From assembly GCA_964594435.1 (NCBI GenBank), contig CAZQMH010000001.1:1-39888 (forward strand): a stretch of DNA of 39,888 nt, in the 5' to 3' direction. Position numbers and translations under genes: made by a program. The notes under the pieces are model-generated. The model was not told where the DNA came from, did no database searches, and worked only from the letters and a program-made list of their open reading frames with translations. Position 1 is the stretch's first letter, and the number at the start of each line of letters is the position of its first letter. Of the stretch, positions 1-39,888 are shown piece after piece. Source of the stretch: an uncultured Alcanivoracaceae bacterium. GTDB lineage: Bacteria; Pseudomonadota; Gammaproteobacteria; Xanthomonadales; Marinicellaceae.

Positions 1-1050
1 CCTTATTTCGATATAAACAAAAACCTTCATTACACCATTAACACCAATTATGCATCAGGCGGAAAAGCTTATTTAAAAGTACGAATGGAAGATGACGGAG
101 GAACAGCAAATAATGGCTTTAATGCCAGTGCTCAGTATTTTACGATTGAAGTATTACCACAAACGTGGGCATTAAAAGCCACAGTTTCTGGTTTAAACTC
201 GGGCAATACATTGCAAATTAAAAGTGCCAATACTCTACAAAATATGATAATTACAAGTAATGGAACGTATAGCTTTCCTGATTTGGTTGAAGGCAGTATC
301 TATATTATAGTGGTTAAAAAACAACCCCAACGTTCAGGAAGTCCTGCCAGTGCAACAAACCAAACGTGCTTAATGAGCAATCAAACAACGATACAACAAG
401 GAACAATCACCGCAGATGTCAATGCGACGATTACTTGCACCACCAACCAATACCAAGTCACAGGCAAAGTTTATGGTTTAGATATGCAGTTTAACGGTAC
501 TGGCAGTGAACTAATCTTACAAAACAATGGCAGTAATGACATTATCATTGATGGCAACAGCAATTATAACAGCAATGGCGGTTACTATGAGTTTGCCTTC
601 CCTGCTCAAGATGATGGAAGCGGCTATGCTGTAACCATTACCAATCCTTCATTTCCACAGCAAAGCTGCAATGTAAGCTATGGTGCAGGATATATTCCTG
701 GCGCTGATGTCACCAAAGTCCGAGTGGATTGTTCAATAGATACATTCTCTGTTGGTGGTTCTATAGCAGGATTACTTAATTCACAGGATGTTGCACTTAA
801 AAACAACAATACAAATGGTATTTTTGTTTCAAATGGTAACTTTATCTTTTCAACTGAAATTAATGACCAAGGAAGCTATGAAGTCACTATAGAAACTTTC
901 CCTAGCAATCCTGCTCAAACATGTCAGTTTCAAAACCCAGACAATAGCCAAACCCTAGGCAACAATGGTTTTCAAGGAGCCACAAACACCAGCATAAGCG
1001 GCATAATAAACGGAGCAGATGTCACTAATTTAGATATTATCTGCCAATAA
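1..1050 (+). CDS. 3' portion of a large secreted/surface repeat protein (three tandem ~95-100 aa Cys-bounded beta-rich modules); 5' end outside the window
   Basis: Frame 1 is open from nt 1 (PYFDINKNLHYTINTNYASGGKAYLKVR-MEDDGG...), so the listed ATG at 85 is internal. Three modules end with the same signature G-ADV-T-x-[VI]-x-[VI]-x-C (ADVNATITC, ADVTKVRVDC, ADVTNLDIIC). Stop at 1048-1050 is followed by a terminator. Confidence 0.6.
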   Translation, partial: PYFDINKNLHYTINTNYASGGKAYLKVRMEDDGGTANNGFNASAQYFTIEVLPQTWALKATVSGLNSGNTLQIKSANTLQNMIITSNGTYSFPDLVEGSIYIIVVKKQPQRSGSPASATNQTCLMSNQTTIQQGTITADVNATITCTTNQYQVTGKVYGLDMQFNGTGSELILQNNGSNDIIIDGNSNYNSNGGYYEFAFPAQDDGSGYAVTITNPSFPQQSCNVSYGAGYIPGADVTKVRVDCSIDTFSVGGSIAGLLNSQDVALKNNNTNGIFVSNGNFIFSTEINDQGSYEVTIETFPSNPAQTCQFQNPDNSQTLGNNGFQGATNTSISGIINGADVTNLDIICQ

Positions 1051-1065
1051 AGATATTCAAGCCTC

Positions 1066-1096
1066 AAAAACCTCGCCCTTTGGCGAGGTTTTTTTG
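1066..1096 (+). terminator. Rho-independent terminator of the repeat-protein gene
   Basis: AAAAA-CCTCGCC(1071-1077)-CTTT-GGCGAGG(1082-1088)-TTTTTTT; GC-rich 7-bp stem followed by a T run. Confidence 0.75.
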
Positions 1097-1165
1097 TGGT
1101 ATAAACTTTACTGGTAAAGAACTGTGTTAAAATCCCTCATCAATAAATAAAAAGGTAGAAAATTT

Positions 1166-1639
1166 GTGAAAAAAATAAGTCTTTTGTTCAATTTTATCTT
1201 GCTTGGAGTTATTGCCTTTGGTGTGTATAAATTTATATTAGTTGGTGAAACAAAAAAGCATCAGGCAGATGGACGCACGGCAATTGTTTTAAATGCAGGT
1301 GAAAAAGATTTAATTTTAACAGAAATGCGTGCATTTTTAGCCAGCACCCAGCAAATTGTCGCTGCCATTAGCCAAGATAAGCTTGAACAAGCCATTATTG
1401 CCGCTAAAAAAAGCGGTAAAGCGGCACAGGCAGATGTGCCTGCAAGCTTGGTTGGCAAATTACCTTTGGCTTTCAAAAAACTCGGTTTTAGCACCCACAT
1501 AAAATTTGATGAATTAGCAATGGATGCCGAAGACATGGATGACAGCGAACAGTCTCTTAAATTATTGGGCGAATTGATGCAAAATTGTGTGGCATGTCAT
1601 TCCGCCTATAAAATTGAACTGGAATCCACAACCAAATAG
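1166..1639 (+). CDS. Membrane-anchored class II (cytochrome c'-like) c-type cytochrome
   Basis: GTG start. N-terminal TM helix (LLFNFILLGVIAFGVYKFILV), predicted helical body, and a single heme motif CVACH placed near the C-terminus (LMQNCVACHSAYK), as in four-helix-bundle cytochromes c'. Stop lies 3 nt before the next start. Confidence 0.5.
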   Translation: MKKISLLFNFILLGVIAFGVYKFILVGETKKHQADGRTAIVLNAGEKDLILTEMRAFLASTQQIVAAISQDKLEQAIIAAKKSGKAAQADVPASLVGKLPLAFKKLGFSTHIKFDELAMDAEDMDDSEQSLKLLGELMQNCVACHSAYKIELESTTK

Positions 1640-1642
1640 CAG

Positions 1643-3145
1643 ATGATGTCTGCCATTATTCTCACCACGCTTAATTCAAAATACATTCATTGTGCCTTTG
1701 GGTTGCGTTATTTGTATGCCAATCTTGGTGATTTACAACAACAGGCACAAATTTGTGAATTTACCATACACGAAAGGGCAATGGATATTGTCGAAAAACT
1801 GCTGCAAAAAGAACCAAAAATTATTGGCTTTAGTGTTTACATATGGAATGTTGCCGAAACAGGTGTCTGCATCAATCTTCTCAAACAACTGGCTCCCCAG
1901 ATAAAAATAGTGGTTGGCGGCCCTGAGGTTTCTCACTATCCTGATGTACCAACGTGGTTTGATCAGGCTGATTATGGCATTAGCGGAGCGGGTGAGTTGC
2001 AGTTTAAGACCTTGTGCCAACAACTTTTAGCCGACGAGAAGCCATTAGAAAAAATAATTGCAGGCATCCCTTTGCCATTAGAACAACTGCAAATGCCGTA
2101 CCAATTTTATAATGAAACAGACATAAAAAACCGTATCGTTTATGTCGAAGCCTCTCGTGGCTGCCCTTTTAAGTGCGAATTTTGCCTGTCTTCCTTAGAC
2201 AAAACCTCTAAATCCTTCGGTATTGAACGATTTTTACAAGAAATCGACAAACTCCTAAAACGAGGAGCGCGCCATTTTAAGTTTATTGACCGCACCTTTA
2301 ACTTAAAAGTCAAAACAACGGTTGCCATTCTGGAGTTTTTTCTTGCTCGCATGAGGGCTGATTTGTCGATTCACTTTGAGGTCGTGCCCGACAGATTGCC
2401 TGAAAAACTGCGTACTATTCTGGCACGTTTCCCAAAACATGTTTTGCAATTTGAAATTGGCGTTCAAACATTTGACAGTGAAATTCAGGACTTAATTTCA
2501 CGCAAACAAAACAATGAAAAAACCTGTGAAAACCTTAAATGGTTACGTGAAAATACCACCGCCCATATTCATGCCGATTTAATCTTTGGCTTACCCGCAG
2601 ATACGCTTGAGAATTTTGCCAAAAGTTTTGACAAACTGGTCACACTCAATCCGCAAGAAATTCAGCTCGGCATCCTCAAACGTTTACGTGGGGCGCCCAT
2701 CAATCGGCACACACAAGAATACAAAATGGTCTATGACAAAAATCAGCCATATACCATTTTATCCACCCGAGATATTAGTTTCCAAACCATGCAAAGAGTG
2801 ACTCGATTTGCTCGATTTTGGGATATGATTGGTAATTCTGGACGATTTCCCCACACTAAACTACTGATTTTCGGCAGTTCGCCCTTTGCTAATTTTATGA
2901 AACTGTCGGATAATTTATACAAAACTGAAGGCAGCTCATGGAAAATATCCCTGCGGCGATTATTCAAACTCTTATACCAGCAGCTCATAACCGTCTTACA
3001 AAAGGAAGAAAATCTCGCATTTGCAACACTAGAAAAAGACTTTATCCATTGCCAAGAAAAAGGCACATTAGCGGCATTGCTGAGTTTACAAAATAAACAA
3101 GGCAAACAAGGCAACCGCAACAAGCGGCAAAAACAACATTATTAA
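1643..3145 (+). CDS. B12-binding-domain radical SAM protein (DUF4080-type C-terminus)
   Basis: N-terminal cobalamin-binding-like domain, radical SAM cluster motif EASRGCPFKCEFC (CxxxCxxC), long C-terminal extension typical of the DUF4080 subgroup. Confidence 0.85.
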   Translation: MMSAIILTTLNSKYIHCAFGLRYLYANLGDLQQQAQICEFTIHERAMDIVEKLLQKEPKIIGFSVYIWNVAETGVCINLLKQLAPQIKIVVGGPEVSHYPDVPTWFDQADYGISGAGELQFKTLCQQLLADEKPLEKIIAGIPLPLEQLQMPYQFYNETDIKNRIVYVEASRGCPFKCEFCLSSLDKTSKSFGIERFLQEIDKLLKRGARHFKFIDRTFNLKVKTTVAILEFFLARMRADLSIHFEVVPDRLPEKLRTILARFPKHVLQFEIGVQTFDSEIQDLISRKQNNEKTCENLKWLRENTTAHIHADLIFGLPADTLENFAKSFDKLVTLNPQEIQLGILKRLRGAPINRHTQEYKMVYDKNQPYTILSTRDISFQTMQRVTRFARFWDMIGNSGRFPHTKLLIFGSSPFANFMKLSDNLYKTEGSSWKISLRRLFKLLYQQLITVLQKEENLAFATLEKDFIHCQEKGTLAALLSLQNKQGKQGNRNKRQKQHY

Positions 3146-4569
3146 TCCAACCTTTCTACGTGAATGACATTGGTCGTGCCCGAAGAACCAAAGGGTACAC
3201 CAGCGGTTAGCACATACCTGTCATTTGCCTCGGCGGCTTTGCAATGATGAATAACCTTCGCCGCAATGCTCACCATGTCCGAGGTATTATGGGCATCAGG
3301 AGATAAAACTGGATGAATACCCCAAGAAAGACTCAACTGTTGGCACGAACGAATATTGGGAGAAATAGCAATAACGTTGGTTTGAATACGATTACGAGCG
3401 ACACGCAAAGCGGTTGCTCCTGATGAACTGAAACAAACCATGACTTTCGCCTTGATATTTGAAGCAATTTGGCAGGCAGCAGAGGACACCGCATCGGGCG
3501 TGTTTTCCTCAGTATGCATTTTGCGTTCTTGCATTCTGGCAATGTACTCTTTATCATTTTCAACAGAATTTGCGATGGTTCGCATGGTTATAACAGCTGC
3601 AATCGGATAATTACCAACTGCCGTCTCTGCCGACAACATAATGGCATCGGTACCATCAAAAATAGCATTGGCAACATCGCTTGCCTCAGCACGGGTTGGT
3701 ACGGGAGAATCGGTCATGGTTTCTAACATTTGGGTCGCAGTGACTACTGGTTTGCCCGCTTGACGAGATTTGCGAATGAGTTTTTTCTGCAACATCGGCA
3801 CTTCTTGCGGTGACAATTCAACCCCTAAGTCTCCACGAGCCACCATGATACCATCGGCAACTTTGAGGATTTCATCAAAATGATTAATCGCTCCTGGTTT
3901 TTCAATTTTCGCCATTAATTTTGCATCAGAATCATGCAAATTAAGGTAATGCCTTGCCAGCAATAAATCCTCATGTTTACGCACAAAACTCAAGGCAACC
4001 CAATCAACCCCTAGACTGGCGCCAAATTCCAAATCCTCAATATCTTTTTTGGTCATAGCCGCGACAGACAAATCAGCAGTTGGAATATTGATACCCTTAT
4101 TGTTGCTTAACTTGCCACCAATAATAACTTTGGTTTCGATTTCTTTGTCTTTTACCTTTAGCACAACAACCTTTAATTTGCCGTCATCAAACAACAATTC
4201 ATCGCCCTTATCCACATCTTTGTATAAATTTTTATACGTGACACGCACACGCTGTTGGTTACCTAAAAACTTTTTATCCGCACAACTTAAAGTAAAAGTA
4301 TCACCTTGATGCAATTTAATTTTATCCTTTTCAAATTTCTCAACCCGAATTTTTGGTCCCTGTAAATCCAATAAAATACCGATAATTTTATTCAACTTTT
4401 TAGCAGTGGCACGGATATTTTCGTAATTTATTTTATGTTGTTCATGGCTGCCATGCGAAAAATTTAAACGGAAAACATTAACTCCGCTTTTAATTAATTG
4501 TTCGATATTTTCCACTGCACTACTGGCAGGGCCTAAGGTTGCGACTATTTTTGTTTTATTATCTTTCAC
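3142..4569 (-). CDS. pyk: Pyruvate kinase
   Basis: TKIVATLGPAS, NFSHGSHEQH, MVARGDLGVE and other canonical pyruvate kinase motifs over the full length (475 aa). Confidence 0.95.
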   Translation of the reverse strand: MKDNKTKIVATLGPASSAVENIEQLIKSGVNVFRLNFSHGSHEQHKINYENIRATAKKLNKIIGILLDLQGPKIRVEKFEKDKIKLHQGDTFTLSCADKKFLGNQQRVRVTYKNLYKDVDKGDELLFDDGKLKVVVLKVKDKEIETKVIIGGKLSNNKGINIPTADLSVAAMTKKDIEDLEFGASLGVDWVALSFVRKHEDLLLARHYLNLHDSDAKLMAKIEKPGAINHFDEILKVADGIMVARGDLGVELSPQEVPMLQKKLIRKSRQAGKPVVTATQMLETMTDSPVPTRAEASDVANAIFDGTDAIMLSAETAVGNYPIAAVITMRTIANSVENDKEYIARMQERKMHTEENTPDAVSSAACQIASNIKAKVMVCFSSSGATALRVARNRIQTNVIAISPNIRSCQQLSLSWGIHPVLSPDAHNTSDMVSIAAKVIHHCKAAEANDRYVLTAGVPFGSSGTTNVIHVERLD

Positions 4570-4663
4570 TGATTTATTTTATTTTTCTTAATTGGCTTTT
4601 AGTTTACTCATTTTAAAAATAGAGTGTTACCGTTGTGTTAAGTTTTTTCCAAATTTTTAATAT

Positions 4664-5374
4664 TTAGGGAATACAGCTATCTAAAAAAGCAAAAATAGGG
4701 GTAAAAACCGAGGATTGAGGGATAAGTTCATGGGCAAACCAAGGAGATACCAAGCTCCAAAAACCAATAATGATAATAAAAATGCCAGCAGAATAACGAA
4801 AGGATTTTTTGCTGAGTTTTTGTTGCCAACTTGCCATCAACCCTGCGGCAACAAACATTGATGGCAAAGTTCCTAGCCCAAATGCCAACATAAAAAGACC
4901 ACCTGCTAGCATACTACTGGTCGTTGCTGCGGCAATTAAGACACCATAAAGCAAACCACAAGGTATCAATCCCCAAAGCATTCCCTTACCTAAATGGGCA
5001 AGGGAACTGTTTTTATTGTTGAGCCTATGTAACTTTGTTTTGGCTTTATTCCAAAGATAATTATTGCTAAAAAAACTGTGCAAACTGGCTTTGTTTAATA
5101 GTATTCGAGTACCAAGAAAAATGAGCACCAAGCCCAAAACGCTGCGTATCCAAAAACCAATCCTGCCAATAGGTATCGTCAAAGCCAGTCCTTGTATAAA
5201 ACCTGCAAATAATAGACCTAAGAGAGTATAGCTGATGATGCGACCAAAATTTATTAATAAAATGGTGCTAAATTTGGGTTTGTTACGGCAAAAAAGACCA
5301 CACAGTCCACCACACATAGCTAGGCAATGCACACTTGAAAACAAACCGATTAAAAAAGGTGAAAGTAAATTCAT
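4664..5374 (-). CDS. DsbD_2 / TauE-SafE-like polytopic membrane protein (the type commonly found next to ccoS)
   Basis: Multi-pass membrane protein with N-terminal HCLAMCGGLCG motif. Its ATG overlaps the ccoS stop (ATGA). Confidence 0.7.
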   Translation of the reverse strand: MNLLSPFLIGLFSSVHCLAMCGGLCGLFCRNKPKFSTILLINFGRIISYTLLGLLFAGFIQGLALTIPIGRIGFWIRSVLGLVLIFLGTRILLNKASLHSFFSNNYLWNKAKTKLHRLNNKNSSLAHLGKGMLWGLIPCGLLYGVLIAAATTSSMLAGGLFMLAFGLGTLPSMFVAAGLMASWQQKLSKKSFRYSAGIFIIIIGFWSLVSPWFAHELIPQSSVFTPIFAFLDSCIP

Positions 5375-5535
5375 TCTTCTTCTAAAAAGTCTTTTTCATC
5401 TTGTTCATCTAAGATGGAATAGGCAGGCGTATCTAAATCATCAAATTGATTATTTTTAACTGCCCAGAAAAAAGCCCATACCGCAAAGCCAACCAATAAC
5501 GAACTCATAATAACAAGAACAAAAATAATACTCAT
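5371..5535 (-). CDS. ccoS: cbb3-type cytochrome oxidase maturation protein CcoS/FixS (54 aa; below the ORF-track length cutoff)
   Basis: My translation of the minus strand: MSIIFVLVIMSSLLVGFAVWAFFWAVKNNQFDDLDTPAYSILDEQDEKDFLEEE. One TM helix followed by the CcoS signature FWAV+xxQFDDLxxPAxxIL. ATGA overlap with the waaA stop (5532-5535) and with the next gene's start (5371-5374). Confidence 0.8.
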   Translation of the reverse strand: MSIIFVLVIMSSLLVGFAVWAFFWAVKNNQFDDLDTPAYSILDEQDEKDFLEEE

Positions 5536-6875
5536 GGCAAGTCTTGTTTGATGGTGTCAATGTATTTTAAGGCTTGCATTTGCCTATCCAAGGGGCGGTT
5601 TCTTAAGGCATTGGCAATGAGTTTCATAGTCAATTCAACCGCTCCACGGTTTTCTTCTACCAGTTTAAAAGCGGCATTGCCCATTTTTTTTCGTAAGGCA
5701 GGATTTTCGATGAGTTTTTGCATCTCTCGCACAATATCTTGCGAATTATTGACCAGTTGTGAACCGCCACAATCGTGTAAGAGTTGAGTAATTTCGGCAA
5801 AATTATGGGTATTTGGCCCAACCAAGACAGGTAATTTAAAAATTGCTGCCTCAAGCACATTGTGTCCACCAATATTGGCAATAGATCCGCCCACAAAAGC
5901 AATGTCAGAAGCCGCATAAAATTCTAACATTTCACCCATGGTATCAACGACAAATACATCGGCATTAATGTCATACAAACCTATTTTGCTACGCAATTGC
6001 GTATTAAAACCTTTTTGAATACAGGCAGCGGTGGTCACCTGAAAGCGTTCGGGATGCCTGGGAACAATAATCAATAGCAGTTGAGGGTATTGTTTTTTAA
6101 GCATTTCATAAGCATCTAAAATCTCTTCTTCGTCTTCTTGATGAGTACTGGCAGCAATCCAAATCAAATGATTTTGAGCCACGTGTTCATGAATGGTTTG
6201 CCCTTTTTTAATAATATCGTCTTCAATAATAATATCAAATTTAAGGCTGCCAACGACATATATTTTATCGGCATCACAACCCAAGCGAATCATACGAGCC
6301 GCATCAGTTTTTGTCTGAGCAGCAACAAACTTGGTGTTGTTGACCGCCATTGTCGCCAAAGACTGCACCCATTTGTAACCTTTTAAGGACAATTCACTCA
6401 GTCGGGCATTGGCAACAACGATGGGAATGTGACGTTTTTTACAAAATCGAAACAAATTAGGCCAAATTTCAGTTTCCATAACTACCGCAATTTCGGGTTT
6501 TATCCTGCGTAAAAAACGTTTGACCGCTCCGGATAAATCATAGGGCAAATACAAATGAAAAACTTGGTTGCCAAATATTTGTTGTACCCGATCAGAACCT
6601 GTTGGTGTCACCGTTGTGATAACAAAATCATAATCAGCATACGACTCCATCAGAGCCTTGATTAAAGGGATGGCTGCATTGACTTCACCAACTGAAACGG
6701 CATGAATAAGAATAGATTTTTCAAAATTAGGGTTGGGAAATACACCAAATCGCTCTTTCCAGCGTCGAAAATAAGCAGGTGCTTTTATGCCTCGCACAGC
6801 CAATCGAAACAACACAATGGGGGTGAGCAGAAATGTTGCGATGGAGTACAGGCGACTTTTTATTTCTAAGTTCAA
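5532..6875 (-). CDS. waaA: 3-deoxy-D-manno-octulosonic acid (Kdo) transferase
   Basis: N-terminal membrane anchor, AYFRRWKERFG, IHAVSVGEVNAAIPLI, C-terminal GGHNVLEAA; typical WaaA/KdtA over the full length. Confidence 0.9.
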   Translation of the reverse strand: MNLEIKSRLYSIATFLLTPIVLFRLAVRGIKAPAYFRRWKERFGVFPNPNFEKSILIHAVSVGEVNAAIPLIKALMESYADYDFVITTVTPTGSDRVQQIFGNQVFHLYLPYDLSGAVKRFLRRIKPEIAVVMETEIWPNLFRFCKKRHIPIVVANARLSELSLKGYKWVQSLATMAVNNTKFVAAQTKTDAARMIRLGCDADKIYVVGSLKFDIIIEDDIIKKGQTIHEHVAQNHLIWIAASTHQEDEEEILDAYEMLKKQYPQLLLIIVPRHPERFQVTTAACIQKGFNTQLRSKIGLYDINADVFVVDTMGEMLEFYAASDIAFVGGSIANIGGHNVLEAAIFKLPVLVGPNTHNFAEITQLLHDCGGSQLVNNSQDIVREMQKLIENPALRKKMGNAAFKLVEENRGAVELTMKLIANALRNRPLDRQMQALKYIDTIKQDLP

Positions 6876-6880
6876 AACAA

Positions 6881-7447
6881 TTATCTGATAATTTTAAGCG
6901 TATGAGCATCAATGATAGGGCTTGGTTTTGCGTGTTTGCCAAGTTCGCCATCAAGATAAAAGTCTATTTTATCACCAAATGCCTGCTTTATCTGCTTTAT
7001 TGAGGTGAAAGTTGCCTGATTTGAAAAATTTGCACTGCTAGAGACAATGGCACTGTTAAGTTTATCGCACAATAATTTCACCACCTTATGAGCACTCACT
7101 CGAACGGCAACGGTGCTGAATTGCCCTGAGATATGAGGTAAAACTTTTGGGGATTTTGGAAAAACCCATGTGTGGTGTCCAGGCCATGTTTTCAGGGCTC
7201 TGGCTAAATCATTGGCATGAAGGGGTTGAATTAAAGGCAGAATTTGTTGCACATGAGACGCGATAAGCAACAATCCTTTTGATGGTGAGCGTTTTTTTAG
7301 CTGCATTAATTTTGCGAGTGCTTGTGTATCATACGGGTTACAGCCAAGACCAAAAACGGATTCTGTTGGGTAGGCGATAATACCTCCAGCCAAAACCGTG
7401 GCGGCGGCTTGTTCTATAGCACTGGGCTTAGCATTTTGCGTTGCCAT
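6881..7447 (-). CDS. tsaC: L-threonylcarbamoyladenylate synthase, type 1 (YrdC/TsaC)
   Basis: GGIIAYPTESVFGLGCNP and SANFSNQ motifs, ~190 aa. Start overlaps the topA stop by 1 nt (TAATG). Confidence 0.9.
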   Translation of the reverse strand: MATQNAKPSAIEQAAATVLAGGIIAYPTESVFGLGCNPYDTQALAKLMQLKKRSPSKGLLLIASHVQQILPLIQPLHANDLARALKTWPGHHTWVFPKSPKVLPHISGQFSTVAVRVSAHKVVKLLCDKLNSAIVSSSANFSNQATFTSIKQIKQAFGDKIDFYLDGELGKHAKPSPIIDAHTLKIIR

Positions 7448-9894
7448 TATTTGCTAGCTGTTTTTTTGCTTGCTTTTTTCTTTGTTGTCTTGTTTGCTGT
7501 TTTTTTCTTGCTAACTTTTTTCTTGCTTACCTTTTTGCTTACCTTTTTGCTTGTTTTCTTTTTTGTCTTCTTTTTTGTGGCTTTTTTCTTGGTTTTCTTT
7601 TTGAAACGAGATTTTTTATCTGGAGCTTTGGCTAAAATTTCTATGCAATCTTCATGGCTCAATGTTTTAGGGTCGGTTCCCTTTACAATTTTGCCATTCT
7701 TTTTGCCATCCGTTACATAGGGTCCCCAGCGACCGTTTAAAATTTGGATACCATCATCAAAAGTCGTGATAATGCGATTGGCATCGGCAATTTTCTTTTC
7801 TTTGATGAGTTCCAAGGCCTGTTCTAGGGTTATATCATAAGGAGTAGCAGGAAAATCTTTTTTGATAGAAACAAATTTATTAGCATAACGCACATAAGGT
7901 CCAAATCGACCAATGTTGGTGCTAACTTTTTCGCCCTCATCGGTTTCGCCAAGCTTTCTTGGCAACTTGAACAATTCCATCGCTTCTTCAAAAGTGATTT
8001 TATCCAAGCGTTGCCCTGGTAAAAGACCAGCAAATTGTGGCTTGTCTTCATCATCACGGTGACCAATTTGCACAAAAGAACCGTATTTGCCGACCCGTGC
8101 GGTCACGGGTTTGCCAGTTTTGGGATCGGTTCCCAAAACACGTTGGTATTGGGCTTCTTCGCGACTTACGGATTCTTCCTTGTCATCCAATAAGGCTTTG
8201 AAAGGTTGCCAAAATTGTTTAAGCAAAGGAATCCAGCTTTTCTCTCCGCGTGAAATCGCATCCAAAGCATCCTCAAGGTTAGCAGTGTAAGCGTAATCAA
8301 CGTATTTTTCAAAATGCTTTTCTAAGAAGCGTGAAACAACCTTGCCAACATCGGTTGGAATAAAGCGTTTTTTATCGAGTTCAACATAGTCACGGTTAAG
8401 CAAGGTGCTGATAATTGAGGCATAGGTCGAAGGTCGCCCAATACCATGTTCTTCTAGAGCTTTAACCAAGCTTGCCTCAGAATAACGTGGCGGTGGTTCG
8501 GTGAAGTGTTGTTTGCCGCTGATAGCGACTACTTTGGAGGTGTCACCTTGTTTTAAACGTGGCAGATTATTGCTAATTTGTTTTTTCTTATCATCTTGTC
8601 CTTCTTCATAAACGGTTAAAAACCCTTTTTTGATAACGGTAGAACCTGTTGCTCTAAAGACATGTGCATTGCCAAATTCATAATCGGCAGAAACGGTGCC
8701 AATTAAGGCATCGGTCATTTGGCAGGCGAGCGTGCGTTTCCAAATCAAAGAGTAGAGTTTTAGTTGGTCTGTGGCTAAATATTTAGCAATATTTTTAGGA
8801 ATTAATGCCGCATTAACTGGACGAATAGCCTCATGGGCTTCTTGGGCATTTTTTGATTTGCCCTTGTAATAATTGGGTCTTTCAGGGACGAGTTCTTGCC
8901 CAAAAGTCTGTCCAATGGTCTGCCGAATATTTGCTAAAGCATCTTTGGATAGAATCACCGCATCGGTACGCATGTAAGTGATAAGCCCTTGCACACTGCC
9001 ATCAACTGCCATTCCTTCATACAATTGCTGAGCGATTTGCATGGTTTTTCGGGTGGAAAAGCCAAGTTTTCTGGCAGCTTCTTGTTGCAATGTTGAGGTG
9101 ATAAAAGGTGGTGCTGGGTGGCGTTTTCTTTGTTTTTCGGTGAGTTTTGTTACGGTTAAAATCTCACCTGCTTGGGTTTTGAGTTCGGCCAAGACTTTAT
9201 CGACTTGCGGCTTGTTGTTCAAATCAAATTTTTTCAGTTTTTTGCCATCGTATTGAATAAGATTGGCAATAAACTCATGCCGGTCTTTTACCATGGGTGT
9301 GGAAACAGTCCAGTATTCTTTAGGGTTGAAGGCATCAATTTCATCTTCGCGATTAACAATCATACGCAAGGCGGGTGATTGCACACGACCTGCGGATAAA
9401 CCACGCCTGACTTTTTTCCATAACAAAGGTGATAAATTAAAGCCCACAAGGTAATCCAAGGCACGTCTGGCTTGTTGGGCATCAACTAAATCATAGGATA
9501 ATTCACGTGGATTAGCAACCGCTTCTTTGATGGCATTTTTAGTTATTTCACTAAAGACGATACGGTATACATTTTTATCTTTTAAAACTTTGCGTTTTTT
9601 TAAGATTTCAGCCACATGCCATGAAATGGCTTCTCCTTCTCTGTCCAAATCGGTAGCCAGATAGATGGTGTCGGCTTTTTTGGCTTCTCTGACAATGGCA
9701 TCAATGTGTTTTTTGTTGCGGTCAACTTCAACATAAGTCATAGCAAAGTCGTTGTCGGTATCTACGGCTCCCGTTTTGGCAAGTAAGTCACGGATATGCC
9801 CGTAGGATGCTAAAACTTTGTAATCTTTTCCTAAATATTTTTCGATTGTTTTTGATTTTGCCGGTGATTCGACTATTAATAAATTTTTTGCCAT
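7447..9894 (-). CDS. topA: DNA topoisomerase I with cysteine-less C-terminal repeats and a lysine-rich tail
   Basis: Toprim LLIVESPAKSKTIEKYLG, active-site region GLITYMRTDA, C-terminal GRFGPYV / GRWGPYV repeats without C4 zinc ribbons, and a 56-aa tail with 31 Lys. Confidence 0.95.
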   Translation of the reverse strand: MAKNLLIVESPAKSKTIEKYLGKDYKVLASYGHIRDLLAKTGAVDTDNDFAMTYVEVDRNKKHIDAIVREAKKADTIYLATDLDREGEAISWHVAEILKKRKVLKDKNVYRIVFSEITKNAIKEAVANPRELSYDLVDAQQARRALDYLVGFNLSPLLWKKVRRGLSAGRVQSPALRMIVNREDEIDAFNPKEYWTVSTPMVKDRHEFIANLIQYDGKKLKKFDLNNKPQVDKVLAELKTQAGEILTVTKLTEKQRKRHPAPPFITSTLQQEAARKLGFSTRKTMQIAQQLYEGMAVDGSVQGLITYMRTDAVILSKDALANIRQTIGQTFGQELVPERPNYYKGKSKNAQEAHEAIRPVNAALIPKNIAKYLATDQLKLYSLIWKRTLACQMTDALIGTVSADYEFGNAHVFRATGSTVIKKGFLTVYEEGQDDKKKQISNNLPRLKQGDTSKVVAISGKQHFTEPPPRYSEASLVKALEEHGIGRPSTYASIISTLLNRDYVELDKKRFIPTDVGKVVSRFLEKHFEKYVDYAYTANLEDALDAISRGEKSWIPLLKQFWQPFKALLDDKEESVSREEAQYQRVLGTDPKTGKPVTARVGKYGSFVQIGHRDDEDKPQFAGLLPGQRLDKITFEEAMELFKLPRKLGETDEGEKVSTNIGRFGPYVRYANKFVSIKKDFPATPYDITLEQALELIKEKKIADANRIITTFDDGIQILNGRWGPYVTDGKKNGKIVKGTDPKTLSHEDCIEILAKAPDKKSRFKKKTKKKATKKKTKKKTSKKVSKKVSKKKVSKKKTANKTTKKKASKKTASK

Positions 9895-10005
9895 AGTTTA
9901 AATTTTTATCTATTTTGTGATTAAATGCCAGTTGTGCGTGGTTGAATTTGCAGAATAATATCAGATTTTACAAAAGAATGTGTATTTGTTGGTAAAATAA
10001 AGCAA

Positions 10006-11145
10006 TCAAATTCGGATATAGTGTGCTCCAGGCATGGTTTGAATTTTATTTTCCAACTCAAGGATTAGCAATATCGAGGCAATTTCTTGTGCATTGCAAG
10101 CACTTTTTTGCATGATGGTCTCTAAAGAAGTGGCTTCGTATTGAATGCATTCTAAGACACGTTGGTGTTGGCTGCTTATTTCTTCGTTTTCTTGTAGCGT
10201 ATCCGTTATGGCTTCATTTTTTGCTTCTGTATTTGAATCGAGATTGGCAAGTTTTTGTTTGATTTGCATGGATAAAGAAGCCGCCAAAGGCGTGAGTTCT
10301 TCCAGTATTTCTTGGGCAGATTCGACCAGCTTGGCTCCTTGTTTAATTAATAAATGACAGCCTTTGACCATTGGTGAGTGAATTGAACCAGGAATTGCCA
10401 TAACGGGTCGATTAATTTCCATGGTTTGTCTGGCTGTGATTAATGTGCCACTTTTTACACTGGCTTCCATAACCAAGGTACCAAGAGAAAGCCCGCAAAT
10501 AATACGGTTTCGTCGTGGAAAATTATACGCATTTGGTTTGGTGCCAATGGCAAACTCGGAAACTAACGCTCCTTTTTCGGCTATTTGGTGAGCCAAATCT
10601 CGGTGCCTAGGCGGATAAACGCTGTCTAAACCTGTGCCCATAACTGCGATGGTTATGCCATTGGCTTTTAAGGCGGCGGCATGTGCAGCACCATCAACCC
10701 CAAGAGCCATGCCGCTGGTAATAACCAAACCATTTTTTGCCAAGTCATAACAAAAGGCATGGGTGTTTTTTAAACCAACAGCACTTGCATTGCGAGAACC
10801 AACCACCGCAAGCTGTGCTTGCAATAACACTTGGGGGTTGCCTGTAATGTAGAGCAATGGCGGTGGTGAATCGGTTTGTTTTAATAAAGGCGGATACAAA
10901 TCATCGTTCAAAGTTAGCACGGAGTTGCCTTCTTTCTCAAGCCAATACAAATCTTGTTTTATGGTGTCAAAGTCAGGATTTTTTAAACTTTGTTGCACCG
11001 CTTGAGGGATTTTGAGCTCATTTGGGAAGTGGCGTTGCTTAAAAATAGCACTGGCATCATTATAATAGTCGAGCAACATCTTGATTCGAGCCGTGCCCAA
11101 TCCTTTAGTTTGGGTTAATAAAAGCCACGCTTGAGTTGTGTCCAT
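10006..11145 (-). CDS. dprA: DNA-processing protein DprA (Smf)
   Basis: LAVVGSRNAS, GMALGVDGAAH and NFPRRNRII motifs. The ORF extends to an ATG at 11175, but that codon lies inside the upstream terminator hairpin, so the ATG at 11145 (MDTTQAW...) is preferred. Confidence 0.88.
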   Translation of the reverse strand: MDTTQAWLLLTQTKGLGTARIKMLLDYYNDASAIFKQRHFPNELKIPQAVQQSLKNPDFDTIKQDLYWLEKEGNSVLTLNDDLYPPLLKQTDSPPPLLYITGNPQVLLQAQLAVVGSRNASAVGLKNTHAFCYDLAKNGLVITSGMALGVDGAAHAAALKANGITIAVMGTGLDSVYPPRHRDLAHQIAEKGALVSEFAIGTKPNAYNFPRRNRIICGLSLGTLVMEASVKSGTLITARQTMEINRPVMAIPGSIHSPMVKGCHLLIKQGAKLVESAQEILEELTPLAASLSMQIKQKLANLDSNTEAKNEAITDTLQENEEISSQHQRVLECIQYEATSLETIMQKSACNAQEIASILLILELENKIQTMPGAHYIRI

Positions 11146-11162
11146 GGTATTTTCCAGACGAT

Positions 11163-11196
11163 AAAAAAGACCCATTATATAATGAGTCTTTTTTTA
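11163..11196 (-). terminator. Rho-independent terminator after the LysM/TsaP-like gene
   Basis: Minus strand AAAAAAAGACUCAUUAUAUAAUGGGUCUUUUUU: long AU-rich palindromic stem with one G-U pair followed by a U run. An A run on the other side makes it potentially bidirectional. Confidence 0.6.
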
Positions 11197-11232
11197 TTGG
11201 ATTAAAATTTTCTAAATTTATTGTCGCAAGCT

Positions 11233-12432
11233 TTAAGGCAAGCGTGCCAAGTCATACAGTTTGACAGGACGATTACCCTCGACAATTAAGGCATAAGATA
11301 TGTGATCAAAGGTTTTGAAAACCATGATATTAGCCAAATATTCCTCAGGCAAGGTGACCATTGCTTTACCAGGCTGGAAGAAAGTTTTGGCATCACCCTT
11401 AGGGTGCATAACATTATCTCTTATGCGACGCTCTGGTCTGAACACTTCAAACACATCACCAGTATTAACACCATCTGCCATACCGCGACTCAAAGCAACT
11501 ATTTGCCATTTTCCACTTCTGAATATGGCATTGTTTAAGGCAACAATGCGGATGTTGTCATCATTTATAGTGGCTGCTTTAGGTTGGAAAAAAGCATCAA
11601 ACTCATCGGTGTTAACTGGCATGATGAGATCGCCTTCTTGTGCTTCACGTATATTGCCATTGACTTTCAAGGTGGTGATGCCTTTATCGCCAGTTCGGGT
11701 CACATAAGCAGTTGCAATGTCTTGAACTTCGTAACCAAGTATTTTACCCTTACCTTCAAACCGCATAACGCTTTTCCAAAAGCTTTTGCTTAAAGCTGGA
11801 GGTATGTTGACACTGCGTTTGTCCCAAGCTGAGGCAACCACTTTGGTGTCATTCTGGTTTTCTTCGTGCCAAAAACGACGGTGTGGAACTTCTTTATAAA
11901 CATTTGTTGGTCTGACAATGGCAAATAAATCGCCTGCTTTGGCTTGCAAACCTTTGACATAGACATTAACAGGTGTTGTTCCACGTAAATGACCTTCTTC
12001 GATTGAAACGATATAAGGTGCTAAATCAATGGCTTCTTTATCCATGATGCGTAATTTTTGTAAAAATGGCTCAATCAATGCCAAAGGTACGGTCGGTATT
12101 GCACTGCCGTGAGAAACCGATCGGCTTTTGGGTGAGAGTTTTACCGTTGGATGACCGCGATTGATTTGGATTCTGGGTTGCCCTTCGACATAAATAAGGC
12201 TGATTTCATCTCCTGGATAAATCAAATGCGGGTTTTCAATTTGGGGATTCGCATGCCAGACTTCTGGCCATACCCAAGGTGATTTTAGAAAACGTGCAGA
12301 AATATCCCATAAGGTGTCACCCTTTTGAACAATATAGCTATCGGGATGAGATGGATTAACCTCAATTTCAGCAACGACCGAAGTGGCAATAAATGTTATT
12401 GCAATTAAAAGTAAATGTAATTTTTTAAGCAT
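11233..12432 (-). CDS. tsaP: LysM peptidoglycan-binding protein, TsaP-like (secretin-associated)
   Basis: Signal peptide MLKKLHLLLIAITFIATSVVA, LysM motif YIVQKGDTLWDISARFLKSPWVWPEVW, and conserved position between dprA and def as in Pseudomonas/Neisseria. The listed ORF start at 12474 is a TTG; the ATG at 12432 is preferred. Confidence 0.75.
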   Translation of the reverse strand: MLKKLHLLLIAITFIATSVVAEIEVNPSHPDSYIVQKGDTLWDISARFLKSPWVWPEVWHANPQIENPHLIYPGDEISLIYVEGQPRIQINRGHPTVKLSPKSRSVSHGSAIPTVPLALIEPFLQKLRIMDKEAIDLAPYIVSIEEGHLRGTTPVNVYVKGLQAKAGDLFAIVRPTNVYKEVPHRRFWHEENQNDTKVVASAWDKRSVNIPPALSKSFWKSVMRFEGKGKILGYEVQDIATAYVTRTGDKGITTLKVNGNIREAQEGDLIMPVNTDEFDAFFQPKAATINDDNIRIVALNNAIFRSGKWQIVALSRGMADGVNTGDVFEVFRPERRIRDNVMHPKGDAKTFFQPGKAMVTLPEEYLANIMVFKTFDHISYALIVEGNRPVKLYDLARLP

Positions 12433-12595
12433 TTCTGACAAACCCTTGATTTCATTAGTGTTTAGTTTAGCCAAAAACTACAGTAAATCAAACTAAATTT
12501 TGTGATTCTGCCTGCATTTTTTAAAAAAAGGTGTTTTTTTGTAGCAAAAAGCTCAGCTTTTTTGTGATTTGCCTTTAAAAAAAACACTTCAATAC

Positions 12596-12601
12596 TATAA
12601 T
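12596..12601 (+). promoter_or_regulatory. Candidate -10 box (TATAAT) for def
   Basis: Perfect TATAAT 24 nt upstream of the def ATG. No convincing -35 at 17 bp spacing. Confidence 0.3.
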
Positions 12602-12625
12602 GAGTAAAATTATGAAATTTAAGAA

Positions 12626-13126
12626 ATGACACATTTAAGCATATTAACGCTTCCCGATAAGCGTCTCAAAACGGTTGCCGCAGAAGTCAAAACTTTTGAT
12701 GGACAATTACAGCGGCTTACCAGCGATATGTTGCACACCATGTACGATGCTCCTGGTATCGGTTTGGCTGCGACGCAAGTCAATGTCCACCAACAAATTG
12801 TTGTGATGGATATTTCTGAGGATAAAAATGAGCCATTAATTTTGATTAATCCAAAAATTGTTAAAAAGGAAGGTAAGCAATTGCATGAAGAAGGCTGTTT
12901 GTCTGTGCCTGGAATATATGCCAAAGTTCAACGAGCAAATAAAATTGAAGTACAAGCCCAAAACATTAAAGGCGAACAATTTACCATGCAAGCACAAGAG
13001 TTGCTTGCCGTTTGTATTCAGCACGAATGCGATCACCTTAAAGGCATCGTCTTTCTTGATCATCTTTCGCCATTAAAAAGAAAAATGGCATTGAAAAAAT
13101 TAGCCAAAGAAAAAGAAAATGATTGA
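12626..13126 (+). CDS. def: Peptide deformylase
   Basis: GIGLAATQV, EGCLSVPG and QHECDHL metal-binding motifs; collinear with E. coli Def. Confidence 0.95.
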   Translation: MTHLSILTLPDKRLKTVAAEVKTFDGQLQRLTSDMLHTMYDAPGIGLAATQVNVHQQIVVMDISEDKNEPLILINPKIVKKEGKQLHEEGCLSVPGIYAKVQRANKIEVQAQNIKGEQFTMQAQELLAVCIQHECDHLKGIVFLDHLSPLKRKMALKKLAKEKEND

Positions 13127-13763
13127 ACTCTACACAGCTGCCACTCCCAATGGCTGGAAAATTTCAATTATGCTGGAAGAAATCGCCATGCCCTATAAAG
13201 TTTTTCCAATAAATTTATCTAAGGATGAACAAAAAACAGATGAATTTTTAGCATTGAACCCTAACGGCAAAATTCCTGTCATTAAAGACAGGCAAAACAA
13301 TCAAGTCGTATTTGAAAGCGGTGCCATTTTGCAGTATCTTGCTGAAAAAAGTAAGCAATTGATGCCAAAGCAGACAAAGTACGAAATCTTGCAATGGCTT
13401 ATGTTTCAAGTTGGTGGCATTGGTCCTATGATGGGGCAAGCCAATGTGTTTGTGCGGTATTTTCCTGAAAAAATTCCTGCCGTCATTGAACGCTACCAAA
13501 ATGAAGTGAAACGGTTATTTGCTGTTATGGACAAACACTTGTCTACACGAAACTACTTGGCGGGTGATTATTCTATTGCCGATATTGCCAATTGGAGCTG
13601 GGTACATATTGCTTATTGGCCTAAGATTGATTTGCAAGCATTTCCTCATCTCAATACATGGGTCGAGCGTATCGCTCAACGTCCTGCAGTGATAAAAGGC
13701 ATCAATATCCCAAAAAAACTGAATGAAGAAGCCGTCAGGAAGACAGGACAAAAAATCATTTAA
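13119..13763 (+). CDS. Glutathione S-transferase family protein, YfcG-like (Nu class)
   Basis: N-terminus MIELYTAATPNGWKISIMLEE...NPNGKIPVI closely parallels E. coli YfcG (MIDLYFAPTPNGHKITLFLEE...). Overlaps the def stop by 8 nt. Confidence 0.8.
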   Translation: MIELYTAATPNGWKISIMLEEIAMPYKVFPINLSKDEQKTDEFLALNPNGKIPVIKDRQNNQVVFESGAILQYLAEKSKQLMPKQTKYEILQWLMFQVGGIGPMMGQANVFVRYFPEKIPAVIERYQNEVKRLFAVMDKHLSTRNYLAGDYSIADIANWSWVHIAYWPKIDLQAFPHLNTWVERIAQRPAVIKGINIPKKLNEEAVRKTGQKII

Positions 13764-13798
13764 CCCCAAATATCCCTATTCATCTTTTTGGGAACGGG

Positions 13799-14821
13799 TT
13801 AGTAAAGCAAAAGTACAGCAGCAATAATAACGAGAACAAGCATTAAAATCGTTGGTAATACGTAGTTGTTTTTTTGAGAGGAATGCACTTCTTTGCTTCC
13901 TGCCGCTGTTTCTAACAGCTTAAAGTCGTCTTCTGATAAATCGGTAATTGAGGTTTGATCGACTTTGTTTGGGTCTTGTTCGTCTTCTGATAATGTATCA
14001 CTTTCTGACAAACTGGCTTGTGATTTTTTTTCACTTGCTGTCACAAAGATGTTGGATATTTTGCCTGTACGTGTGTCAAATTTGCGGTAAATTTTTGGTT
14101 GTTGAATATTTTTAGTGAGGATGTTCTTGCTTACGCTCTTTATGGCAATCAAAGTGATGTTGTCCTTGCCTTCTTTTTCTACTGCCATATTTACCAGTGT
14201 TGATGCAATGTATTCAACACGATTGGATTCTTTGATGGATGCAATGATGTTTTTTTCATTCGCTATGCTGTAAAGTCCATCAGAACACAGCAATAATATT
14301 TGGTTCTTGTTCAATGTGCCTGAATTGACATTTATAGTGATTTCTTTTCTCTCTATTCCCAGTGCTTGGGAAATGATATTCCTATCAGGATGATTCTCTA
14401 TTTCATCAAGAGAAATATGACCGTTGTCGTACAATAACTGCACATAAGAGTCATCTTTTGTGATGAGCTTAAGTTCATTGTCCCATATATAGGCACGTGA
14501 GTCGCCAACCCAAGCAATTTCATAAGAATTGCCATTAAATAAAGCGGCGACAATGGTCGTTGCCATGCCTTGTCGGTCAAGATTTCCTTGGGCTTCTTTA
14601 ACCAGCAATCGGTGCGCCTGGTAAATTGATTCTTTTAGACTTGTTCCTGCTTTAATATTATCCAACACCGCTTGGCAGGCAAGTGTGCTGGCAACATCAC
14701 CTTTTTCTAGTCCTCCCACACCATCGGCGACGATATAAAGCCCGAAATTTTCATCAATGAGATAAGCGTCTTCGTTTACATGGCGTTGTCCAATGTGTGT
14801 TTTAGCAAAGCTTTTTAGCAT
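13799..14821 (-). CDS. PP2C-family Ser/Thr protein phosphatase with acidic linker and C-terminal TM anchor
   Basis: NEDAY, VADGVGG, CSDGLYS and DNITLIAI PP2C motifs. C-terminal hydrophobic tail LPTILMLVLVIIAAVLLLY ends the protein. Confidence 0.85.
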   Translation of the reverse strand: MLKSFAKTHIGQRHVNEDAYLIDENFGLYIVADGVGGLEKGDVASTLACQAVLDNIKAGTSLKESIYQAHRLLVKEAQGNLDRQGMATTIVAALFNGNSYEIAWVGDSRAYIWDNELKLITKDDSYVQLLYDNGHISLDEIENHPDRNIISQALGIERKEITINVNSGTLNKNQILLLCSDGLYSIANEKNIIASIKESNRVEYIASTLVNMAVEKEGKDNITLIAIKSVSKNILTKNIQQPKIYRKFDTRTGKISNIFVTASEKKSQASLSESDTLSEDEQDPNKVDQTSITDLSEDDFKLLETAAGSKEVHSSQKNNYVLPTILMLVLVIIAAVLLLY

Positions 14822-14945
14822 AGGTTGTCAAAGTGTAAAGTATCGCTCATCGCATGAGTTTAATGGATGGATATAATTATGTATACAAAATTCTGCTAAT
14901 AAATAAATTATGTGAGCTCTATCACAGTTTTGGCGACATAACCAC

Positions 14946-15971
14946 TCATCCATTTTCTAATAATTGCCGCAAATCGATGATTCCTGCATTGGCTCGGGAT
15001 ATGTAGGATGCCATAACCAGTGAGTGATTGGCAAAAAAACCAAATCCAGAGCCGTTTAATATCATCGGCGTCCAGATGGATTCTTGCGTGGCTTCGAGTT
15101 CTCTTATGATTTGCCTAAGACTTACTAGGGCATTTTTCTTCTCAAGAACGGCTTTAAAATCCACCTCAATAGCACGTAAAAAATGTATCAATGCCCAAGT
15201 CGAGCCACGAGCTTCATAAAAATTATCATCTATTTGAAACCAACTGGTTTTTACACGCAATTCACTTGGCTTATAGGTTGATTGGGTGGCAGCTGTATCA
15301 CCACTTAAATCGGTGTTAAGTCTATCGGTAATAACGCTAGCACTGAGTTTTTGTGACAAGCCGCCCAGTCTTTTCTCAACCAACTTGAGATAAATCACCA
15401 AGTTATCCGCTCGGGCATAGAATTGTGCGTCGGCCTCATTATCATCACTGAGACGTGTTAAATAATGATGCAATGCTTTTATCGCTTCGGTGTATTGGGC
15501 TTCGGTTTTTGGTAATATCCATGAATTGTTGTCATAATTAAATTTCGGTTCTGATTCTTTTAAATCATTATCTTCTAATGATTGGCTTTGAGAACGACTG
15601 AAATCATTACGTAGCGTTCTGGCTAAGTCTCTGATTTGTACCAAAACACCATATTCCCATTTTGGGATGTTATCCATTATGACCGAGGGCGGCATGATAT
15701 CATTGGTTAAATATCCGCCTGGTTTGTGCAATAAAGTTGTGGCGACTTCCAGCAAGGTTGCTGTGGTGGTAAAACCCGTAACCACACGATGCCCGTGTTC
15801 CTCTGCCCTTTGTTTGGCAACTTGGTTGACATTAAATAAATCTGGCTCACGATCGTAGTAAAACATTAAAAGAATATTGATAAATAAAAAAGCCAAAGCA
15901 AACCATTTGAAAAGTTTTAATTTGTTTCTTATTTTATCTGTCTTATTTACAGGGTATCTTTTATCTGTCAT
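14946..15971 (-). CDS. DUF2333-family membrane-anchored protein
   Basis: N-terminal TM helix, then WEYGVLVQIRDLARTLRNDFSRSQSQS, FYEARG and MASYISRANAGIIDLRQLL, which I recall as the DUF2333 signature. Confidence 0.65.
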   Translation of the reverse strand: MTDKRYPVNKTDKIRNKLKLFKWFALAFLFINILLMFYYDREPDLFNVNQVAKQRAEEHGHRVVTGFTTTATLLEVATTLLHKPGGYLTNDIMPPSVIMDNIPKWEYGVLVQIRDLARTLRNDFSRSQSQSLEDNDLKESEPKFNYDNNSWILPKTEAQYTEAIKALHHYLTRLSDDNEADAQFYARADNLVIYLKLVEKRLGGLSQKLSASVITDRLNTDLSGDTAATQSTYKPSELRVKTSWFQIDDNFYEARGSTWALIHFLRAIEVDFKAVLEKKNALVSLRQIIRELEATQESIWTPMILNGSGFGFFANHSLVMASYISRANAGIIDLRQLLENG

Positions 15972-16044
15972 GATTTGTCATTTTCTATTAATCATTAATC
16001 ATAATAACAATTTTTTGCAAAAATAGCATGTGCTAAAAGTCAGT

Positions 16045-17361
16045 ATGACCCAAAAAAACCATTCTTATCGTAAAATTTTTGCCATTGCTTTGCCAATGAT
16101 TGCCTCTGCCATTAGCGTACCTTTGTTGGGCATTGTTGATACCGCCATTCTTGGGCATTTGGATTCGCCTCAATACTTGGCAGCCATTAATGTGGCTACA
16201 ACGATTTTTAATATGCTATTTTGGGGTTTTGGTTTTTTAAAAATGAGCACCACTGGGCTTATTGCCCAATCTTATGGCAAAGGCAATTTTAAGCAGTCTG
16301 ACTTGCAGCTGAGCCAAGCCTTAGGCATTGCTCTTTTCATCTCCATCGTTATTATTGCTTTAAAATATCCTATTGCCAAGTTTTCATTGTTTAGCTTAGA
16401 TGCCGAGCCAAACATCAGTCATTTAACGCTAGAATATTACCACATACGTATTTTTTCTGCTCCTGCTACTTTGATGATTTATGTTTTTATGGGTTATTTT
16501 TTAGCGATTTCACAGGCTAAAAAAGTCCTTTCTATCATGTTGGTCAATCAAGTTGGCAACATGCTTTTTGATTATTTGTTGGTTATTCAGTTTCCACTTG
16601 GTATGGCGGGTGTTGCCTTTGGTTCACTGCTTTCTGAGTATTTAGCGTTGCTGTTGGCTTTTTATTATTTGGCACAAAGCTCTTATAAAGTGCCGAAATT
16701 ATCTGTATTTTATCATTGGTTAACAAATACGTCTGATTTAAAACAGTTTTTTGCTCTGAATCGAGATATTTTTATTCGCACCTTATGCTTAATGTTGGTT
16801 TTTGCCCTCATGACCAAAGGCAGTTCACGTCTAGGGGAAATCACTTTGGCAGCCAATGCGGTATTGTTGAATTTCTTTTATTTTATGTCCTATGCCACCG
16901 ATGGTTTTGCCCATGCGGTAGAATCGTTGTGCGGTCAAGCTTACGGTCGTGGCGATAAAAAAGGTTTGGTTTTAGTGGTTAACAGGGTGTTTATCATTGC
17001 CTTAACTTTAGCAAGTCTTTTCAGTCTTGTTTATCTGGTTTTCGGCGAAGAAATTGTGCGTTTGTTAACATCTCTAAAAGAAGTTCAAAATTATGCTTCA
17101 CAATATCTCTTGTGGCTTGCTATAATTCCAATGGTTGCCACCGCCAGTTTTGTTTATGATGGTGTGTTTGTGGCAACGACTCAAGGAAAAATTATGCGAA
17201 ACTCTATGCTATTGGCTACATTTTTTGCTTACCTTCCTTTGTGGTATTTGTTACAAACCTATGAAAACCATGGTTTATGGTTGGCATTTTTAGGTTTTTT
17301 TATTGTCAGAACAACAACCGTACATGTGTATTTTAAACTATGGATAAAAACATGGAAATAA
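16045..17361 (+). CDS. MATE-family efflux transporter (DinF-like)
   Basis: 12-TM architecture and an N-terminus typical of MATE/DinF proteins. The listed start at 16030 is GTG; the ATG at 16045 is preferred. Confidence 0.85.
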   Translation: MTQKNHSYRKIFAIALPMIASAISVPLLGIVDTAILGHLDSPQYLAAINVATTIFNMLFWGFGFLKMSTTGLIAQSYGKGNFKQSDLQLSQALGIALFISIVIIALKYPIAKFSLFSLDAEPNISHLTLEYYHIRIFSAPATLMIYVFMGYFLAISQAKKVLSIMLVNQVGNMLFDYLLVIQFPLGMAGVAFGSLLSEYLALLLAFYYLAQSSYKVPKLSVFYHWLTNTSDLKQFFALNRDIFIRTLCLMLVFALMTKGSSRLGEITLAANAVLLNFFYFMSYATDGFAHAVESLCGQAYGRGDKKGLVLVVNRVFIIALTLASLFSLVYLVFGEEIVRLLTSLKEVQNYASQYLLWLAIIPMVATASFVYDGVFVATTQGKIMRNSMLLATFFAYLPLWYLLQTYENHGLWLAFLGFFIVRTTTVHVYFKLWIKTWK

Positions 17362-19580
17362 TTAATCTATGCCAGATAAAAAGATTATTACTGGCGATTA
17401 TCGCTTTAGTATTGGCTTTCACGGCGAATGCTTACGATAAAAACCGACCCAAAATTGGCTTGGTGCTCTCTGGTGGCGGAGCACGGGGATTGGCACATAT
17501 TGGTGTGCTGCGTGCTTTGGAGAAAAAACACATTCCGATTGATTATATCGCTGGCACGTCAATGGGTAGCATAGTGGGCGGATTGTACGCAACGGGCATG
17601 AATACCGATGACTTGCAATGGGTGGTTAAATCTATTGATTGGGATCGTGTGTTTCGGGCAACAACCGACAGAAAAAAACAGCAATACAGTGCCAAACAAG
17701 CTGATAAAGATTACTTCGTCGATTTGGAGTTTGGGCTTTCGAAAGGTGGCCCTAAAAGCGGCAAGGGTTTTGCTGGTGGTCAACAACTGATGCTAGAACT
17801 GCAAAGGATTGTTGGTTCAATCAAAACTCAAAGCTTTGATGATTTTCCTATTCCATTTCGTGCCGTGGCAACCGATTTAAATGCTGCTGAGCCTTATGTG
17901 TTAGACCATGGAGATTTAGCGATGGCAATGCGGGCATCCATGGCTGTGCCTTTGGTTTTTGGTCCAGTCAAGTACCAAGGTCGATTTTTGGCTGATGGTG
18001 GCATTCTGAACAATTTGCCAGTTGATGTTGCCAAACAAATGGGGGCTGATATTGTTATTGCCGTCAATATTTCTACCCCTTTGGATAAAATTGATGAAAA
18101 TTCTTCGGTTATTTCTGTTTCCTACCAAAGTGTTGATGTGGCATTGGTGCAAAACACTATTCGTTCATTGGGCTTAGCAGATATTGTTATTGCTCCTGAT
18201 TTAAAAGATTTGGGGCCTTCTGATTTTGAAAAATATAAGGAATTTATTGCCGCAGGAGAACAAGCGGTTGTACAAAAATCTTTAGTTCTTGATTCTTTGA
18301 GTCTTAACTTAAATGATTATTTAACCTCTATAGATGCCCGAAAAATGCTTATCCAAGAAATACCTAAAGTGGTTGAATTTGTTAAGTTTACAGGCAACAA
18401 AAGAACATCTATGGAACGATTAAGACACAAAACCAAAAAACTAATCGGTAAACCGTATGTTTCGGCTGAAATTCAAGATTTGGCAGATGAAATTGCCGTT
18501 GATAACGACATTCTAACAGTCACTTATCGCGTGACAAAGAATGAAAATGAGCAATTGGGTATCGAGTTTACCATTCAAGAAAAAAACTGGGGACCCGATT
18601 ATCTAAAATTTGGACTGAAAGTGGCGGATGATTTTGACTCCAACACTCGTATATCTTTGTTGGCTCGTCACCACCGCTATAATATTAACCGCAAAGGTGG
18701 AGAATGGATAAATGACATTAGCATAGGTAGCGTTTTAAAGTGGCATTCTGAACTTAATCAGCCGATGGATTATGCTGACAAATACTTTTTAAGTGCCAAT
18801 ATTCAAATGTCGAAAGATTCAAGAAGATTTTATGGCAATATTTTTAATCCTTCACTCGTTGGTCAAAACATTCCTGAAGATTTTGATATTCAACCAACTG
18901 GCGAATACGACATAAAAGATTTTGCCATTGGTTTAGATTGGGGTGTCAACCTCACAGAAAACAGTGAATTTAGAGCAGGCTTGTGGTTTATGGATCAAAA
19001 TGTTGTTCCTGTTATCAATAATTCAGAGTTTGATACTGCTATTGCACGTTCAACCGGTATTCGCTTTCGTTATGGTTATGACTCGCTTGATAAATCAATT
19101 TATTCACGCTCCGGGGTCGATTTAAAAACTGAATTAGCGATTTTAGATGATGTTCAATGGCTAAACTTTGATATTTATCAGCGTTTTGAAGTTTCTGACA
19201 ATACCGCTATTCACTTAGGTTTTCAGGGTGACTTTGTTAACAATGCCAAAGATGGTGAGGTCTTATTTGCCTATGGCGGTTTGGATAATTTTGCTGGCTA
19301 TCCGCAGTATTCCCTGCTCGGCTTAAATGCTATGGTGGTGGAAATTGGCGCCTTTACCGAGCTAGAAAAAATTGATTTGCCAATTTTTGGCTCGCCAAAA
19401 CTTATTGTCAAAGGTCATCTGGGTAATGTTTGGCAACACCATATAAAATTTGAAGACATGCTTTACGGTTATTCGGCAGGTATTTCTTTGGATGTTGTCA
19501 ATACGGTTATGTTTTTAGGTACTGGCTATACCAAAAATGGAGATTTCCGCTTTTATTTACGTTTAGGTACGGGTTTTTGA
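17340..19580 (+). CDS. Patatin-like phospholipase autotransporter (PlpD-like, type Vd: patatin + POTRA + Omp85-type barrel)
   Basis: Signal peptide; patatin motifs GLVLSGGGARG, GTSMGS and the DGG catalytic Asp region; central POTRA-like segment; C-terminal beta-strand-rich domain ending in F. An alternative ATG at 17352 avoids most of the overlap with the MATE gene. Confidence 0.85.
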   Translation: MDKNMEIINLCQIKRLLLAIIALVLAFTANAYDKNRPKIGLVLSGGGARGLAHIGVLRALEKKHIPIDYIAGTSMGSIVGGLYATGMNTDDLQWVVKSIDWDRVFRATTDRKKQQYSAKQADKDYFVDLEFGLSKGGPKSGKGFAGGQQLMLELQRIVGSIKTQSFDDFPIPFRAVATDLNAAEPYVLDHGDLAMAMRASMAVPLVFGPVKYQGRFLADGGILNNLPVDVAKQMGADIVIAVNISTPLDKIDENSSVISVSYQSVDVALVQNTIRSLGLADIVIAPDLKDLGPSDFEKYKEFIAAGEQAVVQKSLVLDSLSLNLNDYLTSIDARKMLIQEIPKVVEFVKFTGNKRTSMERLRHKTKKLIGKPYVSAEIQDLADEIAVDNDILTVTYRVTKNENEQLGIEFTIQEKNWGPDYLKFGLKVADDFDSNTRISLLARHHRYNINRKGGEWINDISIGSVLKWHSELNQPMDYADKYFLSANIQMSKDSRRFYGNIFNPSLVGQNIPEDFDIQPTGEYDIKDFAIGLDWGVNLTENSEFRAGLWFMDQNVVPVINNSEFDTAIARSTGIRFRYGYDSLDKSIYSRSGVDLKTELAILDDVQWLNFDIYQRFEVSDNTAIHLGFQGDFVNNAKDGEVLFAYGGLDNFAGYPQYSLLGLNAMVVEIGAFTELEKIDLPIFGSPKLIVKGHLGNVWQHHIKFEDMLYGYSAGISLDVVNTVMFLGTGYTKNGDFRFYLRLGTGF

Positions 19581-19664
19581 TGCAAATCAAGGCATAATTT
19601 ACCGTCTCAACCGACAATGGTACCCGTTTCACTACCTAATTCTAGCCTCGATAGAGAAAATATT

Positions 19665-20027
19665 ATGAATTCAGAAAAAATTAAAAACCTTTTATTTGCA
19701 CTCAATAACTCAATTAAAACGATTGAGGATTCTGCTGTCGTGTTGAGCGATGGCTTTGTTATCGCTTCACATTTGGAGCACAATATTGATGAAGAAAAAT
19801 TAGGAACCATCAGTGCTGCCTTGTTTGGAATGGCAAATAAAGCCGCACAACAATTTGAAAAAGATGAAGCTCAGCATGTATTAATCAAATGCAACAGAAG
19901 TTATATCGCCATGTTTAAAATAGATGCAAATGCGGCACTGTTTGTTGATTTTGCCGCAGATGCAAAATTCGACAGCATTATTAGCGAAGCCATGAAGAGT
20001 TGCCAACTATTGGCAGAATTTGTTTAG
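19665..20027 (+). CDS. Roadblock/LC7 (MglB-like) domain protein
   Basis: AVVLSDGFVIAS...EEKLGTISAALFGMANKAAQQF...VLIKCNRSYIAMFKIDANAALFV fits the Robl/LC7 alpha-beta-alpha pattern. The ORF is open from 19617, but the ATG at 19665 is preceded by GAGAAAA. Confidence 0.6.
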   Translation: MNSEKIKNLLFALNNSIKTIEDSAVVLSDGFVIASHLEHNIDEEKLGTISAALFGMANKAAQQFEKDEAQHVLIKCNRSYIAMFKIDANAALFVDFAADAKFDSIISEAMKSCQLLAEFV

Positions 20028-20074
20028 CATCTGCCCTAAATAAGTTAGAATGAACGTTTTTTCGAGCGTTTATT

Positions 20075-20989
20075 ATGGCAATTCAGTGGTTTCCTGGGCA
20101 TATGTTCAAGGCGGGCAAAGAAATAAAGAAACGCCTCAGTGATGTTGATGTAGTCATCGAAATATTGGATGCGAGGATTCCTTTTTCCAGTCAAAACCCT
20201 TTATTGTTAGAGTTTGCTGCCAAAAAGCCAACAATAAAAGTCTTTAATAAAGCCGATTTAGCCAGTGCAGATGTGCTAGAGCAATGGCAAAACTATCTTC
20301 AGCAAGAAGCCAATATCAAAACGCTGGCAATCAGTTGCAAACAAGCAGATTCGGTAAAAAATATTTTAACTTTATGCCGTAAAATGTTCCCCAACAAGGG
20401 CAAACATCAGTTTATTTCTGCCATGATTATGGGCATTCCAAACGTCGGAAAATCGACTATCATTAATATTCTTGCCAACCGAATAGTAGCAAAAACAGGC
20501 AATGAACCAGCGGTAACAAAAGGGCAGCAACGCATCAACATCAGTGACGATATCGTCTTTTTTGATACGCCAGGCATGTTATGGCCAAAAATTGCCCACG
20601 AAAATTGGGCGTACCGTTTAGCACTTACTGGTGCGATTAAAGAAACAGCCATGACTCACGAAGACATTGCTTTTTTTCTCATCAACTTTTTAATGAAAAA
20701 CTATCCCAAGCACCTCGCCAGTCGTTTTGAAATTGCAGAACTAGCAGAGGATGAATACCAAATACTGGAACAGATTGGCAAGAAACGTGGTTGTATAAAA
20801 TCCAGAAATTTGCTTGATTTACACAAAGTTTCCAGTATTGTTGTGCATGAGTATCGAGCGGGTAATCTTGGGCACTTGTGTTTAGAATTGCCGAGTAATA
20901 TAGCCGCTGAAATCAAACACGTCAAAGCCCAAGAAGAACGGCGTGCTGCCAAAAAAAATGCTCGGAAAAAACGAAATCGCAGAAAATAA
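20075..20989 (+). CDS. rbgA: Ribosome biogenesis GTPase A (YlqF/RbgA), circularly permuted
   Basis: WFPGHM start; permuted motif order G4 NKADL, G1 GIPNVGKST, G3 DTPG; basic C-terminal tail. Confidence 0.9.
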   Translation: MAIQWFPGHMFKAGKEIKKRLSDVDVVIEILDARIPFSSQNPLLLEFAAKKPTIKVFNKADLASADVLEQWQNYLQQEANIKTLAISCKQADSVKNILTLCRKMFPNKGKHQFISAMIMGIPNVGKSTIINILANRIVAKTGNEPAVTKGQQRINISDDIVFFDTPGMLWPKIAHENWAYRLALTGAIKETAMTHEDIAFFLINFLMKNYPKHLASRFEIAELAEDEYQILEQIGKKRGCIKSRNLLDLHKVSSIVVHEYRAGNLGHLCLELPSNIAAEIKHVKAQEERRAAKKNARKKRNRRK

Positions 20990-21024
20990 AAAACCTTCTG
21001 ATATTGCTATCAGAAGGTTTTTTC
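20989..21024. terminator. Bidirectional Rho-independent terminator between convergent rbgA and the S8 protease gene
   Basis: AAAAA-CCTTCTGATA(20994-21003)-TTGC-TATCAGAAGG(21008-21017)-TTTTTT. Confidence 0.8.
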
Positions 21025-21033
21025 TGGTGTATC

Positions 21034-21070
21034 AATCCCAAATCCCGATTCTTTATCGGGATTTGGGATT
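21034..21070. repeat. Perfect 16-bp-stem palindrome of the CCCAAATCCCGA repeat family (REP-like)
   Basis: AATCCCAAATCCCGAT-TCTTT-ATCGGGATTTGGGATT, 8 nt beyond the protease stop codon. The same core recurs at 39699, 39812 (inverted) and 34919-34930 (inverted). Confidence 0.8.
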
Positions 21071-21077
21071 AATGACT

Positions 21078-24000
21078 TTACTGGTGTGGTTGACTCAATA
21101 ATTGCAGTGCCATATTGGTTCGGCTCCATGTGCCGCCTTCACTGCCTTGATAAGTAACATCAATACTCATGACACCATCACTGGCATTACCATTGGTGTT
21201 GCTTAAATTTAAGGTCAACGTTCCTGCATCAGTAAATACCAAGTCAGCAGGTGTGTCACTTCGTCCATAGCCAGTAATATCTTTCATGTTAATGACGATG
21301 TTTTGTGAAGCTTGGAAGCCAGATTGCGTGCCTTGAACCCAACGAGGATTCCCATTGGCATCAAAATAATAAACCGTCGCAATGGCTAAATCACCTGCAA
21401 AAGTTAAGGACAAACCCCAACCATCATCGTCACTACCTGTCCACCACGTGCCACCAAAGTCTTGGCTTGGGAAGTTTTCAGCACTGACGACAGGTTTTAC
21501 ACACCATTGTCCTGAATCTGAGCCAATACTCCAATTAGCCACGCCTGTAGAATTAGCAGAGCAATTTGCAGCCGTTACTGCGGAGTCATTAAAATCCAAA
21601 CTTAGGGTTCTAGTAACTGATGTATCTGCAACCAAAGGTGTATTTGATCCAGTTGGATCGACGCTATAATCATAGGTGAAGGCATTGAGAGTATCCGTTA
21701 ATTGACCATTTTCTAGGGTTGCTAGATGGGTAAACCAATCAGCAGTTCCATCATCGTGATAGGTGTAGAAAACGGTGAAGTATAAATCATTACCCAAAGG
21801 TTCGAGGACAAAACCATGACCATTATGGTTGGCATCGGCATAAAGCCCAGGTGCGGGGCCTATAGGCGAGGTATTAACCGTACAAACATTTGGTAATTCA
21901 ACATTTGGATAGTTGATGCTATCAATATAAAAACCTTCAAATTCCGATGCAGGATCAGAGGATAACTGCCACCTAACTTTAACATTTTGACCAGCGAAAG
22001 CACTCAAATCATGCGTTATTGTCTGGAATGATCCATTTGTGGCACTGAATGCTCCATGTGTTTTCGCATAACCACAAGCATTCACAACTCCACCATTGCC
22101 ATCATCTGATAATGAGAAATCGCTGGGGTAGCCACCAACTGGTGGTAAATCTGTCCACGTTGCTCCATCATCTGTTGAGATTTCTACCACAACACCATCC
22201 CATTTTTCTTCTAAATCATAAAAAGCTTTATATGATAAAGTGAGATTTGTTATATCTGCTGTTAATGGAATGGTATTGGTAACTATAGCCGCACAGGTAT
22301 CTGCTGGATAGTTGCCGTTAGAATCACCCGTCTTGTAACTTAGTACTCCGTCAGCGGCTTTGCTGGAAGCAACTTGCCAAGGGAAAGAAAGATTCATGAT
22401 AGCGACATTATCGACATCCTCAAGGGTAGGCGAAGGTGTAAATCCAGGAGCAACAGGCTGGCTTCTTACTTTGGAAGTACCTGTGGTTTCGTTTCCAGCG
22501 TTATCAACGGCTCTAACAACGTAATAAGAGGCTGTACCAGGTGCGCGAATATCATCATAACTTGTTCCTGTTACCGTAGTGAGTAAATTAGCCGCATTTG
22601 GGGTGAAGTCGTTTTCATCCGAGCGGTAAATATTGTACTTAGCGATAGAATTACCTGGACAACTGGCAGTTGCTGCTGACCATTGCAGTTTTGTTTGACA
22701 GGTCTCATTAACATTATTTACAACATGAATAGAGCTTTGTGAAAAGGCTGGCAGAAAGTCACAAGCCTGATTGGAAGTTACTTCCACACAAGCAGAAGAC
22801 AGTTCACCGAGTTCGCCGTATTGCCCAGCACGAATTTTATAAGCATATTGCAAGCCATTGAGGGTTCTAAAATCAGTAAATTCATTGTTCTCTGAGGTTC
22901 CTGCTAAACGTGCTTGTTTAAAATCAGCACTGGCACAGCTGCCTTGCATTTTATAAATTTCATAGAAATCAGCATTGTCTCCTCCATCCCAGGCAAGTTT
23001 TATACCATTATCTCCCTGCATATCAGCAGTAATAGCACTTATCGCAGTTAAATCCCCGCTGGGAGCAGATATATTATCCAAATGACCCGTTGCAATCAAA
23101 CCAAAACCTTGGCGGAAAGAGTTGATTTCTTCATCTCCTGGTATATTGAAACCTTTGATGGTAATGGTATAAACGCCTTGAGTTGGTGTTGGCAGTCTGA
23201 CTTGTTCCACCGTGTTAATATGGTCGAAATCTCCACCCGTACCAGAGGAAGCTGTACCATTAAAGACGTTACCCTTGTAAACTTGTCCGTTTACTTTAAC
23301 TTCTAAATCTATGTCATTAATAAGAGTCTTACTGCTACCAAAAGGACCAGGCACATCATACCAAGCGAGAGTTATGGCTAATGGCATGTCATCTTTTACC
23401 GCTAGTTTAAAGCTCATCGACTCGCCAGTTTTCAAACCATTGGCATTCAACACTTCCCAAACATGCATTTGCTTTTCGCTGTCATCAAACATAATAGAGT
23501 TGGATAAGAATACTCGTCCCCAGCCAATATCTTTATTGTAATGACCGCCGTCGATGCCAGCACCATTAATCAAGGTAGCTTTCATTAAAGCTCCCGATGG
23601 AATTTTACTGTCGGCTGCTGTTTTTACACCTGTTGGATAAAAACCATCGGTGTAGAATTGACGCATTAAAGCCGAAGCACCTGCGGTAATTGGGGTTGCC
23701 ATTGAGGTGCCACTCAGTTGCTTTCGTACTGGAGGAGTTATGGTCGTTGTATTTACAGAATTACCTGAGGCCGATTCAATTCTTGCACCTGTTGCCATAA
23801 TGTCTGGCTTCATACGTCCATCATCCGTTGGTCCGCTATTTGAAAATTGAGCAAAGAAAGGGCTGTTGCCATGAGCCAAAGCTCCAACTGTCGTTACACT
23901 TTTGCCATTAGCAGGAGAACCAACTGAATTTTCATCTGCACCATCATTTCCTGCGGCAAATAGAATTAACATATCTTCAAATTGGCGTAGAGACTTGTCG

Positions 24001-25277
24001 GCAAATAAGTCACTAAAAGAGTATTGACCGTTGGTATCCGAACCGTAGGAATTTGAATGAATTCTTGCTCCTGCCGCATGAGCTTGTTCCCACATAGGCG
24101 ATGAACCTTGACCTGAAAGACCATCGTTGCTGCCAATATCTTGAAATAATAGCTGAGCATTGGGTGCCATACCATCATCGTTATCATAGCCTGAACTTGT
24201 AGGAGAAGAAACGCTTCCAGCAGGTCCTGATCCTATAGCTAATTTTCTATCCCCAGCAACCGAACCATTAACATGTGTCCCATGAAAACCTGCACCACTG
24301 TGATCGTAAGCCACCGCACCTGGCATAACAAAATAACCAATAACCTTATTATTTGGATGCAAGGTACCAATAGCAGGTGGCGTGGTATTTTCTGCTTCTG
24401 TCACCGCATCAGTAACTGTAGTTCCATTATTATAATGAGCAAACCAGTCTTCATTACTATCCAGACCAGAGTCAGCGACTCCCACAATCTGCCCTGTACC
24501 AAATAGACCATGATCAAAAATTGATGTTTCTTCTGGCACGTATGTATCATTAGTAGGAAGACCTCCAGAGTCTTGGTTGCTTTGCACCGCAGCTGTTGCT
24601 TCAGCATTGTTAAACTTCATAGGATGCACAAGTTCGATGTATTGCACTTCTTCGATTTTCGCTAATTTTTCTAGTGCTTTATCAATTTGACTGTTCTTTA
24701 GGGTGATTACCATGCCATTGCTGTCATCGGTATAGATGTATTTGACGTGGGCTTCTGGAACAAATTTTCTTAGCAATAATTGATAATGCTCTTTGGAAAA
24801 ATCTTTAAAGATAGCCAGAAAAATTTCATAGTTCTCTTGTCTTTTGAGATTTTTTTGCCATAATTCTGGTGAAACCTTGAATGCCGACTGGTATTTTCCG
24901 TGCCAACGAATGTTTTTATTGTTTGCTAAATCTTTTTGTGCATTTGGGTTGTTGACCACAATAAAAGCATTATTGGCTAGATAAGAAACGACTTTAAAGC
25001 CATTATTACGTAACCATGCGGAGTCTGCATGGCCGTTCTCAAATTGAATAATACGGTATTTTTTTGATTGGATGTTGCTCACGCCTGATTTTGAAAAATC
25101 CAAGCTTTCACTCAATGGATCAAAAACCCCTGCATTTAAGACCAGTTGGTTCATCGTTGCATGTGAGCTTTCGGTCACGGTTGGTTGCTTGGCTTCACGT
25201 AAATTTTGTGCTGAATTTTCAGCATTTACCTGAAGTGTAAGTCCTATCACGGTGGATAGTATGAGTTTTTTAAACAT
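21078..25277 (-). CDS. Large secreted multidomain subtilisin-family (S8) serine protease
   Basis: Signal peptide MFKKLILSTVIGLTLQVNA; propeptide-like region; catalytic triad motifs GVADSGLD, HGTHVNGSVAG, SGTSMATPITAG; two FN3-like modules (IKLAWDGG..YEIYK, KLQWSAA..YNIYRS..YYVVRAVDNAGNE); MAM/CUB-like module (VVVEISTDDGATW...VKVRWQL); duplicated C-terminal W/Y-rich module. Strong SD AAGAGGGG upstream. Confidence 0.9.
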   Translation of the reverse strand: MFKKLILSTVIGLTLQVNAENSAQNLREAKQPTVTESSHATMNQLVLNAGVFDPLSESLDFSKSGVSNIQSKKYRIIQFENGHADSAWLRNNGFKVVSYLANNAFIVVNNPNAQKDLANNKNIRWHGKYQSAFKVSPELWQKNLKRQENYEIFLAIFKDFSKEHYQLLLRKFVPEAHVKYIYTDDSNGMVITLKNSQIDKALEKLAKIEEVQYIELVHPMKFNNAEATAAVQSNQDSGGLPTNDTYVPEETSIFDHGLFGTGQIVGVADSGLDSNEDWFAHYNNGTTVTDAVTEAENTTPPAIGTLHPNNKVIGYFVMPGAVAYDHSGAGFHGTHVNGSVAGDRKLAIGSGPAGSVSSPTSSGYDNDDGMAPNAQLLFQDIGSNDGLSGQGSSPMWEQAHAAGARIHSNSYGSDTNGQYSFSDLFADKSLRQFEDMLILFAAGNDGADENSVGSPANGKSVTTVGALAHGNSPFFAQFSNSGPTDDGRMKPDIMATGARIESASGNSVNTTTITPPVRKQLSGTSMATPITAGASALMRQFYTDGFYPTGVKTAADSKIPSGALMKATLINGAGIDGGHYNKDIGWGRVFLSNSIMFDDSEKQMHVWEVLNANGLKTGESMSFKLAVKDDMPLAITLAWYDVPGPFGSSKTLINDIDLEVKVNGQVYKGNVFNGTASSGTGGDFDHINTVEQVRLPTPTQGVYTITIKGFNIPGDEEINSFRQGFGLIATGHLDNISAPSGDLTAISAITADMQGDNGIKLAWDGGDNADFYEIYKMQGSCASADFKQARLAGTSENNEFTDFRTLNGLQYAYKIRAGQYGELGELSSACVEVTSNQACDFLPAFSQSSIHVVNNVNETCQTKLQWSAATASCPGNSIAKYNIYRSDENDFTPNAANLLTTVTGTSYDDIRAPGTASYYVVRAVDNAGNETTGTSKVRSQPVAPGFTPSPTLEDVDNVAIMNLSFPWQVASSKAADGVLSYKTGDSNGNYPADTCAAIVTNTIPLTADITNLTLSYKAFYDLEEKWDGVVVEISTDDGATWTDLPPVGGYPSDFSLSDDGNGGVVNACGYAKTHGAFSATNGSFQTITHDLSAFAGQNVKVRWQLSSDPASEFEGFYIDSINYPNVELPNVCTVNTSPIGPAPGLYADANHNGHGFVLEPLGNDLYFTVFYTYHDDGTADWFTHLATLENGQLTDTLNAFTYDYSVDPTGSNTPLVADTSVTRTLSLDFNDSAVTAANCSANSTGVANWSIGSDSGQWCVKPVVSAENFPSQDFGGTWWTGSDDDGWGLSLTFAGDLAIATVYYFDANGNPRWVQGTQSGFQASQNIVINMKDITGYGRSDTPADLVFTDAGTLTLNLSNTNGNASDGVMSIDVTYQGSEGGTWSRTNMALQLLSQPHQ

Positions 25278-25297
25278 TTCTGCCCCTCTTGTTAAAG

Positions 25298-27658
25298 TTA
25301 TTTATTTTTTGCTAATGCCAGCCATGTTTCTACGACTGTATCAGGATTCAGCGATACGCTTTGAATACCTTGTTGCATCAACCAGTTGGCTAAATCGGGA
25401 TGATCCGATGGTCCTTGACCGCATATGCCAATGTATTTTCCTCTTTTCTTGCAGTTGTAAATTGCCATGGCTAATAATTTTTTAACCGCGGCATTGCGTT
25501 CGTCAAATAAGTCGGCAACCAAGCCTGAATCTCTGTCCAATCCTAAAGTCAATTGGGTTAAATCATTTGAACCAATCGAGAAACCATCAAATATATCTAA
25601 AAATTCGTTGGCAAGCAAGGCATTTGACGGTAATTCACACATCATTATGATTTTTAAGTCATTTTCACCTTGGGTTAAGCCAAATTTCTTCATTATCTCA
25701 ATGACCTTCCTGCCTTCGTCTAAAGTTCGGACAAAAGGAACCATCGCCCAAATATTGGTGAGGCCCATTTTATCACGAATATATTTCAAGGCTTTGCATT
25801 CGAGCTCGAAACAGGGCTGAAAGGATTCATCAATATAACGCGAAGCACCTCGGAAACCTATCATTGGATTTTCTTCGTGCGGTTCATAAGCTCGTCCACC
25901 GATAAGGTTGGCATATTCATTTGATTTAAAGTCGGACAGGCGAACAATCACGGTTTCAGGTGCAAAAGCGGCACCTAATGTGGCAATGCCTTCTGCCAGA
26001 CGTTTGATGTAATATTCTACTGGATCGCCATACGCCGCAATCATGGGATCAACAATAGCTTTGATGTCTTGGGGTTGCTCATCATAATTCAGTAAGACTT
26101 TTGGATGAATGCCAATCATGCGATTGATGATAAATTCTAAACGTGCTAAGCCAATACCTTGGTGCGGCAAACTGGCAAAATCAAATGCCCTCTCAGGATT
26201 ACCAACATTCATCATTATCTTTAGGGGTGCAGGTGGCATGTTGTCTAAATTTGTTTTAATGATTTCAAATTCAATGAGTTCATCATAGACAAAACCCGTA
26301 TCGCCTTCACTGCAAGAGACGGTAACCATGGCTCCATTACTGATTTTATCTGTTGCATCACCACAGCCAACAATTGCAGGAATTCCCAATTCACGTGCAA
26401 TGATAGCAGCATGGCATGTGCGTCCACCTCGATTAGTGACAATAGCGGCAGCTCGTTTCATGATGGGTTCCCAGTCGGGATCAGTCATGTCGGTGACCAA
26501 AACATCGCCAGCTTGAACCTCATCCATTTGTGCGATGCTAGCAATAACTTTTGCTTCACCTGCACCAATTCTTTGTCCGATACTGCGACCTTCACAAATC
26601 ACATTGCCACTGCGGCTGATTTGGTATCTTTCCAATGTTTGTGTGTTTTTATCTTGGCTTTTGACTGTTTCTGGACGAGCTTGAACAATATACAGCTTGC
26701 CATTTGTTCCATCTTTTGCCCACTCTATGTCCATCGCACGACCATAGTGTTTTTCTATGACCATTGCCTGTTTGGCAAGTTCAGTCACTTCATCATCACT
26801 TATGGAAAACAACTGTGAGCGTTCTTTTGCAACATTGTGCGTGATGACACCACCGTCTTCACCGTAGGTCATTTCAATCTGCTTAGAGCCTAAATTTCTT
26901 TTTAAGACGGCAGGTTTGTTATTTTCGATATTCGGTTTGTAGACATAAAACTCGTCGGGATTAACCGCTCCTTGCACCACCATTTCGCCCAAACCATAAC
27001 TTGAGGTGATAAAAACCACATTTTCAAATCCGCTTTCGGTATCAATAGAAAACATAACACCACTGGCTGCCAAGTCACTGCGAACCATTTGTTGAATTCC
27101 TGCTGACAAATACACATCGTGGTGGTCGAAACCTTGATGCACGCGATAGGAAATGGCTCGGTCATTGTATAAAGAGGCATAGACTTCATGTATTTTTTGC
27201 AGCACATCATCAACGCCTTTAACATTCAAAAATGTTTCTTGTTGACCAGCAAATGAGGCATCAGGTAAATCTTCAGCTGTCGCCGATGATCGAACCGCAA
27301 CAGAAGCATCGGCTCCAATTTCTGACTCCATTTGTTCAAATGCAATCCGAATCTTATGTTCCAACTCAGGCTGAAACGGTGTTTTCATTAGCCATTTTCG
27401 TATTTTTTTTCCTGCTTTTGCTAAGGCATTGACATCATCAACATCTAAGGAGTTTAGCTTATTATTTATTTTTTCATCCAAGCCTGTTTGTTGCAGAAAA
27501 TCAATAAAAGCTTGTGAAGTTGTGGCAAAACCACCAGGAACACTCACCCCTAATTGGGATAAATGTGTTATCATTTCACCCAATGAAGCATTTTTGCCAC
27601 CAACTTTGGCCAAATCCGCCATGCCAAGTTGGTTTAATTGCAGAATATATTCAGACAT
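25298..27658 (-). CDS. ppsA: Phosphoenolpyruvate synthase (pyruvate, water dikinase)
   Basis: VGGKNASLGEM, GGRTCHAAIIARELG (phospho-His domain) and C-terminal PEP-utilising motifs over 786 aa. Confidence 0.97.
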   Translation of the reverse strand: MSEYILQLNQLGMADLAKVGGKNASLGEMITHLSQLGVSVPGGFATTSQAFIDFLQQTGLDEKINNKLNSLDVDDVNALAKAGKKIRKWLMKTPFQPELEHKIRIAFEQMESEIGADASVAVRSSATAEDLPDASFAGQQETFLNVKGVDDVLQKIHEVYASLYNDRAISYRVHQGFDHHDVYLSAGIQQMVRSDLAASGVMFSIDTESGFENVVFITSSYGLGEMVVQGAVNPDEFYVYKPNIENNKPAVLKRNLGSKQIEMTYGEDGGVITHNVAKERSQLFSISDDEVTELAKQAMVIEKHYGRAMDIEWAKDGTNGKLYIVQARPETVKSQDKNTQTLERYQISRSGNVICEGRSIGQRIGAGEAKVIASIAQMDEVQAGDVLVTDMTDPDWEPIMKRAAAIVTNRGGRTCHAAIIARELGIPAIVGCGDATDKISNGAMVTVSCSEGDTGFVYDELIEFEIIKTNLDNMPPAPLKIMMNVGNPERAFDFASLPHQGIGLARLEFIINRMIGIHPKVLLNYDEQPQDIKAIVDPMIAAYGDPVEYYIKRLAEGIATLGAAFAPETVIVRLSDFKSNEYANLIGGRAYEPHEENPMIGFRGASRYIDESFQPCFELECKALKYIRDKMGLTNIWAMVPFVRTLDEGRKVIEIMKKFGLTQGENDLKIIMMCELPSNALLANEFLDIFDGFSIGSNDLTQLTLGLDRDSGLVADLFDERNAAVKKLLAMAIYNCKKRGKYIGICGQGPSDHPDLANWLMQQGIQSVSLNPDTVVETWLALAKNK

Positions 27659-27707
27659 TAATTAAAACCCTAAGAAAAATACAAGACGTTACATTTTACA
27701 GAAAACT

Positions 27708-28520
27708 ATGAAAAAATGCACTATATTTTACGTATCTGATGGCACTGCGATTACTGCCGAAACGGTTGGCCACTCCTTAATTTCGCAATTTAACGATATT
27801 AAGTTTAAACAAATACGTATTCCTTTTGTTGATTCTAGGCACAAGGCCCAATTGGCAGCACAACGTATCAAACAAGCCAACATTGACTGCCAGCCACTGG
27901 TCATCAACACGGTGGTAGATATTGAGCTCAGACGCATCATTCATTCTGGAGGCGGTTTGAAACTTGATCCATTTAACCGTTTGTTACGCGAGATAGAACA
28001 AAATTTAGGCATCCAGCGCTCACCCGTTGTTGGTAAGGCTCATGGAGCGGTCAATTCAAAGGGTTATATTGCCCGAATTGATGCGACCAATTATGCCCTA
28101 TCGCACGACGACGGTGTGAGTATTGACTATGCTGAGGCGGATATAATTTTACTTGGCGTAAGTCGTTCTGGTAAAACTCCAACATGCCTTTATTTAGCGT
28201 TACAATATGGCGTCAAAGCCGCCAATTATCCACTCACCCCTGAAGACTTAGAGAAATTAAAAATTCCTGATAACATTTTAAAATACAAACATAAGGCCTA
28301 TGGGCTAACCATTGATCCTTTTCGTCTGTCTCAAATTCGAGCAGAACGGCGAGCAGGAACCCAATACTCCAATGTGCGGCAATGCCAACATGAAGTTTCT
28401 GATGCCGAAAGCATGTTTTTACGCAACGGCATCCCTTTTTTAAGTACAACCGACACCTCAATTGAAGAAATTTCAGGAAAAGTCTTGTTAGCATTAGAAT
28501 TACCGAATAAACTGCACTAA
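27708..28520 (+). CDS. ppsR: PEP synthase regulatory protein (bifunctional kinase/pyrophosphorylase, DUF299)
   Basis: FYVSDGTAITAE, P-loop GVSRSGKTP, divergent from ppsA as in enterics. Confidence 0.93.
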   Translation: MKKCTIFYVSDGTAITAETVGHSLISQFNDIKFKQIRIPFVDSRHKAQLAAQRIKQANIDCQPLVINTVVDIELRRIIHSGGGLKLDPFNRLLREIEQNLGIQRSPVVGKAHGAVNSKGYIARIDATNYALSHDDGVSIDYAEADIILLGVSRSGKTPTCLYLALQYGVKAANYPLTPEDLEKLKIPDNILKYKHKAYGLTIDPFRLSQIRAERRAGTQYSNVRQCQHEVSDAESMFLRNGIPFLSTTDTSIEEISGKVLLALELPNKLH

Positions 28521-28963
28521 TGCTAGTCGATAAAAACATAACACAATCAAACTACATTAACCATAATTGCGTGACCTTACGGCACGAATGCAATTACCAA
28601 ATGTTAAGGTTATTATTGCCTGTGCAATTGTACAAAGGCGTGCACTACCATTCGAGTATTAAGCATAAGCCCGTGCTACAAATTAAAGTCACAGAATGTT
28701 TTAAATACACCACACAAATCGAATTGTCTTACCTTTTTTCCTTCGGCAACAGCGAAAAAATCACCATGAGAATTTACCATGACGCCCAAGTTTCTGAAAT
28801 AATATATTGCACCAACCTGCAACAGTTTATCCGTTTACTTGGCGTCAAAATTAAACCACAAGTTCACGCACAAACCCGCAACGCTCTGGCTGTTTTCTTA
28901 CAAAAACTCCTAACATTTCTGTTAAAATCAGGCTACAACCACAACCATTGGCAACTGGCTTAA
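28520..28963 (+). CDS. DUF1249 (YqiB-like) protein
   Basis: CNYQMLRLLLP, YTTQIEL and MRIYHDAQVSE align with the E. coli YqiB motifs CEMNFSQLRRLLP, YTTLVTI and VRLYHDAMVAE. ATG overlaps the ppsR stop (TAATG). Confidence 0.7.
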   Translation: MLVDKNITQSNYINHNCVTLRHECNYQMLRLLLPVQLYKGVHYHSSIKHKPVLQIKVTECFKYTTQIELSYLFSFGNSEKITMRIYHDAQVSEIIYCTNLQQFIRLLGVKIKPQVHAQTRNALAVFLQKLLTFLLKSGYNHNHWQLA

Positions 28964-29014
28964 ACCAAGTATTCCACCAAGTCAGTTCTTAATGGATTTG
29001 TGAGTTTGTGATGT

Positions 29015-29053
29015 TTGTCACGTTTTATAGCGGGTTTTATTGTATGCTATAAT
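29015..29053 (+). promoter_or_regulatory. Candidate promoter(s) of the DUF1800-DUF1501 operon
   Basis: Extended -10 TGCTATAAT (29045-29053) 27 nt upstream of the ATG. Alternative TTGTCA(29015-29020)-17 bp-TATTGT(29038-29043). Confidence 0.3.
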
Positions 29054-29080
29054 CAACTGTTAATTTAAAGAGTAAGAATA

Positions 29081-30775
29081 ATGAGAACATTTGCCGCACA
29101 TTGCCTTGGGCGTATGGGTTTTGGTGCAAGGATTACCAACTCGACTAATGAAATTGATGCATTTAATGCACTAGGTGTCGATGATGATGCTCGTTTGGCT
29201 ACCTATTTAACCCAGCAAATGGACTGGCAAAACATTGATGACAGTGCCTTTGCGACACAATTAGCCAACGCCCCGTATGTGACACTGGATAAACCTTTGG
29301 CAACCATGTGGCAAGACCATCATGTTGATTCAACTGTATCCGGTTTTAACCGTGATGCTCCCGCAGAGGAGATGGAGCGTTTAATTATTGCTCGTGGCGT
29401 GCATTCTAAACGTCAATTGTTAGAAGTATTGGCTGATTTTTGGCACAACCATTTTAATATATTTTCCAGAGACTATTATGCCCAATCAACTTTTTCAGCC
29501 TGGGATAGAGACGTTATTCGCCCACCAACAATAGCTCACCCACGCCCAGTTACCCAAGCCGACGGGCATTTGTTTGGGAATTTCAGGCAAATGCTAGAGC
29601 TCTCAAGCAAGCATATAGCCATGAGTCATTATTTGGATAACTACATTAATAAGGTCGGCAGCCCGAATGAAAATTTTGCCCGTGAAATTATTGAACTGCA
29701 TACACTAGGTGCCGAAAATTATGTTTCTTTAGGCGACCCTAATAGCATTCCAAAAACCAGTTTATCCATGCCCTGGGGCAATGAATTAATTGCCGATAGT
29801 TATGTCGATGATGATGTTTATTCTGCCATGCGCATGTTAACTGGCTGGAAAGTCAAAGATTACCTTAATGGAGCTCAGTCGAACTTTCAGGACAACGGGG
29901 AATTCTTTTATTATTCACCGTGGCACGATAAATTTGAAAAAACCATCTTGGGCTATCATTGGGGCAATTTTGAACCCGACCCTAATGACATTGAACGATT
30001 TTTTGACATTCTTGCCTACCACCCTGGTACAGCGGCTCATATTGCTGGCAAATTGTGTCGCCGCTTTATCAGCGACAATCCGCCTCAAACCGTGATAGAT
30101 GCCGTTGCCGATGCTTTTTACCAAAATCGCTATGCTGGCAATCAACTGGAACTTGTTTATCAGGCTTTATTTTTATCAGCAGAATTCAAAAATCCTGCTA
30201 ATTTTGGGAAAAAGAAAAAACGCCCTATAGAATGTATGATTTCAACCTTGCGAACGTTAAATTCTGACTTTTTTGCCCAACCAGATGATAACGACACCAA
30301 CACACTGATCTATTTTCTGCACAGGTCTGGGCAGCGTCCCTTTTATTGGCCTGCACCCGATGGCTATCCTGATGATGAGAATTATTGGCTGGGTGGAAAC
30401 TCGATGATGTACACTTTGCGTGCCATTGATTGGATTGTTGATAGAAATTATGCAAGCAGTGACCGCATCGTTGATGTCTTAACGCCTGCTCTTACGGCTT
30501 CTGTAACAGATTTGCCATCCCACTCTCCCAATGATTTAACCAGTTTTTGGTTACACCGAATATTAGGCTACGAACCAAGCGGTGGTTGGCTGGGGCAGTC
30601 ACTGCATAGCAAACTACGTGATTTTATGCGGCAAAACCCCAATGACCCACAGCAATGGCCAGAAAACACGCCATTTCCTGATATTTCATCCACCTCATCA
30701 CCCAATTATGTATACGAAAGAATGCGTGGACTTATCAAACTCATATTATCCTCACCAGAATTTATGTACAGGTAG
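29081..30775 (+). CDS. DUF1800-domain protein
   Basis: FWHNHFN, GNFRQMLE, YLDN and NENFAREIIELHTLG are the hallmark DUF1800 motifs. No N-terminal signal peptide is evident. Confidence 0.85.
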   Translation: MRTFAAHCLGRMGFGARITNSTNEIDAFNALGVDDDARLATYLTQQMDWQNIDDSAFATQLANAPYVTLDKPLATMWQDHHVDSTVSGFNRDAPAEEMERLIIARGVHSKRQLLEVLADFWHNHFNIFSRDYYAQSTFSAWDRDVIRPPTIAHPRPVTQADGHLFGNFRQMLELSSKHIAMSHYLDNYINKVGSPNENFAREIIELHTLGAENYVSLGDPNSIPKTSLSMPWGNELIADSYVDDDVYSAMRMLTGWKVKDYLNGAQSNFQDNGEFFYYSPWHDKFEKTILGYHWGNFEPDPNDIERFFDILAYHPGTAAHIAGKLCRRFISDNPPQTVIDAVADAFYQNRYAGNQLELVYQALFLSAEFKNPANFGKKKKRPIECMISTLRTLNSDFFAQPDDNDTNTLIYFLHRSGQRPFYWPAPDGYPDDENYWLGGNSMMYTLRAIDWIVDRNYASSDRIVDVLTPALTASVTDLPSHSPNDLTSFWLHRILGYEPSGGWLGQSLHSKLRDFMRQNPNDPQQWPENTPFPDISSTSSPNYVYERMRGLIKLILSSPEFMYR

Positions 30776-30781
30776 AAAATC

Positions 30782-32038
30782 ATGATTACTCGAAGAAAAT
30801 TTTTACAAGGCACCACCGCATTTTTAACCCTAGCAGGTACTGGCATCACTATCGGCTTAACCACAAATAAAACAGCCAATCTTGCCAATCAACGTGCGAT
30901 TGTCCAATTATTTTTCCGCGGTGGCATGGATGCTCTTAATTTTTTAATTCCCAGAACTGGCATTAATCGCACCGAATACGAAGCCAAGAGACCCAATATA
31001 AAAGTTCCTCTTACAAAAATCTTAGATTTAAATGGCGACTTTGGACTGCCTGATACCTGCACTCATTTACATGACTTATATCAGCAAGGAAAAATGGCAA
31101 TGATTCATGCCGTTGGTATGCCCGAAGGGTTAAGCTCACGCAGCCATTTTGAATCTCAGGCCATGTTTGATTACGGCACACCAGGCAATCCAAATTATCC
31201 AACAGGTTGGCTGGCTCGTCATGTGAGTTCATCACCGACCATCAGCAACCAAGCCTCAATTCCCTCTTTGTCTCCAGGCAATCCCTCCGCCGTGCTACAA
31301 GGGGATAATAATGTTTTATCATTTGATAGTGCCAACAACTATAACCCCAATCCTGGTCGCTACAGTGAAGAACACTTAAATACACTTCAACAAATGTACA
31401 ACGGCACATCGAACATGGACACATCGATGCAGGCTCTCATTGATAATGTTGCCATCGTTGAAAGCTTAAATATTACCATACCTGCAAGTTACCCAACTGA
31501 TAGCTTGGCACAAGGCCTGGCATTGATTGCTCAGATTATCAAAGCAGATTTGGGTATGCAAGTGGCTAGTATCGACTTTGGTGGTTGGGATACGCATGAA
31601 AATTCTGGCAACAACGGCACCGGCTACTATGTTGATAGACTGGGAACTCTATCGGCAGCTGTTGGTGCTTTTTTTGATGATTTAAGCAGTGCAGGAAAAG
31701 ACGATAAAGTGGTGCTAGCAACCCAAACCGACTTTGGTCGCAGAGTAAGAGAAAACGGCAACTATGGTACCGATCACGGAACCGCTCAAGTGATGATGAT
31801 GGTCGGCGGCTCACTTAATGGCGGACAAATTTTTGGAACATTCCCTGGTATTGGCAATGCCGATTTGTATTTGAACGCAGATTTACGCATGACCACAGAT
31901 TTTCGTCTGCCCTATAGTGATTTGGTAAGAAATTTCTTAGGCAATCCCAATATTCCTTTTGTTTTCCCAGGGTATACAGGAGCCGATAGCATGGGCTTGT
32001 TTCCAACAGATTTAATATTCAAAAATGGTTTCGATTAA
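30782..32038 (+). CDS. DUF1501-domain protein (sulfatase/phosphatase-like fold) with twin-arginine signal
   Basis: Tat motif TRRKFLQG plus an h-region; GGWDTHEN and TDFGRRVRENGNYGTDHG motifs typical of DUF1501. Starts 6 nt after the DUF1800 stop. Confidence 0.9.
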   Translation: MITRRKFLQGTTAFLTLAGTGITIGLTTNKTANLANQRAIVQLFFRGGMDALNFLIPRTGINRTEYEAKRPNIKVPLTKILDLNGDFGLPDTCTHLHDLYQQGKMAMIHAVGMPEGLSSRSHFESQAMFDYGTPGNPNYPTGWLARHVSSSPTISNQASIPSLSPGNPSAVLQGDNNVLSFDSANNYNPNPGRYSEEHLNTLQQMYNGTSNMDTSMQALIDNVAIVESLNITIPASYPTDSLAQGLALIAQIIKADLGMQVASIDFGGWDTHENSGNNGTGYYVDRLGTLSAAVGAFFDDLSSAGKDDKVVLATQTDFGRRVRENGNYGTDHGTAQVMMMVGGSLNGGQIFGTFPGIGNADLYLNADLRMTTDFRLPYSDLVRNFLGNPNIPFVFPGYTGADSMGLFPTDLIFKNGFD

Positions 32039-32085
32039 AAATGTTTGCCCTCGCCCATGCGAAGGTAAATGAAGCATAAATCCCA

Positions 32086-32127
32086 AATCTCGGCATAAAA
32101 AATGCCTTCTTATCAATTATGCGGATT
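32086..32127. repeat. Imperfect inverted repeat/hairpin between convergent genes (possible degenerate REP-like copy and terminator)
   Basis: AATCTCGGCATAA ... TTATGCGGATT enclosing GGCAT-AAAAA-ATGCC (32092-32106), preceded by TCCCAAATCTCGG, which resembles the CCCAAATCCCGA core. Confidence 0.35.
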
Positions 32128-32178
32128 AAGCTTTGTATGGCTTATGCTCCATTCTTGCTTGCTCTATCGAGACGTGGT

Positions 32179-33381
32179 TTAATATTGATACAGAGCATTA
32201 TCACCTTGTGCACCAATATAAAGACTGCCGCCAGAGTTTATAATTAAATTACCAAAAGCATCGCCTGCTTGCGGGTTATTTGCTTGTTGTTTTAGTAATA
32301 ATTTCCATGTTCCAGCACTCTGAGCATAAACATAGACTGAGCCCGTATTAATACCATTATCATCATCATAAGGTGCACCTATGGCTATTTGGTTGCCATA
32401 AAAAGAAAGGGCTTTGCCAAAATAATCCGAATCTTGAGCATCACTTGCCGTAAGCTTCTGTGTCTGAATCCAACTCGTGTTTTGTTTTTCAAATACATAG
32501 ACCGCACCAGCAGAGGGAACGTTAGGATTTGCCAAGGTTGCTTTGTAAGATGACACCAACATTTTATTGCCTTGAATTGCGAAATTTGTGGCAAATCTAT
32601 CGTTAATAGTGACATCATTTGCTTGAATTGTATCGATTTTTGTCCATGTTCCACCTTGATTTTCATACACAAAAAGATTTCCATTGATTTTATTCCTACC
32701 GCTTGCTCCAATGTAGAGCAGATTGTTATTGAATTCAATTTTTCCACCAAAGTAAGCATTTTCAACCACTGGATTCATGGTTATTTGTGCACGCTGAACC
32801 CAGTTATTAAGAGCGACTCTTTCATAAATTAAAACGCTTCCCGCATTCTTCGTGTTGTTAATCTCAAGTTTCGGAGCACTGACATAAGCAAAATCACCTA
32901 CTAATTGAACACTGAAACCATAAGCAGATATGTTGTACTGAAGGGAGAAAGTTTGAGTCCAAACTGAGGCTACTTTTTCAAAGATATAAAATTTATTTCT
33001 CCTATAGTTCCCTACTATGATTCTATCACCGTCGATACTAACCGAATAACCAAATCTATCACGAGCTTGCGCATCATCGGCAATAAGTTCGGCTGTTTTC
33101 TGCCATGTGCTGTTAATAAATTCATAAACATAAGCCATACCAGTACCGAACATTTTATCTCCTGCGTCAGAATTTCCACCAGGCGCACCAACTACCATTT
33201 GGTTGCCTGAAATACTGACACTGGTAGCAAATCTATCGCCATTTAAGGCATTCACAGGGGATATTTTTTGTAAATGCATGAGGCTTTTGTGTTGGCTTTC
33301 TTGAGCAGAAATTTGCAGACTAACCATAATTAAGATAAATAATCCCATGTTTTTTAACATGTTTTTTAATACGTTTTTCAT
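32179..33381 (-). CDS. Secreted FG-GAP-like repeat beta-propeller protein (paralog 2)
   Basis: Signal peptide (...GLFILIMVSLQISAQE). About 7 repeats of the pattern D-x-FG-x-S-V-x-I-x-G-x-x-hydrophobic-VGAP (GDRFATSVSISGNQMVVGAPG, RDRFGYSVSIDGDRIIVG, DYFGKALSFYGNQIAIGAP). SD AGGAG overlaps the upstream stop. Confidence 0.75.
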   Translation of the reverse strand: MKNVLKNMLKNMGLFILIMVSLQISAQESQHKSLMHLQKISPVNALNGDRFATSVSISGNQMVVGAPGGNSDAGDKMFGTGMAYVYEFINSTWQKTAELIADDAQARDRFGYSVSIDGDRIIVGNYRRNKFYIFEKVASVWTQTFSLQYNISAYGFSVQLVGDFAYVSAPKLEINNTKNAGSVLIYERVALNNWVQRAQITMNPVVENAYFGGKIEFNNNLLYIGASGRNKINGNLFVYENQGGTWTKIDTIQANDVTINDRFATNFAIQGNKMLVSSYKATLANPNVPSAGAVYVFEKQNTSWIQTQKLTASDAQDSDYFGKALSFYGNQIAIGAPYDDDNGINTGSVYVYAQSAGTWKLLLKQQANNPQAGDAFGNLIINSGGSLYIGAQGDNALYQY

Positions 33382-34546
33382 TTTTTTCTCCTATTCAAAG
33401 CTACTGGTGAATATTATGTCATTTTCAAACCTTATCACGGATCCAGTACCCTTATCCTTGTACGTATTCACCCATATGTTATTATTTTCAACAAGCAAAC
33501 TGGTGCCAAAACGACTGCGACTCAATGGCTGGTTCATTTTAATTAATCCTCGGTACTGAATAGAATTCTTGTTGAGTCGGTAATGGTATATCGTTCCAGA
33601 ATTGATGGCAACTTCATCAGCATACGGCGTTGATACAAAAAGATCTTCTCCAACAACAGCCAAGCCAGAAACAAAATAGGTTTTAGATTCTGGGTTGGCA
33701 CCTGGTGGAAAGACTTTAGCAAATAATTGCCATGAACTGCTGTTGGAATCGTAATCAAAGATTGAAAATGAGCCTGTTTTCTTGCCATTACTGGCTTTAT
33801 CTTTTACTGTTGAAACAATAATGCGGTTAGCCGAAACAGGATAGATACGCCTAGAAAAAGAATCGCCGAGTTCACCATCGGCAGGAATAATCTTACTGGT
33901 ATGCACCCATTGACCATTAATTTCATCGAGTACCCAAAGGGGGTTCAATTGCAGACCGTCATAACTGCCAACAAATAAACGACCGTCTTTTTCTGCAATG
34001 AACGAGCCGAAGTAAGTATATCCGCCAGCAGGGTCGGCTTTAAGTTCTTGTGCAAGCACCCAGCTGTTATTAACTAACTTATAAACATAGACACGACCAG
34101 AACGATAATTGGTATTGGATGAATACTGTTCTGAAATAAAAGCCGTATCGCCTTTTAACAAAACAAATCCCCCAAAGGCGTCAGGGTTGCTAACCGTAGC
34201 ATAAGGCGGCACAATAGTATGCGTTTTCTGCCATTGCCCATTGCTGTATTCATAGACATAAACCTTACCTTTGCCATTGTTTTCTCTTGGTGCTGAAATA
34301 AGTGCCCGATTTTGCCCCAGACTCAGGCTAAAACCAAATCCAAAGTTTACATCATTATTTTCTATAATTTGTTCTAAAACCCAATTGCCTGCTATTTTGC
34401 GGTAGGCATACACTGCCCCTTTGCCGAAAGGTTCCAGCTCATCACCCTTGCCTCTGCCTGCTGCACTAACAAGCATGGTATCATTGACAATATTTACATA
34501 AACTCCATAGCCTTCATTATCATTAGAGTTTGGTTCTTGTATTTTA

Positions 34547-34554
34547 GATTTTTG
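34547..34554. repeat. Target-site duplication, left copy (GATTTTTG)
   Basis: Identical 8-mer directly abuts both ends of the 132-bp element. Confidence 0.85.
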
Positions 34555-34686
34555 GTAACAACTCACCCCGTCATTCCTGCGTAGGCAGGAATCTCTGTGG
34601 TGAAATGCTTTATATTTACCATATATTGTAATTATTATTTATGAGATTACCGCCTTCGCGGCAATGACGGTAGTGTGAGCAGTTAC
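34555..34686. mobile_element. 132-bp non-autonomous element (MITE) with ~40-bp imperfect terminal inverted repeats, each carrying a GC-rich hairpin
   Basis: Ends GTAACAACTCAC... / ...GTGAGCAGTTAC. Arm hairpins ATTCCTGC-GTAG-GCAGGAAT (34573-34592) and ATTACCGC-CTTC-GCGGCAAT (34646-34665). AT-rich centre, no coding capacity, flanked by an 8-bp direct repeat. Confidence 0.85.
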
Positions 34687-34694
34687 GATTTTTG
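34687..34694. repeat. Target-site duplication, right copy (GATTTTTG)
   Basis: Identical 8-mer directly abuts both ends of the 132-bp element. Confidence 0.85.
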
Positions 34695-34877
34695 TATTAA
34701 TACGTTACTGTATTGGATACCTGTTTTTTGTTGTGCTTCAGCATTTGTTAAAACAAATAATAGAAATAACAACAGTGCGTAATGTTTTGTGATTGTACTC
34801 ATAAAATTGACCTATCGAATTATTGACCCACTTAGTTAAACGACAAATATTCAGAATTAGGACAAAAAGAAAAAACT

Positions 34878-34931
34878 AAATCCACCTGATTGGTGATTAA
34901 GCTTGTTTCACGATTTCACTATCGGGATTTC
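34878..34931. repeat. Degenerate palindromic copy of the CCCAAATCCCGA family overlapping the cca stop; probable cca terminator
   Basis: Minus strand AAATCCCGATAGTGAAATCG (34930..34911) matches 39703-39721 (AAATCCCGATAGTGAATCG) apart from one inserted A. The opposing arm AAATCCACCTGATTGGTGATT (34878-34898) forms an imperfect hairpin and is followed on the minus strand by a T-rich run. Confidence 0.5.
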
Positions 34932-36133
34932 GATTTAATCAATTTAATACGTTGTTGGGTAATTTCATTGCCAAGCTTTTCACCGTGCAAGCCCTTTTTT
35001 ATTAGGGCTTGCACATCTACTGCCGTTGTTGCATCCAAGCATTGAATTAAAAAATTGGCTTGTGGATAAGGTTTGTCGGTCATACCCAGACGACCAGTGG
35101 CGTCGGCCTGGCACGCTTGGGTGAATTTTTTTAAATTTTCTTTTTGCTGGTAAGCTCCAATATTTTGAAATAACTTATGAATGGTTCCTGCTCGCAGTTG
35201 CATCGCTTGGTGGCAATGCAAATGCCAGCGACAGACATTGAGAGCCAGCTTTTTGTGAGTACTTGGGACTTTTAAACGCTCACAAACGGCTTTTACCAAT
35301 GGAATACCAGCGGCTTCGTGCCCGACGTGTGAAGGCAAAATATCTTTGGGTGTCAGTCCTTTTCCTAAATCGTGTGTAAAAACGGCAAAAGCGACAGCGT
35401 TACTTAAATCAGCGGCCTGATTCATCGCCATCATGCAATGAATACCTGTATCAATTTCAGGATGCCATTTTTGCGTTTGCGGAATACCAAATAAGGCATC
35501 AAACTCTGCAAATAAAATTTTTAAAGCACCGCAATCACGCAAGGTTTGCACAAATTCTGCGGGTGTTTTTTCATTAAGTGCCGCCGATAGTTCTTGCCAT
35601 ACTCGTTCTGCCACTAAGGCATCGACTTCACCATTGTCGACCATTTTTTGCATCAATTCATTGGTTTCTTTAGCGACTTTAAAACCCAAATGAGCATACC
35701 GAGCTTTGAATCGAGCGGTTCGTAAAATACGCACAGGGTCTTCAGCAAAAGATTGACTAACATGCCGTAGAATTTTTGCTGCCAAATCTTTTTGTCCATT
35801 ATAGGGGTCGATTATTTGATTGCTTTGGCAATCCAATGCCATGGCATTAATGCTTAAGTCGCGGCGTAGCAGATCTTGTTCGAGCGTCACATTTGGGTCG
35901 GTGTTAAATACAAAGCCATGATAGCCCTTGGCTGTTTTGCGTTCGGTTCGTGCTAATGCGTATTCTTCATGTGTTTTGGGATGCAAAAAAACAGGGAAAT
36001 CTTTGCCAACTGGCTTGTAGCCTTGGGCAAGCATTTGCTCCACCGTTGCCCCAACCACGACATAGTCACGATCTTTGATGGGTAAATCCAGCAGTTTATC
36101 GCGTACCGCTCCGCCAACAAGATAAATTTTCAT
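34919..36133 (-). CDS. cca: Multifunctional CCA-adding tRNA nucleotidyltransferase with HD domain
   Basis: MKIYLVGGAVRDKLLDLPIKDRDYVVVG, RTERK and the HD region FTHDLGK. ATG overlaps the slt stop (ATGA). Confidence 0.95.
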   Translation of the reverse strand: MKIYLVGGAVRDKLLDLPIKDRDYVVVGATVEQMLAQGYKPVGKDFPVFLHPKTHEEYALARTERKTAKGYHGFVFNTDPNVTLEQDLLRRDLSINAMALDCQSNQIIDPYNGQKDLAAKILRHVSQSFAEDPVRILRTARFKARYAHLGFKVAKETNELMQKMVDNGEVDALVAERVWQELSAALNEKTPAEFVQTLRDCGALKILFAEFDALFGIPQTQKWHPEIDTGIHCMMAMNQAADLSNAVAFAVFTHDLGKGLTPKDILPSHVGHEAAGIPLVKAVCERLKVPSTHKKLALNVCRWHLHCHQAMQLRAGTIHKLFQNIGAYQQKENLKKFTQACQADATGRLGMTDKPYPQANFLIQCLDATTAVDVQALIKKGLHGEKLGNEITQQRIKLIKSKSR

Positions 36134-38085
36134 TGTTTACAAACCCCTTTGGTGATTTGGCTGGCAACTTTTTGACTGGGCCAGGCTTTGCTTTGTTGGT
36201 TATTTATTGGCATGGTTGGCAACCAGTAAGAAATACGCTTGGGTGTTTGATGAATAAGCCAATCATAAATAGTGACATTGCTTAAAATTCGGACGATATA
36301 ATCACGGGTTTCACGATAAGGTATGGTTTCAGCCCATACATCTGGCGAGGTTGGAAAATCACGCAACCAATGATGAGCTTTGGTTTCACCTGCATTGTAG
36401 GATGCCAATGCTAAAACAGGATGATTATTGAACCGTTCAAACAATTCTTTTTGGTAAAAAATGCCCAGTTGTAAATTAAAATCCGCCTCATGTAATTGTT
36501 GTTTGCCCCAATAATTTAATTTCAGTTTTTTACTCAAGCGTTCGGCGGTTGGATGGATAAGCTGCATCAAACCTCGGGCATCAGCTCGTGATATGGCATC
36601 GGTTTGCCAGGCACTTTCTTGGGTGATTATTGACATAATCCACTGTGGTAATAAATTATATTTTTGCGAAATTTTTGTAATCTCATCTTTGTAACCCAAA
36701 GGATAACGTAAGCGGTAATTGTTTTTTAAATCCAGAGCCGCCATGATGGCTGCTGTTTTATTGTACCATCCTTTTTGCAAAGCAATCTCGGCCAAGGCTC
36801 TTTTTTGCCCTCTTTCCAAACTTCGGTACCCTATCATCCACTCTTTTCTTGCCAAATGAATCATGTTTAAGGCAAATAATTCAAAGGCACGTTGTGTAGC
36901 AATTGGCAATGTTGTTATTGGTTTTGGTGCAATATCATTACTGCAAAATTGGTACGGAAATTGCATATGGTCGGCGGCTAAAAACCCATAATAGTTCGTC
37001 TTTTTAGCCAGTTTGGCAAATATTTTTTTTGCCAATGCTTTTTTATGAATTTTGGCAGCACTGCGAGCCAACCAGTACTGCCAATTATCTTTGTAACGTT
37101 GGAAATCAGGCATGGCTGCTATGCTTTTGTAAACTTTTCGCCATTTTTTATGGTACAAATAATAACGAACTTTCCATGCATGAATTTGTGCATCGTGCAT
37201 CGTTGGTGGCAGTTTATTCATGGCATCAATAGTAAATGGCAAATAGTCGGTTGCCGCATAAAGAGCAATCGTGCGTTCGACTTGTGCTCGTTGCTTGGCT
37301 GTGAATTGGAAATGTTTCTTTAATTCTTTCCATGTTTTGTGCATATAATCTGGGCGTTTGCTCGCCAAGGCTTTTGCTTATAGATAAATCAATTCCCGAT
37401 TTTGGGTATTATCTGGCCACGACAGTGCCTGCTTAAAGGTTTTGCTTGGTGCTTGCATAAGTTTGATGGCACGTTTTATCCACGCTGGCTTTTTCTGCAT
37501 TTTATTGGCTAAATAGCGAGCGGTTGAAGCATTGTTGACCTTAAATGCCAGCTTTATTCTTTTTTCCAACTTGCTATCATTTAGCTGCCCTTGTTTTTGC
37601 CACCAAGTAAAAACAGGGTCGCAAGCTTTGGGCAAGGATAATCCGTTCATCCAGGTATTTTCAATGGCTTGGTTCAGTCCTTTTAGTTGTTTTGTCGCTA
37701 TTCGGGCTTGCAAATACCAACAGTGCTTGGTTGATGAGCTTTTATTGTTCTTATACCGAGCCAAATATTCTTGCCATTGCCCTTGTTTGCCTAATTCATA
37801 AAGCAACATAGAGGCCAAGACTTTATTAAGCGGGCTTTGGGGATGAGCTTTTTTGAAATCTTCGATTGCTTGGATGGGGAGCTTGTTAATACTCGCCTTC
37901 AGTAAAGCAAAATCAAGATAATGCTGTAAAATATAGCCTTTTAGTTTTATTTTGGCTGTTTTTAGGGCGTTTTCATCCCCTTTTAATGCCAGTTTGTACG
38001 CTTTTTTGAAGAGCAATTGTTCTTGCGTTAAAGCATGAATAACACCAGAAAAAAGTAACAAGAGAATAACATAAATATTTTTCAC
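36130..38085 (-). pseudogene. slt: Soluble lytic murein transglycosylase (Slt70-type) interrupted by a single in-frame TAA (fragments 37378..38085 and 36130..37368)
   Basis: The N-terminal fragment has a signal peptide (MKNIYVILLLLFSGVIHA) and U-domain-like helical repeats. The C-terminal fragment carries the catalytic motif ITQESAWQ...ARGLMQL...YNAG. Both are in the same frame, separated by TAA at 37378-37380, and similarity to E. coli Slt70 runs through the stop (..NRELIYL*AKALASKRPD..). Confidence 0.85.
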
Positions 38086-38708
38086 ACTATCTCAGATTCC
38101 AGTTGTTTTAAAAAGTTCAGCATATAATCATGCCGCCTTTGGGCTTCATCTACTGCCGCTTTGGTATGAAAACCTGAGTTCAGTTTTAATAATTTTGAAT
38201 AAAAATGATCAATTGTCCATTTTCTATCGTCAGCAACACGTTGACGACAAAAAGGGTCATCATCATGATACAAAGTACAATCCATTTTGCCACCTACCAT
38301 CATCATACGTGCCACCCCAATGGCACCGATTGAGTCCAAGCGGTCAGCGTCCTGTACAATTTTTGCCTCTAAAGTTTTTGGTTCAATATTGGCACTGTAA
38401 CTGTGTGCGGCAATGGCGTGTTTGATGTCTTCGATATTATCTTGTGGATACTGCCACTCTTGCAAGAGTTCCTGAGCTTTTGTTGCCGATAACTGTGAGG
38501 CTTGTGAACGCAGGTGAGAACTTTTGCAAACCGTAACACAGTCATGCAACCAAGCGGCAGGAATAACAATAGACAAATCCGCCTCTTCGCTGGTGGCTAA
38601 CTTTATGGCATTGGTGGCAACACGATGCACATGAGTTGCATCATGGGCAGCATCTGCACTTTCTAATTGCTGGATATAATGCCGAAAAACCGAAACCCAT
38701 TGTTGCAT
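38082..38708 (-). CDS. HD-domain metal-dependent phosphohydrolase (YedJ-like)
   Basis: HVHRVATNA...AAWLHD...HS..A...DADRLD pattern of HD phosphohydrolases. Starts immediately after the rdgC stop; its stop overlaps the slt GTG start (GTGA). Confidence 0.8.
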   Translation of the reverse strand: MQQWVSVFRHYIQQLESADAAHDATHVHRVATNAIKLATSEEADLSIVIPAAWLHDCVTVCKSSHLRSQASQLSATKAQELLQEWQYPQDNIEDIKHAIAAHSYSANIEPKTLEAKIVQDADRLDSIGAIGVARMMMVGGKMDCTLYHDDDPFCRQRVADDRKWTIDHFYSKLLKLNSGFHTKAAVDEAQRRHDYMLNFLKQLESEIV

Positions 38709-39614
38709 TTAGCCCACCTGATTAGCAAACAAAGTAAACAAAGCGATAAGCATTTCTTTAAACTCAAGGTGCATCAAAGTAAAACGCGAGTCCAGCAATT
38801 GCTCCTCAGATTCGATAGCTTCTGCACCAAGACCATCCAAAACAATGTCAGTAAATTTAATACTTTTGATTGCGAAATCATGCGTTAATACCAGCTCTAT
38901 ACGCTCATTAAAAATCAGTCCAATTTGGGTCACCAAATAACCATTATCAATGTGTCGTTGCATTTCATCGTTTAAAAAATCTACATTTTTGGCACGAATC
39001 ACACTCTTAGCCTCATCCATGGTTTGCAAAACCAAACTTGAGCCAAATTCAAAACCTGACTCCGCATGACCTTCAGTAATCCAGCGGGTCATAATCATCG
39101 CCATATCAGATGACTCGCCAAAGGCTTCGGCTTTAAAAGAACCCAAAGTTTGACGTAATTGAGAAACCAAATTTTCTGCGGCGTTTTGGTTGGCTGAATC
39201 CACCACCAAAAGTTTCAAATCGTTATCGATATAAGCACCAATACGCTTGAGCTTGGTAAATGCTTGCGGCAACAGTTCAAATAAAAGCTCTTGCTTTATG
39301 TCGGTTTGTTGTTTGCGACCTGGTTTGTTGCCTGTTTCTGCTTTTATGGTTGTGACCTTTTCATCAAGCTTGGTTTTAACCACGGAAGGCGGCAATATCT
39401 TTTCCTCAATACCTAATTCAATTAATTGGGCTGCCCCACTTTGCCAGCAAAAAATATCACTCAACATATTAAAAGGTGAAAGCCAACCCTGAGTCGCCAA
39501 ATCCTGCGGTCCACATGGTTTAAGTTTATCAGCCACAAGCTGTGCTGAGAGTTTTTCGGAATCGAACTTAATATCTTCAGGCAAACGGAAGATTCGGATG
39601 TTTTTAAAATACAT
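38709..39614 (-). CDS. rdgC: Recombination-associated protein RdgC
   Basis: MYFKNIRIFRL...KPCGPQDLATQGW..., collinear with E. coli RdgC (MLWFKNLMVYRL...TPCGSQDMAKMGW), ~300 aa. Confidence 0.92.
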   Translation of the reverse strand: MYFKNIRIFRLPEDIKFDSEKLSAQLVADKLKPCGPQDLATQGWLSPFNMLSDIFCWQSGAAQLIELGIEEKILPPSVVKTKLDEKVTTIKAETGNKPGRKQQTDIKQELLFELLPQAFTKLKRIGAYIDNDLKLLVVDSANQNAAENLVSQLRQTLGSFKAEAFGESSDMAMIMTRWITEGHAESGFEFGSSLVLQTMDEAKSVIRAKNVDFLNDEMQRHIDNGYLVTQIGLIFNERIELVLTHDFAIKSIKFTDIVLDGLGAEAIESEEQLLDSRFTLMHLEFKEMLIALFTLFANQVG

Positions 39615-39698
39615 TAAAGTCTAATACTTGGTTAAAAAACCATTTTAACCGATTAAATTCCCAATGAAGTATATATTTCTTCTAAAATAACACTTTTA

Positions 39699-39823
39699 CC
39701 CAAATCCCGATAGTGAATCGCAATGAAGAGTGCAAGCAGTTGATGCACATAAGAAATTGACTAAACCTAAATCTTGGAGCTTGGTGATTGAGATTTTTGG
39801 TGATTTCTATCTCGGGATTTGGG
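39699..39823. repeat. 125-bp element bounded by ~24-bp imperfect inverted repeats of the CCCAAATCCCGA family (MITE-like or structured RNA)
   Basis: Left arm CCCAAATCCCGATAGTGAATCGC (39699-). Right arm, reverse complement, CCCAAATCCCGAGATAGAAATCACC (-39823). About 80 bp of non-coding spacer, located upstream of rdgC. Confidence 0.6.
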
Positions 39824-39888
39824 AATTTACATACTATCAATTGCATTTCTTAAATTTTTCCTTGCTAATCGCTCAAATTTTACAAAAA

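Follow-up and report, generated by a model that had tools for sequence, protein, structure and literature searches.

A probable miniature transposon with CGTC-1 REP hairpins interrupts an FG-GAP-repeat protein gene in an uncultured gammaproteobacterium

The closest described relatives of the repeat analysed here are the CGTC-1 REPs, which are defined by a CGTC tag, an 8-bp stem starting with AT, a 4-nt loop and a short tail (Di Nocera et al., 2013, PMC3733652). They have been equated with the dRS3 repeats of Neisseria and the RPE-6 repeats of Rickettsia and mostly occur as inverted dimers (PMC3733652), with the two units of a pair lying 20-100 bp apart (PMC3733652, PMC11893778). In Halothiobacillus neapolitanus, every CGTC-1 dimer is contained within a 41-bp palindrome (PMC3733652), which provides a precedent for a larger unit surrounding the dimer. 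No transposase gene has been associated with CGTC repeats, which "apparently lack a dedicated transposase" (PMC3733652). More recently, a 28-nt motif termed NTS (consensus CGTCATTCCCGCGMAVGCGGGAATCYRG) was defined around about half of the dRS3 repeats (Ssn paper, 2025, PMC11893778). It is bound, in single-stranded DNA only, by the GIY-YIG nuclease SsnA of Neisseria, which cuts 3 nt upstream and whose recognition depends on sequence as well as shape; ssnA genes are themselves often flanked by NTS copies in an IS-like layout (PMC11893778).

Neisseria, Rickettsia, Wolbachia and many free-living proteobacteria carry dRS3/NTS and other CGTC-tagged REPs in large numbers. These repeats have been linked with genome plasticity and, from 2025 on, also with a new class of nucleases that cut single strands site-specifically. 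They have been orphan repeats since 2013, and their spread is left without an explanation in both studies (PMC3733652, PMC11893778). Neither 'target site' nor 'duplication' occurs in the main text of PMC3733652, and the accessible portions of the two papers make no mention of the 12-nt terminus described below or of a target duplication.

Here, we describe a pair of such hairpins in a 39,888-nt stretch of DNA from an uncultured Alcanivoracaceae bacterium (assembly GCA_964594435.1, contig CAZQMH010000001.1, positions 1 to 39,888), referred to as the window throughout. The segment that carries them is very probably a non-autonomous transposon (MITE) that has inserted into an FG-GAP-repeat protein gene with duplication of 8 bp of target sequence. 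It comprises the following parts:

34547..34554, no strand: target-site duplication, left copy, GATTTTTG; 8 bp, the rule in this family
34555..34686, no strand: probable MITE of the 'GTAAC-CGTC' family (a name coined here); 132 bp, non-coding
34555..34595, plus strand: left arm or 'short-spacer' end, consisting of the 12-nt terminus GTAACAACTCAC, a 2-nt spacer and the CGTC-tagged hairpin module CGTCATTCCTGCGTAGGCAGGAATCTC
34573..34592, plus strand: left hairpin, ATTCCTGC-GTAG-GCAGGAAT; perfect 8-bp stem, 4-nt loop
34643..34686, minus strand: right arm or 'long-spacer' end, consisting of GTAACTGCTCAC, a 5-nt spacer and CGTCATTGCCGCGAAGGCGGTAATCTC (read on the minus strand)
34646..34665, minus strand: right hairpin, ATTACCGC-CTTC-GCGGCAAT; seven Watson-Crick pairs plus one G.T (A.C on the plus strand), 4-nt loop
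34687..34694, no strand: target-site duplication, right copy, GATTTTTG; perfect 8-bp match to the left copy

The 132-bp element starts with GTAACAACTCAC on the left and finishes with GTGAGCAGTTAC on the right, and the terminal 12 nt of its two ends agree at 10 of 12 positions. When aligned in inverted orientation with gaps, the arms, each about 44 bp long, show 34 matches, 7 mismatches and 3 gap columns over 44 columns, in line with the imperfect terminal inverted repeats of about 40 bp that a preliminary description of this DNA had proposed; the element coordinates and the two GATTTTTG copies given there were likewise found to be correct. The same description attributed a hairpin with an 8-bp stem to each arm, which holds without restriction for the left arm but needs to be amended for the right one, whose stem includes one non-Watson-Crick pair. 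Both arms display the CGTC tag, the 8-bp stem starting with AT (with one G.T in the right stem), the 4-nt loop and the short tail. By their form, the arm hairpins are CGTC-1 REPs, also known as dRS3 or NTS. The left stem (CCT/AGG) differs from the family consensus by a compensated C-G to T-A change. The 24-nt hairpin motif has an expected count of 0.00 in the shuffled window, and the element folds far better than its shuffled versions (z = -5.9 as DNA and -7.2 as RNA), with one long stem of -48.6 kcal/mol predicted for its transcribed form. No ORF of at least 30 aa lies wholly within the 132 bp, the element occurs only once in the 39.9-kb window, and an Rfam search of the whole window matched no family.

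The element lies within the first of two adjacent genes for secreted proteins, at codon 39/40 of a gene encoding a secreted FG-GAP-repeat protein:

34819..34846, minus strand: promoter-like site 5' of the severed fragment, upstream of the native ATG; a consensus match only
34683..34802, minus strand: severed 5' fragment of the gene; 39 codons, encoding a Sec-type signal peptide plus 16 residues
33391..34554, minus strand: 3' part of the disrupted FG-GAP-repeat (PF14312) gene; still open, 387 codons
32179..33381, minus strand: intact downstream paralogue; 400 aa, with its own signal peptide, PF14312, 24% identity

The 39-codon ORF (34802..34683, minus strand) encodes MSTITKHYALLLFLLFVLTNAEAQQKTGIQYSNVLIQKS and ends in ...CAA AAA TCG TAA, with the TAA supplied by the GTAAC end of the element, as had been recognised in the preliminary description. 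Deletion of the element and one duplicate in silico yielded the in-frame 423-aa precursor predicted there (...VLIQKS|KIQEPN...), with a restored junction that reads ...AACGTATTAATACAAAAATCTAAAATACAAGAACC.... As the insertion adds 140 bp, it shifts the reading frame in addition to introducing a stop codon. Translation from the native start runs into the TAA directly after the duplicate, so that its product consists only of the signal peptide and 16 residues. Gene callers place the start of the 3' part at a GTG within the element (34566), giving a 391-aa product. This GTG, located in the element end, is the sole in-frame start available to the 3' part; it has no convincing ribosome-binding site and sits inside the predicted -48.6 kcal/mol stem of the transcribed element, and no promoter-like site facing the truncated gene was detected inside the element. 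The 387-codon remainder has no export signal, which, together with the position of its only start codon within the predicted stem, suggests that the protein has most likely been lost; inactivation or mislocalisation had been proposed in the preliminary description. The paralogue begins 9 nt past the stop of the disrupted gene, a gap that had been noted before, and the long untranslated mRNA upstream may lower its expression by polarity. The gene disruption in itself is an ordinary consequence of transposition.

Full-length homologues support the view that the gene was once intact. The nearest relatives of the restored protein (P0002, 421 aa, 57% identity; P0003, 435 aa, 56%; P0004, 423 aa, 40%) share a hydrophobic N-terminal leader with the downstream paralogue, and all four proteins align without gaps across the LIQKS|KIQEPN junction, bearing out the earlier proposal of a clean insertion. 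The P0002 locus (L044) shows the same two-gene layout without the element. The insertion itself was also recovered from a second assembly, JGI contig Ga0256841_1037571 (= NCBI JALSQT010000394.1, MAG GCA_026985155.1). Over 2419 bp, this contig and the window are distinguished by 4 SNPs, 3 of them synonymous and 1 leading to A21V in the leader, with 0 located within the element. Its presence in two independent assemblies excludes an artefact of a single assembly. The two strains both retain an open 3' part (387 codons), an indication of a recent event; this could reflect either a very recent insertion or residual use.

These data bear on another explanation, in which the segment is not mobile at all: it could have arisen as an error of assembly, or it could have belonged to the locus for a long time as conserved sequence, for instance as a regulatory hairpin separating two genes. 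Consistent with this idea, an empty-site allele of the same species was not recovered: none was present among 5.8 billion protein clusters, in which the closest intact homologue is 57% identical and the sole cluster exceeding 57% identity to the restored protein is the truncated 391-aa product itself. However, the insertion is found in two independent assemblies, the homologues have one continuous gene across the site, and near-identical copies occur at unrelated sites with duplications of their own. We therefore consider a non-mobile segment exceedingly improbable.

The genomic surroundings show the features of an ordinary gammaproteobacterial chromosome, which is what the window is: its genes include those for pyruvate kinase, KdtA, topoisomerase I, PEP synthase, RdgC, an Slt-type transglycosylase and the CCA-adding enzyme, and it contains no transposase gene. 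Judged by their record names (TAG_MAG, Alvin dive 4281-140), the related contigs stem from deep-sea vent metagenomes. Two further irregularities were observed in the window. The gene for the Slt-type lytic transglycosylase is split by a single in-frame TAA (37378-37380) into ORFs of 235 aa and 412 aa (37378-38085 and 36130-37368, minus strand); possible reasons are a nonsense mutation, decay to a pseudogene or an error in sequencing. In addition, a degenerate 11-16-bp tandem repeat that is T-rich on the plus strand occupies positions 7448-7602, where the minus-strand topoisomerase I gene has its 3' end.

The window also contains members of a second small repeat family, characterised by the inverted ends CCCAAATCCCGATA. 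A 125-bp element with both ends is located at 39699-39823, a 31-bp palindrome lies between two convergent genes at 21037-21067, and a single end is found at the 3' end of the CCA-enzyme gene (34920-34933), about 120 bp upstream of the disrupted gene. Relatives of this second repeat are present in loci L044, L050, L052, L056, L062, L033, L041 and L071. In L052, the duplicated target of a GTAAC element (CCCAAATC) resembles the CCCAAATC start of the second repeat's end.

Copies of the 132-bp element exist well beyond the window. A scan with the pattern GTAACNNCTCACN{1,4}CCGTCATTNCNGCG, retaining one genome per species, returned 42 loci, and a metagenome scan added 21 further family loci. After deduplication, these comprised 47 distinct complete elements, 56-323 bp and mostly 130-165 bp in length, from more than 10 MAGs. 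Hosts include a copy-rich MAG of Thiohalomonas denitrificans (BL5_bin.3), several MAGs of Alcanivoracaceae and further gammaproteobacterial MAGs, among them Lysobacterales and Dyella, as well as one Parcubacteria MAG and one Elusimicrobia MAG. The members assigned to candidate phyla (L031 7382-7591 and L040 6338-6481 in the Parcubacteria MAG; L016 5120-5213 in the Elusimicrobia MAG), two of which have perfect 8-bp duplications, could result from cross-phylum transfer or from mis-binned contigs. Viral contigs contained no family copy. Most members are intergenic or lie a few codons from the end of an ORF, and the insertion in the window represents the clearest intragenic case. Some elements are nested: L050 (1480-1681) contains one GTAAC element nested in another, and L038 (1833-2155) harbours a different, tiny inverted-repeat element with the ends CCTTTGCATAACTAT inside a GTAAC element.

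The flanks of these elements argue strongly for insertion with an 8-bp duplication. Among the 47 elements, the 8-bp flanks are identical at 8/8 positions in 22 cases, at 7/8 positions in 10 and at 6/8 positions in 6, whereas no other length between 2 and 12 gives identical flanks in more than 3 of the 47. Only n = 8 works, as expected from the initial interpretation of the segment as a MITE with an 8-bp target-site duplication. The duplicated sequences are mutually unrelated except for an AT-rich centre. The subfamily of the window element is represented at five or more further sites in the metagenome Ga0256841, which also contains this locus, with 90-99% identity. A lack of copies elsewhere, named in the preliminary description among the observations that would refute it, is thereby contradicted; the existence of near-identical copies also implies that movement has been recent. 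The closest copy (L070, 957-1088) is 98.5% identical, with flanks (GTTTAAAC / GTTGATTT) that match at only 4/8 positions, which could be explained by recombination between two copies or by flank decay. Perfect duplications border the copies in L069 (92% identical; AATCATTG) and L055 (91%; AATAAATT), while those in L065 (99%) and L062 (90%) are cut by a contig end and partial, respectively. A 106-bp deletion variant was found in a vent Alcanivoracaceae MAG (L014). The element is thus small and non-coding, with terminal inverted repeats, a duplication of fixed length and many copies at unrelated sites, the combination of traits that characterises a MITE.

Each family end consists of a 12-nt terminus, GTAAC(T/A)(A/G)CTCAC, a spacer of 1-7 nt and one CGTC-1 REP hairpin, giving elements bounded by GTAACTRCTCAC...GTGAGYAGTTAC. 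The hairpin module has the form CGTCATTCCCGCG-NAG-GCGGGAATC, with its CGTC tag pointing outward. The two ends of one element are usually unlike, one combining a short spacer with a CCC/GGG stem and the other a long spacer with an ACC/GGT stem. In an alignment of 34 distinct hairpin modules, 96% of the stem cells were paired, compared with 25-54% in slid registers. At two of the eight positions of the stem, both partners vary, with C-G, A-T, G-C and G.T at one of them and C-G and T-A at the other, and the observed covariation score was reached by 0 of 500 shuffles. These compensatory changes indicate that selection acts on pairing itself.

It is the 12-nt terminus, not the hairpin, that marks the element boundary. 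The bare hairpin is very widespread, occurring in Neisseria, in tandem arrays of Photobacterium, on a Rickettsia plasmid, in Azospirillum and elsewhere. In the plasmid collection, the GTAAC terminus was never matched and only the bare hairpin was found, indicating that the hairpin alone does not define the family; as delimited here from sequence, the family is defined by terminus plus hairpin. An example of the bare hairpin in another setting is provided by plasmid pGJ3-1 of Photobacterium sp. GJ3 (L045, 1121901-1124935), which carries a tandem array of units of about 200 bp, each with two inverted NTS-like hairpins (CGTCATTCCCGCG... and CGTCGTTCCCGCG...). Thus, the same hairpin also resides in satellite-like arrays.

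The resemblance to dRS3 noted in the preliminary description turned out to be real and closer than claimed. The family consensus arm, CGTCATTCCCGCGAAGGCGGGAATCCAG, is identical to the published 28-nt NTS consensus, as are the arms of many relatives. The arms of the window element deviate from this consensus by 5 and 4 mismatches and failed to match the degenerate SRM pattern, with the criterion for an NTS match in PMC11893778 allowing 1 mismatch. Given the exact agreement of the family consensus, the window copy can be viewed as a diverged member of a qualifying family, namely as an AT-shifted variant with compensated stem changes.

The identity of the consensus arm with the motif bound by SsnA, together with the frequent IS-like arrangement of ssnA genes between NTS copies (PMC11893778), raises the question of whether an Ssn-type GIY-YIG single-strand nuclease that recognises NTS hairpins could move or excise the element, with NTS-ssnA-NTS as the autonomous form of the element. 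Yet, the SsnA cut position falls inside the element, between the 12-nt terminus and the hairpin, rather than at the boundaries of the duplication, and a nuclease alone leaves the 8-bp duplication unexplained. Moreover, all 47 of the 47 complete elements (56-323 bp) are too short to contain an ssn gene, the fetched loci include a single ssn-like gene, in L016, which lacks family ends on its flanks, and the 39.9-kb window contains no ssn-like ORF (GIY-YIG, cd10448). The window arms are in addition 5 and 4 positions off the NTS and fail the SRM pattern, and recognition is sequence-specific (PMC11893778). Movement by an Ssn-type nuclease is therefore very unlikely, and transposition of a MITE remains by far the better reading.

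The duplications, constant in their length of exactly 8 bp and unrelated in sequence, show that the elements enter targets cut with an 8-bp stagger, a signature of DDE-type transposases. Such an enzyme, supplied in trans, would bind the 12-nt termini and integrate the element over this cut. The hairpins, kept by selection on pairing, would in this process probably serve as a structural or recognition module rather than as the transposase cleavage site; candidate roles include that of a site for an Ssn-type single-strand nuclease or of an RNA hairpin. With regard to the enzyme, other families with 8-bp duplications (IS6, ISL3, IS256, IS1595 and IS1; ISfinder tables) have ends that begin with GG, and we know of no IS66 ends that carry REP hairpins. 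By analogy of ends and duplication length, an IS66-like transposase would nevertheless be the best candidate, albeit a tentative one: IS66 inverted repeats start with GTAAGCG, in some cases GTAACCG, and are associated with 8-bp direct repeats (PMC11946415, PMC12888890). The ORFs of all fetched loci contained no IS66-type transposase motifs, and neither about 490 kb of fetched DNA nor the plasmids or viral contigs yielded an autonomous element ending in these termini, so that the transposase is inferred only. Short-read MAGs often fail to assemble IS copies. Several of the family matches sit at contig ends.

Two inverted REP-type hairpins separated by a short spacer also form the layout of a REPIN. 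This similarity suggests a different route, the one proposed for GTAG REPs, in which an HUH tyrosine transposase (RAYT or TIRYT) moves the REP doublet as a single-stranded intermediate. One half-element indeed lies about 110 bp from an HUH-type gene remnant (L057/L053). However, no GTAAC-hairpin accompanies this HUH gene in its other copies (L071-L074), which makes the adjacency in L057 look accidental. Furthermore, the family shows exact 8-bp duplications, unlike in IS200/IS605- or RAYT-type movement, which to our knowledge generates no target duplication. In the literature, no tyrosine-transposase gene flanked by CGTC repeats was reported (PMC3733652). Taken together, an HUH-driven mechanism appears improbable to a high degree, and we continue to favour the insertion of a MITE at a staggered cut.

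The HUH (RAYT/TIRYT-like) gene itself was rejected as a candidate, with its location in L057 being attributed to chance adjacency in which one element truncated the other (P0014-P0016, L071-L074). Its remnants (L057 1900-2066, corresponding to L053 1-135; L072 4001-4930; L074) show the motifs SNHYHIVL and YVDLNPIRA and are frameshifted in every copy seen. The remnant in L057 abuts a truncated GTAAC-hairpin element, whereas the other copies have their own conserved 5' flank. Searches of Pfam and NCBIfam with the HUH fragments gave no match because the fragments are too short.

Dimers of CGTC-1/NTS hairpins that have fixed IS-like ends and transpose with 8-bp duplications apparently go beyond what is known. 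No description of such a family was found in the searchable literature, in which strings of the 12-nt terminus gave chance primer matches only and nothing relevant linked MITEs with GIY-YIG proteins or SsnA. The insertions offered by this family are dated and clean: the sequence before insertion is known, the 8-bp duplications are exact and there are copies that are nearly identical. The family thereby provides one concrete route for the spread of CGTC/NTS repeats, in which a hairpin dimer with IS-like ends on either side transposes, and this makes the question of their spread testable. It is tempting to speculate, as a broader reading that we regard as rather unlikely in its entirety, that orphan CGTC-1/NTS dimers propagate, in at least one large family, as target-duplicating transposons with fixed GTAACTRCTCAC ends across gammaproteobacteria and possibly candidate phyla, and that Ssn nucleases could act on them as a means of control or defence. 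A cut 3 nt upstream of the hairpin would fall into the variable spacer and could thus, in single-stranded DNA, detach from the element the end to which the transposase binds. If Ssn nucleases do sever element ends in this manner, they would constitute a control or defence system against these MITEs.

The GTAAC-CGTC family can be compared with several known systems. A parallel case is that of the Correia elements (NEMIS) of Neisseria, which are small and abundant, have inverted ends, can be transcribed, fold into long hairpins and sometimes affect neighbouring genes. Correia elements, however, duplicate TA, have ends unrelated to the GTAAC termini and represent a repeat different from dRS3/NTS. 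NEMIS have been listed among MITEs (PMC3733652). With REPINs and their RAYTs, the GTAAC-CGTC family shares a doublet of inverted REP hairpins as the mobile unit, whereas the GTAG type, the linkage to RAYT and the lack of a target duplication that distinguish REPINs do not apply here. IS66 elements resemble it in the GTAA(C) start of their ends and in their 8-bp direct repeat, but its termini are unlike the quoted IS66 repeats beyond the first 5 bases. Rickettsia palindromic elements, of which RPE-6 corresponds to CGTC-1, are likewise CGTC-type hairpin repeats that can be intragenic (PMC3733652); in contrast to the insertion described here, which adds 140 bp, shifts the frame and ends translation, they are reported to be in frame and to leave the protein intact. 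The closest match remains that to the CGTC-1/dRS3/NTS dimers, which agree in hairpin form, inverted pairing and the identity of the family consensus with NTS and, in H. neapolitanus, also in the inclusion of the dimer in a larger palindromic unit. What separates the family described here from these dimers are its boundaries, formed by a constant 12-nt terminus and a target duplication of exactly 8 bp.
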